64,000 bases of DNA from Patescibacteria group bacterium (GCA_018817085.1 JAHIUT010000038.1:9441-73440), one strand, 5' to 3'; shown: positions 1 to 64,000, numbered from the stretch's first letter. Numbers and translations: made by a program. The notes: generated by a model from the letters alone, not told the origin.

Positions 1-238
1 CCGAGTAATTGGAATACATCAAATCCATTCCTTCATAAGAACCGCTGATGGAAGAGGGCGGAACATTTTTTGAGGGCAGGGACCCGCCAACAAGCCTAAG
101 AGCAAAACCTTTAAACAAAAGATACAAAACAAAAAGTATTAAAAAAAAGGAAAGTTTATTTTTCTTAACCCATTCAATTATCAGCATTGTTTTTATGATA
201 AGGATTTGTTCAGGTTTAGTCAATAGTAAATTTCGCCC

Positions 239-268
239 TTGACACTTGATGCGATTGTCTGCTATATA
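239..268 (+). promoter_or_regulatory. Candidate sigma70-type promoter upstream of groES (TTGACA, ~18 nt spacer, TATATA)
   Basis: Sequence ttgacacttgatgcgattgtctgctatata lies about 50 nt upstream of the groES start. No CIRCE/HrcA operator (TTAGCACTC-N9-GAGTGCTAA) is visible. Confidence 0.35.
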
Positions 269-313
269 TTTCTATGCTTGGTTGAATTTTAGTTTTTATG
301 AAAGGATAAAATT

Positions 314-619
314 ATGGCAAAAAAAGGTGTGGCCACCATAAAACCTGTTTTAGATTATATTTTGATTGAACCTTCCGAAAAAGAAGAGAAAACTGTATCT
401 GGGATTGTTATTCCTGATACCGCTAAAGAAAAGCCTCAAGAGGGTACGGTTGTTGCCGTGGGTCCTGGAAAATTTACCGAAAGCGGGCAGATGATAAAAC
501 CTGCTGTGAAAAAGGGAGATAAAATATTATACAAAAAGTGGGGCGGAAACGAAGTTAAAATAGAAGGAAAAGAATATTTGTTTGTAAAAGAAGAAGATCT
601 TTTAGCTATTGTTGGTTAA
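314..619 (+). CDS. groES: Co-chaperonin GroES (Hsp10)
   Basis: 101-aa ORF beginning MAKKGVATIKPVLDYILIEP...GTVVAVGPG, the canonical GroES sequence and length. It sits immediately upstream of groEL. Confidence 0.93.
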   Translation: MAKKGVATIKPVLDYILIEPSEKEEKTVSGIVIPDTAKEKPQEGTVVAVGPGKFTESGQMIKPAVKKGDKILYKKWGGNEVKIEGKEYLFVKEEDLLAIVG

Positions 620-624
620 TTTAG

Positions 625-2322
<1,698 letters not shown>

Positions 2323-2326
2323 GGTT

Positions 2327-2680
2327 ATGGTAACACTACACAGATTTACAATTACAATTAAAACTATAAGCGCAAATCTTGAAGATGAAAAATGGCTTAT
2401 GTCCTTGTGCAGGGATTTGGCCAGTCTTTCCAACCTAAAAGTACTAAAAGAAGGTTTTGCTCGTTTTGAAAAACAAGGCGCTACCGCTTTTTTGGTTTTA
2501 TTAGAAAGTCATTTAGCTATTCATACTTGGCCAGAGTACGAATTAGCTTACATAGATATTTTGTCCAGCAGAGAAATAAGCAAAAAAGATGTAAAAATAA
2601 TAAATAGATATTTTGCTGAAAAACAACCGGAAATAACTGTAATCCGCGCAGAAATAGTTTGCCAAGAGCAAATCCCATAG
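2327..2680 (+). CDS. speH: S-adenosylmethionine decarboxylase proenzyme (pyruvoyl-dependent, class 1b)
   Basis: 117-aa protein with the hallmark LLESHLAIHTWPE self-processing motif of bacterial/archaeal AdoMetDC (SpeH/SpeD family). Confidence 0.75.
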   Translation: MVTLHRFTITIKTISANLEDEKWLMSLCRDLASLSNLKVLKEGFARFEKQGATAFLVLLESHLAIHTWPEYELAYIDILSSREISKKDVKIINRYFAEKQPEITVIRAEIVCQEQIP

Positions 2681-2753
2681 AGTTTGACTTATAGTGGGGA
2701 ATCCATTATAATTCATTAACTGTCTAAATTCAGCCTAAAAATAAGGGGGAACA

Positions 2754-3434
2754 ATGAAAAAGGTTTCTGTGGCGGTTTTTTTGTGTTGTTTGGTGGTTCT
2801 GTTGACACCATCTTTTGTCTTTGCGCAGGAAGGGACAATTCTTGCGAGGGTGGAGGTTCACTGGGGGTATGTTGTAGATGAATCCCCCATCTCGTCAGTT
2901 TTTTTGAGTTCCTCTCGCGACAAACTGTGGGTGTCCACAAAAAGCGTTGGCGGAGAGGAGGGGGCCTCCTCTTATGTGGACATTATTACGGGGGAGATCA
3001 CCCCTCTTAATTTCAATGCCGACCCTTCAAATGGGTTTGCGCTTGGGGAGATTGCCGTTGCGATTGAAGAAAAAACAGCCCCATTTTTTAAGTCCAGTTG
3101 GTTAGGAGTTTGCTCCAACTTGGATTTTGTGGCAGTGCTAAAAAGTGGAACTGTTGAAACCCGCCTTACCAACCTTTCCCCTCTTCCTCTTCTCTGGAGC
3201 GGGGATAAGGGGATAACATGGGAAGAGTTGTCTTCCGGCGGGACTAAAGAATTTTATAAGGACAAAAGTTCGTTGGAAATTCTGTATCCCAATCAAGAAA
3301 CTATTGGTTGGGACCCCTGCGCCACATTAGCGTGGAACAGGGCGAGTTTTGACTTTAGCGCCGTTGGGCTTTCGTCTTTCACGGCGCGTAATTTAACCTT
3401 TCTTGAGAGGTTGCGGTTGTTGTTTGTTCATTAG
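2754..3434 (+). CDS. Secreted hypothetical protein (N-terminal signal peptide)
   Basis: 226-aa ORF with N-terminus MKKVSVAVFLCCLVVLLTPSFVFAQE, typical of an Sec signal peptide. No recognisable catalytic motif. Confidence 0.5.
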   Translation: MKKVSVAVFLCCLVVLLTPSFVFAQEGTILARVEVHWGYVVDESPISSVFLSSSRDKLWVSTKSVGGEEGASSYVDIITGEITPLNFNADPSNGFALGEIAVAIEEKTAPFFKSSWLGVCSNLDFVAVLKSGTVETRLTNLSPLPLLWSGDKGITWEELSSGGTKEFYKDKSSLEILYPNQETIGWDPCATLAWNRASFDFSAVGLSSFTARNLTFLERLRLLFVH

Positions 3435-3475
3435 GGACTATGGGCGTTGCCTAGAACTTTTTAGGTAACGCCTTT

Positions 3476-4417
3476 TCATTCCCAAGTGTACAATTTTGAT
3501 AGAGGTTTGGATTTTCCAAGTTTTGTTTGAGGAGTTTTTTCCAGTATATACAAATCGCTTGTGTTCCCTACCGTTTCCGCTCCTTTTATGTACTTATTAA
3601 AGTTTTGGGTTTTTTCTCTTATAAAAAGTCCGTATTGGTTTATTATTTGTTGAACTTTTAACGATTTTTCTCTTGATAAAGGGGATGTGCCGTAACAAAT
3701 GTAGTGTGAGGATAATCCGTTTTCTTTGGTGGCTTCCAAACTTCTTCGCAAAAAAAGGTCAAATCCGTTTTCGGTGTATGGCGAGTCGGTAAAAACGGTA
3801 TCCGACTTATGCAAAAACTCTTTTGGAATAGCCTTTTTTAAATCCCACAAAACATAATTTATTTTTAAGCGATGTTCTTTACACACCTTTTCAATAACAT
3901 TAAGTATGTTTGTATCGATTTCAAGAACGGAAATATCGCAAGCTCTAAATGTGTAAGCTACGGCTAGAGATGTTAAATCGTCGTCCCCAAGAAAAACTAT
4001 TTTCCTATCTTGTAAATCTTTCTGGCCATTAAGCTTTTTTACGCGATTTATAACGGTTTCTTCCGTGGCGTAAAACTGGTCGTATTCTCTTTTTGGGACG
4101 GGCATTAAACTTTTTATATGGCGAATAAAATCTTGGATACCTTGCAAGTTAAAAGGTGGTTCTTTTTCAGATTTTTCGGAAAGAAGCGTTCCTCCCATAT
4201 TGGTGAGCGTTAATCGCGGGGAGGCCGTATTGTAATTGACAAATTTGGGATTTAATAACAAAACTAACCTTTTCATTTGCCCATGCGAAAGGTTGGTTAT
4301 TCGGGTAAGTTCCGAAACGGTGGGAGTTTGGGTTTTAATTATTTCAATAATGTTTATTATATCCGTTACTCGTATTTTGGATTTTCTGGATATGTTGTCC
4401 AAATTGGGAGTATTCAT
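3476..4417 (-). CDS. BpsA/DUF43-like aminopropyltransferase (putative long-chain/branched polyamine synthase) with N-terminal HTH-like region
   Basis: 313-aa ORF with a GDDDLTSLA motif characteristic of DUF43/BpsA aminopropyltransferases and a Rossmann-like segment. It is convergent with speH, so the pair gives a polyamine pathway context. Confidence 0.5.
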   Translation of the reverse strand: MNTPNLDNISRKSKIRVTDIINIIEIIKTQTPTVSELTRITNLSHGQMKRLVLLLNPKFVNYNTASPRLTLTNMGGTLLSEKSEKEPPFNLQGIQDFIRHIKSLMPVPKREYDQFYATEETVINRVKKLNGQKDLQDRKIVFLGDDDLTSLAVAYTFRACDISVLEIDTNILNVIEKVCKEHRLKINYVLWDLKKAIPKEFLHKSDTVFTDSPYTENGFDLFLRRSLEATKENGLSSHYICYGTSPLSREKSLKVQQIINQYGLFIREKTQNFNKYIKGAETVGNTSDLYILEKTPQTKLGKSKPLSKLYTWE

Positions 4418-4830
4418 AATAAATTGTCCAAAGCGGCGTTAACAAGGGAATCTGCCATAGAATTTTGTTCTCGCGGGATATATTTAAATTGAACTTTTTC
4501 AAATTGGTTTTCTAGATTTTTTACTTTTATGGCAAGTTTTTGGAGTTCCGCGTTTTTTATTTTGTAAGCTCCGGTTAGTTGTTTTACCGCAAGTTCGCTA
4601 TCCATAAAACATATAAGTTCTTTGGGCTGGTATTTTAGAGCGGTTTCAATGCCAAAAATTAATGCGGAATACTCGGCGATGTTGTTGGTGGCAATACCTA
4701 TTTTTTTGCCGAGTTTTATCACAGTTTTTTCGTTGTCCATTAAGACAACGCCAATAGCCGCCTGTCCTGGGTTATTTCTTGACCCCCCGTCGGTGTATAA
4801 AAAAAGTTTTTCCATACACCCATTATACAA
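4414..4830 (-). CDS. rnhA: Ribonuclease HI (RNase H type 1)
   Basis: Motifs YTDGGSRNNPG, NNIAEYSALI, REQNSMADSLVNAAL, which are the RNase H catalytic DEDD residues. The true start may be the internal MEKLF (about 4815). Confidence 0.8.
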   Translation of the reverse strand: MYNGCMEKLFLYTDGGSRNNPGQAAIGVVLMDNEKTVIKLGKKIGIATNNIAEYSALIFGIETALKYQPKELICFMDSELAVKQLTGAYKIKNAELQKLAIKVKNLENQFEKVQFKYIPREQNSMADSLVNAALDNLL

Positions 4831-4884
4831 TATTTGAAAATGAGAAGGGTTTAACCCTTTAGGGTTAAACCCTATTGAAACCTA

Positions 4885-6141
4885 TTGAAAAAAGTGTTGA
4901 CAAGGGTGTTGTACTATCTTAAGCTGAAAATAGAAAGTCTTTTAATTATGGAACAAGCAAGTCAATTAAATTCCGTTTCGGATTCGCAAGTAAAATACGC
5001 AGGTTTCGGAGTAAGGTTTCTTGCATATTGGGTGGATTTTCTTCTAGTATTTTTGATTGGAATGCTTATCCAAACCGCGTTGGGAAGAAATCCAGCTTTA
5101 GTTTTCCAAAACATTAAGTCTCTAGAGGAGTTTCAACAAATTCAAAATTCTACTTCCATGACTCTAGTCTCTTTTGTTAGTCTACTTTTTGGGTTAGCGT
5201 ATTTTTTGCTATTCTATGTTAATTATGATGGGGCTACCCCCGGAAAAAGGTTATTGGGCATAAAAGTAACAAGAGATGACGGTTCAAAGGTAACCTACCC
5301 TGTTGCCTTTGTGCGGTATTTAGGTATATTCGTGTCTGCATGCTCTCTTGGGCTTGGCTATCTTTGGGTAGCGTGGGATAAGAAAAAGCAAGCGTGGCAC
5401 GATAAAATTGCCAAGACTGTAGTTGTTAAGACAGGAGCGAAACCAAAAACTATTTTGGCAATTATTATAACCATTTTTACTATTCTATTTTTCTCTGTTT
5501 ATATGGGTAGTTTTATGTATATGGGCTTTAAACTAGGAATGCAGGAAGCAGGTAACAAAGAAGTGGACAGTCGTCCAGCCCAATCTTTAAAACAAAATCA
5601 AGAAAACATGTCTCCTGAAGCTAAAACTCATTATGAGAATAGTCAAGCGCTTTTTAAGCAAATGCAAGCTGTTAGTAATGATGTTTCTGCGCTTAAACCT
5701 CTTGCCGATAAAACGATTGAAGAAGCAAAACTAGCTGTGGACGCACAACCTACAAATCCCATACTTTGGTCTAACTTGGGGGATGCTTATGGCTGGCCAA
5801 ATACTGTAGGAACTGAAGAAGATGGTCTGCCTGCTTACAAAAAAGCAGAGGCACTTGACCCAAACAATGTTATATATATAAACTTTGTGGGAGATGAGCT
5901 TATCAAACTTGGAAGAAATGGGGAAGCCGTATTGCAATTTCAAAAGACACTTAGATTAACGGACAGTTCGGGTTATGCTTATGTAAGTATAGGAACAGCT
6001 TATAAAAATTTAGGGGTGTATGACGAGGCGAGAAAACATTTACAGAAAGGAATAGAAATCTTTCAAAGTCAAAATAAAGATGGTAAATACGACACACAAA
6101 TTTTACAAGCCCAAAAAGAATTGTCAGGTCTCCCAAAGTAA
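4885..6141 (+). CDS. RDD-family membrane protein fused to C-terminal TPR repeats
   Basis: N-terminal RDD-like domain (YAGFGVRFLAYWVDFLLV...WHDKIAKTVVV) with several TM segments. The C-terminus has TPR-like repeats (AYKKAEALDPNN..., YKNLGVYDEARKH). Confidence 0.55.
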   Translation: MKKVLTRVLYYLKLKIESLLIMEQASQLNSVSDSQVKYAGFGVRFLAYWVDFLLVFLIGMLIQTALGRNPALVFQNIKSLEEFQQIQNSTSMTLVSFVSLLFGLAYFLLFYVNYDGATPGKRLLGIKVTRDDGSKVTYPVAFVRYLGIFVSACSLGLGYLWVAWDKKKQAWHDKIAKTVVVKTGAKPKTILAIIITIFTILFFSVYMGSFMYMGFKLGMQEAGNKEVDSRPAQSLKQNQENMSPEAKTHYENSQALFKQMQAVSNDVSALKPLADKTIEEAKLAVDAQPTNPILWSNLGDAYGWPNTVGTEEDGLPAYKKAEALDPNNVIYINFVGDELIKLGRNGEAVLQFQKTLRLTDSSGYAYVSIGTAYKNLGVYDEARKHLQKGIEIFQSQNKDGKYDTQILQAQKELSGLPK

Positions 6142-6177
6142 GTATATCTACTCCCCCTAAAATTTAGTGACTATTAA

Positions 6178-6262
6178 ACTGTGCAAAATGGAGTCGGTAA
6201 CTCCAAAAAACTATGTAAAATGGAGTTGACAACTCCAAAAAACTATGTAAAATGGAGTTATG
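6178..6262 (+). repeat. About 2.6 tandem copies of a 32-bp unit (tgtaaaatggagtYGRYaactccaaaaaacta), each carrying a GGAGT..ACTCC palindrome, directly abutting the start codon of the AAA ATPase gene
   Basis: Read directly from the sequence: gtgcaaaatggagtcggtaactccaaaaaactatgtaaaatggagttgacaactccaaaaaactatgtaaaatggagtt. The middle unit contains the perfect 15-bp palindrome GGAGTTGACAACTCC. Confidence 0.8.
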
Positions 6263-7396
6263 TATTCCAGATTAATAACGCCTCCAAAAGATAAAAGCTT
6301 CTTTTTGTTTGGTCCTCGCGGAACCGGAAAAACAACTTGGGTAAGAGCCACTTTTCCGAAAGCAGTATATTTAGATTTATTGGAAGCGGAGGTATTTAAC
6401 ATTTTATTAGCCAATCCGCAAAGGTTGGAGAACTATATACCAAAAAACTTTACCGATTATATTATTATTGATGAAGTACAGCGAATTCCCGAAATACTAA
6501 ACGAAGTACATCGTTTAATTGAAAAAGAACGTCTTAAATTTATCCTCACTGGTTCTAGCGCTAGAAAATTAAGAAAAGGCGGGCAGAATTTGTTAGCGGG
6601 CAGAGCGCTTACTTATTTTTTGCACCCATTAACAGCGGTGGAACTTGGTACTGATTTTAATCTTAAACAATCTTTAAATTATGGGCATCTCCCCTCTATA
6701 AATAAAGAGAAAGATCCCCAAAAATATTTGGAAAGTTATATTAAGACTTACCTTGAGGAGGAAGTTTTTCAAGAAGGACTAACAAGAAATCTTTCCGTTT
6801 TCGCCCGTTTCCTGGAAACAGCAAGTTTCTCTCAAGGGTCGATTTTAAATACATCGGAAGTAGCAAGGGAAGCGGCTATTAATAGGAAGGTGGTGGAAAA
6901 TTATTTTAAGATTCTTGAGGATTTGTTAATTGGATATCGCATCCCTGTTTTTAATAAAAGGGCGAAAAGGAGACTTCTTGCTCATTCTAAATTCTATTTT
7001 TTTGATGTGGGTGTTTATAAGGTATTGCGTCCGATGGGTCCTTTGGATATGCCTGAAATGGTAGAAGGTATGTCTTACGAGAGCTTGTTTTTTCAGGACA
7101 TCCTTGCTATTAACAGCAGTTTGAATTTAGGGTATAAGCTTTTTTATTACCGAACCGTAACAGGAATAGAAGTTGATTTTGTAATGTATGGAGAAAAGGG
7201 AATTCGCGCTTTTGAAATTAAAAGAACCAACAAAATTTCCTCTGATTTAACTAAGGGTCTAAAATATTTCTCTAAGGAATATCCTCAATCAAAAAGTTTT
7301 CTTATCTATGGAGGAAAAAGAAAAATGAGCGAAGGCAATATTGAAATATTGCCAATTGAATACGCTCTTAAAAACCTTCCCGAGTTGCTTATTTAA
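6260..7396 (+). CDS. AAA+ ATPase (AAA_14/DUF4143 family, uncharacterised)
   Basis: Walker A FLFGPRGTGKTT and Walker B IIIDEVQRIP. Domain architecture and length (378 aa) are typical of the DUF4143 ATPase family. Confidence 0.7.
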   Translation: MYSRLITPPKDKSFFLFGPRGTGKTTWVRATFPKAVYLDLLEAEVFNILLANPQRLENYIPKNFTDYIIIDEVQRIPEILNEVHRLIEKERLKFILTGSSARKLRKGGQNLLAGRALTYFLHPLTAVELGTDFNLKQSLNYGHLPSINKEKDPQKYLESYIKTYLEEEVFQEGLTRNLSVFARFLETASFSQGSILNTSEVAREAAINRKVVENYFKILEDLLIGYRIPVFNKRAKRRLLAHSKFYFFDVGVYKVLRPMGPLDMPEMVEGMSYESLFFQDILAINSSLNLGYKLFYYRTVTGIEVDFVMYGEKGIRAFEIKRTNKISSDLTKGLKYFSKEYPQSKSFLIYGGKRKMSEGNIEILPIEYALKNLPELLI

Positions 7397-7466
7397 ATCT
7401 CCTTAATGGCACAACTTTGCAAAAAGGAAGTTTAATTTATGGAATTTTAGTAGCATGTGGTGGTGA

Positions 7467-8450
7467 TTATAATCTAATTAATTCTTCCAACCAGGGGATT
7501 TTCTCGTGTTTTCTCTTCCACCATAGATCTTCCCAAATATAATTGACAGCGAGCATTTTGTATTTGCCAAAGCGGTTATCAAAAAATTTGAGGAGCTCTT
7601 TTTCCGAGATGGGATTTGACGGATCTCGATTAAAGAAAAGTTTGGAATAGATTTTTTGCTCCCAAGGAGAAATATGAGAAAGTTCGTCATAGTGTTTGAA
7701 TACATCAAGGAGGATGTAACCAACGGTGGCAGGTCCGATGCCGTAAAGGTTGATTAAAGATTCTCGTTGTTCTTCCTTGCCTTTGGTTCTAAGTTCCAAT
7801 TCATCAATCTCATTTTTGGCAAATGGTTCGGAAAGTCTTTTTAAAGATTTTGCCCGATAACCGACTTTGAGGTCTCGAAGTTCTTGCTCGGAAACTTTAG
7901 TTAAAACTTCCGGTTCCCAGAAACAGTAGAAATTTTTGTTGTCATAATTTAGTAAGGTTCCGCAATTCTCAAACAAAACTTGCATCATATTAACCGAGCG
8001 TCTAACTGTACAATTTTGTAAAACGATTCCGATGACTAGATATTCGTAGAGAGACTGCGGACTCATAATTCTCATTCCCGGCCACTTTTTGAGAACGGAA
8101 CCAAGTTGTCCATCGTTTTTGAATTTTTTGATAAAATTTGAGAGGTCGGTTTGGAAATCGTAGCGGTAATTGATCTCCTCGGTTAGTCCACTGATGAAAT
8201 CAGAAGCTAGTTTATTTTTGGAATAAACCTCAAGATCGATTTTCGGTCTTTTAATTGCTCCTGCATTGATAAACTTCAAACCCAAGCACTGCCCACCCCA
8301 CAACATCGTCTGCCAGCGACAACCTCTGCCCCAAGCTGTGTCTTGCGAGGGAAAATGTCCCGGCTTGTGCATCGAAGGGTCAAAGGTAAATGGAGGAACG
8401 GGGTTGAGTTCAACAGTGGTTCTGTTTTTGAGATTTAAAATTTTCCCCAT
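7467..8450 (-). CDS. HhH-GPD superfamily DNA glycosylase (Ogg/AlkA-like)
   Basis: Helix-hairpin-helix Gly-rich motif LINLYGIGPATVGYILLDVF followed by Asp residues. A 327-aa size is consistent with 8-oxoG/alkylbase glycosylases. Confidence 0.5.
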   Translation of the reverse strand: MGKILNLKNRTTVELNPVPPFTFDPSMHKPGHFPSQDTAWGRGCRWQTMLWGGQCLGLKFINAGAIKRPKIDLEVYSKNKLASDFISGLTEEINYRYDFQTDLSNFIKKFKNDGQLGSVLKKWPGMRIMSPQSLYEYLVIGIVLQNCTVRRSVNMMQVLFENCGTLLNYDNKNFYCFWEPEVLTKVSEQELRDLKVGYRAKSLKRLSEPFAKNEIDELELRTKGKEEQRESLINLYGIGPATVGYILLDVFKHYDELSHISPWEQKIYSKLFFNRDPSNPISEKELLKFFDNRFGKYKMLAVNYIWEDLWWKRKHEKIPWLEELIRL

Positions 8451-8452
8451 TT

Positions 8453-8833
8453 TTAATTTTTAACCACTTCAACCACCATTGGTTCTTTGGTGAAGTCAGA
8501 ATAGCAAACCCGAGTCGATTTAACGGTAAAATAAACTTCCTCTGGATTTTTATCTGGGCCCAAGTAATACCCTTCCCATTCCGGATGTTGTCCGACAATG
8601 AAGTTTCGAGCGTTAATCGCGTCCTCGCCTTTTAAAACCGTGACCTTACCGTCAATTTGCACGGTCGGAAGATTGTTTGCGATCCCAACGACGATTGCCG
8701 CTCGCGGATTAACCAGCAAGTTTTTGTATTTGCGTGCCTTGTTCGATGTTTCGAGGTAAAAAACCATCTTGTCGTCAATGGCGTAAGCCATCGTTGCCGC
8801 AATTGGTTTCCCGGATTCATTAACAGTTGCCAC
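8453..8833 (-). CDS. Pyridoxamine 5'-phosphate oxidase-like FMN-binding split-barrel protein
   Basis: PNPOx-like N-terminus (..LKFLKNNDLCVVATVNESGKP..). The ORF lacks an in-frame ATG; its frame opens right after TGA TAG at about 8880, so a GTG or other non-canonical start is likely. Confidence 0.45.
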   Translation of the reverse strand: MATVNESGKPIAATMAYAIDDKMVFYLETSNKARKYKNLLVNPRAAIVVGIANNLPTVQIDGKVTVLKGEDAINARNFIVGQHPEWEGYYLGPDKNPEEVYFTVKSTRVCYSDFTKEPMVVEVVKN

Positions 8834-9516
8834 AACACAAAGGTCATTATTTTTGAGAAATTTTAAGACATCTTCTTTAGTAATTATTCTCTATCACCAC
8901 CTTTCGTTGAACTGATTTTACTGCACTTTTTATGTTGTTTGGAAGAGAATAAAACAATATATCCAGCAAGGAACAGAGACGCAAACGCTAAAATTACGAT
9001 AGCAGGATTGGCATTAGTAAGCATAATAAATTATCTCTTTCTAAATAAAATATAAGTTAATATAACAAAGATTGCGCTTGCTATAACGGCCATAAAGTAT
9101 GTGTCTGAAAATGTAGATGTGTTCATCTGGCCTCCCTTGCGAATAGCAACGATAAATTAAGAAATAGATAAGAAAGTCCAAACCCGGAAATGAGAAAAAG
9201 CATTTTTTCCACGGCGAATGTTTTGGAAAAAAAGGGAGCTACGATGCCTCCTGTAAACCAAGCTACCGAGATATTATTAAAAAAATCCGAAAGGACATTA
9301 TATTCTCCTCTAGTTAGGATTCTCATTAAGATTATATTAAACACTTTTAGAATTTTCCGCAAGTTTTTAATTCATAAGGGTTTAACCCTGTTTAGATAAT
9401 TTGAGTCCGCAGATAAATTCATATGTAGGTCCTGCGACAAATCCCCAACTAAAACCCCACATCAATTCTTCAATAGGCGCGCCGAGGAAAAAGATGCCAG
9501 AAAGGTTTTCGAGGAG

Positions 9517-9968
9517 CTACCACTTTTGGATAATTCCGTCAAAAATATTGCAAAATATTAAATAAAAGATAAGCATAAGGACTCCAACAAATATCCCGCT
9601 GAATAAAGCGTCCTTAAAGAGATCGTGTCGAAGTAAGAGTATGAAAATCCCGATTAATAAAAACCCCATCGTGGAAATATAGATGGAATTAAAACCCAAA
9701 ACTATATTGCCAACAAACATCCAAGTTATTCCGAAAATTGCGGACATTAACATATATTTTGGACGCGCGGATACACATCTTTTTGTATATTTTTTCTAAA
9801 AGACACTTCATATATCACTGCGGCAATTCCTCCAATAGTAAAAGCAAAAAATAGATCTTCTATTCCAAAGCTTCTCCCAGTAAGAATTTTTGGTTGCCAG
9901 TAATCGCGCAAATAAAACAATTCGGATAGAGGTCCCATTGGGGCGATAACAAGGGACATAATTAACAT
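9517..9968 (-). CDS. Two overlapping small polytopic membrane ORFs (73 aa + 78 aa), either adjacent genes or a frameshifted single gene
   Basis: Both are hydrophobic (…FAFTIGGIAAVIYEV…; …GFLLIGIFILLLRHDLF…) and overlap by 7 nt in different frames. The GIEDLFFAF segment weakly resembles lycopene-cyclase-domain small membrane proteins. Confidence 0.35.
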
Positions 9969-10044
9969 CTCTTTTCGCAGATCTCGCCGCTATCATATGG
10001 AACTATAATACCATATAGAATTAGAAAGCCACAACTGCTATGAT

Positions 10045-10266
10045 GTGGATATCTTAAATATGAATCAAATTTCCAAAAAACTAGGGCGAAATATCAAGCG
10101 CATACGGGTTCTCCATAAGATGTCGCAAGGCGACATCTGCCGAGCGCTTGATATGGATAGAAGTTATATGAGCGCGATTGAGAATGGCAAGAAAAATATC
10201 ACTATTTCCCAATTAGATAGATTAGCGCAAGCGCTTGGCATTTCGGTTGATAAATTATTAAAATAA
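10045..10266 (+). CDS. XRE-family (Cro/C1-type) helix-turn-helix transcriptional regulator
   Basis: 73 aa: IKRIRVLHKMSQGDICRALDMDRSYMSAIENGKKNITISQLDRLAQALGISVDKL, a classic HTH_XRE motif. Confidence 0.8.
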   Translation: MDILNMNQISKKLGRNIKRIRVLHKMSQGDICRALDMDRSYMSAIENGKKNITISQLDRLAQALGISVDKLLK

Positions 10267-10271
10267 GAGTA

Positions 10272-11114
10272 TTGTTTAAACAGATGAAAAACTCACAAAA
10301 AGGTTTTATCGTGCCATTACTTCTCGTGATTATTGCGGTGTTGGTAGTCGGAGGCGGTGTTTATATTTACGAAAATAAAAAGATAGAAGCACCTGTTGTC
10401 ATTGATACTGAAACAGAGTCATCAAATCAAGATCAGCAAAAGACAGATACGAAAACTCCCAGCCAAACTCCAACCCCTTCTCCAATCCAACCTTCAACTA
10501 AAAACCCTACATTAAGTAATAATTGTGAAAATTTAGTTACTTACAGTGCAAAAGCATATCAAGATGGCTGGGAAAAAACATTCAAGAAAGAAAATAATCT
10601 TTCCGACTCAGAATTTAATGCTTATATTACTGTTAGTTCTGTATCATTGAGACCACTAGGACTTACTTGTGAATTAGAGATAAGATATGCAGTAAAGAAA
10701 GATTGGTTGCTAGTGAATCAAATAGACAGCATGACGCTTGGTGTTCCGCCAACTATTTCGCCTAGCAATCTTCCTCTTGAGAGCGACCCAACACAATCTG
10801 GACGAATAGGAGTATCAACAGTAAATCTTCACGACTCGTTGTCTTTCAAGAGCCAAACCCAAGCCCTTAACTATTATGTAAGTGCGTATAATCTGAAAGG
10901 TACTGGTGCCAAAATTCAGCAACAAGGTTTCCAAAATTTCTGGAATAAAGAAAGTGCAGAAAAATCCGGTTATCCTTTCGCTGGCGAAGGTGGCGAAGCA
11001 TTTATATCGGTGTCAGGTACTATCAACCAAAGTCAAAACAAATGCTATCGTGGCGAGTTGTCTCTTGTAACCAAGGAAACAACATACCATGATATGCCAT
11101 GTTGGATTAACTAA
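10272..11114 (+). CDS. Membrane-anchored/secreted hypothetical protein with Thr/Pro-rich linker
   Basis: N-terminal TM/signal anchor (FIVPLLLVIIAVLVVGGGVYIY) followed by a TPSQTPTPSPIQPST linker and then a ~200-aa domain. There are 4 nt between the XRE stop and its start. Confidence 0.5.
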   Translation: MFKQMKNSQKGFIVPLLLVIIAVLVVGGGVYIYENKKIEAPVVIDTETESSNQDQQKTDTKTPSQTPTPSPIQPSTKNPTLSNNCENLVTYSAKAYQDGWEKTFKKENNLSDSEFNAYITVSSVSLRPLGLTCELEIRYAVKKDWLLVNQIDSMTLGVPPTISPSNLPLESDPTQSGRIGVSTVNLHDSLSFKSQTQALNYYVSAYNLKGTGAKIQQQGFQNFWNKESAEKSGYPFAGEGGEAFISVSGTINQSQNKCYRGELSLVTKETTYHDMPCWIN

Positions 11115-11150
11115 GGAAAAACTTTAAGTTTTTCCTGATTCAAGGGAGCA

Positions 11151-11196
11151 ATCCCCGCCGTTTTATAATGTCTCCTAAAAACGGCGGGGATTTGTG
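11151..11196 (+). terminator. Rho-independent terminator-like hairpin after the 10272..11114 gene
   Basis: atccccgccgttttataatgtctcctaaaaacggcggggattt: an 11-bp GC-rich stem followed by TTT. Confidence 0.5.
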
Positions 11197-11446
11197 CGCG
11201 CACAGGGCGGGCGGGGCAAGCACATATAGATTTGTTTGTGCCTAGCACAATCCATATTTTGAGTTACCACTACCAGTCATCGAAGCCACAGAGTTTAGAG
11301 CCACCACAGAACGCCGAGAGGAAGCGCCTCGTATCGCCGTGAGGACGGAGAAATGAACAACTCCAAAGAACCATAAATGATATAATACAAATGTTCATTT
11401 TGTAGTCTGAAACGGCGAAGCAAAACCAAAAATTTCCTTTTCTTAT

Positions 11447-11538
11447 TGGTGCCGAAGGTGGGACTTGAACCCACATCCCGATTTTTAGTTGGGACACGGT
11501 TCTGAACCGTGCGCGTCTGCCAATTCCGCCACTTCGGC
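11447..11538 (-). tRNA. tRNA-Leu (anticodon CAG), class II with long variable arm, CCA encoded
   Basis: Reverse complement: GCCGAAGTGGCGGAATTGGCAGACGCGCACGGTTCAGAACCGTGTCCCAACTAAAAATCGGGATGTGGGTTCAAGTCCCACCTTCGGCACCA. It has a 7-bp acceptor stem, anticodon loop TTCAGAA, a long variable arm and a GGTTCAAGTCC T-arm. Confidence 0.85.
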
Positions 11539-11649
11539 AAGAGATGAGCTGTTTGCGAATCCTTGCCCGAGAGGTCTTTGTAGCTTTAGCGAAAGAGACC
11601 ACTTCGGCATTTCTTAATTTCTACCATTTTTTAAGGTAAAATAGAAGAT

Positions 11650-12867
11650 ATGCGTATTTGGAAATGGCGGGGGAAAAAACATAAAAATAGAGCACTTGTC
11701 CTTTTTGGGCTACTACTATCCTTTCTGATTTTATTATTTTCGGGAATAGTTGCTATGAAAAACCGTTCTTTTCGTCCTTTGGAAGAAAGATATCATCCTG
11801 TTGAAGAGTTAGTATCCCAAATAAACTATTCAAAAATAAAATTTGAGGGGTCAAAAACTTGCGTTTCCACAAGCTACAATACCAATTTGGGGAATGTTCA
11901 AGATATTATTGGTTACCAAAACAATAAATTCGGACTTTATATTTACGCGGAAGAAGATTATGTGGAACTTGCCGGCGACCTTGTAAATTCTAACGGCGGA
12001 GATTGGGGATATGTTCTTATTCCTATAAATGTTAGAGACTACGATGGCGGTAAATGGAGAGAGGTTTTTAGAAAACTTAACGAAAAACATTTAATTCCAA
12101 TTTTGCAATTATGGGATTTGTCCAAAGAAGACGAAGAAGGACAACTAAAAGAATGCGCGCAACTTTTAGATTCCTTAGAGTGGCCTATTAAGAAAAGATT
12201 TGTAAGTGTTTTTAACGAGCCAAACGACTCGCGATTTTGGAGAGAGGGGGCGGACCCTAGCGAGTACGCGGAGGTGTTAGACAAAACTATAGCCATATTT
12301 AAAAATCAAAATGAAAACTTTTTTATGTTAAACGGCGCTTTTAACTCTTCCGCTAGAAATGGAGATGGGTACATTGACGAGGAAGAATTTATTATCGCAA
12401 TGAACAAAGCCGTTCCCGGGATTTTTAATAAACTGGACGGGTGGGCAAGCCACCCTTACCCCCAACCTGCTTATAGAGGGAGCCCATTTTCGATTGGGCG
12501 TGACAGCATAAAGGCTTATGATTGGGAATTAAATTTACTCAATAAACTATTTGGAGTAAATAATTTGCCCGTATTTATAACCGAGACTGGTTGGGCACAC
12601 CGCGAAGGTATTATTTACAATGACAATTTTTTGAGCCAAGATGTTGTGGCAAGCTATTTTGTAAAAGCCTTTAAAGAAGTTTGGGGACCGGATACCCGTG
12701 TTGTAGCGGTTACCCCATTTACTATTAGGTACAATCCCCCCTTTGACCATTTCTCGTGGATAGATTTTAACGAGAACTTTTATCCTCAATTTAGGGCGGT
12801 GCAATCTTTGCCAAAAATAAAAGGCTTGCCTCCTTACTTAATCAAAAAAGAGGTTGTGTGTGAATAG
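11650..12867 (+). CDS. Putative clan GH-A glycoside hydrolase (TIM-barrel, GH5-like) with N-terminal membrane anchor
   Basis: NEP acid/base motif (VSVFNEPNDS) and an ITETGW nucleophile motif about 120 aa downstream, the spacing typical of clan GH-A. N-terminal TM LVLFGLLLSFLILLFSGIVA. Confidence 0.45.
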   Translation: MRIWKWRGKKHKNRALVLFGLLLSFLILLFSGIVAMKNRSFRPLEERYHPVEELVSQINYSKIKFEGSKTCVSTSYNTNLGNVQDIIGYQNNKFGLYIYAEEDYVELAGDLVNSNGGDWGYVLIPINVRDYDGGKWREVFRKLNEKHLIPILQLWDLSKEDEEGQLKECAQLLDSLEWPIKKRFVSVFNEPNDSRFWREGADPSEYAEVLDKTIAIFKNQNENFFMLNGAFNSSARNGDGYIDEEEFIIAMNKAVPGIFNKLDGWASHPYPQPAYRGSPFSIGRDSIKAYDWELNLLNKLFGVNNLPVFITETGWAHREGIIYNDNFLSQDVVASYFVKAFKEVWGPDTRVVAVTPFTIRYNPPFDHFSWIDFNENFYPQFRAVQSLPKIKGLPPYLIKKEVVCE

Positions 12868-12883
12868 ATATTTGTTATAGAAT

Positions 12884-14227
12884 ATGTCCATAATGGAACG
12901 AACATTAATTATAGACTCTTTCCAAAAACTAAATGAAAAAGTTATTATTAAAGGTTGGGTTTCTGCAATTAGGGACCACGGAAAAATAAAATTTGTGGAT
13001 ATTTCCGACCGAAGTGGCATCTTGCAAACAGTTTTATCCTCCGAAAAAGAAGTTTCTATGGGCGATGTTTTAAAAGTTTTGGGAACCATTAAAAAAAGAC
13101 CCGAAAAAATGGTTAATACCAAAATCGTTACAGGTACGGTGGAACTTGAAATAGAAAAATTGGAAGTGTTGGAGAAAGCGGGGGAATTTCCTTTTGATAT
13201 GGGGGATGCTGATTTAAAAGTGTCTTTAGAAATTTTGTTGGATTATCGTCCGCTTACTTTAAAACACCCCAAAACAAAAGCGATTTTTAAAGTTCAGGAA
13301 ACAATCGTCCATTCTTTTAGAGAAACTCTTAAATCTCTTGGGTTTACGGAAATTTTTGTTCCCACGCTTGTTCCTTGCGCCACCGAGGGGGGCGCCGAAG
13401 TTTTTAAGGTGGATTATTACGATGGAAAAGCGTACCTTGCGCAAAGTCCTCAACTTTACAAGCAAATTATGGTGGGGGTTTTTGAAAGAGTGTTTACCAT
13501 AGCTCACGCTTATAGGGCGGAGCCTAGCGTTACTACGCGACATATGAGTGAATATGTGTCTTTAGATTGCGAAATGGGGTTCATAGAAAGTTTTTCGGAT
13601 ATTTTGGATGTGGTGGAAATTGTGGTTAAAGGAATTTTTAAAAGTTTAAACAACACTTGTCTAAAAGAGCTTGCGCTTTACAATGCCAAAACTCCCCTTG
13701 TCTCGGAGAAAATTCCAAGAATAAAAATGAGAGAAGCGCAAGAAATTATTCTTAAAAGAACCGGGCGAGATAACACAAAAGAACCTGATTTAAGTCCTGA
13801 GGACGAAAAAGAAATTTGCCAGTATTCAAAAGAAAAATATCAGTCGGAACTTATTTTCATAACTCACTACCCTACCAAGAAAAGACCGTTTTACACCTAC
13901 CCAAGCGACGACGACCCTGAATATACAGACAGCTTTGACCTTTTGGGCAGAGGTCTTGAGTGGATTACCGGCGGAAGAAGAATAAACAATTACAATAAGT
14001 TATTGGATAACATTAAAAAATGGGGCAATAAAAAAGAGGATTTTGAGATTTATTTACAGGCTTTTAAGTACGGTATGCCCCCCGAAGGCGGTTTTGCGGT
14101 TGGCGCCGAACGGGTTACTATGCAGGTATTGGGACTTAAAAATATTAGAGAGGCATCGCTCTTTCCCCGAGATATGCAAAGGGTGGATATAAAAATTTCC
14201 AAGGAGAAAAAGGATGGCGCGAAATAA
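12884..14227 (+). CDS. aspS: Aspartyl-tRNA synthetase, archaeal/type-2 form (likely non-discriminating)
   Basis: Class II aaRS motifs (FRAEPSVTTRHMSEYVSLDCEMGF; GGFAVGAERVTMQVLGLKNIREASLFPRD). LAQSPQLYKQ and the 447-aa length fit archaeal-type AspRS. AsnRS cannot be fully excluded. Confidence 0.7.
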   Translation: MSIMERTLIIDSFQKLNEKVIIKGWVSAIRDHGKIKFVDISDRSGILQTVLSSEKEVSMGDVLKVLGTIKKRPEKMVNTKIVTGTVELEIEKLEVLEKAGEFPFDMGDADLKVSLEILLDYRPLTLKHPKTKAIFKVQETIVHSFRETLKSLGFTEIFVPTLVPCATEGGAEVFKVDYYDGKAYLAQSPQLYKQIMVGVFERVFTIAHAYRAEPSVTTRHMSEYVSLDCEMGFIESFSDILDVVEIVVKGIFKSLNNTCLKELALYNAKTPLVSEKIPRIKMREAQEIILKRTGRDNTKEPDLSPEDEKEICQYSKEKYQSELIFITHYPTKKRPFYTYPSDDDPEYTDSFDLLGRGLEWITGGRRINNYNKLLDNIKKWGNKKEDFEIYLQAFKYGMPPEGGFAVGAERVTMQVLGLKNIREASLFPRDMQRVDIKISKEKKDGAK

Positions 14228-15179
14228 ATCTAAAATATCCATATTTAGCCTTTTTCTAATTGTCTTATCTTTAGGAGTTTTTTTATACGCGCTTTATTTT
14301 CGCTATACCCACCCGGTTAAAAAATTTAACCCGCCTTTAACAGTACAAGAAGAGCCTAAAGAAAACCTTACCGAAACTGTAGTTTTGGGTGAAAAAACGG
14401 AAGATTCTCCCGCGCCAGTTAAAAAAGAAACCCCCCCAGTTCCTAAAGTTACCGCGTTGTCTTACATTGTTTACGATGTAATGCAAGACAAAATAGTAGC
14501 GGATAAATACCCCGACCTTATTCTTCCTCCCGCTTCCACTACTAAATTAATGACGGCGTTAGTGGCTTTGGACGAATACTCTATTGAAGATGTTTTGCCT
14601 ATACCAAAAGATTGTCTAAAACTTCCGGGAACGCAGGCGTATCTGTTAGACGGAGATTTTTTATCAGTGGAGAGTTTACTTTATGCTCTTTTGCTTCCTT
14701 CAGGATCCGATGCGGCTTGTGTTTTGGCGCAGGGACATAATAACCCTTCGGATTTTTTGGCTAAAATGAACAAAAAAGCGGAGGGAATGGGTTTAACGCA
14801 CACCCGTTTTGACAATGTGATAGGGCTGGACAGCGATAATGGAAACCAACTTTCTACAGCGTCCGATTTGCTGATTATTGCAAGAGAGGTATGGAAAAAC
14901 CCGGAGCTGATGAAAATTGTGGGTACAAGATATTATAAAGCGCCGTCCCACGATTCCAGCAAGACCTATACGATTAGAAATACTAATGAGTTGTTGTTCT
15001 CGCTTCCGGGAACGGTGGGTATGAAAACGGGTACTACGGAAAAAGCGGGAGAGTGTTTAATCTATGCTTATGCGAACACCAGCAAGGATAAAAAAGTAAT
15101 TATTATAGTTATGGGCAGTAGCGAGGGGTCCCGCTTTACTGACACAAAAAACCTTTTAGATTGGTATTTAGCGTTGTGA
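14214..15179 (+). CDS. dacA: D-alanyl-D-alanine carboxypeptidase (serine-type, PBP5/6 family)
   Basis: N-terminal TM, SxxK active-site motif [15 protein letters not shown], an SGS-like segment (LLPSGSDAA) and a KTG motif ([11 protein letters not shown]). Confidence 0.75.
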
Positions 15180-15186
15180 ACTATCT

Positions 15187-16470
15187 ATGATTAAAGTTAT
15201 AGAGAATTATTCAAATATACTGAAATCGCCGGAATTGAGAAAAAAACTTCTGGTCACACTGCTTATCTTTGGTATTTTTAGGATTTTGGCGCATATTCCC
15301 GTTCCGGGGGTTAATGTTTCGGGGATAAAAGAATTTTTTGCGTCAAGCCAGCTTTTGGGTCTTTTAGATATTTTTAGCGGCGGGGGGATGCAAAATTTTT
15401 CGGTGGTTACTTTGGGGTTAAACCCCTATATTAACGCATCCATAATTTTTCAGCTTTTAACTATGGCAATACCTCAACTGGAGGAGTTGTCAAAAGAAGG
15501 AGAGAGTGGAAGGCAGAAAATTAATCAATACACCAGGCTTGTGAGCGTGCCTCTTTGCGTTTTGCAAGCTTATGGAATGTATTTCTTCCTGCATTCTCAA
15601 AAAATAGTTCCGAGTTTGGATATCTTTTCAATAGCTATTTTGGTTATTACTATGACGGCGGGTTCTGTTTTATTGATGTGGCTTGGGGAGCTGGTTGGCG
15701 AGTATGGGCTGGGTAACGGCATATCTCTCTTGATTTTTGCGGGAATAGTTTCAAGATTGCCTTCTTCTATTGGAAGAACAGCGGTATCCACAACGGGAGA
15801 TGGGGCCCTTAACCTTACATTGTTTTTTGTTTTGGCGCTTGTGGTTATTGCCGGTATAGTTTTTGTAAATGAGGCAACGAGAAATATCCCTATCCAATAC
15901 GCCCGTCTTGTAAAAAAAGGTTCGTCAGGATATGGGTCTTCTACCTATTTGCCTTTAAGAATAAATCAAGCGGGGGTTATACCTATTATATTTGCGGTGT
16001 CTTTGGTTTTGCTCCCCTCCGTTTTGGGAAATTATCTGCAAGGAGTTAATAATTCAACCATAAGCGGGATGGCTAAGTTTTTAACTTATAACTTTCAGCC
16101 AAACAGCATTCTTTATAATGTTTTATATTTTGCGTTGGTTGTGGGGTTTACCTATTTTTATACTGCGGTTACTTTTAATCCCGAAAAAGTTGCCGACGAG
16201 ATTAAAAAGAACGGCGGGTTTGTGCCGGGAATTCGTCCTGGAAGAGCCACTTCGGAATATCTAAATGTTATTTTAACCAGAATAACTTTGCCCTCGGCGG
16301 TGTTTTTGGGATTAATTGCCATTTTGCCTGCGGTTATGCAATCGGTAACGGGAATATCCACTTTAAGCATTGGCGGAACGAGTGTTTTGATTGTGGTGCA
16401 AGTTGTTCTTGAAACTATGAAACAAGTAGAATCCCAACTTGTTATGAGGGATTATGAAGGTTTTTTGTGA
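15187..16470 (+). CDS. secY: Preprotein translocase subunit SecY
   Basis: 427-aa polytopic membrane protein with the conserved SecY N-terminus ([28 protein letters not shown]) and 10-TM layout. Confidence 0.9.
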
Positions 16471-16482
16471 TAGAATACAATT

Positions 16483-17331
16483 ATGGACGATATAACGACA
16501 ACAATATTGCTTGGCGACTCGCAAGAAGTGTTGGAAACCTTGAGCGAAGACTCAATTGATTTGATTATAACCTCCCCACCGTATGCCGATAGACGAAAAA
16601 ATACTTATGGGGGTATAGCGCCAAAAAAATATGTTGAATGGTTTTTGCCAATAAGTGAACAATTACTGCGGGTTTTGAAACCAACAGGAACATTTATTTT
16701 GAACATTAAAGAAAAGGCGGAAAACGGGGAGCGCACTACTTATGTTCTTGAACTTATTTTGGCTTTACGAAAACAGGGTTGGTTGTGGACAGAGGAATTT
16801 ATTTGGCATAAAAAAAATTGCTATCCGGGTAAGTGGCCAAATCGTTTTCGCGACGCGTGGGAACGAATGCTCCAGTTTAATAAGACCCGAGATTTCAATA
16901 TGTATCAAGAAGCGGTTATGGTGCCAATTGGTGATTGGGCGAATGGGCGGCTGAAAAATTTAAGCGAAATTGATAAAATACGGGACGATTCTAAAAGTGG
17001 TAGTGGGTTTGGCAAGAACATATCCAACTGGTTAAAGCGAAGCATGGTATATCCGACCAATGTTTTACAATTTGCTACTGTTTGCAATAACAAAAAGCAC
17101 AGCGCTGCTTTTCCAGAAGAATTGCCGGAATGGTTCATTAAACTTTTTACTCAAGAAAACGATTGGATTTTAGATCCATTTTTGGGATCTGGTACAACAT
17201 CGGAGGTAGCGCAAAGGATGAGACGCAACTCAATAGGCATTGAAATAATACCTGAGTATGTAGAGATGTTCAAAGAAAAAATAACTCAAAAAGAACCATC
17301 TTTAATTAGTCATAATAAAATTATCGTATGA
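16483..17331 (+). CDS. DNA methyltransferase, beta-class (motif IV SPPY precedes motif I FxGxG), N4-cytosine or N6-adenine specific
   Basis: DLIITSPPYADRR (motif IV, the SPPY form typical of N4C-MTases) near the N-terminus and ILDPFLGSGTT (motif I) near the C-terminus. Confidence 0.8.
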   Translation: MDDITTTILLGDSQEVLETLSEDSIDLIITSPPYADRRKNTYGGIAPKKYVEWFLPISEQLLRVLKPTGTFILNIKEKAENGERTTYVLELILALRKQGWLWTEEFIWHKKNCYPGKWPNRFRDAWERMLQFNKTRDFNMYQEAVMVPIGDWANGRLKNLSEIDKIRDDSKSGSGFGKNISNWLKRSMVYPTNVLQFATVCNNKKHSAAFPEELPEWFIKLFTQENDWILDPFLGSGTTSEVAQRMRRNSIGIEIIPEYVEMFKEKITQKEPSLISHNKIIV

Positions 17332-18071
17332 AAGAATTAGATTTGCAACAAATTTATGAATATGTAGAAAAACACATCTCAATCTTTCATCAGAGGAGAT
17401 TGGATTATGTGCAAAATAGGGTCGACCTGCTCAAAATTTTGAAGCAGAAAAATCCTTATCTTTTCAAAGCCAAAAATATCCTTACCGCACAAGATTTGAT
17501 TAAGGGGTTTTTGGACGCTTTTTTACAATCACAAGAGGAAACTTTATTTGGGGATTTTATTGAAGGGTTGGCGATTTTTGTTTGTGATAAAGTATTTGGC
17601 GCAAAAAAATCAGAATTGACGGGTGTTGATTTGGAATTTGAGAAAAATGGAACTATATATATTGTTGAAATTAAAGCTGGTTGGAATTGGGGTAATTCAA
17701 GTCAAATCAGACAACTACGGATCAATTTCGAAACCGCGAAAAAAGCAATACGGGTCAAAACTAGTAAAGAAATAGTTGCAATTAATGGATGTTGCTTTGG
17801 CAGAGACAACAAACCAGATAAAGGTGATTATTTAAAACTGTGCGGGCAACGCTTCTGGGAATTTATTTCTGGGAGCAAGGAATTATACATAAACATTATT
17901 GAGCCTATTGGGTATGAAGCAAAAGAAAAAAATGAAGAATTTATGGAAAATTACGCTTGTATTATAAATAAACTTACGCTTGAATTTTCACAGCAATTTT
18001 GTGATGATGGGAAAATTAATTGGGCAAAATTGGTAGAGTATAATTCGGGTTTTGAGAAAATAAAAGTATGA
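17328..18071 (+). CDS. Putative Type II restriction endonuclease (PD-(D/E)xK) cognate to the upstream MTase
   Basis: ATGA start/stop overlap with the MTase. Candidate catalytic core is GVDLEFEKNGTIYIVEIKAG (D...E-x-K). No other family is recognised. Confidence 0.5.
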   Translation: MKELDLQQIYEYVEKHISIFHQRRLDYVQNRVDLLKILKQKNPYLFKAKNILTAQDLIKGFLDAFLQSQEETLFGDFIEGLAIFVCDKVFGAKKSELTGVDLEFEKNGTIYIVEIKAGWNWGNSSQIRQLRINFETAKKAIRVKTSKEIVAINGCCFGRDNKPDKGDYLKLCGQRFWEFISGSKELYINIIEPIGYEAKEKNEEFMENYACIINKLTLEFSQQFCDDGKINWAKLVEYNSGFEKIKV

Positions 18072-18280
18072 ATAATGAGCAAAACAAGGAGATAATTTAT
18101 TCCATAACAGTTGAGGATTTACAAGATGAAGCTATTTGCCGAATCGGCAGAAAATTAACAGACGATGAATTATACACCGCAAAGAAATGTATTGAGTGGG
18201 GGTTGTCATCTGTTATTGATATAACTATGAAAGCCGCGATTGAGGAAGCGGTTGCACAAGACCGCAAAGCCGAACATTGA
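18068..18280 (+). CDS. Small hypothetical protein (70 aa) translationally coupled to the putative REase
   Basis: ATGA overlap with the upstream gene. No HTH was recognised, so function is unknown. Confidence 0.35.
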   Translation: MNNEQNKEIIYSITVEDLQDEAICRIGRKLTDDELYTAKKCIEWGLSSVIDITMKAAIEEAVAQDRKAEH

Positions 18281-18375
18281 TATTCTTACAAAATCAAAAT
18301 TCTCACAATGACGAACGAGAAAGTTACTTTGTGATGAAATGGATGGAACAGATTAGTAAAAAGGGGGTGTTTTTT

Positions 18376-18645
18376 ATGTTTAATCCGGGAAAAATTAAAG
18401 ATTTATACAACTTAAAAAAACAAGCCGACGAGATGAAGCGCGAGATGGAAAAGATTGTGGTAGAAGTGGAAGAAAAGGGTGTAAAAATAGTAATGCAAGG
18501 CGACCAGAAAGTTGTTAGTGTTATGGTGGATGGGGAAGATAGCCCCAAATTAAAAGACGTTTTTAACAAAGCTGTAAAAGAGAGTCAGAAAAAGACCGCC
18601 AAAAAAATGCAAGGCAGGCTTTCGGATTTGGGTTTGGGGTTTTAA
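18376..18645 (+). CDS. ybaB: Nucleoid-associated protein YbaB/EbfC family
   Basis: MFNPGKIKDLYNLKKQADEMKREMEKI...VKIVMQGDQKVVSVMVD...LSDLGLGF matches the YbaB architecture. AAGGGGGTG is a Shine-Dalgarno-like sequence 6 nt upstream of ATG 18376. The ORF-track start at 18277 is TTG. Confidence 0.7.
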   Translation: MFNPGKIKDLYNLKKQADEMKREMEKIVVEVEEKGVKIVMQGDQKVVSVMVDGEDSPKLKDVFNKAVKESQKKTAKKMQGRLSDLGLGF

Positions 18646-18649
18646 GAAT

Positions 18650-19180
18650 ATGAAGATTATTATTATGGGCCCGCAGGGTTGTGGGAAATCTACTCAAGCG
18701 GAAAAAATTTCCGAAAAACTTAATATTCCGCATATTTCAACTGGTGACATTTTTAGAAAGCTGGAAAAAAGCAAAAGCCCTTTAGGAATTAGGGTTTTTA
18801 AGGAGATGTTGTCTGGAAAACTAGTTTCCGATGATGACACTATGCTTGTTATAAAAAGGGAATTGTCCCAACAAAAATACAAAAACGGTTTTATCATAGA
18901 CGGGTTTCCGAGAAATGTGTATCAAGCAAAACATTCTCCATTTAAGCCGGATATAATTTTGTATTTAAAAGTTTCCAAAGAAGTGTCCTTTGCGCGTTTA
19001 ATTGAAAGGAAAAGGGAAGACGATACCCCCAAGGTTATAAAAACGAGATTGTCGGAATATTACAAAAACACCACCCCTGTTCTTGACTACTACGAAAAAA
19101 CGGGAGTTCTAAGAACTTTTAACGGTGAACAGGAAATTGAGGGTTTATATCGGGAGTTAATCAAAGAGCTGGCGAGATGA
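18650..19180 (+). CDS. adk: Adenylate kinase (short form)
   Basis: P-loop IIIMGPQGCGKSTQAEKISEKLNIPHISTGDIFR, length 176 aa. Confidence 0.88.
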   Translation: MKIIIMGPQGCGKSTQAEKISEKLNIPHISTGDIFRKLEKSKSPLGIRVFKEMLSGKLVSDDDTMLVIKRELSQQKYKNGFIIDGFPRNVYQAKHSPFKPDIILYLKVSKEVSFARLIERKREDDTPKVIKTRLSEYYKNTTPVLDYYEKTGVLRTFNGEQEIEGLYRELIKELAR

Positions 19181-19968
19181 TAATAATAAAAACTCCTTTA
19201 GAAATAGATAAAATGCGAAAAAGCGGATTTTTGGCGGCTACCGTTATGAAAAGGACTTTGGGATTTATTCATCCGCACCTTACCACAATGCAGGTGGACA
19301 AATTTATAAAGTCCCAAATAAAATCTTTTCACGCTTTGCCTTCCTTTATAGGGCAAGATGGCTATGAGTTTTCTTCTTGTATAAGCGTAAATGAAGAGGT
19401 AGTTCATGGTTTGCCTTCGGAAAGAAAAATTAAAAAAGGTGATTTAGTGTCTATAGATTTGGGGGTTTTGTATGATGGCTATCATTCGGATATGTGTGGA
19501 ACTTTGGAAGTAGGCGTTGGTAAGCTTTTATTGCCGTGTAAAGGGTCAAAGGAGAGTTGGGAGTTGGAAAGGTGTCAAAACAAATTTTTAGAAGTGGGAA
19601 TTAAAGCGTTAGACAGAGCAATTGAACAATGCAAACCGGGAAATTTTGTGGGAGATATCTCCTACGCTATGCAAAGAACAATTGAGGAAAACGGTTATTT
19701 TGTGGTCAGAGATTTGGTGGGGCATGGTATAGGAAAAAACTTGCATGAAGACCCGCAGGTGCCTTGTTTTGGAGAAGCAGGAAGGGGACCCAAGCTTATT
19801 GAGGGTATGGTTTTAGCCATTGAGGTAATGTACACTAAGGAAAATATTCCGCTTAAAGTGCTTTCGGATGGATGGACTTTTGCAACAAAGAACAAAAGTC
19901 TATCGGCTATGTTTGAGCACACGGGGGCTGTAACTAAAAATGGTTGTGAGGTGTTGACGAAACCCTGA
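19177..19968 (+). CDS. map: Methionine aminopeptidase, type I
   Basis: Metal-binding motifs ([13 protein letters not shown]; [16 protein letters not shown]; AIEVMYT) at canonical spacing. Confidence 0.88.
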
Positions 19969-20003
19969 TTTATGTTAAAATACCCAGAGTTATACAAAAC
20001 TAT

Positions 20004-20222
20004 ATGCAAAAACAGGGATTAATTGTTAAGGAAGGCATAGTGTTGGAGTCTTTGCCCAATGCTATGTTTAAGGCGCGTATGGAAGACGAGAGCGAAATTT
20101 TGGCTCAAATTTCAGGTAAAATGCGCAAATACCATATTAAGGTTCTTCCGGGCGATAAAATTAAAGTTGAAATGAGTATTTACGATACCAAAAGAGGACG
20201 GATCGTTTTTAGATATACTTAA
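20004..20222 (+). CDS. infA: Translation initiation factor IF-1
   Basis: 72 aa with S1-like fold: [51 protein letters not shown]. Confidence 0.9.
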
Positions 20223-20231
20223 CAAAACAAA

Positions 20232-20348
20232 ATGAAAGTAAGGGCTTCGGTAAAAACAATGTGCAGAAATTGTAAAATCGTTCGCCGGAAAGGCGTTGTT
20301 TTTGTTATTTGTTCTGCTAATCAAAAGCATAAGCAGAGACAAGGTTAA
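20232..20348 (+). CDS. rpmJ: 50S ribosomal protein L36
   Basis: Hand-translated; not in the ORF track because it is under 60 aa: [38 protein letters not shown]. It has the C-x2-C...C-x4-H zinc-ribbon pattern and the canonical position between infA and rpsM. Confidence 0.85.
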
Positions 20349-20353
20349 TTAAT

Positions 20354-20740
20354 ATGCCAAGAATAGTGGGGATTGACATACCAAATGAAAAAACAATAGG
20401 CACGGCCTTAACTTATATTTATGGAATTGGCGATAAAGTTTCTTTAAAAATACTTTCTTTGGCAAAAATTGACCCTGCTACGCGCGCCAAGAATTTAACG
20501 GAGGAAGATACAGCTAAAATTAGGCAAGCAATAGAGGATTTGCAAGTTTCTATAGAAGGGGAACTAAAAAGAACGACAAGCCAGAATATTAAAAGGTTAA
20601 TGGATATCCGTTGTTTTAGAGGTATTCGGCATCAAAGAAAGCTTCCGGTAAGAGGTCAAAACACCAGAACTAACGCAAGAACAAAAAGGGGAAAACGAGC
20701 AACTGTAGGCGGAATGAAGAAGATACTGCAAAAAACTTAA
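20354..20740 (+). CDS. rpsM: 30S ribosomal protein S13
   Basis: MPRIVGIDIPNEKTIGTALTYIYGIG... with C-terminal RTNARTKRG. Confidence 0.93.
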   Translation: MPRIVGIDIPNEKTIGTALTYIYGIGDKVSLKILSLAKIDPATRAKNLTEEDTAKIRQAIEDLQVSIEGELKRTTSQNIKRLMDIRCFRGIRHQRKLPVRGQNTRTNARTKRGKRATVGGMKKILQKT

Positions 20741-20746
20741 TTTTAT

Positions 20747-21142
20747 ATGGAGAAAAAAAAAGTTAAAACAAGTAAAAAGAAAATAGCCAAAGTGATAACC
20801 GGGTCAGGAAGAGCTTATATTTTAGCCACTTTTAATAATACGGTTATTACCATTACCGATACAAAAGGAAATGTTATTTGTTGGGGGAGTTGCGGACATT
20901 CCGGATTTAAGGGAGCTCGTAAATCCACGCCTTATGCCGCTACCGTAGCGTGCGACAATGTTGGTAAAAAGGCTATTGAAAAAGGGGTTAGGGAAGTCGC
21001 TGTTTATATCAAAGGTCCTGGTATGGGGAGGATACCTTCTGTTAAGGCGTTAAAGGCGGCGGGTTTAAATATTACTTCTATTACGGATAAAACATCCACG
21101 CCCCATAATGGTTGCCGGCCCAGAAAGAGGAGGAGGATGTAA
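20747..21142 (+). CDS. rpsK: 30S ribosomal protein S11
   Basis: GRAYILATFNNTVITITDTKGNVICWGSCGHSGFKGARKSTPYAA. Confidence 0.93.
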   Translation: MEKKKVKTSKKKIAKVITGSGRAYILATFNNTVITITDTKGNVICWGSCGHSGFKGARKSTPYAATVACDNVGKKAIEKGVREVAVYIKGPGMGRIPSVKALKAAGLNITSITDKTSTPHNGCRPRKRRRM

Positions 21143-21144
21143 TT

Positions 21145-21750
21145 ATGACAAAAACTAGTCTTGGTCCGAAATGCAAATTGTGCAGGAGAGAAAGCGTGAA
21201 ACTTTTTTTAAAGGGCAGTAGGTGCGTAAGCGATAAATGCGCTATGGTAAGACATACGGCGGTTCCCGGTCAACATGGAACGAGAAGAAGGAGAACATCC
21301 AACTACGGGGCGCATCTTAGAGAGAAACAAAAAGTTAAAAGGATTTATGGGGTTAGTGAGAGGCAGTTTAAAAATTATTACACCGCCGCCGCCAGAAAAC
21401 AAGGGGTAACCGGTTCCTACTTATTACAGCTCCTTGAAAGGCGACTGGATAATGTGATATATAGACTTGGGCTTGCGGTAAGCAGAAGGCAGGCGCGGGT
21501 GTTGGTAAATCAAGGAAAATTTTTGCAAAATGGTAAACCTGTTAAAACCCCTTCCATTTTGGTTTTGGCAGGGGATACTATTAATATAAAAGAGGAGAAG
21601 GGTGTATTTGTTCAAGAAGACAGGGAGACTCCGCTTTGGCTTAAGTGGAACAAAAAATCAAAAGAGGGAACGGTGGTTGGACTGCCCGGTAGAGAGGACA
21701 TTGACGCGGATATAGATGAACAATTGATAGTTGAGTTTTATTCAAGGTAA
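21145..21750 (+). CDS. rpsD: 30S ribosomal protein S4 (zinc-ribbon form)
   Basis: MTKTSLGPKCKLCRRESVKLFLKGSRCVSDKC (Cys4), then LREKQKVKRIYGVSERQFKNYY. AGGAGGAGG is a Shine-Dalgarno sequence 6 nt upstream of ATG 21145. The ORF-track start at 21112 would overlap rpsK and is unlikely. Confidence 0.88.
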   Translation: MTKTSLGPKCKLCRRESVKLFLKGSRCVSDKCAMVRHTAVPGQHGTRRRRTSNYGAHLREKQKVKRIYGVSERQFKNYYTAAARKQGVTGSYLLQLLERRLDNVIYRLGLAVSRRQARVLVNQGKFLQNGKPVKTPSILVLAGDTINIKEEKGVFVQEDRETPLWLKWNKKSKEGTVVGLPGREDIDADIDEQLIVEFYSR

Positions 21751-21807
21751 TCCATCCCGATACTTTAAATATATTAAATTTAGAGTTTTTGGTGGATTAT
21801 TTTTAGT

Positions 21808-22734
21808 ATGTTTTTAACTTCGCAAGATTTGAAGATAAGAAAGGAAAAGGTAAGCAAAGCCTGCGCAAGAATAGTTATTGAACCCCTTTCTGCGGGGTAT
21901 GCCAATACTTTAGGGAATTCCCTAAGAAGAATCCTCTTATCGTCCATAAAAGGAGCGGCGCCCACACAGGTAGAAATTGATGGTGTTTCGCATCAATTTA
22001 CTTCTATAAAAGGAGTAAAGGAAGATGTTGTGGAGTTGACTTTAAATTTGAAAAGGTTGAGAGTTAAACTTTATTCGGACAAACCGGTTGTTTTAACTTT
22101 AGACCAAAAAGGACCCAAAAAAGTTAAGGCGTCTGATTTTGAATGTCCTTCGGATGCCGAAATAGTTAGCAAAGATTTGCATATAGCCACTTTGGCGGAT
22201 GCTAAATCTTGTCTTAAATTATCTCTAGTTGTGGAACCGGGTTTTGGGTATGTGCCGGCGGAAGAAAGGCAAATATCAAAAATAGGAGTTATTGTTTTGG
22301 ATAGCGTTTTTAGTCCCGTTAAATCGGTTAATTTTACGGTGGGGTCCACTCGTGTGGGGCATAAAAGCGGGTTGGATAAGCTTACTTTAGAAATTACCAC
22401 TGACGAAACGGTGGACCCGTTTGTCGCTTTTAAGGACGCCGCCACCATATTGTCGGATTTTTTTAGCAGGCTTTCCACTGGCAAAGAAAGTGTTAAGGAG
22501 GAGCCTAAAGTTGAGGAGTCTTCTGCGCAAAACAGTCCCAACTACGAACCAAGTGATGTAATGATAGAAGAACTTCATTTGCCCACAAGAACCATAAACG
22601 CTCTTAGAAAGTCGGGTATTAAGACATTGGAAGATTTAACCAAATTGTCCAAGGACAACCTCTCCCAGATTAGGAATTTGGGTGAAAAATCTATAATTGA
22701 GATAGGAAAACTCTTGGAGAAAGAAGGGCTTTAA
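21808..22734 (+). CDS. rpoA: DNA-directed RNA polymerase subunit alpha
   Basis: N-terminal dimerisation domain (ARIVIEPLSAGYANTLGNSLRRILLSSIKGAAPT) and C-terminal alpha-CTD HhH (LPTRTINALRKSGIKTLEDL). Confidence 0.92.
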   Translation: MFLTSQDLKIRKEKVSKACARIVIEPLSAGYANTLGNSLRRILLSSIKGAAPTQVEIDGVSHQFTSIKGVKEDVVELTLNLKRLRVKLYSDKPVVLTLDQKGPKKVKASDFECPSDAEIVSKDLHIATLADAKSCLKLSLVVEPGFGYVPAEERQISKIGVIVLDSVFSPVKSVNFTVGSTRVGHKSGLDKLTLEITTDETVDPFVAFKDAATILSDFFSRLSTGKESVKEEPKVEESSAQNSPNYEPSDVMIEELHLPTRTINALRKSGIKTLEDLTKLSKDNLSQIRNLGEKSIIEIGKLLEKEGL

Positions 22735-22739
22735 GAAAA

Positions 22740-23168
22740 ATGAGGCATAGAGTTAAAAGAACGCATTTGAATAGGGATTATGATCATAGACGAGCTTTGC
22801 TTAAAAACCTTGTTAGGTCTTTTGTGATTAATGGTTTTATTAAAACCACAAAACCCAAAGCGGTATTTTTAAGACCAAAAGTGGAACGGTTAGTGAGATG
22901 GGCAAAAAAGGGGGATGTTAACGCAAGGAGAAAACTTTTGGCGGATATACCCGATGGCAAGATAGTATCCAAATTTATTGAAGACGCCAAAGTTTTTAAA
23001 GACAAGCAAGGTGGGTACACAAAAATGGTTAATTTAGGCACTCGCCTTGGGGACAGGGCTAGTATGGTTAAGTTGGAATGGTCAAAAATGCCAAAAAAAG
23101 AGGTATCTGTTAAAAAAGAGGAAGAAGTGGAGGGTAAAAAAATTAAAAAGGAAGTTAAAGACAAATGA
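22740..23168 (+). CDS. rplQ: 50S ribosomal protein L17 with K/E-rich C-terminal extension
   Basis: MRHRVKRTHLNRDYDHRRALLKNLVRSFVINGFIKTTKPKA. Confidence 0.9.
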   Translation: MRHRVKRTHLNRDYDHRRALLKNLVRSFVINGFIKTTKPKAVFLRPKVERLVRWAKKGDVNARRKLLADIPDGKIVSKFIEDAKVFKDKQGGYTKMVNLGTRLGDRASMVKLEWSKMPKKEVSVKKEEEVEGKKIKKEVKDK

Positions 23169-23584
23169 AAGGACAAACAAAAGCGGTAAAAAAGAAGGAT
23201 ATAAAAGTGAAATGGCATTTAATTAATGCCGAGGGGTTTGTTATGGGAAGACTAGCTTCCGACATAGCTCAAATTTTGGCAGGAAAAAATAAAACCGATT
23301 TTTCGTTTAATCAAAATTGCGGAGATAAAGTGGTGGTTATTAATGTTTCCAAGATTGTTCTTTCGGGGGGCAAAGAAAAGAAGAAAAAGTATTATCGTCA
23401 CACGGGTTTTATGGGGGGTTTAAAAGAGGAATCTTACGAAAAATTAGTTTTGAGAAAGCCTACCGAAGCTTTGTTTCGGGCTGTGAGAGGAATGCTTCCT
23501 GTTAACAGGTTAAGGAGGGAACGGCTTAACAATCTGTATTTATATGTTGATGAAAAGCATCCTCATACCAATATTAGTAAGTAA
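23165..23584 (+). CDS. rplM: 50S ribosomal protein L13
   Basis: WHLINAEGFVMGRLASDIAQIL... 4-nt overlap with rplQ. Confidence 0.9.
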   Translation: MKGQTKAVKKKDIKVKWHLINAEGFVMGRLASDIAQILAGKNKTDFSFNQNCGDKVVVINVSKIVLSGGKEKKKKYYRHTGFMGGLKEESYEKLVLRKPTEALFRAVRGMLPVNRLRRERLNNLYLYVDEKHPHTNISK

Positions 23585-23586
23585 TT

Positions 23587-24000
23587 ATGCCTAAAAAAAT
23601 AGAAAAAAAATTTTATAGCGGAACAGGAAAAAGAAAAAGAGCGGTTGCGGCGGTGTGGCTTTACGACAAAAAAGGAGATATAACAATAAACGGAAAACCT
23701 GTGGAAGAATGTTTTAAAACAGAAAAGGAAAAGTTGGTTTGGGTAAAACCCTTTCATACTGTTGGAGTTGCCCACCCTACCGCTAAATTCAGCGCCACGG
23801 TAAAACTTTTTGGAGGCGGAAAAACCTCGCAAGTAGAGGCTTTGGCTTTGGGTATTTCTAAAGCTTTAATTTCCTACAATGAAGAATTTAGGGCAAAGCT
23901 TAGAAACGCAGGTCTCTTAACAAGGGATTCCCGTGCGGTTGAGAGCAAAAAGTATTACAAACGCAAGGCGCGCAAAAAACAACAGTATTCAAAGAGGTAA
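23587..24000 (+). CDS. rpsI: 30S ribosomal protein S9
   Basis: YSGTGKRKRAVAAVWL...LTRDSRAVESKKYYKRKARKKQQYSKR. Confidence 0.92.
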   Translation: MPKKIEKKFYSGTGKRKRAVAAVWLYDKKGDITINGKPVEECFKTEKEKLVWVKPFHTVGVAHPTAKFSATVKLFGGGKTSQVEALALGISKALISYNEEFRAKLRNAGLLTRDSRAVESKKYYKRKARKKQQYSKR

Positions 24001-24067
24001 AATTTTAATTGTTTCATTGTTATATTGTTGTATTGTTAAAATTTTTATGAGAGTTTTTATATCTTTT

Positions 24068-25282
24068 CTAGGGTGTGGGGAGGTTTTTGTTGGGAGAGCT
24101 TTCAGGGAGGTTTTGGACTTTATTTAGTTTTCGTTCTATTGTCCTTGACTTTGAGCTGGCGGATTCTATGGTATGGGAGGCTTCTTCCAATTTTTTATGC
24201 GTTTTGTCCAAAAGGTCGGCAAAAATCCCAAACTCGGTTTTAATTGAACCTAAAAGTTCCCAAACAATACTTGTCCTTTTTTCAATTGCCAAAGTTCTAA
24301 ACCCCATTTGCAAACTGTTCAACATTGCTGATATGGTGGTTGGTCCCGCAACAGACACGCGGTACACTCTTTGAATTTTGTCGGCGAGCCCTGCGATACT
24401 TAATACTTCGGCAAAAAGTCCTTCGGTTGGAAGATACAAAATACCATAATCCGTAGTATGCGGGGGGTCTATGTATTTTTCTTTAATGGTTTTGGCTTCT
24501 TCTTTTATTCTATTTTCTAAGGCTTTGGTTAGTTGTTCTATAAGGAAAATATCCGCTTTATCTTTTGCCACTTGGATTTTTTGGTAATCTTCCAGCGGAA
24601 ATTTAGCGTCTATTGGGAGATATACGAAGGAATTTTCTTCACCTCTTCCCGGCATTTTTATGGCGAATTCCACTCTTTCGTTACTACCTTTTTTAGTGGC
24701 GACATTCTTTTCGTATTGGTCGGAGGTTAATATCTGGGACAACAAATTTTCTAATTGCACTTCGCCCCAAACTCCTCTGGTTTTTATATTGGACAAAACC
24801 TTTTTTAAATCGCCCACGCCTGATGCCAAAGTTTGCATTTCCCCAAGACCTTTATAGACTTGTTCCAGTTGGTTACTTACAAGTTTAAATTTTTCGCCAA
24901 GCCGTTTCTCCAGAGTTTCGTGCAGTTTCTCGTCCACGGTGGCGCGCATTTTTTCAAGCTTTTCGCTGTTGTCTTTTTGTATAGTCTCAAGTCTTTTTTC
25001 TATAATATCCCCCAAGCCTTTGAATAGGTTTGAGATTTCTTCCCTGATTCTCTTTTCATTGTCCGAAGATTCTGTTCTGTTTAGTTTTATTTCATCCCTA
25101 ACGGTTTTTTCGGTTCTTTCCTGAAGTTTTTCTAAATTGGATAAACTTTGCTCAACGCTATACCCGTCCTTTTTTTTAGTTGTTAGATAAAACAGAAGCG
25201 CTAGATTAATAAGGCTTATGATTGTTAATAGGATTGTTTCTACCGGCATAGATTTATTATAGCAAGATAACTCTATTTTCAA
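24068..25282 (-). CDS. rmuC: DNA recombination protein RmuC
   Basis: N-terminal TM, a long coiled-coil, and a C-terminal RmuC nuclease-like domain with VYLPIDAKFPLEDYQKI. The true start is possibly MPVETILL. Confidence 0.75.
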   Translation of the reverse strand: MKIELSCYNKSMPVETILLTIISLINLALLFYLTTKKKDGYSVEQSLSNLEKLQERTEKTVRDEIKLNRTESSDNEKRIREEISNLFKGLGDIIEKRLETIQKDNSEKLEKMRATVDEKLHETLEKRLGEKFKLVSNQLEQVYKGLGEMQTLASGVGDLKKVLSNIKTRGVWGEVQLENLLSQILTSDQYEKNVATKKGSNERVEFAIKMPGRGEENSFVYLPIDAKFPLEDYQKIQVAKDKADIFLIEQLTKALENRIKEEAKTIKEKYIDPPHTTDYGILYLPTEGLFAEVLSIAGLADKIQRVYRVSVAGPTTISAMLNSLQMGFRTLAIEKRTSIVWELLGSIKTEFGIFADLLDKTHKKLEEASHTIESASSKSRTIERKLNKVQNLPESSPNKNLPTP

Positions 25283-25360
25283 CAGAGGTTTTTCCTAATA
25301 AGGTAATACTTGAATGCAGGTATTGACAGTTGGTAACTTGTTACTTATAATAGGGGAGTT

Positions 25361-25597
25361 ATGAAAGAGTACATTACTACAGTAACTCAAAAAGGGCAGG
25401 TTACCATTCCTAAAATTTTAAGGGACGCTGTTGGAATTGAAACATATAAAAAAGTTTCTGTTAAGTCCAAAGGTAAATATATTTTTATTTACCCTAATAA
25501 AGATATATTGGATATTGCGGGAAAAATTAAAACGCAAAATAAAAAACCCGCGTTATTGGCAAGGGAATATTTAGAGAAAGGATATGAAAGAAATTAA
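25361..25597 (+). CDS. vapB: AbrB/SpoVT-domain antitoxin (VapB-like)
   Basis: TVTQKGQVTIPKILRDAVGIE is a swapped-hairpin AbrB motif. It lies immediately upstream of, and overlaps by 14 nt with, a PIN-domain gene. Confidence 0.6.
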   Translation: MKEYITTVTQKGQVTIPKILRDAVGIETYKKVSVKSKGKYIFIYPNKDILDIAGKIKTQNKKPALLAREYLEKGYERN

Positions 25598-26027
25598 TAC
25601 ATACTTTATTGACACCAATGTTTTTTTAAGAACCCTTATAAAGGAAGATAAGAACACTTTTAATGATTGTTTAGCCTTTTTTGAGAAAGTTAAAAACAAC
25701 AAATGCAAAGCGGTGACGGCAAGTATTGTTATTGCGGAGGTTGTATGGACGCTTTTATCTTTTTACAAAGTTTCCAAATCCGAAGTGATTATGGCGGTTA
25801 ATTCAATTAAAAATATGCGGGGGTTATCCATCATAGACGGTTATGATATAAAAACCGCTTTACAACTATTTGAGGATAACAATGTAAAATTTATTGATTG
25901 TATGATAGCGTCCACAAAAAGTGTTTCTAAAGACAAAATAACAATAGTTTCGTTTGACAAGGATTTTGATAAATTAGGAATTGCCAGAAAAGAACCGAAA
26001 CAGATAGCTTCTGTTTTATCTCTATAA
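25584..26027 (+). CDS. vapC: PIN-domain ribonuclease toxin (VapC-like)
   Basis: YFIDTNVFLRTL (first acidic residue) plus downstream D/E residues (IIDGYD; FDKDFDKLG). 147 aa. Confidence 0.7.
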   Translation: MKEINTYFIDTNVFLRTLIKEDKNTFNDCLAFFEKVKNNKCKAVTASIVIAEVVWTLLSFYKVSKSEVIMAVNSIKNMRGLSIIDGYDIKTALQLFEDNNVKFIDCMIASTKSVSKDKITIVSFDKDFDKLGIARKEPKQIASVLSL

Positions 26028-26113
26028 TCAAAAACACACCATTCCAAAAACAACCCGTCTACATGGGCAATATTTTTAAGCAGATTTTCTGTCATAGTTA
26101 AAATTATTGGAAT

Positions 26114-27181
26114 TTAATTGCAAACTACATAATGTAAATATTCGATTGTTTTGTTTGCTGTGTAGTCTCTATTTTCTGACTTATCGGCTTTAAACCTGTT
26201 ATATTCTTTCGTAAAATTTCCATATTTGCCCCGCAGGCTCATTATTTCCTTAATATCGTCCAAAGTCATCAAACCCTCGTTGTTATAGCTCAAAAAAATG
26301 TATTTTGCTTTTACCTTTAAAATCAAATCTTCAAATGTTTTTTTAACTTGGGGTACCGAACAGTAAAGCGATTTTTGATTTTGGTAGCTACGCAATCCTG
26401 TTTTTCCGTGAATTTCGGGATTGTCATATCTTGCAATAGTTTCGAGCAGGTGATAATTTGTAGCATATTGTCTATGATTATAGGGAGGGTCCAAATACAC
26501 AATGTCCCCGTTAACTTTTTCAGCCACAATATTTACATCCTCATTAAAAACCTTGTGTTTTCTGTCATTGATTATTAGTTCAGCTGGTTTCAAAACCAAA
26601 GTATTTTGAGCAGTCCTCTTTAGTTTTTTTAGGAAGGCCCCGTAAACAGAAGCTGTGTTTGCGTGTTTATCCACTGACTCCACCAAACTTGCAATCAAAA
26701 AATAGTATTCGTTTTCGGAAATCCGCTTTTCTTTTTTCCAGTTTTCAATTTTTTGGCGGATGTCATCACACAACATTCCGTTTTTATCAGAGAAATATTG
26801 CCGTTGCTCTTTTTCATCTTTTGTCCCTCCAAGGCAGTAATTTTTGTAAATAAATCCTTTCTTGCCTTTTAAGAGTGAAAGATAATCACAAACAAATCTT
26901 TTCCGATTCTTTATTTCAATATTTTTTAATTCGGGAATTTTCTTTCCGAGTTTTGAAAAAAACAACTCTTTGTGATTGCCGATGTAGTGTCTATTTAAAA
27001 CATAACTGTAATATTGAATGTCATTTGCGATTATTTTATAACCCCTTTTCTTGAAATAACTTCCAACGATTCCTGTTCCCGCAAACAGGTCACAAAAAGT
27101 AGCACAGTTTTTATCTACTACTTTGTTTATTGAATCTTCCAAAAATTCTAACAATGATAATTTACTGCCGATATAATTCAT
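26114..27181 (-). CDS. Dam-family (D12/alpha-class) N6-adenine DNA methyltransferase
   Basis: Motif X/I region MNYIGSKLSLL...FAGTGIV and motif IV VYLDPPYNHRQY. The order X-I...IV is the Dam/DpnM/MboIA architecture. Confidence 0.8.
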   Translation of the reverse strand: MNYIGSKLSLLEFLEDSINKVVDKNCATFCDLFAGTGIVGSYFKKRGYKIIANDIQYYSYVLNRHYIGNHKELFFSKLGKKIPELKNIEIKNRKRFVCDYLSLLKGKKGFIYKNYCLGGTKDEKEQRQYFSDKNGMLCDDIRQKIENWKKEKRISENEYYFLIASLVESVDKHANTASVYGAFLKKLKRTAQNTLVLKPAELIINDRKHKVFNEDVNIVAEKVNGDIVYLDPPYNHRQYATNYHLLETIARYDNPEIHGKTGLRSYQNQKSLYCSVPQVKKTFEDLILKVKAKYIFLSYNNEGLMTLDDIKEIMSLRGKYGNFTKEYNRFKADKSENRDYTANKTIEYLHYVVCN

Positions 27182-27185
27182 AATT

Positions 27186-28085
27186 TTAATTATGCAATAA
27201 GATTACAAAGCAAGGTGCTTTGTAATTTTTCTCGCCTTGAATTTTATGCTTATAAGCAAAATTGATTTCAAGTGGATTATCTAAATCGGTTTTATTTATA
27301 ATCTTTCTTATTTTCTCAATTGAAACATCCTCGTCAATATAAACAACTAGTAATCTTGGGTCGGCTCCAAATCTACCCTCGTCTTGATGTTTGTAAAGAT
27401 ATTCCGCAACAAGCTCCGGTTTGTTAATTGCTGTTTCGCGCCATTTATCTTTGAAATGTCTTTTGAACTCGTCGGTTGGACTTTTTGCAACCTTTTGATC
27501 AAAAGAAATTCCATTGATGAAAAAATCCACACCTCGCCTATGATTCAATGTCGGCAAAATATTGCTATTTTTTTCGAAAATCAATGTTTCTATAAAATCA
27601 TTTCTAACAGTGTTGATTTCCTTTATTCGTCTATATTTTACAGCGGCGACTCTTACTTTTTCATCTTTAACAAATCCATTTTCTTTCTCAGAATTCACTC
27701 TTTGCACAAAGTCATCAAAAGCTCCTTGCGAAAAAGGCCACGCAATATAGCCCAATTTCAATGATCTCCATTCCTTAATAAGCACATCCATTGCGCTGTC
27801 GGCCTCTTTCCCGCTTTTATATTTTTCAGTCTCTTTAAAAATACTCCTGATTACTTTTTTGCTTGCCTCATAATTCCAGCTATCAACAACGGCTTTCCAA
27901 AGTTCCTTTGTATCTAAATCCAAAACCTTTTTACCAGCATTCTGTCCTCGACTAATAGTTCTAAATTTTAGAGAGGGTACCTGTTTTATATAATTTAAGC
28001 GCAATAAATATTCCGTTGCCTTTTCTTGGCTACCAATAATTTTGTGCGCCAAATCCTCTGATAATTTTGATTTAATGTATTCCAT
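27186..28085 (-). CDS. Putative restriction endonuclease/effector of unit A (uncharacterised family; homologous to 30257..31354)
   Basis: Candidate PD-(D/E)xK core GVDFFINGISFDQKV. It aligns by eye with the 30257..31354 protein (VDFFIGDIPFDLKV; LVAEYLYKHQDEGRFGADPRLLVVYIDED versus LIKWLYEKQGERRFDAANRLFLVLIDKNN). Tight operon with MTases on both sides. Confidence 0.45.
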   Translation of the reverse strand: MEYIKSKLSEDLAHKIIGSQEKATEYLLRLNYIKQVPSLKFRTISRGQNAGKKVLDLDTKELWKAVVDSWNYEASKKVIRSIFKETEKYKSGKEADSAMDVLIKEWRSLKLGYIAWPFSQGAFDDFVQRVNSEKENGFVKDEKVRVAAVKYRRIKEINTVRNDFIETLIFEKNSNILPTLNHRRGVDFFINGISFDQKVAKSPTDEFKRHFKDKWRETAINKPELVAEYLYKHQDEGRFGADPRLLVVYIDEDVSIEKIRKIINKTDLDNPLEINFAYKHKIQGEKNYKAPCFVILLHN

Positions 28086-28087
28086 AA

Positions 28088-28870
28088 TTATTTTTTGAAA
28101 ATTAAAATATACTCGTGCTTAAAAATATAATAATCGCTGGATAATGCTCTATATCTCCATATTGCCTCTTTATTTTGTTTAGCTCTATTACCGCTCATAT
28201 TTTTAATTATAATACTTTTTAGCGTAAGCCCCAACTTTTTAGCTTCATCTAAGCAATAAAATCCTAATGGGACCCATTTACTTTGTGTATATTTATCACC
28301 AATAACGATTGCCAAATACCTGTCGTCATCTAAAATTTCAATGGTGTTTTTCAAAACCAGTGAAAACTTTTCTAAGAACTCTTTAAGTGATTTGGCATTT
28401 GATAGATCATCTTTCAAGTTGCTAAATTTAATAATATCAGCATAGGGGGGGTGCAAAATTGCTAATTGCACCTTTGTCCTTTGCTTTTTATTTAATACTT
28501 GGGCTATGCCAAAAAAAGTATTTTTGTCAGCACTATCTCCAGAAATAAGTTCTGCAAAGTAACTTTTGTTATCTACCTTGTTTTTAATGTGATTTATAAG
28601 TTCCGGTTGGATATCAACACCAACAAAATTTCTGCCCAAACTTTCGGCCTCATACGCGGTCGTTCCACTTCCGACAAATGGATCAAAAACAACATCGTTT
28701 TTCTTTGTGTACCGTAAAATTAATTGACGAGGAATTTGCGGGACAAAATTGCCATGATAAAAGCCGTCGTGTTTTCCTGATTTATCTCGTTCCGGTATAA
28801 TCCATAAACTATCCGTCCAAATTTCGGTATTTTTCCAATCCGCTAAATTTATATCATTGAAGTTTGGCAT
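28088..28870 (-). CDS. DNA methyltransferase (motif I DPFVGSGTT then motif IV HPPYAD), second MTase of unit A
   Basis: FDPFVGSGTTAYEAESLG followed by LAILHPPYADIIKF. 3-nt spacing to the downstream gene. Confidence 0.75.
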   Translation of the reverse strand: MPNFNDINLADWKNTEIWTDSLWIIPERDKSGKHDGFYHGNFVPQIPRQLILRYTKKNDVVFDPFVGSGTTAYEAESLGRNFVGVDIQPELINHIKNKVDNKSYFAELISGDSADKNTFFGIAQVLNKKQRTKVQLAILHPPYADIIKFSNLKDDLSNAKSLKEFLEKFSLVLKNTIEILDDDRYLAIVIGDKYTQSKWVPLGFYCLDEAKKLGLTLKSIIIKNMSGNRAKQNKEAIWRYRALSSDYYIFKHEYILIFKK

Positions 28871-29049
28871 GATTTTTTTATTAAATCCTCAACAATTCCA
28901 TTTAATTTCAAACTCGCCTTTTCCATGTGCGGGGAAATTTTAACGCCTTAATCTTTGTAAATTATACCATTTATTTGTGGGGGGAGTTGAAGTTTCATAC
29001 ATAGTGGGCTGACCCCAAAATATTAAAATGCATAAAGGAATATCCTCCT

Positions 29050-29077
29050 TTGCCCTTCGATTCTGGCTCGCCTTCGC
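29050..29077 (+). repeat. 28-bp perfect direct repeat, copy A (TTGCCCTTCGATTCTGGCTCGCCTTCGC)
   Basis: Identical 28-mer at 32489..32516. A short CCTCCT is also shared just upstream of both copies. Confidence 0.9.
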
Positions 29078-29115
29078 CGCCGCAATTTTTCGTGCCAACA
29101 AAGTTGGCGCGCCGC

Positions 29116-30273
29116 CTAAATCTTACTGAATTCTATCAAACTTTTTCGGTATATTTCAAATATCTTTGGAATTGTATCTATGTTTATCCATTCGTTTGGT
29201 GCGTGAACATTATTACTATCCACGCCGAAAGCGTTAATGATCGGGATATTAAGTTTACTGATAACATTTCCTATGCTTCCTTGACCGCTCGCGACAAGCG
29301 AAATTTCTTGGTCTAAAACTTCGCTTGCAGTATTTTTCAAAATTTGTACGAAAGAATTTTTGGAATCGGTTAGATATGCCTGTTCATGCTGTAAAATTTC
29401 TAAATTATGCTGGACTTTTAACTCATCCAGCTTTGCTTTTATTATGTCCAAAACTTCGTCTTTTGTTTGCGACGGAAGTAAACGAATATCTATATTTGCT
29501 TCGCACTTATCCGGCACAATATTGATTGCCACCCCGCCGTTGATTTGAGAAATATTGAGCGATGAGCCAAATTCAAAAAACGGTTCCGTTTTTTGGTCAA
29601 GATTTAGAGAAGTTATTACATTGATAACTTTACCCATTGCATGAATTGCGTTTATTCCTTTATTCGTTCTGCTTCCTGTGTGTGCCGATTTGCCAAGAAT
29701 AGTAATTTTGATTCGTAGCCAACCACGAGCACCGATTGAGATTTCATTTATTCCTTGATAGCCGAGAATACAAGTATCGGCTTTCGGTGCATGTTTAATA
29801 ACTTCTTTAACTCCAGTAAAATTTCCTGTTTGTTCATCTGCGTCAAAGCCAAGAAAAAACGAGGCATTAAAATTTTTATCTTCGGACAGTTCTTTTACGA
29901 GATGACAAAATAAAGCGATTGCAATTTTTGAATCTGCCGTGCCTCGGCCATACATTTTGTTGTCGATGATTTTTGCCTCAAAAGGCGGATGTTCCCATTT
30001 TTCGACATCGCCAGCCGGAACAGTATCCAAACAACTTTCAAGCCAAATTGTTTTAGATGGGTTTTCTTTTTTAATATGACAGATAACAGACGGGTGCTCT
30101 TTTGGTCCAATAATTTCGGGCTTAAAACCAAAACTTTTCAGCTTGTCAAAAACCAAATTAGCAATGCCGCTTTCCGAATCAATAAAATTCTGCGACGGCA
30201 TCGCAACCAATTTTTGCGTAAATTCAATAATTTGTTTAGTAATATTATCCATATTTTTAATCTTTAACGACAA
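29116..30273 (-). CDS. M20-family metallopeptidase (ArgE/DapE-like deacylase)
   Basis: GRGTADSK metal-binding motif and HxD-type region (HAPNEW). 385 aa, typical M20 two-domain size. Confidence 0.65.
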   Translation of the reverse strand: MSLKIKNMDNITKQIIEFTQKLVAMPSQNFIDSESGIANLVFDKLKSFGFKPEIIGPKEHPSVICHIKKENPSKTIWLESCLDTVPAGDVEKWEHPPFEAKIIDNKMYGRGTADSKIAIALFCHLVKELSEDKNFNASFFLGFDADEQTGNFTGVKEVIKHAPKADTCILGYQGINEISIGARGWLRIKITILGKSAHTGSRTNKGINAIHAMGKVINVITSLNLDQKTEPFFEFGSSLNISQINGGVAINIVPDKCEANIDIRLLPSQTKDEVLDIIKAKLDELKVQHNLEILQHEQAYLTDSKNSFVQILKNTASEVLDQEISLVASGQGSIGNVISKLNIPIINAFGVDSNNVHAPNEWINIDTIPKIFEIYRKSLIEFSKI

Positions 30274-31354
30274 AAATTACATCGGAAAGAGCGGTGTATC
30301 TTTTTCCGTCTATCCAGTCAAATTCTATTTTTAACTTCTCGGCTTCCTTGCCGTTGAATCTATCAAGATATCCGCTGATAGTATTTTTTAATATATCCAG
30401 ATTTCTTTTCATTTTCCAGCTTTCCTCAAGATTATTCTTATCAATAAGCACCAAGAACAAGCGATTTGCCGCGTCAAAACGTCGTTCTCCCTGCTTCTCA
30501 TAAAGCCACTTTATGAGTTTCTGCGGTTCTTTGATAACTCTTTGAATCATTGACCACCTCGTTTTCCTAAATTCCGCAATGAAGTTTTTCACTTCTGGTT
30601 TTTGACTCTCTTCAACTCGTGCCAGTAATTCCGCAAACAGGGCTTTGTTTTTCTGTTCTCGGTTATATTTAATGCCGAGCGTTTTTACAAAGCGTTTCAA
30701 AACCTGTAATTCGGTGGGTAAGCCGTCCGCTTTCCTACTTGCCGTCATAAACCCGTCGGGGAAATAGGTAACCTTCAAATCAAATGGAATATCGCCAATG
30801 AAAAAATCAACTTTTTTGATCAGCCCTACTGTTGGAGTAACTTTTTTATGATCCTTGAAAATGTCTTCAATCAAAATTGAAGTCCAGTGGTTGTACCAAG
30901 ACGATTGGACATAACCGCGCATGCTGTCGTGTATTTCATTCTCGATCTTTTCATTGAGCATATCAAAGCTACGAATTTTCTTGATATAGTTGTCAACTAT
31001 AGTTCTTTCGAGGTTGTTTTGATACAAGCCGCCCCAATCAAAAACTTTCATTTTGTAAAGCTCGGAAACAAGAGCGGTTTCATTCGCCTTTCTCCCCGAT
31101 CTTTCGGCGAGGTGCTTTTGAGCTATAAATTTATCGAGTAGCTCCTCTGATGGTTTTGCTTCGTAAACATGCTCAAAAAGTGCTGTGCCTCTAACATTTG
31201 AACAGTCAATTTTCGCGAGCATGCGAAATTCAACCAAAAGATCTTTCCTTGAAATTGAGCGAAGTTTGAGCCAATAAATACTGCCCTCTTCTTTTAGAAG
31301 AACATCAAATTTATTATCCTGATAAAGTTGTTTGAAATGTTTAAATTTATTCAT
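30257..31354 (-). CDS. Putative restriction endonuclease/effector of unit B (paralog of 27186..28085)
   Basis: KVDFFIGDIPFDLKV and the ...RRFDAANRLFLVLIDKNN... block are shared with the unit A protein. Start chosen at MNKFKHF (31354), which overlaps the Dam-like MTase stop by 8 nt. Longer in-frame alternatives extend to 31429. Confidence 0.45.
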   Translation of the reverse strand: MNKFKHFKQLYQDNKFDVLLKEEGSIYWLKLRSISRKDLLVEFRMLAKIDCSNVRGTALFEHVYEAKPSEELLDKFIAQKHLAERSGRKANETALVSELYKMKVFDWGGLYQNNLERTIVDNYIKKIRSFDMLNEKIENEIHDSMRGYVQSSWYNHWTSILIEDIFKDHKKVTPTVGLIKKVDFFIGDIPFDLKVTYFPDGFMTASRKADGLPTELQVLKRFVKTLGIKYNREQKNKALFAELLARVEESQKPEVKNFIAEFRKTRWSMIQRVIKEPQKLIKWLYEKQGERRFDAANRLFLVLIDKNNLEESWKMKRNLDILKNTISGYLDRFNGKEAEKLKIEFDWIDGKRYTALSDVIFVVKD

Positions 31355-32417
31355 AGCAATAAAATAAATATTCTTTTGTTCCTTTTTTTGAGCCCTTACC
31401 ACCATAATGATTTTGATATTCGTGCTCAAAAACTTTTACCTTTTTGTGCTGACTAATCAAATCAACAATAGTCTCTTTTCCGGGATAGCTTTCGCTGTTG
31501 TAAGAAATAAGCCAAAAAGGAATATGTGCGCTTACGGAAAAAAGTTTTTTGAAAGAATCGATAGTTTCTTCTTTGCGTACAAAACCGCTTTCTTTTTTAG
31601 GAAAATACTGTTTTGTTCCATTGATAAATTCCTTGTCTTTCCAATATTCCACAAAGGTTTCTAGAAAATGATAAAAGGCCTGATAATCTGGGTGGCAACC
31701 GTAATAAGGCGGGTCAAAATAAACCAAATCGATATTTTTCAGTTTTGGGATTAGTTGGATTGTATCTTCGCAGTAAACTTCGTTGTCTTTTTCGTTATCA
31801 AAAACTGCATTATTATATTCCGGAACCAATTCGAGAAATAAATCTTTAAGAGGGCGGGCTATAGTAGGATTCCTTTTCACTCGTAGCGGGTCTTTGCTGT
31901 AACGCAAAGCACTTAAATGAGCAAAGTGTCCGAGTAAAATTTTTCTGGTTAAAGACCTGCTCATTGTCGCGAGAGCAAGTGATTTTTTATACTCGTTATC
32001 AAGCAAATTGATATTTGATCTGAAATTATCAAGAAAACGAGCTTGATCTCGTTCAAAGAAAACATCAGTAAAAGTATCTTCGATAAGAGAGTCTGACTTT
32101 TTATTTTGTGAAAAGAGCAAGTCAATATCGTTGTCGTTAAGAGTAATGTCCTTATTTTCAATGAGTGCCTTGCCAATATGAAAATTGAATTTTAAGAAAT
32201 CATTTACAATAACTTTTTTACCTTTGTTCTTAAAATAGTAACCAACAACCGAAGTGCCGCTGAATGCATCCAAAAAACTCTCTATTTCTTTTGGGGCATT
32301 TTCAAAAATCCATCTTACTAAACGCTCTTTACTGCCAAGATATTGTGTCTTCGGCAATTTGTGCGATTTAATCGTTTCCCCGAATAATGTTGTTTGTGCT
32401 TGTTGTGATAAAAGCAT
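31347..32417 (-). CDS. Dam-family N6-adenine DNA methyltransferase, second copy (diverged from the 26114..27181 copy)
   Basis: TQYLGSKERLV (Y-x-GSK motif), DAFSGTSVVG, and LVYFDPPYYGCHPDY (DPPY). Confidence 0.75.
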   Translation of the reverse strand: MLLSQQAQTTLFGETIKSHKLPKTQYLGSKERLVRWIFENAPKEIESFLDAFSGTSVVGYYFKNKGKKVIVNDFLKFNFHIGKALIENKDITLNDNDIDLLFSQNKKSDSLIEDTFTDVFFERDQARFLDNFRSNINLLDNEYKKSLALATMSRSLTRKILLGHFAHLSALRYSKDPLRVKRNPTIARPLKDLFLELVPEYNNAVFDNEKDNEVYCEDTIQLIPKLKNIDLVYFDPPYYGCHPDYQAFYHFLETFVEYWKDKEFINGTKQYFPKKESGFVRKEETIDSFKKLFSVSAHIPFWLISYNSESYPGKETIVDLISQHKKVKVFEHEYQNHYGGKGSKKGTKEYLFYCYE

Positions 32418-32488
32418 TACTGATAGTATACCATTTTTTAATTTTCCCCTAATTCTGAACGGTCCTCCTACGCTCGTTAAAACTTCTT

Positions 32489-32516
32489 GCCCTTCGATTC
32501 TGGCTCGCCTTCGCTC
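32489..32516 (+). repeat. 28-bp perfect direct repeat, copy B (TTGCCCTTCGATTCTGGCTCGCCTTCGC)
   Basis: Identical to 29050..29077. It lies between the Dam-MTase-2 start and the 3' end of tRNA-Pro. Confidence 0.9.
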
Positions 32517-32574
32517 GCCATTCTCTCAGGACATAAGAATTTCTAACCCTTCGTTCCTCAGGGAGAAATTCTAA

Positions 32575-32648
32575 TGTCGGGGACCGCGGAGTTGAACCGC
32601 GAATTTCTGCGTCCCGAACGCAGCGCCATGCCATTAGACCAGTCCCCG
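32575..32648 (-). tRNA. tRNA-Pro (anticodon CGG)
   Basis: Reverse complement: CGGGGACTGGTCTAATGGCATGGCGCTGCGTTCGGGACGCAGAAATTCGCGGTTCAACTCCGCGGTCCCCGACA. It has a 7-bp acceptor stem, anticodon arm CTGCG-TTCGGGA-CGCAG (as in E. coli proK) and T-arm CGCGG-TTCAACT-CCGCG. The D-arm is atypical (3-bp stem with a G-T pair). No encoded CCA. Confidence 0.7.
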
Positions 32649-32692
32649 TGTGTTTAATTATATCACCTCTAAATAGGTGATATACTCACTCT

Positions 32693-34615
32693 ATGGATAA
32701 TATCCTAAACTCTCTTAACGAGGAACAAAAGAAGGCAGTGATGTATTTTAACGGCCCCGCCCTCATTGTGGCGGGACCGGGAAGCGGCAAAACTAGAGTT
32801 TTAACTCATAAAATAGCGTATCTTATAAATACTCTTAATATTCCGTCTTACAATATCTTGGGCATTACTTTTACCAATAAAGCGGCAAACGAAATTAAAG
32901 AAAGAACTTTTAACCTTGTAAATGGAGGCATTAAAATCCCGTGGCTGGGTACTTTTCATAGCGTTTGCTCGCGCATTTTGCGAAGAGACGGTCAATTTGT
33001 GGGTCTTTCCCCCAATTATGTTATATATGATTCTTCTGACCAAAAATCTTTAGTTTGGGGTTTAATAAAAAAGCTTAGCCCTCCTAAAAAAATAAGCCCC
33101 GACGCGGTGGCGGGGGCTATTTCAAGCGCAAAAAGCGAGCTGGTTTCTTTTTTGGATTACGAAAAACTCGCTTACGGTTTTTTTCAAGAACAAGTTGCCA
33201 AAATTTACCCCCAATATCAAAAAAAACTTGAAGAAAACAACGCCGTGGATTTTGACGATTTAATAGCAAAAACAGTAGAACTTTTTAGAAAATACCCCGA
33301 TATATTAAACAAATACTCCGAGATTTTTAAATATATTTTAATTGACGAGTATCAAGATACTAATCATTCCCAGTATGTTTTTTCAAAGTTATTGGCAAAA
33401 AAGCATAACCAGCTTTATGTGGTGGGGGATATGAGCCAATCCATTTACTCTTTTAGGGGAGCGGATTTTAGAAACATTTTAAATTTTAAAAAAGATTATC
33501 CACACGCTAGAATTTTTAATCTTGCCCAAAACTATAGAAGCACTAAAGTAATTTTGGAGGCGGCTACAAATTTAATTAAAAACAATAACACCCATATCCC
33601 TTTAGAACTTTGGACTAGAAATTCTACCGGGGATTTAATTTCTTTATACGAAGCAAACGATGAAAAAGAAGAAATTTTGTATGTTGGTCTTAATATTTTA
33701 GAAAAGACCACAAAAAATCTTTTTTCTTTTAAAGATTTTGCTGTTTTGTACAGAACTAACGCTCAATCAAGAGTAGTGGAGGAACAATTTATAAAGCTAG
33801 GTATTCCTTACCGACTTGTTGGGGGAGTTCGCTTTTATGATAGGAAAGAAATTAAAGACGCCCTTTCCTTTTTAAGAGTCTTGCATAATCCAAAAGACAC
33901 AGTTTCGTGGGAGAGGATAATAAATGTTCCCCCAAGAGGTATTGGAAAAAAGGCGTTAGAAGGGTTTAAAAAGGTTAATTGGGATTTGGATTTCATCCAA
34001 AATAAATCCAAGCTACCCATTTTTGAACTTATGACAGCAAAAGATACCCTTTCGGTGGTTGAACTTTTAGATACGGTTTTGCAAAAAACGGGTTACATAG
34101 AATATCTTAAAGACGGTTCCGAAGAAAACCTCGCGCGGTTGGAAAACTTGGAAGAATTAAAGTCGGTAGCTGGGCAGTTTTTAACTTTGGGAGATTTTTT
34201 GGAAAATGTTTCTTTGGTGGAATCTTTAGATGCTATTTCTAAAGACGCGGATGCCGTAACTTTAATGACCCTCCATAGCGCCAAAGGTTTGGAGTTTAGG
34301 GAGGTGTTTATTGTGGGTATGGAGGAAGGGCTTTTTCCTCATTCCCGAAGCCTTTTTAGCAAAGAAGAGTTGGAGGAGGAACGGAGACTTTGTTATGTGG
34401 GAGTAACAAGAGCAAAAGAGAAATTGCATTTAACTTATACTAGACGGAGGTTATACCTCGGTTCATCGGGCAGTAGCGTGGTATCCAGATTTGTATCAGA
34501 AATCCCGCAGGAATTACTGCTTTACAATACCAGAAGCGGGATGCAAACTATTCACACCCCCCATGGGTTAGAAAAATATCTAGACGATTTAGATGATGAA
34601 CGATTATTTAACTAA
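32693..34615 (+). CDS. pcrA: ATP-dependent DNA helicase, UvrD/PcrA/Rep family
   Basis: LNEEQKKAVMYFNGPALIVAGPGSGKTRVLTHKIAYLI (motifs I/Ia), DEYQDTN (II) and VGDMSQSIYSFRGA (III), with a canonical C-terminal half. Confidence 0.88.
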   Translation: MDNILNSLNEEQKKAVMYFNGPALIVAGPGSGKTRVLTHKIAYLINTLNIPSYNILGITFTNKAANEIKERTFNLVNGGIKIPWLGTFHSVCSRILRRDGQFVGLSPNYVIYDSSDQKSLVWGLIKKLSPPKKISPDAVAGAISSAKSELVSFLDYEKLAYGFFQEQVAKIYPQYQKKLEENNAVDFDDLIAKTVELFRKYPDILNKYSEIFKYILIDEYQDTNHSQYVFSKLLAKKHNQLYVVGDMSQSIYSFRGADFRNILNFKKDYPHARIFNLAQNYRSTKVILEAATNLIKNNNTHIPLELWTRNSTGDLISLYEANDEKEEILYVGLNILEKTTKNLFSFKDFAVLYRTNAQSRVVEEQFIKLGIPYRLVGGVRFYDRKEIKDALSFLRVLHNPKDTVSWERIINVPPRGIGKKALEGFKKVNWDLDFIQNKSKLPIFELMTAKDTLSVVELLDTVLQKTGYIEYLKDGSEENLARLENLEELKSVAGQFLTLGDFLENVSLVESLDAISKDADAVTLMTLHSAKGLEFREVFIVGMEEGLFPHSRSLFSKEELEEERRLCYVGVTRAKEKLHLTYTRRRLYLGSSGSSVVSRFVSEIPQELLLYNTRSGMQTIHTPHGLEKYLDDLDDERLFN

Positions 34616-34684
34616 GGTCTCTCCTTTTTTAAGGAGAGACCTTACGGAAGGAGACTCCTTGTACAAGGAGTCTCCTTAGATACT

Positions 34685-35467
34685 ATGAGGGAAATAGCGC
34701 GACTTACAATTTTTATTTTGTCTTTACTTTTTGTGTATAAAGTAACTGTTGCGTGGGCGGGGCAATCGCATGTTTTAGGAGCGACCGCTTCCAATTATAA
34801 TAATTTGCCTATTAGGCAATATTCTCACTCTGTAATATCTACGATAACTTCCTTTGAGGAAAAAGAGGAAGTGGTGGAAGAACCCATTCCCTACGAAACA
34901 ATTTATGTAAAAGATGAAAGTATTGAGATTGGCGAAGAAACTGTAACAGAAAAGGGCGCGGAAGGAAATCTTGTTAAGACATACAAAGTTACCTATTGGT
35001 ATGGCGAGGAAACTAAGAGGGAATTGTTAGACACCAAACGGGAGTTACCTAAAAACGAGGTTATAACTATTGGAACCAAAATTGTATGGAGAAAAATAAA
35101 TTCTCTGGGAGAAAAGAATGTGGAGGATAACGAAATTTCGTACTGGCGGAAAATCTCTAATGTATGGGCAACTAGTTATGATAAAAGTTGTTACGGGTGC
35201 AATGAATACACGGCGTTAGGAGCAAAACTTGATTATGGGGTTTGCGCGGTGGACCCTCAAACTATCAAACTTTACACCACTATATATGTCCCGGGTTATG
35301 GTATTTGCCAAGCTTTAGATGTGGGGGGCGCTATAAAGGGGGCAAAAATAGATGTGGGGTTTTACGATTTACATGCGCAATCCGCTGAAGTAGGTTGGAG
35401 GGGTTCTCACTTTACCGCTATTTACCTTTTGGATAACGAGGATGCCAATCTTACACTTCTACGGTAA
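34685..35467 (+). CDS. G5-domain plus 3D-domain protein (cell-wall associated, MltA/RlpA-like 3D module)
   Basis: Signal anchor. G5-like beta-rich segment (IEIGEETVTEKGAEGNLVKTYKVTYWYGEE). C-terminal 3D domain with three conserved Asp (CAVDPQTIKLYTTIYVPGYGICQALDVGGAIKGAKIDVGFYD). Confidence 0.5.
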   Translation: MREIARLTIFILSLLFVYKVTVAWAGQSHVLGATASNYNNLPIRQYSHSVISTITSFEEKEEVVEEPIPYETIYVKDESIEIGEETVTEKGAEGNLVKTYKVTYWYGEETKRELLDTKRELPKNEVITIGTKIVWRKINSLGEKNVEDNEISYWRKISNVWATSYDKSCYGCNEYTALGAKLDYGVCAVDPQTIKLYTTIYVPGYGICQALDVGGAIKGAKIDVGFYDLHAQSAEVGWRGSHFTAIYLLDNEDANLTLLR

Positions 35468-37100
35468 TAGCAAGAACAATGGGGTTCCGTTCGGTTTCTT
35501 TGTATATAAATTTGGCAATATCCCTCTCAATATCCGCTTTTATTTTCGTAATGTCTTTTGGATTGTTATTAGCCCTTAGTTTTGCTTTAACTTTGTTTTC
35601 TATTTCACTTATTAATTGTTTTGCTTCTTTAACATATACAAATCCTCTTGAAGCTATGGCTATTCTGTCTCCAAACGAATTCTTGTCCCTTTTGTAAGGG
35701 ATTGCTATAACCAACATGCCGCTATCGGCAAGTTCTTTCCTGTCTCTCAAAACTATGGAACCCACATCGCCTATTCCGCTTCCGTCCACATAAACATTGC
35801 CCACATGGACTTTTTCTCCGCGATACACTTTTTTATTGTCCAAAACTATACTTTCCCCATCCAAGAGTTCAAATATGTTTTCTTTTTTAAAGCCCATATC
35901 CACCATTAGATTTACATACGCTCGCATAAATTTAACCGACCCCCCAATAGGAACAAAGAAATTGGGATGCGCCAAAGCGGCTAGCATAGAAATATCTCCT
36001 CTAGAACCATGCCCAGATACATGAAGGTTGTCTTGTATTTCTGAATATAAAACCTCGGCTCCAAGAAGAGTGAGTTTGTCTATTACAAAATTAACTAGCT
36101 CCAAAACTCCGGGAGGGTTGGGGTCGGCGGAGAAAATAACAGTAGCGTCCTTTTTTATTTGGATATATTTATGTTTGTCCATTGCTATGCGATACAAAGC
36201 GGAATTCGTCTGACCATAAGAACCTGCCACTATGTGAGTTAATTTATTAGGCGCAAACCTTTGAGACTCGTGTTCTTTAACAAAAGCTTCTTTTGGGAAA
36301 TTTAAGTACCCAAGCCGCACCGCTATTTCTAGGTTTTGTTCAATAGACCTTCCGCTTATAACAATTTTTCTGTCAAATTTAAGGCTTGAGTTTATAGCTT
36401 GTTGGATTCTTGAAATGTTGGAGGACATAGTGGTTATGAGAACTTGCCCTCTTGCTTTTGAGATAAGGTCATCAAAGGTATGTTCTATGTATCGTTCTGA
36501 TTCGGTGTACCCTTTTGAAGTGGAACCTAACGAGTCGGACATTAATACATCCACGCCTTTATCCGCAATTTGGGTAAGTCCCGATACATCAAAAGGAGGG
36601 TCCATTACCGGTGTCCAGTCAAATTTAAAGTCCGACACATGCAAAACAACCCCGTCCGTTGTTTCAATGGCAAAAGCAACGCTATCGGGAACAGAGTGAT
36701 TTACGGCTATAGGCGTGATTTTGAAGGGTCCTATATTTAGAGGAGTTTTTTTATCTATAGTTATTAGTTTTGCGTCTTTTATGCCATAGTCGTTAAGTTT
36801 GTTTTGAATAAAGCCGATAACAAGCTTTGTGGCGTAAACAGGAATGTTAAACTCGTTAAGTAAAAAGGGAACTGCCCCAAAATGGTCTTCGTGGCCATGC
36901 GTTACAAGAAGAGCCTTTACCTTATGTTTGTTTTTAAGGATATATGAAAAATCGGGTATAACCAAATCTACCCCATAATCAGATGAGTCGGGGAATCCTA
37001 TTCCACAGTCCACAATAATTATGTCCTCGTTATACTCGTACACATAAATATTTTTTGTTACATTAGTTGTTCCCCCAAGAGGGATTATTTTTAAAGGCAT
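35451..37100 (-). CDS. rnj: Ribonuclease J (metallo-beta-lactamase/beta-CASP)
   Basis: LKIIPLGGTTNVTKNIYVYEY...LLVTHGHEDHFGAVPFLL (HxHxDH). Beta-CASP and C-terminal domains. 549 aa. Confidence 0.85.
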   Translation of the reverse strand: MPLKIIPLGGTTNVTKNIYVYEYNEDIIIVDCGIGFPDSSDYGVDLVIPDFSYILKNKHKVKALLVTHGHEDHFGAVPFLLNEFNIPVYATKLVIGFIQNKLNDYGIKDAKLITIDKKTPLNIGPFKITPIAVNHSVPDSVAFAIETTDGVVLHVSDFKFDWTPVMDPPFDVSGLTQIADKGVDVLMSDSLGSTSKGYTESERYIEHTFDDLISKARGQVLITTMSSNISRIQQAINSSLKFDRKIVISGRSIEQNLEIAVRLGYLNFPKEAFVKEHESQRFAPNKLTHIVAGSYGQTNSALYRIAMDKHKYIQIKKDATVIFSADPNPPGVLELVNFVIDKLTLLGAEVLYSEIQDNLHVSGHGSRGDISMLAALAHPNFFVPIGGSVKFMRAYVNLMVDMGFKKENIFELLDGESIVLDNKKVYRGEKVHVGNVYVDGSGIGDVGSIVLRDRKELADSGMLVIAIPYKRDKNSFGDRIAIASRGFVYVKEAKQLISEIENKVKAKLRANNNPKDITKIKADIERDIAKFIYKETERNPIVLAITVEV

Positions 37101-37102
37101 TA

Positions 37103-37726
37103 TTATATAAAACTCATTTGCTCCTCGTCCTTCTCTTCTTGTCCTTTTTTATCAAGAGATACTGCGGATAACTCTCCTTTCAAAACTTTTGGCAGTTTTT
37201 TAAAATCCTCGCTTAAGATGCGGGCGATATTTGAATTTCTTAAAGCCGCCGCAGGATGATACAACGGAAAGAAAACGCGCCCCTTGTAAGAAATCGGTTT
37301 TCCATGATACTCGCTTATTTTAGCTGATTTTACAAAATATTCCAAGGAGATTCTCCCTAAAGTTACTATAATCTTTGGTTTTATAACTTTTAATTGTTCT
37401 TCAAGAAAGGAGGAGCATTGCCTAACCTCGTCTTTCATAGGGTCTCGGTTTTCGGGGGGTCGATGTTTTATAATATTTCCTATCCACACGGATTCTCTGT
37501 TAACTTTTATGGAGTTAAGCATGGAATCTAGCAATTTACCGGCTCTTCCCACAAAAGGCAGACCTTGCTGGTCTTCGTTGTAACCGGGGGCTTCCCCCAC
37601 AAACGCAATTTCGGCGTTGGGATTTCCGTGTCCGGGAACGGCTTTGGTGGCGTTTTTATACAAGCGGCATTTTTTGCAAGCTTCAACGGCTTTTTCTAGT
37701 TTGGACAAAAGTTCTTCATCAGTCAT
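37103..37726 (-). CDS. Uracil-DNA glycosylase, family 4 (Fe-S)
   Basis: CKKCRLYK Cys cluster and motif GEAPGYNEDQQGLPFVGRAGKLLD, with a downstream HPAA-type region (YHPAAALR). Confidence 0.8.
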   Translation of the reverse strand: MTDEELLSKLEKAVEACKKCRLYKNATKAVPGHGNPNAEIAFVGEAPGYNEDQQGLPFVGRAGKLLDSMLNSIKVNRESVWIGNIIKHRPPENRDPMKDEVRQCSSFLEEQLKVIKPKIIVTLGRISLEYFVKSAKISEYHGKPISYKGRVFFPLYHPAAALRNSNIARILSEDFKKLPKVLKGELSAVSLDKKGQEEKDEEQMSFI

Positions 37727-37825
37727 TTTAATTATTATACACCAAAATTATTTCTGTACTACCTGCAAACATATCCCTAATTAATCGCTGGCAAAGAGGG
37801 CGGTTTTCTGCTATACAATAAAGAT

Positions 37826-40288
37826 ATGAAAACCGAAATGGAAACGCCAATGATGAAACAATACCTTTCCATAAAAAAGGGGTACAAAGACGCTATTCTC
37901 TTTTTTAGGTTGGGCGATTTTTACGAAATGTTTATGGATGACGCCAAAACCGCTTCCAAAGTTTTGGGTATTGTTTTAACAAGTAGAACTAGAGGCAAAA
38001 ACGGCAAAATTCCTATGTGCGGAGTGCCTTATCATTCTGCCGAAAGTTATATTGCCAAATTAACTCGCGCAGGATTAAAAGTTGCTATATGTGAACAAGT
38101 GTCCTCTCCCGATTTGCCCGGAATTGTGGAAAGAGAAGTGGTAAGAATAATTACTCCCGGCACCACTACTGATGAAAATGCCTTAAACAAAAACGAAAAT
38201 AATTTTATAGCGGCGATATCCAAAACCGATAAAGGAAAAAAAGAAACATTTGCCCTCTCTTACTGCGATATCTCCACTGGCGATTTTTACAGCGGAGAAA
38301 TTGATTTTAATATATCCGAAATTTTGGGAGTGATAGAACCTTCGGAAATAATTTTGCCTTCCTCTTTATATAACGACCCAGAATTTTTAAGCTTAATGAA
38401 AAATCTTTCAAACAGTATTTATCACTTCAACCGAGAATACAGCAACGGAAACAGTCCTTTTATAAAAAACATTAAAAGCGCCCTCGCGCAAGAAAGCGCT
38501 CTTATCCTTATGGGGTATTTGGAAGAAACTCAAAAAATGGCGATAAAACACATTACCAAAGCGCTGGAAATTAAAAATCCTAAATACGCAAGAATTGATG
38601 CAAACGCAATAACCAATTTGGAAATATTTAAAACTTTTAAAGAGGGGGACACTAAAGGTTCGCTTATTTTTGCGCTTGATAAAACCAAAACTTCTATGGG
38701 CGCGCGCACTTTACGAAGGTTTGTACTAAACCCTCTCAAAGCGAAAAAGGATATTGATGAAAGGCTTGATAGTGTGACCGTGTTAGTCAAAGATTCGGCG
38801 ACCCAAGAAAAAATGGCGGGTGTTTTAACTCATATTTACGATATAGAAAGAATTTTTGCCAAAATATCTCTTGGCGCGGCAAACCCCAAAGATTTAATTT
38901 CTTTAAAATATTCCATAAAAGGCGCGCTTGCGATAAAAAATATCATTAGAAATTTTAATTCCGTTTTGTTAAAAGAAATAGACGGCAACATACAAGAAAA
39001 AATTTTAGAGGTGGTTTTGTTGACGGAAAAATTTTTGGTTAGCGAGCCACCTTTTTCGGCTAAAGAAGGGGGTCTTATTAATTTTGGAGTAAACAAAGAG
39101 CTGGACAATCTAAAAGATACAATAAAGGGCAGTACCGAGTTTTTGGCAAAAATGGAGTTTGACGAAAAATCAAAAACAGGAATTAATTCTCTAAAGGTTC
39201 GGTTTAACAAAGTTTATGGCTATTATATTGAAGTAAGCAAATCAAATTTGCATCTTGTTCCAAGCTACTATATAAGAAAACAAACTTTGGTTAACGCCGA
39301 AAGGTTTATAACCGAGGAACTTAAAAAACACGAGGAAATAGTTTTAAACGCCAAAGAATTAATAAATCAAAAAGAGTATGAGATATATCTAAAAATTATA
39401 TCGGAGATATTAAAATATAATAAGGAAATTAAAAATTCCGCCACTGCTATTGGGATTTTGGATGTTTTAATAAGTTTTGCCAAATTGTCCCAGGAAAAAA
39501 AGTATATAAGACCAGCGATTTTGCCTGCGGATAAACCGCATTTAATTAGCATAAAAGAGGGTAGACATCCGGTTATAGAGACTTTGCTTTCTGAAGGAGA
39601 ATTTATTCCAAATAGTGTTTTGTTAAGTAACAAGGAGCAAGTTCTAATAATAACAGGACCCAATATGAGCGGTAAAAGCACTTTTATTAGGCAAACGGCT
39701 CTTATTGTTTTAATGGCGCAAATGGGTTGTTTTGTTCCCGCGCGAGAAGCTGTAATATCTCCGGTGGATAGGATATTTACGCGGATTGGCGCCTCGGATA
39801 TTTTAAGTTTAGGTCTTTCCACTTTTATGGTTGAGATGCTAGAAACCGCCAATGTTTTAAACAACGCCACGGATAGAAGTTTGGTTATTTTAGACGAGGT
39901 TGGTCGCGGCACCAGCACTTATGATGGAGTTAGCATTGCTTGGGCGATAGTTGAGTATCTTGCCAAAAAAGTTAAGGCGAAAACTTTGTTTGCCACGCAT
40001 TACCACGAACTTCTAAAATTGTCCGAGCTATATGAGAATGTGGTTAATTTTCAAGTAGCGGTTGAGGAAGAGAAAAAAAATAACGGGGAAGAAAAAATAA
40101 CTTTTCTTTATAAAGTTATTGCGGGGGGAGCGTCCAAAAGTTATGGAATACATGTGGCTAAACTCGCGGGTCTTCCGGACTCGGTTGTTAAAAGAGCGTA
40201 TAGTGTTCTTAAACTTTTGGAACAGCGGAAAATAGAGAAACCTAAAGAAAGTTTAGCGAGTAATGACCAACTAACCATAGATTTGTAG
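37826..40288 (+). CDS. mutS: DNA mismatch repair protein MutS
   Basis: TPMMKQYLSIKKGYKDAILFFRLGDFYEMF (mismatch-binding domain). Walker A ITGPNMSGKSTFIRQ. DEVGRGTSTYDG...ATHYHEL. Confidence 0.93.
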   Translation: MKTEMETPMMKQYLSIKKGYKDAILFFRLGDFYEMFMDDAKTASKVLGIVLTSRTRGKNGKIPMCGVPYHSAESYIAKLTRAGLKVAICEQVSSPDLPGIVEREVVRIITPGTTTDENALNKNENNFIAAISKTDKGKKETFALSYCDISTGDFYSGEIDFNISEILGVIEPSEIILPSSLYNDPEFLSLMKNLSNSIYHFNREYSNGNSPFIKNIKSALAQESALILMGYLEETQKMAIKHITKALEIKNPKYARIDANAITNLEIFKTFKEGDTKGSLIFALDKTKTSMGARTLRRFVLNPLKAKKDIDERLDSVTVLVKDSATQEKMAGVLTHIYDIERIFAKISLGAANPKDLISLKYSIKGALAIKNIIRNFNSVLLKEIDGNIQEKILEVVLLTEKFLVSEPPFSAKEGGLINFGVNKELDNLKDTIKGSTEFLAKMEFDEKSKTGINSLKVRFNKVYGYYIEVSKSNLHLVPSYYIRKQTLVNAERFITEELKKHEEIVLNAKELINQKEYEIYLKIISEILKYNKEIKNSATAIGILDVLISFAKLSQEKKYIRPAILPADKPHLISIKEGRHPVIETLLSEGEFIPNSVLLSNKEQVLIITGPNMSGKSTFIRQTALIVLMAQMGCFVPAREAVISPVDRIFTRIGASDILSLGLSTFMVEMLETANVLNNATDRSLVILDEVGRGTSTYDGVSIAWAIVEYLAKKVKAKTLFATHYHELLKLSELYENVVNFQVAVEEEKKNNGEEKITFLYKVIAGGASKSYGIHVAKLAGLPDSVVKRAYSVLKLLEQRKIEKPKESLASNDQLTIDL

Positions 40289-40302
40289 TTAAGATTTACA
40301 AT

Positions 40303-40345
40303 TAAGAGTGCAATTAGGGTTCAACCCTAATAGGGTTGAACCCTA
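40303..40345 (+). repeat. Palindromic element TTAGGGTTCAACCCTAATAGGGTTGAACCCTATTAAAA immediately upstream of mutL
   Basis: X-spacer-revcomp(X) architecture with X=AGGGTTCAACCCT. It is related to the element at 4847..4880. Confidence 0.8.
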
Positions 40346-42081
40346 TTAAAATGAAGATAAAAAGACTGGACTCAAAAGTGTATAGAAAAATTGCGGCGGG
40401 AGAGGTGGTGGAAAGACCCGCTTCGGTAGTTAAAGAATTTGTTGAAAATTCAATTGACGCTAAAGCGGAAAGAATTGTGGTTGAAGTGGACAAAGGAGGG
40501 ATTGAAAGAATAAAAGTTTCGGATAACGGATTTGGGATTGAGAAGGAAGATATGCCCCTTGTTTTTGAACATCACGCCACCAGCAAGATTGAGACGGAGG
40601 AGGATTTATTAAATATAGAAAGTATGGGGTTTAGAGGAGAAGCTTTGTCGAGCGTTTCTTCAGTTTCTAAAGTAAGCTTAATATCCAAAACTAAAAAAGC
40701 TCAAACGGGATATTTTTACGCAGTTTCTGGGGGAGATTTTTTGGATAGTGGTACTAAAGCTTTTCAAGATGGGACAAGTATTGAAGTAAGAGACCTATTT
40801 TTTAATGTTCCGGCGCGAAAGAAGTTTTTAAAAACTCCATATACCGAGTTTTTGCACATAACACGCGTTTTTGTGGATTTGTGTTTGGCAAACATTAACA
40901 AAGATTTTAAGCTTATCCATAATGGCAGAGAAGTTTATAATTTAAGCGCGGTTTCAGACCTTTCTTTGCGGATTAAACAGCTTTTTGGAAAAAATGTTTA
41001 CGAAAATCTCATCCCTGTTTTTTGCGACCATCCTCATATTAAAATTTCGGGGTTTGTGGGCAAACCGCAAATGTCCTACGATTCCAAATCTAAGCAGTTT
41101 ATTATTGTTAACAACCGGCCTGTAAAAGATAGAATAATAAGCTCCGCGGTTAGAGAGGGTTTTGGGAGTTTAATAATGCATAGTGCTTCTCCTTTATATT
41201 TTATTAAAATTACTGCTCCGCTTGATTTTGTGGACGCCAACATTCATCCCCGAAAAGAGGAGGTTAGGTTTATTAACCCTAACTTAATATATTCTTTGGT
41301 TAAAAACACGATTTCACAGTCATTGTCCAAAGAAGATTTGTCGTTTAGACCGGAAGGAATGTCTTCGTACAAGTCGTCCAATGTTGAAAATGTTTCGGGC
41401 AGACAAGGTTACTACATACATGAAAAGGTTAGGGATGTTTCTTTCGCAAACCCCCTTTCTGTTTCAGATACATTAGAATTTTATTCGCAACTAGGAACGC
41501 AAGACACTTTTGAAGTTTTGGTGTTTAATAATTTGTATATTGTGGCAAATATTAACGATAGCTTGGAAATTTACGACCAGCATGCTTTGCATGAGCGGGT
41601 GCTGTACGAGAAGTTTAAAAAAGCGCTTTTAGAAAAAACACCGTCCTCGCAAGTTTTGTTAACCTCGCAATCGTTTGAGTTTGCGGAGGATGATTTTCAG
41701 ATTATTAATCGCAATCTCAAACTTTTTATAAAACTTGGTTTTGAGATAGAAGTTTGGGGGACGCGCGCGATAGAAATTAAAGCTATCCCGTCGTTTTTGG
41801 GCGCTAACTTTTCTGCGGTAACGAATATGCTTTGCGAGTTTGCGGAAGATTTAAAGGAGAAAAACAAGTTTAAAGGGGTAAGCAGTATGGAGGAAAAGGC
41901 GCTTTCCATTATGGCTTGTCGTTCCGCTGTTAAAGCGGGAGATAAATTAACTCATACCGAAGCTTTGGGGCTTTTAAAGGAGAATATTAAATTAAAAGGA
42001 ATATACACCTGCCCGCACGGAAGACCTTTTAAGATAAAAATAACAAAAGAGGATTTGGAAAAGATGTTTAAAAGGGTTTGA
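40336..42081 (+). CDS. mutL: DNA mismatch repair protein MutL
   Basis: GHKL ATPase motifs (VVKEFVENSIDAKAERIVVEV; VSDNGFGI; GFRGEALSS) and a C-terminal dimerisation domain. Confidence 0.92.
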   Translation: MNPIKMKIKRLDSKVYRKIAAGEVVERPASVVKEFVENSIDAKAERIVVEVDKGGIERIKVSDNGFGIEKEDMPLVFEHHATSKIETEEDLLNIESMGFRGEALSSVSSVSKVSLISKTKKAQTGYFYAVSGGDFLDSGTKAFQDGTSIEVRDLFFNVPARKKFLKTPYTEFLHITRVFVDLCLANINKDFKLIHNGREVYNLSAVSDLSLRIKQLFGKNVYENLIPVFCDHPHIKISGFVGKPQMSYDSKSKQFIIVNNRPVKDRIISSAVREGFGSLIMHSASPLYFIKITAPLDFVDANIHPRKEEVRFINPNLIYSLVKNTISQSLSKEDLSFRPEGMSSYKSSNVENVSGRQGYYIHEKVRDVSFANPLSVSDTLEFYSQLGTQDTFEVLVFNNLYIVANINDSLEIYDQHALHERVLYEKFKKALLEKTPSSQVLLTSQSFEFAEDDFQIINRNLKLFIKLGFEIEVWGTRAIEIKAIPSFLGANFSAVTNMLCEFAEDLKEKNKFKGVSSMEEKALSIMACRSAVKAGDKLTHTEALGLLKENIKLKGIYTCPHGRPFKIKITKEDLEKMFKRV

Positions 42082-42106
42082 CACACGACCTGTAGTGTGG
42101 TATAAT
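42078..42106 (+). promoter_or_regulatory. Perfect consensus sigma70 promoter (TTGACA-N17-TATAAT) facing a noncoding double-hairpin motif
   Basis: TTGACA at 42078-42083, a 17-nt spacer and TATAAT at 42101-42106. It overlaps the mutL stop. There is no plus-strand ORF downstream. Confidence 0.6.
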
Positions 42107-42172
42107 TAACTTATGGAAAATTTCATAGGGGTGCGGGACCCCAAGAGAGGGTTCGACCCTTAAATCAGCCCT

Positions 42173-42403
42173 TTATACTTCTTTGAGTAATTCAAAATAC
42201 CTGTCCCGAGAAATTTTCGCCGTTCTCAAATTATTTAAGATAATAAAGACAGGTATGTCTTTTTTCTTGGGTATAACAATGCGCCTTATGAAGCCCGCTT
42301 TTTTAAGTTGGATGTGGTCTCCTGAAGTTCCAATATATTCCCAACCATCCATTCCAAATAATTTAACTAGAATTTTATAATTTTGGGGCGTTATTTTAGG
42401 CAT
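42173..42403 (-). CDS. hicA: HicA-family (YcfA-like) mRNA interferase toxin
   Basis: 76 aa: ...GWEYIGTSGDHIQLKKAGFIRRIVIPKKKDIPVFIILNNLRTAKIS matches the HicA GW...GSH...vtvP.H layout. Confidence 0.65.
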   Translation of the reverse strand: MPKITPQNYKILVKLFGMDGWEYIGTSGDHIQLKKAGFIRRIVIPKKKDIPVFIILNNLRTAKISRDRYFELLKEV

Positions 42404-42698
42404 AAGCGTATTTATTGGATGTTTTAATAGGTAAAGAAAACAAGGAGAAATAAATTTCGGGTTTTTGCGAATCTGACGAGAACCCCGCTTCTTCCAGTAC
42501 CTTATATAAGGTTTTATCTTCAGTAGCCCCTTCTAAAAGAATATGGATAGCCTGCTTTAACATTCTCTGCGCTTCTTCTTGAGTTTTGCCACAAGAAGAT
42601 ATATCAAATTCGGGATTATACGCAACAAAAGGATATTCCTTGGAGCTGGCCTCTTTGAAAACTTTGATTGTTAATGTGAGGTCTGATATGTTTTGCAT
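42396..42698 (-). CDS. hicB: HicB-family antitoxin (UPF0150, RNase H-like fold)
   Basis: YPFVAYNPEFDISSCGKTQEEAQRMLKQAIHILLE. 8-nt overlap with downstream hicA. Confidence 0.6.
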   Translation of the reverse strand: MQNISDLTLTIKVFKEASSKEYPFVAYNPEFDISSCGKTQEEAQRMLKQAIHILLEGATEDKTLYKVLEEAGFSSDSQKPEIYFSLFSLPIKTSNKYAYA

Positions 42699-42819
42699 TT
42701 TATAAAATTACCACAGTTTGCGCTTTTATACAAGGATATAAGAAAAAAGCAAATCCATTAGGGTATAAACCCTTCCGCCAGCTGGCGGAGGGTTTAACCC
42801 TTAATTACAATGTCCAAAA

Positions 42820-42852
42820 AGGGACTACCCCGATTCGGGGTAGTCCCTTTTT
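42820..42852 (-). terminator. Rho-independent terminator hairpin GGGACTACCCCGATTCGGGGTAGTCCC with flanking A/T tracts (bidirectional)
   Basis: Perfect 11-bp stem, AAAAA 5' and TTTTTT 3'. It is directly downstream of the Lon-like ATPase stop. The same stem sequence recurs at 57226. Confidence 0.75.
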
Positions 42853-42853
42853 T

Positions 42854-43918
42854 CTAAAGTATGGGTAAAAAGGATTTGAAGTTTGTTTCGTCCACCACAA
42901 CAACCCTTTCCCCTTGTTCTATAATGATTTTCGCTGATTTTCGGCAAACGCTTTCCAAAATCCTTTGCAAACTTCTAATACCCGAATCATATCCCAAAGG
43001 CCTTATTAGTTTTGGCCAAACCTCCTCTTTTATTTTGAGCTGTTCTGGCAAAATACCGCTTGTTCTCATAATTTTAGAAAGAAGATAATCCCTTGCGATA
43101 ATCTCTTTTTCTTTATCCGAATAAGACGGCATTCTTATTATTTCCAACCTATCCATTAAAGCCGCTGAAAAAGTTCCAATATTGTTCGCGCTTGAAATAA
43201 ACAAAACATTGGATAAATCTATTGGATAATCCACATAATGGTCAACAAAAGAGGTGTTTTGTTCCGGGTCTAAAATTTCTAAAAGAGCCGCCATCATATC
43301 GCTACGCAAACCCTGCTCTCCGCTTACCTTGTCCATTTCATCAAGAAGTATTAATGGGTTTCCTACTTTTGTTCTAACTAAAGCTTTTATAATTTGTCCC
43401 GGCTCGGCGGCGGGCAGAGATTTGCTTTTTCCTCTAAGTTCTAGTATAGAACCTAAAGCTCCCAGAGATATCCTAACAAATTTTCTGCCCAAAGCTTCGG
43501 CAATTGAACTTGCGAGTGTGGTTTTTCCAAGACCTTGCAAGCCCACTAAACATAAAACAGGCGCCTTTTCATAAGACGCAACTTTGTCTTTATTGATGAT
43601 TTTTAAATTCTCAACCGCTAAATACTCCAGAACTCGCTCCTTTACCTGTTCCAATCCATAATGGTTTTTATCCAACACCCCCTTGGCATTTTTCAAGTCC
43701 AAATTGTCCTTGGTTTTTCTGTCCCAAGGAATCTCGGTTATCCAGTTTATGTAATTTTCTATAACATCAAACTCGGAAGAATAAGTGTTTGTTTGGCTTA
43801 TGCGGTTTAACCTATCAAGCATTTGCAATACCCTTTCTTTAAGGTCCTTTGGCAAGGCGCAGGCATCCACTTTTTGGTTTAGACTTTTTAATTCCGCAAG
43901 CAGAGAATTTTTGGGCAT
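42854..43918 (-). CDS. Lon-like AAA+ ATPase lacking a protease domain
   Basis: Lon-type Walker A block VLCLVGLQGLGKTTLASSIAEALGRKFVRISLG (compare Lon LCLVGPPGVGKTSLGKSIA..GRKFVRISLGG). Walker B LILLDEMDKVS. An N-terminal ...HYGLEQVKERVLEYLAV matches the Lon pre-ATPase helix. At 354 aa it has no S16 protease domain. Confidence 0.6.
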   Translation of the reverse strand: MPKNSLLAELKSLNQKVDACALPKDLKERVLQMLDRLNRISQTNTYSSEFDVIENYINWITEIPWDRKTKDNLDLKNAKGVLDKNHYGLEQVKERVLEYLAVENLKIINKDKVASYEKAPVLCLVGLQGLGKTTLASSIAEALGRKFVRISLGALGSILELRGKSKSLPAAEPGQIIKALVRTKVGNPLILLDEMDKVSGEQGLRSDMMAALLEILDPEQNTSFVDHYVDYPIDLSNVLFISSANNIGTFSAALMDRLEIIRMPSYSDKEKEIIARDYLLSKIMRTSGILPEQLKIKEEVWPKLIRPLGYDSGIRSLQRILESVCRKSAKIIIEQGERVVVVDETNFKSFLPIL

Positions 43919-43924
43919 AATTTT

Positions 43925-44848
43925 TTAAAACTGCAAAATAACTCCTTTTCCGCTCTTTATTGCCACAAAAGCGTTTTTTCCTTTAGAATCTACTTTATCC
44001 TTATTGCCCACCTTTTCAAAAAGTGGCGTTAGTTTATTTATATCCCGATAAAACACTAAAGCCACGCCGTCCGTTGGCAGGTTTTTAACAGCCTCTACAA
44101 AAAAAGCGTCTTTAGACAAACTTAAAGAAATTCCCTTCTCCACATTTTCTATTTCATTTAATATATTAACATCGTTTGTGATAATCAAAAAGTCTCCTAC
44201 CAAAGATATTTCATATTCAAGGTCTTTTGTATTTATCTCCTCAAGTTTGGTTTGCAGAAACTCCTTGTTTTTAGTTTTTGCAATAAATGCCCACGACTTT
44301 TCTCTGCCAATGATGAAAAAAGAGGGTTCCAAAAAACTCGCTACCTCTTCCACAGAAAGACCGGTTAAATTGTTTATATCCACTTTGGAATCTTTCTCTA
44401 TAAAATTTTCGTAAAAAGAGCTTGGGTTGTTTAGAGCTATAAAAAAATCCACACTCACAGGAGAAATTTGGGACAATATATTTGCGTTAAACGCGCCGGG
44501 GGAAAGGGTTATGTCCAGATTCGCTAGGTCAATTTCAAACTTTTGGTCTTTTGATAAATCCACAGGGCTGATGATATCGTTGGACGGCTTTTTTTGATTT
44601 TTAAATTTAGTGTACCCAAAATATCCGCCCGCTAAAATTAACGCGAGAAAGAAAAATAAAAGGGCTGTTTTGGGAAATCTGCTTTTACAAGCAAGCGGTT
44701 GTTTTGGATTGCTTCCCGTTTCGTTTGCGGGAATTTTGCTTTCGTCGTTTTTACCGTCCATAATGCCTAAAACAGAACCGCAATGATAGCAAAAAAGAGC
44801 GGAGTCTGATCTTATGGTTTTATGACATTTAGGACAGGTTCTAAACAT
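43925..44848 (-). CDS. Zinc-ribbon, single-pass membrane protein with extracytoplasmic domain
   Basis: N-terminal CPKCHKTIRSDSALFCYHCG (C4 zinc ribbon), TM ALLFFFLALILAGGYFGY and a ~220-aa C-terminal domain. 7-nt gap to the Lon-like gene. Confidence 0.5.
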   Translation of the reverse strand: MFRTCPKCHKTIRSDSALFCYHCGSVLGIMDGKNDESKIPANETGSNPKQPLACKSRFPKTALLFFFLALILAGGYFGYTKFKNQKKPSNDIISPVDLSKDQKFEIDLANLDITLSPGAFNANILSQISPVSVDFFIALNNPSSFYENFIEKDSKVDINNLTGLSVEEVASFLEPSFFIIGREKSWAFIAKTKNKEFLQTKLEEINTKDLEYEISLVGDFLIITNDVNILNEIENVEKGISLSLSKDAFFVEAVKNLPTDGVALVFYRDINKLTPLFEKVGNKDKVDSKGKNAFVAIKSGKGVILQF

Positions 44849-44857
44849 TTTTGCCGA

Positions 44858-47098
44858 TTATCTTCTAAAGGAAGGGCGTTTGTTAAGATCCCTTCTTGGA
44901 CCTTGGAAGTACGACCTCCCTCCAAAACCAGAGGTGGGTTTTGGCGCGGGTCTTTTCCTTTCGTAATTTTTGGAAGTTTCCTCCAACGCCTTTTTTGAAA
45001 GAGACATTTTTCCGTCTCGTTCCACATTGATTACTTTAACTTTTACAGTATCGCCCACCTTAAATAATTTATTAGGGTCGTCCACATACTCGTGCGAAAT
45101 CTCGCTTACATGCATAAGTCCTTCTTTATTTGGCAAAACTTCTACAATCGCCCCGAAATCGGCAACTCGTTTAATAACGCCATCAAAAACATCGCCTACT
45201 TTAACTTCTCTGATTATGCCTTCAACTAATTCCTTGGCTTTTTTAACCGACTCAATATCCACTCCGGCTATGCTTACAAAAGCGCTACCGTCGGCATTTT
45301 CCACCACATCCACGGTGGCTTTGCTTTTTGCCATAATCTCTCTTATGGTCTTTCCTCCCGAACCTATAACTAGCCCAATTTGGTCAGGGTTTATTTTAAC
45401 CTGTTCAATCCTAGGCGCGTATTTTGATACCTCATCTCTTGGCTTTTGTATGGCTTGGTCTATGAGGTCCAAAATCTTAACTCGCGCTGTTTGCGACCTT
45501 TCAAAAAGCTCGGCGAACAGTTTTAAGGGTATTCCGCTTAGTTTAATGTCCATTTGTATAGCGGTTACGCCTGTTCTCGTTCCTGCCATTTTAAAATCCA
45601 TAAAGCCATTAAAATCTTCCACCCCCGCCATATCCGTTAACAAAACGAACTTTTCTTGCTTTTCGTCTGTTATTAAACCAATAGCCACTCCCGCAACCGG
45701 CGCTTTTATGGGCACACCCGCATCCATTAACGAGAGTGTGGAACCGCAGGTTGCCGCCATTGAAGACGACCCGTTTTGTGATAAAATTTCCGATACCACT
45801 CGTATAGTGTAAGGAAATAGTTCTTTTGAAGGAATAACGGGAATCAGCGCTTTTTCGGCTAACGCCCCATGCCCAATTTCTCTTCTGCCGGGGGAGAATA
45901 TAGGTTTTATTTCGCCCAACGAATAAGGCAGACCATAATAATGGTGCATATACCTCTTGGTTTCTTCTCCGTACATATTTTGTATTAATTGTTCCAGCGA
46001 AGCGGAACCTAGTGTGGTTATTGATAATGATTGGGTTAAACCTCTTCTGAAAAACGCGCTTCCGTGAGTTCTTGGCAGGATACCCAATTCTATGGTTATT
46101 GGCCTTATTTCATCCAAATCTCTGCCGTCGGATCTTTTGCCTTTTTCCAAAACCAATTTTCTAACCGCCGCTTTTTCCAACTCCTCAAAGGCTTTGGTTA
46201 TATAAGCGCTGGAATACTTTTCTTGATACTTTTTGTGCATCTCGTTCAAAATGGTTGCCATAAGTTCCGCGGACTCTTTTTTATCTGAAGGGGTTTCAAC
46301 AAACTTTTCTATCTTTTCGTTAAAATCTTTTTTAACCGCATCTACTAACTTTTTTGGAAGTTTTACGGATACATATTCATATTTTTTATTTCCCACCTCT
46401 TTTGCAAAATCTTTTATAAGCGCGATAACTTTTTTATTCTCGTTATTTGCAAATTCTATGGCTTTAAGAATTTTTTCTTCCGGAATAATATTTGCCCCCG
46501 CTTCCATAGCGAGAACTTTATCGTTTTCTAAAGTTGAAATTATTAGATTTAAAGAAGAATTATCCAACTGTTCGTTTGTGGGGTTTAGGATAAAATTTTC
46601 GCCGTTCTCTTTTTCTATGGATACTCTTGCGGTTGCCATAGGACCGTTCCAAGGTATGTCCGAGGCGTACAAAGCCGCAGAAGCGCCAATCATTGCCGAA
46701 ACTTCGGCGTCGCTCACATGGTCTATGGACAAAGCGGTGGCAATAACTTGCACCTCATCCGCAAAATCTTTTGGAAAAAGAGGGCGTATGGCGTGGTCTA
46801 TAAGCCTTGCCACTATGGTAGCTTCGTCGGAAGGTCTGCCTTCTCTTTTAACAAATCGGGATGATTTAATTAATCCCCCCGCGTATAGTTTTTCTTGATA
46901 ATCAACTCTCAACGGGAAGAATTCCACTGTTTCGGGAGCGGTCTGTTTTTTAGAAACTGCGGTAACTAAAACTACGGTATCCCCATATCTAACGGTTACT
47001 GCCATATTTGCTAAAGGAGCAAAAACGCCTGTTTCTAAACTTAACTTTTTTCCCCCAACCTCAATTTCTTTTTTTATAGTGTTCATTTTATTTTCCAT
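44858..47098 (-). CDS. pnp: Polynucleotide phosphorylase
   Basis: 746 aa with two RNase PH-like domains and C-terminal KH and S1 (VGDVFDGVIKRVADFGAIVEV). Canonical position downstream of rpsO. Confidence 0.92.
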   Translation of the reverse strand: MENKMNTIKKEIEVGGKKLSLETGVFAPLANMAVTVRYGDTVVLVTAVSKKQTAPETVEFFPLRVDYQEKLYAGGLIKSSRFVKREGRPSDEATIVARLIDHAIRPLFPKDFADEVQVIATALSIDHVSDAEVSAMIGASAALYASDIPWNGPMATARVSIEKENGENFILNPTNEQLDNSSLNLIISTLENDKVLAMEAGANIIPEEKILKAIEFANNENKKVIALIKDFAKEVGNKKYEYVSVKLPKKLVDAVKKDFNEKIEKFVETPSDKKESAELMATILNEMHKKYQEKYSSAYITKAFEELEKAAVRKLVLEKGKRSDGRDLDEIRPITIELGILPRTHGSAFFRRGLTQSLSITTLGSASLEQLIQNMYGEETKRYMHHYYGLPYSLGEIKPIFSPGRREIGHGALAEKALIPVIPSKELFPYTIRVVSEILSQNGSSSMAATCGSTLSLMDAGVPIKAPVAGVAIGLITDEKQEKFVLLTDMAGVEDFNGFMDFKMAGTRTGVTAIQMDIKLSGIPLKLFAELFERSQTARVKILDLIDQAIQKPRDEVSKYAPRIEQVKINPDQIGLVIGSGGKTIREIMAKSKATVDVVENADGSAFVSIAGVDIESVKKAKELVEGIIREVKVGDVFDGVIKRVADFGAIVEVLPNKEGLMHVSEISHEYVDDPNKLFKVGDTVKVKVINVERDGKMSLSKKALEETSKNYERKRPAPKPTSGFGGRSYFQGPRRDLNKRPSFRR

Positions 47099-47104
47099 GA
47101 ATTA

Positions 47105-47371
47105 TTATTTTGATAAACCAACTTTTCCTATAATTTTCCTATACCTGTCCTCGTCTTTTTTCCGAAGATATAAGAGGAGACGTCTTCTTTTATTTATCAT
47201 TTGAAGAAGACCGCGGCGGGAACTAAAATCTTTTTTATGCTCTTTTAAATGTCCGGTAAGATCTTTTATTCTATCACTTAATAATGCAATTTGCACCTCT
47301 GGAGACCCTGTATCTTTTTCATGAACAGCAAACTTTTTTAATATTTTTTTCTTTTCTTGCGTAGTTAGCAT
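47105..47371 (-). CDS. rpsO: 30S ribosomal protein S15
   Basis: [69 protein letters not shown]. Confidence 0.93.
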
Positions 47372-47561
47372 TAAACTATTTTACTATACTCCTTGGGTGT
47401 CTGCAATACTCTTATTTTGTGAGCGAGAAAACTGTGTATCTTGCTAAACAGATGAAAGTTTAACTTCCTCGCGAAGCGAGCAAAAGAAGATACTGCGTGG
47501 CTTGCCGCGCAGAGCTTCATTTTTTAGGGGTATGTCCTCGCGTCATCCGCCCTGGGCGGAT

Positions 47562-48203
47562 CTATTCTTGTCCAAAGCCTAAAAGTAGCGCCTTTGCGGC
47601 GTTTTTATTGGGCTTAAATCCCCAAACAGCTAGTTTGTTATACATCAGTTCTGTTAAAGTGTCAAATTCCGGTTCGTTTATATTTATAGTTCCGAAATTG
47701 GCGGTTTCGTCTCGGTTATCTATGCTTAAGACGGGAGTTTTTCTAAAATATTCAGTATTTTCGTAATATACATTGCCCAGCTCGCCCAGATTTTTAGCTC
47801 CTATTACAATAATTAGGTCATAAGTTTCACCTGTTTTTGTAAAACTAACGCGATTTAAATCAAAACTTGAAGGAATAGGGGTAACCACCAAATTTAAAGT
47901 CTCGTCTTTTATGTAATAATTTATTTTTTCTACTGGGGTATCTTTGTAGTTTATGCCAACTACTAAACTTTTTTGGTCAAACACTTTTTTAATGTCTAAA
48001 AGGTTTTCAAATTCCTTAAGTTCAATTGGAAACTCTTTGGAATACAATAAAGAAACCTCCTTTGAAAGGTCTTTTATTATAAAACTTATCGCTAGCGCCG
48101 CGCTTAAAGCATCGGTTCTTTCTGTAGTATCGGGAATAACCAACACTTTTTTGGCGTTTTCAATAAGGTCCAAAACATGTTTTTTATCGTCTGATATAAG
48201 CAT
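47562..48203 (-). CDS. Hypothetical protein resembling a degenerate DHH/NrnA-like phosphoesterase N-domain
   Basis: Position upstream of rpsO-pnp matches where NrnA-like DHH proteins sit in many bacteria. VLVIPDTTERTDALSAALAISFI resembles DHH motif I/II, but the DHH triad is absent. Confidence 0.3.
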   Translation of the reverse strand: MLISDDKKHVLDLIENAKKVLVIPDTTERTDALSAALAISFIIKDLSKEVSLLYSKEFPIELKEFENLLDIKKVFDQKSLVVGINYKDTPVEKINYYIKDETLNLVVTPIPSSFDLNRVSFTKTGETYDLIIVIGAKNLGELGNVYYENTEYFRKTPVLSIDNRDETANFGTININEPEFDTLTELMYNKLAVWGFKPNKNAAKALLLGFGQE

Positions 48204-48264
48204 AATTTATCCTAGATAGTACATTGTACCAGTAAAACCCCCTCCCGTCAACCTATAAGAATGG

Positions 48265-48288
48265 AAGTTAGTTTCTAACAAAGGTTTA
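48265..48288 (+). promoter_or_regulatory. 24-bp perfect palindrome GTTTATCCTTGTACAAGGATAAAC about 75 nt upstream of alaS
   Basis: The core TCCTTGTACAAGGA also occurs at 34645..34670 upstream of the G5/3D gene. Confidence 0.6.
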
Positions 48289-48361
48289 TCCTTGTACAAG
48301 GATAAACTTTATTCTATAGGGCGGTGTCCTTTTTTTGGTTTTATTGTGGTAAAATCCAATT

Positions 48362-50116
48362 ATGGTTACCGTGTCCGAAGTTCGGGAAAAATATATAAAC
48401 TTTTTTGTAGGGAAAAATCACAAAATCATTCCTCCCGCTCCTATTGTTCCTAAAGACGACCCAACCACTTTGTTCACTTCTTCCGGTATGCAGGCGCTTG
48501 TCCCTTACTTAATGGGCAAACCGCATCCTCTTGGAAAGAGACTCGTCAATTCGCAACCGGTTATTCGTCTTGGCGATATAGATCTTGTGGGGGATTTTGG
48601 ACATCTCACCTTTTTTGAAATGTTGGGGAACTGGTCTTTGGGCGATTATTTTAAGAAAGAACAACTTGCCTATTTTTACGAATTTTTAACTAAAGAGCTT
48701 GGTTTTGAAAAGGAAAGACTTTTTGTAACATATTTTGAAGGAAGCAGATTTATTCCAAAAGATGAAGAAACTATCCTAACTTGGAAGAAGCTTGGAGTTA
48801 AGGACGACCATATTTACGGTTACTCTGTTGAAAAAAACTGGTGGTCTAGGTGCGGAACGCCTGATGAAATGAGTGTTGGTGAGATAGGGGGTACTGATTC
48901 CGAAGTTCTTTACGATTTTGGAAGTTCCCATAATGTCGCCTTTGGGGAAAAATGCCATCCTAACTGCGATTGCGGAAGGTTTTTGGAAATTGGAAACTCG
49001 GTTTTTATGGAGTATATAAAAAAAGAGGACGGTACTTTTGAAAAACTGCCTCAAAAGAATGTGGATTTTGGAGGAGGTCTTGAAAGGCTTACTTTTGTGG
49101 TTAACAACACGCCAGATATTTTTGAAATAGATGTTTTTCAAAAAATAATTCAAGAAATTGAAAAATTTTCAAAAAAGAGCTATTCGGACAAGTCCTTTGC
49201 TCCCGCTATTAGAGTAATGGCGGACCACATACGAGCGGCGGAGTTTTTAATATCCGCAGGCGTTGTTCCTTCTAATAAAGACCAAGGGTATATTTTGCGA
49301 AGGCTCATTAGACGATTTGCGGTTAAAATGGCGGGTCTTACGGGAAGTACATCCTCTTTGGAATTATTGAGAAAATCCTCTTTTGTTAGCAATTCTGTTT
49401 GCGAGGAGCTTAAAAAATTTTCGCTGGCATTAGATAAAGGTCTTAAAGTTTTGGAAAAAATGGTTAAAGAAACTCCTAGCGGGAACATTTTTTCTGGCGA
49501 AAAGGCGTTCTTGTTATACGAGTCCTACGGATTTCCCGTTGAAGTAACGGAGGAGCTTGTCCGCCAAAAAGGGTTTATTAAAGGTGTTGACACTAAAGAG
49601 TTTCTTGCTCAAAAAGAATATCATATAGAAGTGTCCAGAAAATTGTCCAAAGGATTATTTAAAAGCGGACTTGCCGATAAAAGCGAAGAAACCAAAAAAC
49701 TTCACACCGCCACCCATCTTTTGCATTCCGCTTTAAGAAAAGTTTTAGGAGAAGATATTGCGCAAAAAGGCAGTAATGTTACCGCCGAAAGATTGCGGTT
49801 TGATTTTTCCTATAACCGTCGTCTTACCGACGAAGAAATTTCCAAAGTGGTGGATATGGTCAACGAAATTATATCAAAAGGACTTATTGTCCAGTGCAAA
49901 GAAATGTCTCTTAAAGACGCGCAAGAATCGGGGGCGCTTGCTTTTTTTGGCGAGAAATATGGCGACAGGGTAACGGTTTATGAAGTAGGGGATTTTTCAA
50001 AGGAGCTTTGTGCCGGCCCTCATGTGGAAAACACCAGAGAGCTTGGAAAATTCAAGATAATTAAGCAAGAATCTGTTGGCAGTAATACTAGGAGAATAAA
50101 AGCAATTTTGCAATAA
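48362..50116 (+). CDS. alaS: Alanyl-tRNA synthetase, compact form (catalytic + tRNA-recognition + editing-like domain with HxxxH/CxxxH; no C-Ala domain)
   Basis: N-terminal class II AlaRS motifs (FFVGKNHKIIPPAPIVPKDDPTTLFTSSGM; FEMLGNWSLGDYFK). C-terminal TATHLLHSALRK and SKELCAGPHV zinc-binding editing motifs. Only 584 aa. Confidence 0.85.
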   Translation: MVTVSEVREKYINFFVGKNHKIIPPAPIVPKDDPTTLFTSSGMQALVPYLMGKPHPLGKRLVNSQPVIRLGDIDLVGDFGHLTFFEMLGNWSLGDYFKKEQLAYFYEFLTKELGFEKERLFVTYFEGSRFIPKDEETILTWKKLGVKDDHIYGYSVEKNWWSRCGTPDEMSVGEIGGTDSEVLYDFGSSHNVAFGEKCHPNCDCGRFLEIGNSVFMEYIKKEDGTFEKLPQKNVDFGGGLERLTFVVNNTPDIFEIDVFQKIIQEIEKFSKKSYSDKSFAPAIRVMADHIRAAEFLISAGVVPSNKDQGYILRRLIRRFAVKMAGLTGSTSSLELLRKSSFVSNSVCEELKKFSLALDKGLKVLEKMVKETPSGNIFSGEKAFLLYESYGFPVEVTEELVRQKGFIKGVDTKEFLAQKEYHIEVSRKLSKGLFKSGLADKSEETKKLHTATHLLHSALRKVLGEDIAQKGSNVTAERLRFDFSYNRRLTDEEISKVVDMVNEIISKGLIVQCKEMSLKDAQESGALAFFGEKYGDRVTVYEVGDFSKELCAGPHVENTRELGKFKIIKQESVGSNTRRIKAILQ

Positions 50117-50133
50117 ATTATAGAAAGAAAATT

Positions 50134-51267
50134 ATGAATGAATTATTGGTTGAATGGACATTGTTAAGGGAACAAGATTATTTGAATAAATGCCTTGGTC
50201 TTGATTTAAAAAAGAAAATTCTTCAACAATTTTCTACTGAATATGGAAGAATTGATTTTGCCCACGAATTAAGTGATGGGTCAATTGCAATTACAGAACT
50301 TGAAACAATCATTGATAATAAAGCTAAGCTTGAGTATTGTCAATTTCAAACTCTTGAGTATTCAAAAATCATTTTTCAAGAAAAGAAAAAACCAATTATT
50401 ATAGTTTTAATTGCAGATGAAACCCCAAACAAATTCAAAACACAATTAAAAACTTTTGCTGATAAGAATGATTTTCTTCTCAAAACCTATTCTATTTATA
50501 TTGTAAACAGCTATTATAAGCAACTGATTGAAGAGGCGGTTAAAAATTCTGGGGTGCCACTTATTAGACCTGTTGCGAATAATTTCACTCACCTTTCTTG
50601 TCTTAATAGATTTATTCTTCCATTTTATGATTTGGAAAAAGATGAATTGAAGAGAGAGGATTTTATAAACTACTTTAATTTAAAAAAAAATAAAGCGGAT
50701 AGCCACTTTAAAGTTCATAAACAAATGGCTGAATATTTTCAGTTAATTGAAGATATATCAACAACCAAACAATTTAGCAGGGTTTGTCTTACTGGATACG
50801 GAAAGAGATTTCGTGATAATTTGAATTATGAATTTGCACTTGTAAAGAGATCTTTAAAAGTAGGGGTTAAACGAATTGATTTAAGCATTGAGCAAAGAAG
50901 GATTTTACTTGAAAGTTTGATGAACGGAAACATTGGGGATTTAAAAGGTAAAGTCAACTTGCTTTACTTCTTGCGTTTTGTTTATTTGACTGAAGGTACT
51001 TGGGTTCCGAGAGGAAGAACACTAGATAAACAGAAATTAGAATTTGCAAACAGTTTCCTTGGAACAAATTATTCTCAGATAACTCTTTGTAATTGGCTTA
51101 ATTTCGTCTGCACTCATTCAGAAGAATTAGGTTTAATAGAAAGAATAAGAACAAATGCTGAATATGATAGAGTGATTCTTTCAAGCTTAGGTTCAAGAGT
51201 TTTAGGTTTTATTGAGATGGATTTACATTTAAAGAGAGAACGAGCACAAATTCCTTTACAGCTATGA
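50134..51267 (+). CDS. Hypothetical protein with N-terminal PD-(D/E)xK-like (NucS/Hjc-like) motif and ~270-aa C-terminal domain of unknown function
   Basis: YGRIDFAHELSDGSIAITELETIID resembles the GRIDLLA.D.DG.LVVIELK nuclease core, but Lys is replaced by Thr. The region is markedly more AT-rich than its neighbours. Confidence 0.35.
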   Translation: MNELLVEWTLLREQDYLNKCLGLDLKKKILQQFSTEYGRIDFAHELSDGSIAITELETIIDNKAKLEYCQFQTLEYSKIIFQEKKKPIIIVLIADETPNKFKTQLKTFADKNDFLLKTYSIYIVNSYYKQLIEEAVKNSGVPLIRPVANNFTHLSCLNRFILPFYDLEKDELKREDFINYFNLKKNKADSHFKVHKQMAEYFQLIEDISTTKQFSRVCLTGYGKRFRDNLNYEFALVKRSLKVGVKRIDLSIEQRRILLESLMNGNIGDLKGKVNLLYFLRFVYLTEGTWVPRGRTLDKQKLEFANSFLGTNYSQITLCNWLNFVCTHSEELGLIERIRTNAEYDRVILSSLGSRVLGFIEMDLHLKRERAQIPLQL

Positions 51268-51470
51268 GAACAGGAAAATTCTTCATTACGGAGGAAGATT
51301 ATAAGTTGATTGCTTCTACTCCTGAAAAGGAGTGCTGGATTTGCGATGTATTAATTAATAGTGTCCGGGTAAATCAAAAAGGGATTTATCTTACGAAGAA
51401 GGCGCTATTAGATGAGGGAATAGCTGAACATCTTATGCAAATTGTAAAAAGGGATATAGTTTTTATTTAA
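51264..51470 (+). CDS. Small hypothetical protein (68 aa), translationally coupled (ATGA overlap) to 50134..51267
   Basis: MRTGKFFITEEDYKLIASTPEKECWICDVLINS... No recognised motif. Confidence 0.35.
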   Translation: MRTGKFFITEEDYKLIASTPEKECWICDVLINSVRVNQKGIYLTKKALLDEGIAEHLMQIVKRDIVFI

Positions 51471-51551
51471 TCTTGATGTTTTTAAATACAAGGAAGGTGA
51501 TGTAAATTTAGAAAAAACTTATTATGTTGAATAGATGACAGGGGGGAAATT

Positions 51552-52748
51552 TTGGTCTATACTTTATTTAGTATGTTTAATCCTCTTTCTTTAATAAGAA
51601 AAAATAAGCGCAATAAAAGTTTTTTGGCTATAGATTTGGGTTCTTCACTAATTAAAATAAGCAGGTTTTCCTTTTTGCCGGACAATCGGCTTTTGCTTGA
51701 AGATATTTCCACCGTAAACACACCCGAAGGCGCGGTTGGTTTGGGAGTAATTACCGATTTAGATTCAACCTTTGAAGCTTTAAAAAGTTCTGTTTCTCCT
51801 TATGATAATGTTATTTTTGGTCTTTCCGGCGAAAGTGTTTTTGGGTTCGCCACTACGGTAAAAATTAAAAGACCCGCTTATGACGAAAAAATTTCCAGCG
51901 GGGAATTAAATGAAATAATAAAAAGAATACAAGAACTTGCGTTTATTGAAGCGGGTCAAATTCAATTATCCAAAATAGGTTGCGGAGAAACGGATATAGA
52001 AATGGTTAACTCCGCGGTTATCTCATCCAAAATAGATGGCGCGTTGGTTGAAGATGTTGTTGGAAAAGTTGGCAAACACATAGAAATAGGTCTTTTTACA
52101 TCTTTTGCCGAGAAGAGTGTTTTGTCGGGTCTTTTAGAGCTTTGCAAGAAATTAAAAATCAATTTCACCGCCGCTAGTTCTCAAATGTATTCCTTATCAA
52201 AATTGTTATGCGCGAACCAAAAGGGTACTTTTAACGCCGTTTTAATAGATTTTGGCGGCGATAAAACGGATGTGGGGATTTGTTATGGCGGAGGTATTGT
52301 GGCCACTAAAACATTGGATTTTGGCGGCACTCAACTTACAAAGGAAATAGCGGCAATACTTGATGTGGCGCTTAACGAAGCCGAGAAAAAGAAAGTATCT
52401 TACGAAGAAGGAACATTGGGGGCGGAGCAGATTAAAGAAATTACTTCAAAAGTTTTAAATTATTGGCTTGCGGGTATAGAAACAGTTTTAGAAAATTTTG
52501 AGGGTATTAAAGTTTTCCCGCCTAAAATTTTTATATTTGGGGGCGGGGGGTTAACTTATGATTTAATGCGGGTTTTAAAAGAACGGAGCTGGTACGAGAA
52601 CTTTCCGTTTAAATTTGTTCCCGAAGTGGAAATTGTTAGCATAGAAAAATTGTCTGATATAATAGAAGACCCTAACGGGTTTTTGAAAGATTTGCGAAAT
52701 ATAGTTCCTGTTTCTTTAGGTTTAATTGGTTTAGAAATTTTTGGTTAA
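51552..52748 (+). CDS. Actin-like ATPase of the FtsA/PilM family
   Basis: FLAIDLGSSLIKISRF (phosphate-1), VLIDFGGDKTDVGI (phosphate-2) and IFIFGGGGLT (adenosine motif) give a sugar-kinase/actin fold. There is no adjacent ftsZ. Confidence 0.5.
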   Translation: MVYTLFSMFNPLSLIRKNKRNKSFLAIDLGSSLIKISRFSFLPDNRLLLEDISTVNTPEGAVGLGVITDLDSTFEALKSSVSPYDNVIFGLSGESVFGFATTVKIKRPAYDEKISSGELNEIIKRIQELAFIEAGQIQLSKIGCGETDIEMVNSAVISSKIDGALVEDVVGKVGKHIEIGLFTSFAEKSVLSGLLELCKKLKINFTAASSQMYSLSKLLCANQKGTFNAVLIDFGGDKTDVGICYGGGIVATKTLDFGGTQLTKEIAAILDVALNEAEKKKVSYEEGTLGAEQIKEITSKVLNYWLAGIETVLENFEGIKVFPPKIFIFGGGGLTYDLMRVLKERSWYENFPFKFVPEVEIVSIEKLSDIIEDPNGFLKDLRNIVPVSLGLIGLEIFG

Positions 52749-52750
52749 AA

Positions 52751-54217
52751 ATGCAAAATATTATTGTTAACAAAACGGATGATTTATATACTTTAGCCGA
52801 AGGTATGCGAGTTTGCGAAGATACGGAGGTTGTTTTTGTTGTTTCACCCGATATCTTATTCTTGCGAAACCCACTGTCTTTCAAATTTTTGGAACGATAT
52901 GCCGAATCTTTTGGGAAAAAGATTTCTTTTGTTAATGAAAAAAACGAGGCGCTTTCTTTTGCGGAACCTAAATCTTTTGAAGATGTTCCAAAAGTTGAAA
53001 AGGAAGTTCCGAAAGCGAATCTTGCGCCAAAGACGGAACTGTCCGCTATAATAAGAAACTCTATTGGTATAATAGGCGCTCTTTTATTGTTGATAGGAAT
53101 TGGGGTTTCTGTTTGGTGGTTTTTTCCAAAAGCTAATGTAGTTATAAAAACTAACTCTGAGATGTTGGTTAAAAATGTGGATATTACGGCAAATGTTTCT
53201 GCTAATGGTGTAAACGAGAGCAATAAAGAAATTCCCGCGGTTTTGTTGGAGACGGTTAGGAAAGCAAGCGACACAATACAAGCTTCGGGAGAAAAAGAGG
53301 TTGGAGAGAAAGCAAAAGGAACGGTTACGGTGTTTAATAAAACCATCAGTAAAAAAACTTTTGGAAAAGGCACTAAACTAATTTTAATCTCCGCTGAAAC
53401 CGAAGATTTAAATTATTACTCTTTGGAAGAAGTTACGATTGAAGAAAGACAAGACCTTGCTGGAGGCATTACTTACGGTTCCGTGGAAGTTGAGGTTGAA
53501 GCCGAAAAGTATGGTTCTAACTATAATATTAAAGAAGACCAGAAATTTGAAGTGGACGACCACGATACTTCCGATTTCTTGGCTCAAAACGCAGAGGTTT
53601 TTACGGGCGGGTCTAGCAAAATAGTCCCCGCGGTTTCCGAGAAAGATAAAGAGGCGCTAAAAAGTACTTTGGAAGAACGATTAAGAGGCAATGTTAAAAC
53701 CGATTTGGAACTAAAACTTGTGGGGGAGCAAAAAATAGCCGAAAATTCAACAGGTTTTGAAACTTTTGACGAGGTGTTTGATAAAAATGTGGGTGATGAG
53801 GCGGACAAGTTAAATTTATCTTTGCAGGTTAGAGCGTATGCTTTAGCGTATTATCAAAATGATTTGGAAAATGTTGTTAAAAGTGTTTTAGAAAGGTCTA
53901 TTCCGGAACAATATTCGCTTGCGGACACCGAAACTCGTTTTGAAATAGGAGATGTGCTTGCCGATAAGCCTACCCCGTTATCCAAAGATAAAATAAGTTT
54001 GTTGGTTAAGGTTAGAAGTTTTGTGGTTCCAAAACTAAATGTGCAAGAGGTTAAAGACAATTTAGTAAATAGAAGTATTCTTGACGCTACAAAATATCTG
54101 GACGGGTTAAAAAATATAGCTTCTTATGAGTTTACCGTTTGGCCTCGTCTTCCGGGATTTTTGAGCGCAACGCCTCATATTAAATCTCGCATACAGGTTG
54201 AAATTAAAAACGAGTAA
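52751..54217 (+). CDS. Bitopic membrane protein (N-terminal cytoplasmic ~110 aa, one TM, large extracytoplasmic domain), partner of the FtsA/PilM-like ATPase
   Basis: TM IIGALLLLIGIGVSVWWFF. 3-nt gap after the upstream ATPase. No family recognised; possibly PilN/O-like. Confidence 0.4.
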   Translation: MQNIIVNKTDDLYTLAEGMRVCEDTEVVFVVSPDILFLRNPLSFKFLERYAESFGKKISFVNEKNEALSFAEPKSFEDVPKVEKEVPKANLAPKTELSAIIRNSIGIIGALLLLIGIGVSVWWFFPKANVVIKTNSEMLVKNVDITANVSANGVNESNKEIPAVLLETVRKASDTIQASGEKEVGEKAKGTVTVFNKTISKKTFGKGTKLILISAETEDLNYYSLEEVTIEERQDLAGGITYGSVEVEVEAEKYGSNYNIKEDQKFEVDDHDTSDFLAQNAEVFTGGSSKIVPAVSEKDKEALKSTLEERLRGNVKTDLELKLVGEQKIAENSTGFETFDEVFDKNVGDEADKLNLSLQVRAYALAYYQNDLENVVKSVLERSIPEQYSLADTETRFEIGDVLADKPTPLSKDKISLLVKVRSFVVPKLNVQEVKDNLVNRSILDATKYLDGLKNIASYEFTVWPRLPGFLSATPHIKSRIQVEIKNE

Positions 54218-54220
54218 ATT

Positions 54221-54607
54221 ATGGCAAAGGTTTTGGGCATTGATTTTGGAAATTCGCGAATTGGACTTGCGTTGGGGGAAAAAGAGTTAGCTACTCCTCT
54301 TAAAATCATCAATGGAAAAAACTGGCACACCGTTTTGCAAACTATTAAAAAAATTATTGAAGAAAATCGCATTTCGTATATAGTTTTAGGTATTCCTGAA
54401 AAAGAAACAATCGGTGTTAATAAATTCGGGGAATTTTTAAGAGACAATATAAATACGCCTATAAAGCTTTTTAACGAGGATTTTACCTCAAAAGAAGCTT
54501 TGGAATATTCTATCCAAATGGGGTATTCTAAAAAGGGCCGAAAGTATTTGGATGATGTTTCGGCTTGTATGATTTTGGAAAGGTTTTTTGAAACCTATGA
54601 AAATTAA
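54221..54607 (+). CDS. ruvX: Holliday-junction resolvase-like YqgF/RuvX (pre-16S rRNA nuclease)
   Basis: MAKVLGIDFGNSRIGLALGE... with the RNase H-like YqgF signature. 128 aa. Confidence 0.8.
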   Translation: MAKVLGIDFGNSRIGLALGEKELATPLKIINGKNWHTVLQTIKKIIEENRISYIVLGIPEKETIGVNKFGEFLRDNINTPIKLFNEDFTSKEALEYSIQMGYSKKGRKYLDDVSACMILERFFETYEN

Positions 54608-55580
54608 AATTAAATTGCCACATTGGAAATTTTTGACCGTCGTTTTGCTATTTTTAACGGCTTTTGCGGTTTTGTATTCTTTGGGGGTGAAAAGAGCCAA
54701 CCGCTACGACTTGGGAAAAGAATCTTTTAAAGAGGTTGTTATAAACAAAGGAGCTTCAGTGGAAGAGATTTCAAAAATATTGGTTAGAGAAGACTTAATA
54801 AACTCGCGCGCTTTATTTAAATTATATGTGTATATTAGTAATAAAAGTCTTCAGGCGGGGAATTTTTATGTTCCCACGAACATAAGTGTGGTGGAGTTGG
54901 CTAATCTTTTGGGTAAAGGGAGTTTTCAGAAAAAATACACTTTTTTAGAAGGTTGGCGCGTGGAGCAGATGGCAGAGCTTTTGCCTAAAGATGTCCAAAA
55001 CGAGTTTCTTAAAAGCTCTTACACTAAAGAAGGGTTTATGTTTCCCGACACCTACTTTTTTCTGGAAAGCGCAATTGGGGAGGAAATTGCCCAAACTTTA
55101 AGCCAGACTTTTGAAGATAAAATAAAAGTTTTTGACAAGGAAATCAAGGCAAGTTCCCTTTCTTTGGAGGAGATTGTTATTTTAGCATCTATAATTGAAA
55201 GAGAAGCTAAAAGTTTTGATGAGAAGGCGACAATTGCTGGGATTTTGGTAAAAAGGTACCAAAACGGATGGCCTTTGCAGGCGGACGCTACTATTCAGTA
55301 CGCCAAGGATTTAAACGCCTTTACTTGCGCATCTTTATCCGACTGTGTTTGGTGGCGTCCGCTATTTGCCACAGATTTGGATATAGAGTCCTCTTATAAT
55401 ACATACAAATATGCGGGGTTACCTCCAACACCGATATGCAGTCCCGGACTGGAATCTATAAGGGCGGTTTTGGAGTATAAAGAAACCCCATATTGGTTTT
55501 ATTTAACGGGAAACGATGGGGTAACGCGCTTTTCCGAGACGGTAGAAGAGCAAACGGCTAATATACAAAAGTATTTGTAG
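54588..55580 (+). CDS. mltG: Endolytic murein transglycosylase MltG (YceG family)
   Basis: N-terminal TM and YceG-like domain (KKYTFLEGWRVEQMAELL; FMFPDTYFF; ASIIEREA). The 3' end lies inside direct repeat R1. Confidence 0.8.
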   Translation: MKPMKIKIKLPHWKFLTVVLLFLTAFAVLYSLGVKRANRYDLGKESFKEVVINKGASVEEISKILVREDLINSRALFKLYVYISNKSLQAGNFYVPTNISVVELANLLGKGSFQKKYTFLEGWRVEQMAELLPKDVQNEFLKSSYTKEGFMFPDTYFFLESAIGEEIAQTLSQTFEDKIKVFDKEIKASSLSLEEIVILASIIEREAKSFDEKATIAGILVKRYQNGWPLQADATIQYAKDLNAFTCASLSDCVWWRPLFATDLDIESSYNTYKYAGLPPTPICSPGLESIRAVLEYKETPYWFYLTGNDGVTRFSETVEEQTANIQKYL

Positions 55581-55638
55581 AACGATAGAAGCGTTTGTTT
55601 TTAGGGGGTCGTATCCCTATGAAATTGGATTTGTCGAT

Positions 55639-56448
55639 TCATTCTAATGGACTTTTGACATTTTTAAGTTTGGGATTAGTTACTTGCGTATAAAGTTGAG
55701 TAGTTCTAATGTTTTGATGTCCTAATAATTCTTGCACATACCGCACATCGACGCCATTTTCCAAAAGGTGGGTAGCAAAGCTATGGCGCAGACTATGAAA
55801 AGTGGCATCTTTTTTAACGCCAGATTTTTTAAAGGAATTTTCAAAAACTTTTTGAGCGGTTCTTGTGGTCAGTTTTCCACCCCGCTCACTTGAAAACACA
55901 AAATCGTTTTTTTCTTTGCCGGCAATAAGGTTTTGAATATCTGCTGATAACTTCTCTGGAAAAACACTAATTCTGTCCTTTTTGCCTTTTGCCTGCTTAA
56001 TATGAATGGTCAATTCATGAAAATCAATGTCTTGCGCTTTTAGGCTTATTGCTTCACTAACGCGTAATCCAGCGCCATAAGCAAGCGATAGAAGTAATTT
56101 ATGCTTCGTGTTTTCGGTTGCTTCAAGGATTTTTTCTATTTCACTCCTTGAAAGCACTACGGGAAGGCTTTTATTTTTCTTAGCTGATCGAATTTCTATT
56201 TTCTCATTTGTGATGTTGCGATAGTAGAATTTAACCGCATTCAGAAGCAGGTTTCTTGTTTCTGCCGATACGCCTTTCTTTTCGCAAAACAGTAGAAAGT
56301 CTTTGATGTTATCTCTATCCAATATTTCAAGATTATCCTTTTTATAAACAAAATATTCCTTGAGTCCGTAAAGGTAACTTTTTATGGTTTTGCTACTGTA
56401 ATTGCGGATTTTTAATTCCCGTTCTGTTTGCCCTAATTGTTGTTGCAT
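55639..56448 (-). CDS. Tyrosine-type site-specific recombinase/integrase (XerC/D-like)
   Basis: C-terminal catalytic motifs HSLRHSFATHLLENGVDVRYVQELLGHQNIRTTQLYTQV (R..H..Y). N-terminal SAM-like core-binding domain. 269 aa. Confidence 0.8.
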   Translation of the reverse strand: MQQQLGQTERELKIRNYSSKTIKSYLYGLKEYFVYKKDNLEILDRDNIKDFLLFCEKKGVSAETRNLLLNAVKFYYRNITNEKIEIRSAKKNKSLPVVLSRSEIEKILEATENTKHKLLLSLAYGAGLRVSEAISLKAQDIDFHELTIHIKQAKGKKDRISVFPEKLSADIQNLIAGKEKNDFVFSSERGGKLTTRTAQKVFENSFKKSGVKKDATFHSLRHSFATHLLENGVDVRYVQELLGHQNIRTTQLYTQVTNPKLKNVKSPLE

Positions 56449-56469
56449 AATTGTTTTATTTTGGTAAAA

Positions 56470-56746
56470 TAAAAACAGATCTAACTTGACTAGAGATTAA
56501 CATGTGTTCGTATAATACGCAATTTAATGATGATATTATGAAAACACTTCGCCTAAAAACGAGTTAGCCAACATCGCTGCGCTTGTTGGCTAATGTGTTG
56601 CGGATTCGCTGTTGCCTCGTCGCTTCGCGACATCGGCTAACAGCGGGATATACGAAATTTTTTCCCGCTTCGCAGGAAAAACCTTCGTATCATCCGCAAC
56701 ACATTATGTGCCATCCATCTTTTATTATTTTTATGAGAGGAGGTGA
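56470..56746 (+). promoter_or_regulatory. Structured noncoding region inside the mini-element, with nested inverted repeats
   Basis: TAATGTGTTGCGGAT...ATCCGCAACACATTA is a 15-bp inverted repeat about 90 nt apart. Inside it are TTAGCCAACA..TGTTGGCTAA and CGCTGTT..AACAGCG. Confidence 0.5.
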
Positions 56747-57016
56747 GTGAATGTGAAAAAAACAAAGAAACCTTGGTTGGCCGCAATATTAAACCTTATT
56801 CTTTCCGGTGTAGGATATATTTATAACGGCAAGAGAGTAGTTTTTGGTGTGCTTATCCTAATTTCATCAGTTATCTCTTACATTGTTGAGGGTTCTGACC
56901 TTGATATCTTAAGTTCTGAAGTAAAAGTTATCGCAGTTACCGCATATCTTGTTATGGCTATAGCTTTTTCTTACGATGCATATCGGGAAGCAAAAGAGAT
57001 AAACGAGGGGGAATAG
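56747..57016 (+). CDS. Small two-TM membrane protein (89 aa), cargo of the mini-element
   Basis: PWLAAILNLILSGVGYIY... and ...AVTAYLVMAIAFSYD. GTG start per the ORF track. The preceding GAGAGGAGGTGAGTGAATGTG suggests an RBS plus a start codon nearby. Confidence 0.4.
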   Translation: MNVKKTKKPWLAAILNLILSGVGYIYNGKRVVFGVLILISSVISYIVEGSDLDILSSEVKVIAVTAYLVMAIAFSYDAYREAKEINEGE

Positions 57017-57221
57017 AATAAAAGATGGACAGCGCATAACACGGGCTATACGGAAAATTTAAAACAATTTTCCCAAATCCTGCTAAAATCGGAGCAGGAC
57101 TTCGTATAGCCCGAAACGTTGTTCGAAATAATGTGGTAACGCATTTTTCCGAGACGATAGAGGAGCAAACGGCTAATATACAAAAGTATTTGTGAGAAAA
57201 AAGAGTTGCCAAAAAGGGACT

Positions 57222-57261
57222 ACCCCGTCCGCCAGCTGGCGGACGGGGTAGTCCCTTTTTT
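57222..57261 (+). terminator. Rho-independent terminator: GGGACTACCCCGTCCGCCAGCTGGCGGACGGGGTAGTCCC + TTTTTT
   Basis: Perfect long stem immediately after the orphan mltG 3' copy (R2). It shares the GGGACTACCCCG stem module with the 42820 terminator and the CCGCCAGCTGGCGG core with 42767..42790. Confidence 0.75.
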
Positions 57262-57325
57262 AATCCTCCCGCGAGACCCCATACACATGATTGCAATTTG
57301 TGTGTTAATAGAATAAAGTAAAAAT

Positions 57326-58258
57326 GTGACGCGAAAAGAATATTTTCAAGTTATTTATGATGGGTCTGCCTTAAAATCTAACGAGATGGATGTAAGGGAT
57401 TTGGCTCCTGCTCTTCTTGCCATAAGCGACATTCTAGATGAAGCAAATAAAATAACCAATGGGGATAAAACAAAAGTTCAAGTAAATGTAAAAGGCTCAT
57501 TTAAAACGGGATCCTTCAGAATTGACTTTTCTTTAATTCAGGGCGGAATTGATGGTCTTACTTATCTTTTTAATTCAGAACAAGCTAGCGCGGCAGCAAA
57601 CTTACTTCAGATCCTAGGCTTTATTGGGGTGCCAAGCACCTTCGGACTTATTGGGCTTTTATTAAAGTTAAGAAATCGTAAGATTAAAAAAGTGGTAAAA
57701 GAGGGGCACAATAAAACTGTTATAGAAGTTGAAGATGAGAAGATTGAAACCCACCCAAAAGTAATTGCCTTGTTTTCAAATGTTAAGATTAGGATTGGAT
57801 TACAAAAAATTATTACGGAACCATTGTCTAGGGAGGGCGTAGAAAGTTTTAGTATAAAAAAAGGTGGCCAAGTTAACACAGTAAAAACCGAAGAAAAGGA
57901 TTACTTTAAACTATCAGACATACCAGATGAACCACTTAGAGATGGGGTAAGAGAGGTCTATTTGAGAGCGTTATCTGTTATTTTTGTTGAAGGGAACAAA
58001 TGGAGATTTAGCGATGGAACTAATGAGTTCTATGCTACAGTTAAAGATGAAAAATTTGTGAAAGATGTGCAGGAAAACAAAATTTCTTTCACGAAAGACG
58101 ATACCTTCAAAGTAAAATTAAGAGAGAAACAATGGATAACTGATACGGGACTTAAAACAGAACATGAAATAGAAGAAGTTATAAGCCACCGTTCTGTAGC
58201 AAAACAGATTAAATTGCCTTTTGAGGAAAATGAAAAAGACACTAAGCAAAAAGGATAA
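57326..58258 (+). CDS. Hypothetical protein (310 aa), no recognised domain
   Basis: GTG start per the ORF track; alternative Met at MDVRDLAPALL. Possible hydrophobic segment GFIGVPSTFGLIGLLLKL. Adjacent to the integrase mini-element. Confidence 0.4.
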   Translation: MTRKEYFQVIYDGSALKSNEMDVRDLAPALLAISDILDEANKITNGDKTKVQVNVKGSFKTGSFRIDFSLIQGGIDGLTYLFNSEQASAAANLLQILGFIGVPSTFGLIGLLLKLRNRKIKKVVKEGHNKTVIEVEDEKIETHPKVIALFSNVKIRIGLQKIITEPLSREGVESFSIKKGGQVNTVKTEEKDYFKLSDIPDEPLRDGVREVYLRALSVIFVEGNKWRFSDGTNEFYATVKDEKFVKDVQENKISFTKDDTFKVKLREKQWITDTGLKTEHEIEEVISHRSVAKQIKLPFEENEKDTKQKG

Positions 58259-58437
58259 AAAAAATTAAAGTGGGGAATATAGATTACACTTTTTGTATTT
58301 TGGGGTGGGCTGTCCCAAGAAGTGGGACAACTGAAGTTAAAATCTTTGACTGGGCAAGCGTCCACAACGGAAATATCTAAAAAGAAAAAAGTGCCAAGTG
58401 TTTTCAGCAACAAGTGGCGCTTTGTGGGTGGAGTAGG

Positions 58438-58932
58438 CTAGTCGGTAGCGTTGAGGTCTTCCAACCACACCTTAAAAGACTCCGCCAGCAATTCGCAGAT
58501 TTCATCCGCATCCTTTCCCGGTTCTGGACAGTCTTTGCAGTACACTGCAATAGATCTATCCGCTCTGGAATTGTCTATTTTTTTCTCATCCGTTCCCCAA
58601 GGGAACAGAACAGCAACGCTTCCTGCTCCTTTGTTGAAAACAAGTCCCCAAAACCACATATACTTGTCATCTGTTGTGGGGCAAAGGATTTGTTTGTATC
58701 CCGCTACCCTTCTTCCGCTCTCTTCCAAGCACTGTCCATTGAAATTTGTAGTTCCACTGTCGTATAGTCTATTTAGCTCCTCTATAGCTTTTGGGAAATA
58801 AGGAAAGCCAAATCCCGCCAGTTCTGCTGTCGGATGTTTTTCCAAACTCATTTTACCGCTCCTTTCTCTTTGGGAGGATTTTATTAGCAACTCAACAGTT
58901 GCTTTGGCTGTTATTAAAGGAAATTTTAGCAC
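58438..58932 (-). CDS. Hypothetical protein (164 aa), weak resemblance to SMI1/KNR4 (SUKH) immunity-protein family
   Basis: ...FGFPYFPKAIEELNRLYDSGTTNFNG... resembles the SUKH ...NGg motif region. Low confidence. Confidence 0.3.
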   Translation of the reverse strand: MLKFPLITAKATVELLIKSSQRERSGKMSLEKHPTAELAGFGFPYFPKAIEELNRLYDSGTTNFNGQCLEESGRRVAGYKQILCPTTDDKYMWFWGLVFNKGAGSVAVLFPWGTDEKKIDNSRADRSIAVYCKDCPEPGKDADEICELLAESFKVWLEDLNATD

Positions 58933-59069
58933 AAGGGAGATAAGAAGTAAAGACCATGCAGGAAATATCAGTTTAATTGGAATTTCATTGGGGTGCGGAC
59001 CCCTTCGGGGTACCGACCCCTAAAACAATTACCCTTTGAAAAAGATAAAGACTTTGTTAAGATGGTATT

Positions 59070-59822
59070 ATGATATCCCTGTCCAAAATATCCACAAACG
59101 GTAAATTTATGTTTTTAGCTTACGACCACGGCTTGGAACACGGTCCCTCCGATTTTAATGATGTAAATGTAGACCCTAACTATATTCTGGACATTGCCGT
59201 CAAAGGCGGTTTTAGCGCTGTTATCCTTCAAAAAGGCATTGCCGAAAAATATTATGCCCCCTCAAAGAATAATGTTCATTTAATTATTAAACTCAACGGT
59301 AAAACCAATCTTGTTGAAGAGGAACCTTATTCCGCTCCGTTGTGTACGGTGGATGAAGCTATAAAACTAAAAGCTTCCGCGGTTGGCTATACCTTATATG
59401 TTGGTAGTAAGTTTGAGAGTATGATGTTTAAAGAGTTTGGCAGAGTGGTGGAGGAGGCCCATTCAAAAAACATTCCTGTTATAGCGTGGATGTATCCGCG
59501 GGGGAAAGCGGTAAAAGGTAGAGAAGATTCAAGAGAAATTTTGGCTTATTCGGCAAGAGTTGGTCTTGAACTGGGAGCGGATATCTTAAAACTTCATTAT
59601 GCGGGCAATGTCCTTGACATGGAATGGGTGGTAGAAAGCGCTGGAAAAGCAAAAGTTGTTATTTCTGGAGGAATGAAAGAATCGGAAAAAGAATTTTTAA
59701 AGGACTTAAAAGACGCTATGAAAGCAGGATGTTCCGGAGTAGCGGTGGGGAGGAATGTTTGGCAGAGAAAAACCCCCCTGCCTTTTGTTAATGAGATTTA
59801 TGGAGTAGTAATGTGTGGATAG
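59070..59822 (+). CDS. Class I (Schiff-base) aldolase of the DhnA/FbaB family (archaeal-type fructose-bisphosphate aldolase-like)
   Basis: 250-aa TIM-barrel with ADILKLHYAG (Schiff-base Lys region) and a phosphate-binding GRNVWQ tail. Confidence 0.6.
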   Translation: MISLSKISTNGKFMFLAYDHGLEHGPSDFNDVNVDPNYILDIAVKGGFSAVILQKGIAEKYYAPSKNNVHLIIKLNGKTNLVEEEPYSAPLCTVDEAIKLKASAVGYTLYVGSKFESMMFKEFGRVVEEAHSKNIPVIAWMYPRGKAVKGREDSREILAYSARVGLELGADILKLHYAGNVLDMEWVVESAGKAKVVISGGMKESEKEFLKDLKDAMKAGCSGVAVGRNVWQRKTPLPFVNEIYGVVMCG

Positions 59823-59982
59823 TATATTGGTTTTAGATAACATCTCAAATGTCAAATTTCAAAACTCAAAGCCACAACTTAAATATCAAATCTAATTTTA
59901 ATGCAACTGTGTGAGCTATGGCGAGATTTAAGTTTTGACATTTGGATTTGATATTTGAGTTTTGCGTTTTGAGATTTGGCTT

Positions 59983-60951
59983 ATGCTTGATTTACTAACT
60001 TTTGGACATACAACTACAGATGTTTTTTTGGAAATTTCAGAGGCAGTTGTTAAATGCGATGTGAACCATAGAAACTGCCAAATTTGTTTGGATTATGCTG
60101 AAAAAATCCCAGTTAAGTCTTTTCACCGCACAATAGGAGGTAACGCCCCTAATACCGCAGTTGGCGTATCCCGCCTTGGCCTTTCCGTAGGTATCGTGTC
60201 CAATATTGGAAAAGACGCTAATGGAGACTTCGTTCTTGAGGTTTTGAGAAAAGAGAAGATAAAAGATTTAAAATACATTAAACGAGATGGTTTTGGAACG
60301 GATTATTCCACCATTATAAATTTTAAGGGAGAAAGAACAATTTTAGCGTTTCATGAAAAACGAAAATATGTTTTTCCTTCAAATACAGTTTCTGCTAAGT
60401 GGGGGTATTTAAGTTCTATGGGGGAAGATTTTGAAAAATTTAATGAAAAGTTTTTAGATTGGGCTAAAAAGTGCAATGTCAAAATAGGTTTTAACCCCGG
60501 AATTTATGAGCTTAAGGCGGGAGTTTCTAAAATAAAAAATGTTCTCTCTGTTTGCGAACTTTTAATAGTAAATAAAGAAGAAGCGGAAAGTTTAGTTTTG
60601 AGCGGGTCCATAACTTTGAATAAAGATATAAAGGAACTTCTTACCGGGCTTTTTAGTTTGGGGCCAAAAATTGTGGTTATTACTGATGGGAAAAACGGAG
60701 CGTACGCTTACGACGGCGCCGAGTTTTTGAAGAGGTCTGTTTTTCCGGGGACGCGGGTAGAGATGACTGGGGCGGGAGATTCGTTTAGTTCGGGGTTATT
60801 ATCCGCCCTTATTTACGGTAAAAGTGTAAAAACAGCGCTAAGATGGGGTTCGGCAAATTCTTCTTCGGTTATTCAAAAAGTGGGGGCGATTGAAGGACTT
60901 TTAACAGAGTGGCAAATGTATAAGGTGTTACGGGCAAACCTTTCCCCATAA
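59983..60951 (+). CDS. PfkB-family carbohydrate kinase (ribokinase-like)
   Basis: N-terminal GG motif (IGGNAPNTAVGVSRLG) and C-terminal TGAGDSFSSGLLSAL (the GAGD ATP-binding signature). Start likely MLDLLTFGHTT (59983), not 59962. Confidence 0.7.
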   Translation: MLDLLTFGHTTTDVFLEISEAVVKCDVNHRNCQICLDYAEKIPVKSFHRTIGGNAPNTAVGVSRLGLSVGIVSNIGKDANGDFVLEVLRKEKIKDLKYIKRDGFGTDYSTIINFKGERTILAFHEKRKYVFPSNTVSAKWGYLSSMGEDFEKFNEKFLDWAKKCNVKIGFNPGIYELKAGVSKIKNVLSVCELLIVNKEEAESLVLSGSITLNKDIKELLTGLFSLGPKIVVITDGKNGAYAYDGAEFLKRSVFPGTRVEMTGAGDSFSSGLLSALIYGKSVKTALRWGSANSSSVIQKVGAIEGLLTEWQMYKVLRANLSP

Positions 60952-61452
60952 TCCCCTTTTCTCTTCTCGCGATATCCTTTCCGCTTGCAAAAATGTTTCT
61001 TGGTACGCTACATCCGGCGGAAAAGTTGATACTTTAGCATACCCTTCTCTAACTAAATATTCATTAACAAACATCCCGTCCACAAATACATATCTAAGAA
61101 GCCTATCATATTTATCGGTTTCGGAAATATCCTTTTCAAGTTTTACAATTTTCCCCTCAACCAACTCTTTGTTTTTGTCCAGGGATTTTTCCGCAAAACA
61201 TTTTGTTGTTCTGTTCTTGCTGTTCATTTCCGGGCTATTTATTCCAATGTATCTAACTTTTTCTCCGGTTTCCAAAACAATAGTATCCCCGTCGATAACA
61301 CGAGTTACCTTATATTGTCCTTCTGGAAGTTCTTTAACAGGAGGTGTATTCTCCTTTTCTTTCCAACCAGTCCACAGCAAGTTTATGCCAACTATAAGTA
61401 GGGTTAGTAATAAGGTAAAAATGGATTTTTTTCTTAATTTCATTATTTCCAT
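60928..61452 (-). CDS. Staphylococcal-nuclease-like thermonuclease with N-terminal membrane anchor
   Basis: VTRVIDGDTIVLETGEKVRYIGINSPE...DRLLRYVFVDGMFVNEYLVREGYA: SNase Ca-binding and catalytic residues. Confidence 0.75.
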   Translation of the reverse strand: MEIMKLRKKSIFTLLLTLLIVGINLLWTGWKEKENTPPVKELPEGQYKVTRVIDGDTIVLETGEKVRYIGINSPEMNSKNRTTKCFAEKSLDKNKELVEGKIVKLEKDISETDKYDRLLRYVFVDGMFVNEYLVREGYAKVSTFPPDVAYQETFLQAERISREEKRGLWGKVCP

Positions 61453-61579
61453 TGTACATCATATAACCATTCAACCATTCTTTTACCTTTTGAGATTGCT
61501 TTGTCAGTCACTTCGTTCCTTTCTCGCAATGACGGGGGTATTAATTATTAGTTGGGGGCATGCCCCTATGAATCCAAAA

Positions 61580-61978
61580 CTACTCAAGTTCTAGCAGATT
61601 TTTCTTTTCCTCAAAAACGATTCTGAATTGTTTGAAAAACGCTTCTCTTCCCAGTAGATTAAAGGAGACCAAATACTCATGAGAAAAAACCACGGGACAG
61701 ATAAACTTCTTGCCTGCAATTTCTATCTCTAGTTTGTGGACATATCCTTTGATTCTTCCACCAACTCCTCCTAGATAAGTTTCTTTGCCATTTTCTATTG
61801 CAATTCCAAGTTGTTCGGCAATCTCATCTTTAAACACAGAAATAGTTGCTCCTGAATCAATTAAAGCGTGAAACTTGAGTTTTTTACCACCCGCGGATAC
61901 ATACAGAGGAATTGCTGGGAAATACCCCTCGCCATTATAATAATACTTGAAAATAGCAGGGGTGTTTTTCTTGCTCAT
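61580..61978 (-). CDS. Retropepsin-like (clan AA) aspartic protease
   Basis: ALIDSGATISVF is the D-S/T-G-A active-site motif. 132 aa, the size of single-lobe bacterial/archaeal retropepsin-like proteases. Confidence 0.55.
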   Translation of the reverse strand: MSKKNTPAIFKYYYNGEGYFPAIPLYVSAGGKKLKFHALIDSGATISVFKDEIAEQLGIAIENGKETYLGGVGGRIKGYVHKLEIEIAGKKFICPVVFSHEYLVSFNLLGREAFFKQFRIVFEEKKNLLELE

Positions 61979-62184
61979 AAGATATAGGGACCTTCGCCTT
62001 TATAGGGCACTTTGAAAGCGGCAGCAACTTTTTCGTCGGGAATCTTGTTTTTAGTATCAGAAGTTACCAGAGGACTTATTTCTTTTAATGTTTTGCCGAC
62101 AGCGATTATTCTATCTTCCAAAACCGCTACCCATTTTCCAGCGTATTTTCCCATATTTTTAGTAGAAGTATTTATCTTTTCCAT
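61975..62184 (-). CDS. Small protein (69 aa) translationally coupled upstream of the retropepsin-like protease (DUF5678-like partner)
   Basis: MEKINTSTKNMGKYAGKWVAVLEDRIIAVGKTLKEI... 4-nt overlap with the protease gene. Confidence 0.4.
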   Translation of the reverse strand: MEKINTSTKNMGKYAGKWVAVLEDRIIAVGKTLKEISPLVTSDTKNKIPDEKVAAAFKVPYKGEGPYIL

Positions 62185-62345
62185 AGTATGTCCATCTTAA
62201 CAAAAATTGAAAGAAGAAGTCAAACACTAGTTGCGTGGCGTCATTGCGAGCGGAGCGAAGCAATCCCGATGGGATTGCCCTCGTTAGGCTAAATTATTTT
62301 GCATTTGGGACTTTAACTCCTTCTAATCCTGTGGCATAATATATT

Positions 62346-64000
62346 TAATGGGAAGAAGGAGAAGAAAAAGGTCTCTAAAATTTAAAATAGAAAAAGATGT
62401 GTTGTTGTCTTTAATATCTGTTTTCCTGCTTTTAGTGGCGGGGTTGTTGTTCATTTCCCTTTTTGCGTCCGCGGGCAGTATAACCTCAATATTTAAAGAG
62501 ATTTTAGGCGAGGTTTTTGGTTCCACCGCGTTTTTTGTACCGGTTTTTATTACTTATTTTGCCTTACTGCTTATAAGGACTTTGCGGTTTAGACTTTTAC
62601 AGACACGGCTTTTAGTTGGTTTGTTTCTTTTGTATGTTTCTGTAACAGGTATTTTTTCTCAAAAGGCGGGTCTTGTTGGTATGAAAATATTTAATACTGC
62701 GACAAACGCTTTTGGAGAAATTGGGGCGAGTATAGCTTTTGTCGGCTTTTTTGGCATATCCGTAATTTTAATATTTAATTTAAGTCTGGATTCGGTTTTT
62801 GACTTTTTTGAAAAAGTTTTTCATAAGCTTCCAAAATTTAAATTTCTTCTGCCAAAAAATATAGCTTTAATAAAAAAGGATATGGTGCTTGAAGAAAAAT
62901 CTTCCAGCGAAGATGAAACAGACAAAGATTTTGAGGAAGATAGGGCAGAAGAATTTAAAATAGTACCCAACATATCCGAACCTGTTATTAATGGAGGTTC
63001 CCATAAAGAGATGGGAGTGGTTAGAACTCCCATCAAGTCAAACATTCCTTATCCCGACAGAGTTTGGGAATATCCGCCTTTAGATGTTTTAGTTGACGCG
63101 CCTCCTGTTGCCGCCGATAGGGGAAATGTAAAAGAGCGCGCGCAAACTATAGAAAAAACCTTGGAATCTTTTGGAATTCGTTCACACATTGTTGAAATAA
63201 ATATGGGGCCCACGGTTACGCAGTACGCTTTGGAGGCCGCCAAAGGCACCAAAATAGCGAGAATCACTAACCTAGCAAACGATTTAGCTTTATCTTTGGC
63301 GTCTCCAAATGGTATGGTTAGAATAGAAGCCCCTATACCGGGAAAATCGTTAATAGGTATTGAAGTGCCTAATTTTTCGCCTTCTCTGGTTACTTTAAAA
63401 AGTATTTTGAGTTCCGAAATTATGAAAAATACCCGTTCAAAACTTGCGGTGTCGCTGGGGCACGATGTTTCGGGCAAACCTTTTATTGCGGATATTGGCA
63501 AGATGCCACATGTTCTTATCGCAGGCAGTACCGGAAGCGGGAAATCTGTTTTATTAAATTCTTTTATCACCACGCTTTTGTTTAGGTGTTCGCCAAATGA
63601 GTGTAAATTTATATTAATTGACCCTAAGAGAGTAGAGTTTGCTTCTTATGCGGACATTCCTCATTTATTGACTTCGGTGATAGTAGAACCCGAAAAAGCG
63701 GTACCCGCTTTAAAATGGGCAGTTATGGAAATGGATAGAAGATATAAATTATTTGAGAACGCTAAAGTGCGCAATGTTGATGCTTTTAATGAAATGTCGG
63801 GGTTTCAGGCGCTACCTTATGTGGTGATTTTTGTGGACGAGCTTGCTGAACTTATGAGTTTATCTAAAACCGATGTGGAAAAATCGGTTTGTCGTTTAGC
63901 GCAAAAATCTCGGGCTACCGGTATCCATTTAATATTGGCAACGCAAAGACCTTCGGTGGATGTTTTAACTGGTTTAATTAAAGCCAATATCCCCTGCCGA
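62346..64000 (+). CDS. ftsK: DNA translocase FtsK/SpoIIIE (partial; runs off the window end)
   Basis: Hand-translated from ATG 62346. It has an N-terminal polytopic membrane domain, a linker, a motor domain with Walker A LIAGSTGSGKSV and Walker B VVIFVDELAELM, and ATQRPSVDVLTG. Confidence 0.88.

Follow-up and report, generated by a model that had tools for sequence, protein, structure and literature searches.

A candidate integron-like cassette platform inserted in the 3' end of mltG in a Patescibacteria genome

In classical integron integrases an additional, IntI-specific domain has been reported to be necessary (Messier and Roy 2001, as that work is relayed in PMC9668308 and PMC4889954), and IntegronFinder rejects recombinases that are devoid of it (PMC4889954). 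As both the detection and the concept of integrons rest on this domain, a family of cassette arrays whose recombinase lacks it would be missed. Smyshlyaev et al. 2021 distinguished a subgroup, 'Cand', consisting of Xer-related recombinases from candidate phyla (PMC8138268). In the searchable literature, which may not be exhaustive, we came across no account of integrons or cassette arrays from CPR/Patescibacteria.

The DNA analysed here, referred to as the window, is a stretch of 64,000 nt from a Patescibacteria group bacterium (GCA_018817085.1 JAHIUT010000038.1:9441-73440); all the data compared come from metagenome assemblies. The element in its mltG gene belongs to a very large family of integron-like cassette collectors in CPR/Patescibacteria, of which it is a tiny representative. 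Positions 55579-57193 probably constitute a small mobile platform seated in the tail of mltG and working like an integron, here with two cassettes. The compared assemblies document the insertion in mltG, the presence or absence of cassettes at exact junctions, and oriented arrays upstream of the integrase across the Patescibacteria. The features of the locus are as follows.

54588-55580, + strand: mltG (YceG family) coding sequence, whose final 20 codons form direct repeat copy 1
55510-55578, + strand: direct repeat copy 1 (attL-like), with clear homology from 55520 and an exact 31-nt core at 55548-55578
55581-55638: element-borne spacer of 58 nt between the mltG stop and the integrase stop
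55639-56448, - strand: tyrosine recombinase of 269 aa, XerA/IntI-like, without the IntI-specific insertion
56486-56565, + strand: attI-like region, with box 1 TTCGTATAAT at 56507-56516 and box 2 TTCGCCTAAAAACGAG|TT at 56548-56565
56564-56703, + strand: cassette 1, ORF-less, 140 nt, with a 'Type A' folded site
56704-57118, + strand: cassette 2, 415 nt, with an 89-aa membrane-protein ORF (56747-57016) and a 'Type B' attC-like site
57032-57125, + strand: Type B attC-like site, with R'' GCATAAC at 57034-57040, L'' at 57042-57053 and L' at 57103-57113
57119-57134, + strand: TTGTTCGAAATAATGT, the element-side flank of copy 2
57125-57195, + strand: direct repeat copy 2 (attR-like), representing the displaced native 3' end of mltG, TGA at 57193-57195

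The mltG ORF matches the Pfam profile YceG (MltG family) at 1.6e-68, over positions 1-275 of 275. Its final 20 codons occur twice, in frame at 55520-55580 and as an orphan copy at 57135-57195, and the duplication of the mltG 3' end described in an earlier note on this DNA was thus borne out by repeat search and alignment. Within positions 54000-59000 the outstanding direct repeat was 55510-55578/57125-57193 (69 nt, 90% identical, spacing 1615 nt), the runner-up repeat family measuring 19 nt. The 61-nt copies are identical over the final 31 nt ahead of the stop and differ by 6 mismatches (copy 1/copy 2: 55528 G/A, 55529 C/T, 55542 G/A, 55547 A/G and 55579-80 AG/GA), the last pair being the stop change TAG>TGA. 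The earlier count of seven differences does not hold for the 61 nt, but fits the 69-nt repeat without the stop codon; the R>H, V>I and TAG>TGA changes had been read correctly. In L001 the two copies differ by 1 mismatch in 59 nt, so the mismatches between the copies in the window represent allelic variation.

The earlier note had proposed an integrative element that enters the mltG 3' end and supplies a replacement end, and had suggested a comparison with genomes whose mltG is uninterrupted. Such genomes support the proposal, as an empty site is present in L096 and L097, which are 96% identical in nucleotides to window positions 52168-55582 and have an uninterrupted mltG and no integrase, as well as in L099-L102, from a more distant species (MltG 62% identical), where synteny is kept on both sides and deoC follows about 70 nt after mltG. 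The mltG end of L096/L097 (...TTTGTGA GAAAAAAGAG) is flanked on the left like copy 1 and on the right like copy 2, i.e. attB equals attL-left plus attR-right. It matches 57127-57205 at 94.9%, covering the TGA and the next 10 nt, which in the window form the native flank 3' of the copy 2 TGA (GAAAAAAGAG, 57196-57205). It follows from the comparison with both groups of relatives that copy 2 is the displaced native end and that copy 1 has an element-borne stop: since the integrase-free L096/L097 end mltG in TGA, the TAG at 55578-55580 would have arrived with the element. At the level of sequence comparison, the relatives' empty sites settle the insertion in mltG and demonstrate that the platform brought its own copy of the gene tail, by which mltG was kept intact. 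The 58-nt spacer is missing from the native mltG end in L096/L097 and no counterpart of it was found among the other loci compared; within it, GTCGTATCCC-TATGAAAT may resemble a degenerate site junction.

A perfect palindrome with 25-bp arms (57211-57260), followed by T's, had been taken for the displaced mltG terminator. This interpretation could not be upheld, as the native sequence that the window shares with the integrase-free relative ends 10 nt past the TGA, short of the hairpin, which is part of a further strain-variable segment (the LAPAL gene and its neighbour) absent from L097 and L099. An exact 33-mer across copy 2 and the downstream flank had 0 matches in JGI metagenome contigs, and exact-protein look-ups of the window's MltG allele and of the 89-aa protein returned no match.

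Flanking repeats were searched for around related platforms by blastn, six-frame tblastn and longest exact match. Gene-tail repeats were found only in the window species and in L063, and at none of 13 tRNA-adjacent loci. In L063 the integrase and its array lie between two copies of the tail of another gene (76 nt, 85% identical), and the orphan copy carries an alternative C-terminus and stop. The flanking repeats of L021 and L027 are non-coding, and weak matches in L035, L058, L065 and L073 are conserved tRNA arms and those in L023 short repeats. The motif GCAAACG is common to the cores of the window and L063 repeats (p only about 0.05).

The duplicated tail might also have arisen by homologous (Campbell-type) recombination or by local duplication, the platform merely lying between the copies. 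It is true that tyrosine recombination makes no target duplication, that the repeat is long (59-69 nt), with 1 mismatch in the L001/L086 genome, and that no site-like motif was recognised in it: the family site consensus scored at best 13-15/26 inside the direct repeats, and 269 places in the window reach 15. As no convincing site consensus is present there, integration into mltG by the same enzyme is conjectural. However, the unrelated case of L063 displays the pattern typical of an attP mimicking its target gene, and the homology of the mltG repeats fades into the flanks with no blunt end. We therefore regard an origin of the repeats by homologous or local duplication as unlikely.

The presence of a tyrosine integrase, claimed previously, was confirmed by Pfam matches (PF00589, 1.5e-45, plus PF13495) and by a complete catalytic set (R129, H218-x-x-R221, H244, Y253). 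NCBIfam places the protein in the Xer family, with 224 bits against a cutoff of 220 for NF040815 (recomb_XerA_Arch); the XerC and XerD models stayed far under their cutoffs, and the integron integrase model TIGR02249 gave 215 bits in two stretches, its cutoff being 265. XerA (4a8e) and IntI4 (2a3v) were the best solved structures and near-equal, the former aligned in a single continuous stretch and the latter in two, with about 43 chain residues skipped (query 177-195 facing 183-244). The IntI-specific additional domain near patch III, by which integron integrases are recognised (intI_Cterm/TIGR02249), was not found in the recombinase. Clustered at 90% identity, the proteins of the family form 4,584 clusters or more, currently annotated as 'XerD' or as generic recombinases, and no relatives of the integrase were found in IMG/VR viral contigs. 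For comparison we used 80 loci from other CPR lineages, with integrases of 56-79% identity; they span many CPR classes and none of them adjoins mltG.

The crossover point of the attI-like site was assigned between G56563 and T56564. The corresponding consensus, tTCG.ATAAaAAC.AGTT, occupies the same place in 69 of the 80 regions, 65-242 nt (mostly 79-160 nt) upstream of the integrase start codon, and the site in the window is the unique best match to the family consensus within the 64 kb (20/26). Six contigs stop 0-2 nt past its GTT, one scaffold gap starts there, strains begin to diverge from each other at this GTT, and the sibling contig L086 begins exactly at T56564. An attI-like site lies next to the integrase gene, as expected of an integron, and recombination presumably occurs at it. 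Box 1 doubles as a possible -10, with TTGACT at 56486-56491 and a 19-nt spacer; a promoter scan detected no consensus promoter directed into the array. Together, attI and the cassette start form a dif-like imperfect palindrome, TTCGCATAA-AAACNAG-TTATGTGAAAT, which we take to be comparable to E. coli dif. At the other end of the array, TTGTTCGAAATAATGT comes after the last site in the window, in L084 and in L086, and TTGTTCGAAAT fits the cassette-start consensus TT..…GAAAT; positions 57119-57134 may be the original right arm of attI plus 5 nt. A module of 1002 bp, consisting of integrase and attI, recurs with 100% identity in L089 and, in another genomic context, in L090/L091; it is bounded by the attI G|TT and, at its opposite end, by ..CCGCCAG|TTAGGAAAT.

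Could this be a housekeeping Xer/dif system, with the recombinase serving as the CPR dimer resolvase, the 'attI' being dif, and the cassettes being small IMEX-type hitch-hikers that exploit Xer in the manner of CTX phage with its folded hairpin? The XerA score (224 vs 220 bits), the XerA structure as best PDB match, the dif-like palindrome of attI and cassette start, and the existence of the 'Cand' subgroup would agree with that. Nevertheless, a dif at the replication terminus was rejected: the palindrome is present, but a GC-skew switch at the locus is absent both in the window and in 15 of the 20 loci having both flanks, and the locus is missing in close relatives (L096/L097; L099-L102). Moreover, the gene contexts are unrelated (a convergent tRNA gene adjoins the integrase in 23 of 76 related loci; here it is mltG), the 1002-bp module recurs in two of them, and 56-79% identity is a high value for a vertically inherited Xer compared between lineages of class rank. 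A resident resolvase with hitch-hiking cassettes is, in our opinion, quite improbable.

Between the integrase and copy 2, the earlier note described a region dense in inverted repeats. The repeats are real, but they correspond to the attI-like site and to an ORF-less cassette with a folded attC-like site. The latter, cassette 1, has an outer R'' GGCTAAT at 56588-56594, an inner R'' GGCTAAC at 56635-56641 and the end CACA56703|TT, and it contains the 15-nt inverted repeat reported before, which is indeed 100% complementary (56591-56605/56692-56706). Its single-stranded DNA fold reaches -46 to -51 kcal/mol (z -9.3/-10.7), and the homologous site in seven other loci displays AAT..ATT / AAC..GTT covariation. 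Cassette 2 carries the 89-aa ORF, also correctly recognised earlier, and its opening 28 nt form the complement of the 28 nt that terminate in its own R'' (inverted repeat 56704-56731/57012-57039). An invertible segment, with this repeat placed around the 89-aa ORF, was rejected, as the repeat is the cassette start pairing its own R'' and a sibling contig has the same orientation. In the Type B site, inner hairpins surround CCCAAAT, the spacer is AAAC and R' reads G57118|TTGTTC. The covariance model R1 finds this site, at 74 bits, as its sole match in the 64-kb window and is strongly asymmetric between the strands (73.9 bits on +, 15.1 on -); the single-stranded DNA fold has z -5.1/-5.8.

Sibling strains have the same integrase and attI and different cassettes. 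An integrase identical to that of the window adjoins mltG in L001, L002 and L003; the cargo of L001 diverges from about 56600, just past the attI junction and within cassette 1, and has a different inner module, while that of L002 diverges from the cassette 1/2 junction, 56704. L086 is without cassette 2 exactly between A56703|TT and G57118|TT and reads ...CAACACA|TTGTTCG..., and L084 has an extra ORF joined at G56597|TT. Discrete cassettes thus appear to be gained or lost at G|TT, as the L086 junctions and the array intervals indicate. The cargo, previously thought to be decayed or minimal, is instead a strain-variable cassette array on an integron-like platform with a catalytically complete integrase, as judged by its residues.

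Another interpretation, a plain integrative mini-island with a phage-type integrase, attL/attR, inverted repeats serving as arm or core binding sites and the 89-aa gene as fixed, decaying cargo, is very unlikely and, as a complete account, largely refuted. It would account for the direct repeats, for the terminal position of the integrase, for the restored tail of the gene and for the empty sites of relatives, but the cargo varies beside an identical integrase and breaks at exact [A/G]|TT junctions, similar folded sites recur 123 times in oriented arrays upstream of homologous integrases, and the integrase is intact, with all catalytic residues in place.

Sites in the related loci were identified with the covariance model, for which a home-made AAC..stem..GTT scanner was abandoned (341/309 hits per strand vs 158 in shuffled sequence); we ascribe the noise of the scanner to AT-rich DNA. 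Model R1 detected 126 sites in all. In the loci, the upstream side of the integrase (304,661 nt in total) holds 123 of these and the downstream side (476,344 nt) holds 1, every one on the strand opposite to the integrase, and at least one site occurs in 43 of the 48 loci having more than 1.5 kb of upstream sequence. In the model-fitted alignment the stems are 90.8% paired, against 25-38% with the partners slid, compensatory changes affect 13 of 16 stem pairs, and the AAC/GTT boxes are nearly invariant. The loci hold oriented arrays of attC-like sites in the integron sense, with R''/R' boxes (RYYYAAC / GTTRRRY) and conservation of structure over sequence; the interiors of the sites are more conserved and more branched than those of classical attC. 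Inter-site intervals (n=74) have a median of 815 nt, and in 65 of 69 the longest ORF runs in the same direction as the site. The products are diverse single enzymes (SDR, MBL-fold, racemase, isochorismatase, LysE, methyltransferase, NUDIX, HD, hydrolase, UDG, MazG). Between distant loci, the identity of leaders and of site segments is 80-92%, and no cassette ORF common to two different arrays was found among the loci.

Rfam, applied to the whole window and permissively to 55400-57400, returned only two tRNAs elsewhere and chance-level hairpin matches. That the folded elements are transcribed RNA structures (terminators, leaders, small RNAs) and not DNA recombination sites is hardly credible, for although strong folds and covariation would fit RNA too and certain inner loops resemble stable tetraloops, the strain break points and contig ends coincide with G|TT at the foot of the structure, the beginning of each cassette is the complement of the R'' box of that same cassette, which befits a circularisable unit, and none of the elements matches Rfam.

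Under the preferred reading, an integron-like platform, the Xer/IntI-like recombinase (55639-56448, -) would act at the facing dif-like attI, TTCGCCTAAAAACGAG|TT, and circular single-gene cassettes would enter and leave at G|TT. The palindrome of the cassette end (R''..AAC - stem - inner hairpins - stem' - AAC-G|TT) would most likely fold as single-stranded DNA and mimic a double-stranded site, as suggested by covariation and strand asymmetry. The asymmetry of R1 and the modelled single-stranded folds appear compatible with recombination of a folded bottom-strand attC. A single recombinase may serve both the cassette traffic and the integration into mltG, and the cassettes could be expressed from a promoter near box 1. 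The predicted junction of a cassette-2 circle is ...TATAGCCCGAAACG|TTATGTGCCATCC..., and that left without cassette 2 would be ...CCGCAACACA|TTGTTCGAAAT...; a platform circle should carry the attP ...GAAATAATGTGGTAACGC..TATTTGTAGAACGATAG... and the empty attB should read ...GATGGGGTAACGC..TATTTGTGAGAAAAAAGAG.... The In0 circle would comprise 55579-56563 plus 57119-57193.

More broadly, and with even chances of being right, we propose that the Patescibacteria own a very widespread integron lineage. Its recombinase would be XerA-like and would either never have gained the IntI-specific domain or have lost it, its attI would be dif-like, and its attC sites would be branched hairpins. The unit of integrase and attI, about 1 kb long, might be a self-mobile circle that lands beside tRNA genes or in gene tails, and the lineage might have invented the integron principle independently or be a living intermediate that links Xer/dif with classical integrons. 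If this is true, structure-specific cassette capture would be independent of the IntI-specific domain, a dif-like attI with an Xer-like enzyme would constitute a test system for the origin of integrons from Xer recombination, and the arrays would be one of the main routes by which ultra-small bacteria with reduced genomes exchange accessory genes. This family of platforms accounts for the frequent assembly breaks about 100 nt upstream of the integrase gene, and in the window a cell-wall gene, mltG, was recoded by a mobile element with its reading frame kept.

Integrative islands at the 3' ends of tRNA or protein genes share with this element a tyrosine recombinase at one junction, gene-tail direct repeats, an intact target gene and empty sites in relatives, as well as the convergent orientation of integrase and tRNA gene seen in 23 of 76 loci. 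The locus has the hallmarks of such islands on both counts, i.e. an integrase at its end with gene-tail repeats and a restored gene, and attB in relatives. Unlike them, the CPR platform is about 1 kb long without its cassettes, lacks an excisionase or other island functions, and carries its cargo, a cassette array, at a second site beyond the integrase. The pdif modules of Acinetobacter plasmids likewise are small, carry accessory genes, have Xer-type sites at their ends and pass from one replicon to another; however, they have inverted duplex XerC/XerD sites recombined by the host Xer in trans, and they show no adjacent dedicated recombinase, oriented arrays or hairpin covariation.

Xer/dif with IMEX (CTX phage, TLC, gonococcal island) offers a Xer-family recombinase and a dif-like core site, recombinase-less units integrated there, possibly in tandem, and a folded hairpin of two inverted half-sites, as in CTX attP(+). 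The CPR site differs in lying off a skew switch and in being linked to the recombinase gene, which moves with it, and the CPR units are single-gene cassettes in long oriented arrays.

In comparison with integrons, including the chromosomal 'sedentary' ones, the CPR recombinase is without the IntI-specific domain of about 35-45 residues, fails TIGR02249 and can be aligned with archaeal XerA from end to end; a dif-like palindrome serves as attI; the interiors of the attC-like sites are conserved and branched (with two inner hairpins around CACCCAAAT, or three-way and larger in 'Type A'); and the platform, found in CPR hosts, appears to be mobile itself, here between duplicated gene tails. On the other hand, both have a recombinase gene divergent from the adjoining insertion site and a co-oriented array of mostly single-ORF cassettes of about 0.5-1 kb each, some of them ORF-less, whose content differs by strain. 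In both, each cassette is closed by an imperfect palindrome that bears ..AAC / GTT.. boxes and whose spacer is asymmetric, G|TT is the crossover point, the first nucleotides of a cassette are the complement of its own R'', and the stems keep their structure while varying in sequence.

A repeat search of 54000-59000 returned, as the sole long direct repeat, the pair formed by the tail of mltG (55510-55578 and 57125-57193; 69 nt, 90% identity, spacing 1615 nt), the runner-up family measuring 19 nt. The ORF that ends in the first copy spans the entire Pfam YceG (MltG) profile. Together, the repeat, ORF and Pfam analyses bear out the tail duplication with an integrase, inverted repeats and an 89-aa ORF between its copies, as described from the sequence alone. 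The features are:

55520-55580, copy 1 of the mltG 3' end (61 nt)
55639-56448, minus strand, tyrosine recombinase of 269 aa, between the copies
56564-56703, putative cassette 1, without ORF
56588-56707, larger Type A attC-like site, containing the 15-nt inverted repeat noticed earlier
56704-57118, putative cassette 2, with the 89-aa ORF
57032-57125, plus strand, Type B attC-like site, the only one of the covariance model in the window (74 bits on plus, 15 bits on minus)
57135-57195, copy 2
57196-58977, lineage-specific segment (hairpin 57211-57260; ORF 57326-58258; ORF 58438-58932, minus strand)

The stretch between the recombinase and the 89-aa ORF is strongly self-complementary. The R>H, V>I and TAG>TGA changes between the copies are correct as first reported; the mismatch total over 61 nt is six (four internal plus TAG>TGA) rather than seven, and the final 31 nt before the stop do not differ. 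As the two copies in the genome of contigs L001 and L086 differ at only 1 of 59 nt, the mismatches in the window represent ordinary allelic variation.

Metagenome contigs were scanned with MltG, and two sets were informative. In contigs L096 and L097 (96% nucleotide identity to window 52168-55582) mltG is uninterrupted, with no integrase 3' of it, and its end reads ...GGGCAATGATGG GGTAACGCATTTTTCC...AAAGTATTTGTGA GAAAAAAGAG. To the left of the repeat the flank matches that of copy 1 and equals the L001 allele, and the stop codon with the following 10 nt is that of copy 2 (window 57127-57205, 94.9%); this end is the attB expected from the left side of attL and the right side of attR. Contigs L099-L102 represent a species further removed (62% MltG identity, synteny kept on both sides), in which deoC lies ~70 nt after mltG; in the window it starts at 59070. 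The mltG ends of both sets indicate that the native tail was displaced and survives as copy 2, that the TAG and the 58-nt spacer adjoining the integrase were brought by the element, and that the whole of 55581 to ~58977 is lineage-specific. The intact gene in both sets, and the attB with no integrase in the first, uphold the earlier proposal of an element inserted at the mltG 3' end and supplying a replacement end.

The segment 57196-58977 joins native GAAAAAAGAG as |TTGCC... and is missing from L097 and L099-L102; L097 has a MazG-like cassette with a Type B site in its place. The 310-aa ORF (57326-58258) gives a hit to NCBIfam NF053583 (4.6e-78), a LAPAL-motif putative phage structural protein, and the far end of the segment showed no site. 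The hairpin 3' of copy 2 has perfect 25-bp arms and a T tract, and contigs L085, L087 and L088 begin inside it (57211-57260). A perfect hairpin at window 42814-42853 (AAAAAGGGACTACCCCGATTCGGGGTAGTCCCTTTTTT) agrees at 100% identity with the form found after copy 2 in sibling contigs L085, L086 and L088; the palindrome is terminator-like and repeated.

An identical integrase adjoins mltG on three further contigs, whose similarity to the window stops within the self-complementary stretch or shortly past it. L001 departs just past the attI junction, within cassette 1, and then carries three genes, including those for an N6/N4 methyltransferase and a DUF2130 protein; contig L002 matches up to 56707, followed by a UDG-superfamily gene. 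L086 begins exactly at T56564 and reads ...CAACACA|TTGTTCGAAAT..., window 56704-57118 (the 89-aa gene and its hairpin) being precisely absent, and contig L084 has a different ORF joined at G56597|TT and is thereafter 99.99% identical to the window. The 89-aa unit opens with 28 nt complementary to a 28-nt stretch whose end is the AAC box of the unit's terminal hairpin, as would be expected of a unit circularising at G|TT. The cargo had been taken for a decayed or minimal remnant. This is not borne out, since it differs among strains with an identical integrase and all strain-to-strain junctions are exact at [A/G]|TT, and a cassette array is the probable reading. A second exchange point, G56597|TT, lies within the Type A site (window 56597-56641; L084 262; L001 3541-3552), where a nested GTTGCC..GGCTAAC hairpin is also present and inner and outer parts reassort among strains.

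Among 110 relatives of the recombinase in a collection of species-representative genomes, 80 (56-79% identity) were taken for analysis, from many CPR lineages, namely Abawaca-, Roizman-, Shapiro-, Dojka-, Morani-, Nomura-, Peregrini-, Kerfeld- and Saccharibacteria, WWE3 and CPR3; mltG adjoins the integrase in none of the 80. An attI-like site, tTCG.ATAAaAAC.AGTT, lies 65-242 nt 5' of the integrase start codon in 69 of the 80 regions, with a second box, TTCGTATAATAYRCAA, ~40 nt ahead of it. Beyond its GTT the loci diverge yet begin TT...GAAAT; six contigs end 0-2 nt past this point and one scaffold gap starts there. With the cassette start the site forms a dif-like imperfect palindrome, TTCGCATAA-AAACNAG-TTATGTGAAAT, whose single best consensus match in the window is at 56548 (20/26).

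A covariance model made from nine terminal hairpins found 126 sites of the form YTAAC-A-stem-hairpin-CACCCAAAT-hairpin-ACTT-stem'-RAAC-GTTR, every one on the strand opposite to the integrase. In the family loci, the 304,661 nt of sequence upstream of the integrase contain 123 of them and the 476,344 nt downstream only 1; among the 48 loci whose upstream sequence exceeds 1.5 kb, 43 carry one or more, the maximum being seven. Stem pairing is 90.8%, compared with 25-38% with partners slid, and 13 of 16 pairs have compensatory changes, values reached by 0 of 500 shuffles, in an alignment whose fitting to the model leans these numbers toward structure. The median interval between sites is 815 nt; in 65 of 69 the longest ORF runs in the same direction as the site, and the cassettes encode diverse single enzymes. 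As single strands, both sites of the window form strong folds (z -5 to -10.7), and they may be used in that form. Type A occupies the first position after attI in about eleven loci, and AAT..ATT covaries with AAC..GTT in its outer stem. Cassette leaders carry a conserved non-coding module (L001 3307-3447, ..GGGGAATATGGTGTTT..CGAAAACGATTTATTTATAAGGGGAA..; also in seven family loci), 80-92% identical between loci whose integrases share only ~60% identity, which could have a regulatory function or represent another type of site. At locus L063 (6180-6945), Type B halves stand ~740 nt apart around an other-strand ORF (6450-6809), which looks like an insertion into the site loop.

The platform, that is the integrase gene with its attI-like site, also appears mobile. 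A 1002-bp module (attI G, integrase gene and 71 nt further, to ..CCGCCAG|TTAGGAAAT) encodes a 94%-identical integrase and recurs at 100% identity in two contexts whose cassettes differ (L089 versus L090/L091). A tRNA gene lies at most 600 nt from the integrase stop in 23 of 76 loci, convergent in all; no tRNA-tail repeat was found on the far side. In four loci (L013, L019, L090, L091) the tRNA-Ser 3' end is fused directly to the platform, ..CCGCCA|GTTAGGAAATG..., so that its integrase-side end resembles the start of a cassette following G|TT; in L074 a short second copy of the tRNA tail stands beside the integrase stop. In eight loci the integrase TGA and the ATG of a gene read in the same direction overlap as ATGA; by eye these genes look like housekeeping ones (trmD-like, tsaD-like and U32-peptidase-like N-termini), and the platform end seems to coincide with the gene start. 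L063 offers a second duplicated gene tail (76 nt, 85% identity) bracketing integrase and array, its orphan copy abutting the integrase stop and encoding its own C-terminus. Because tyrosine recombination leaves its target unduplicated, the DNA entering mltG must already have carried the mltG tail. By cassette subtraction, we infer an empty element of ~1,060 bp: integrase, full attI (..AACGAG|TTGTTCGAAAT), 5 nt and a 59-nt mltG mimic. A consensus scan of the mltG repeats gave no site-like motif above background, and integration could have proceeded through either the element's recombinase or homologous recombination.

The window recombinase retains the catalytic R, HxxR, H and Y. It passed NF040815, the XerA model ('site-specific tyrosine recombinase/integron integrase'; 224 bits, cutoff 220), and failed TIGR02249 (integron integrase; 215 bits, cutoff 265). 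Among solved structures, P. abyssi XerA (aligned in one stretch) and V. cholerae IntI4 are equally close, the IntI4 alignment skipping ~43 residues exactly at the position of the IntI-specific domain. Reading the locus as a Xer/dif system is weakened by the absence of a GC-skew switch, the varying genomic contexts and close relatives that lack it. At least 4,584 protein clusters match the recombinase at E<=1e-60, under names such as generic recombinase, XerD or recombinase/integron integrase; their contigs are mostly 1-2.5 kb, consistent with assemblies that break at the variable junction.

Recombinases that lie near attC sites and lack the IntI-specific domain are counted as non-IntI by the IntegronFinder authors (PMC4889954), the archaeal integrons described in 2022 have it (PMC9668308), and Smyshlyaev et al. 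give the 'Cand' subgroup only as Xer-related (PMC8138268). The searchable literature, in its incomplete coverage, yielded no account of cassette arrays from CPR bacteria. The window system shares with integrons an attI, an attC-like array and cassette behaviour, whereas its recombinase is devoid of the IntI-specific domain by which integrons are defined. It probably works like an integron and would therefore constitute, within that coverage, a new variant in CPR bacteria of an already known principle.
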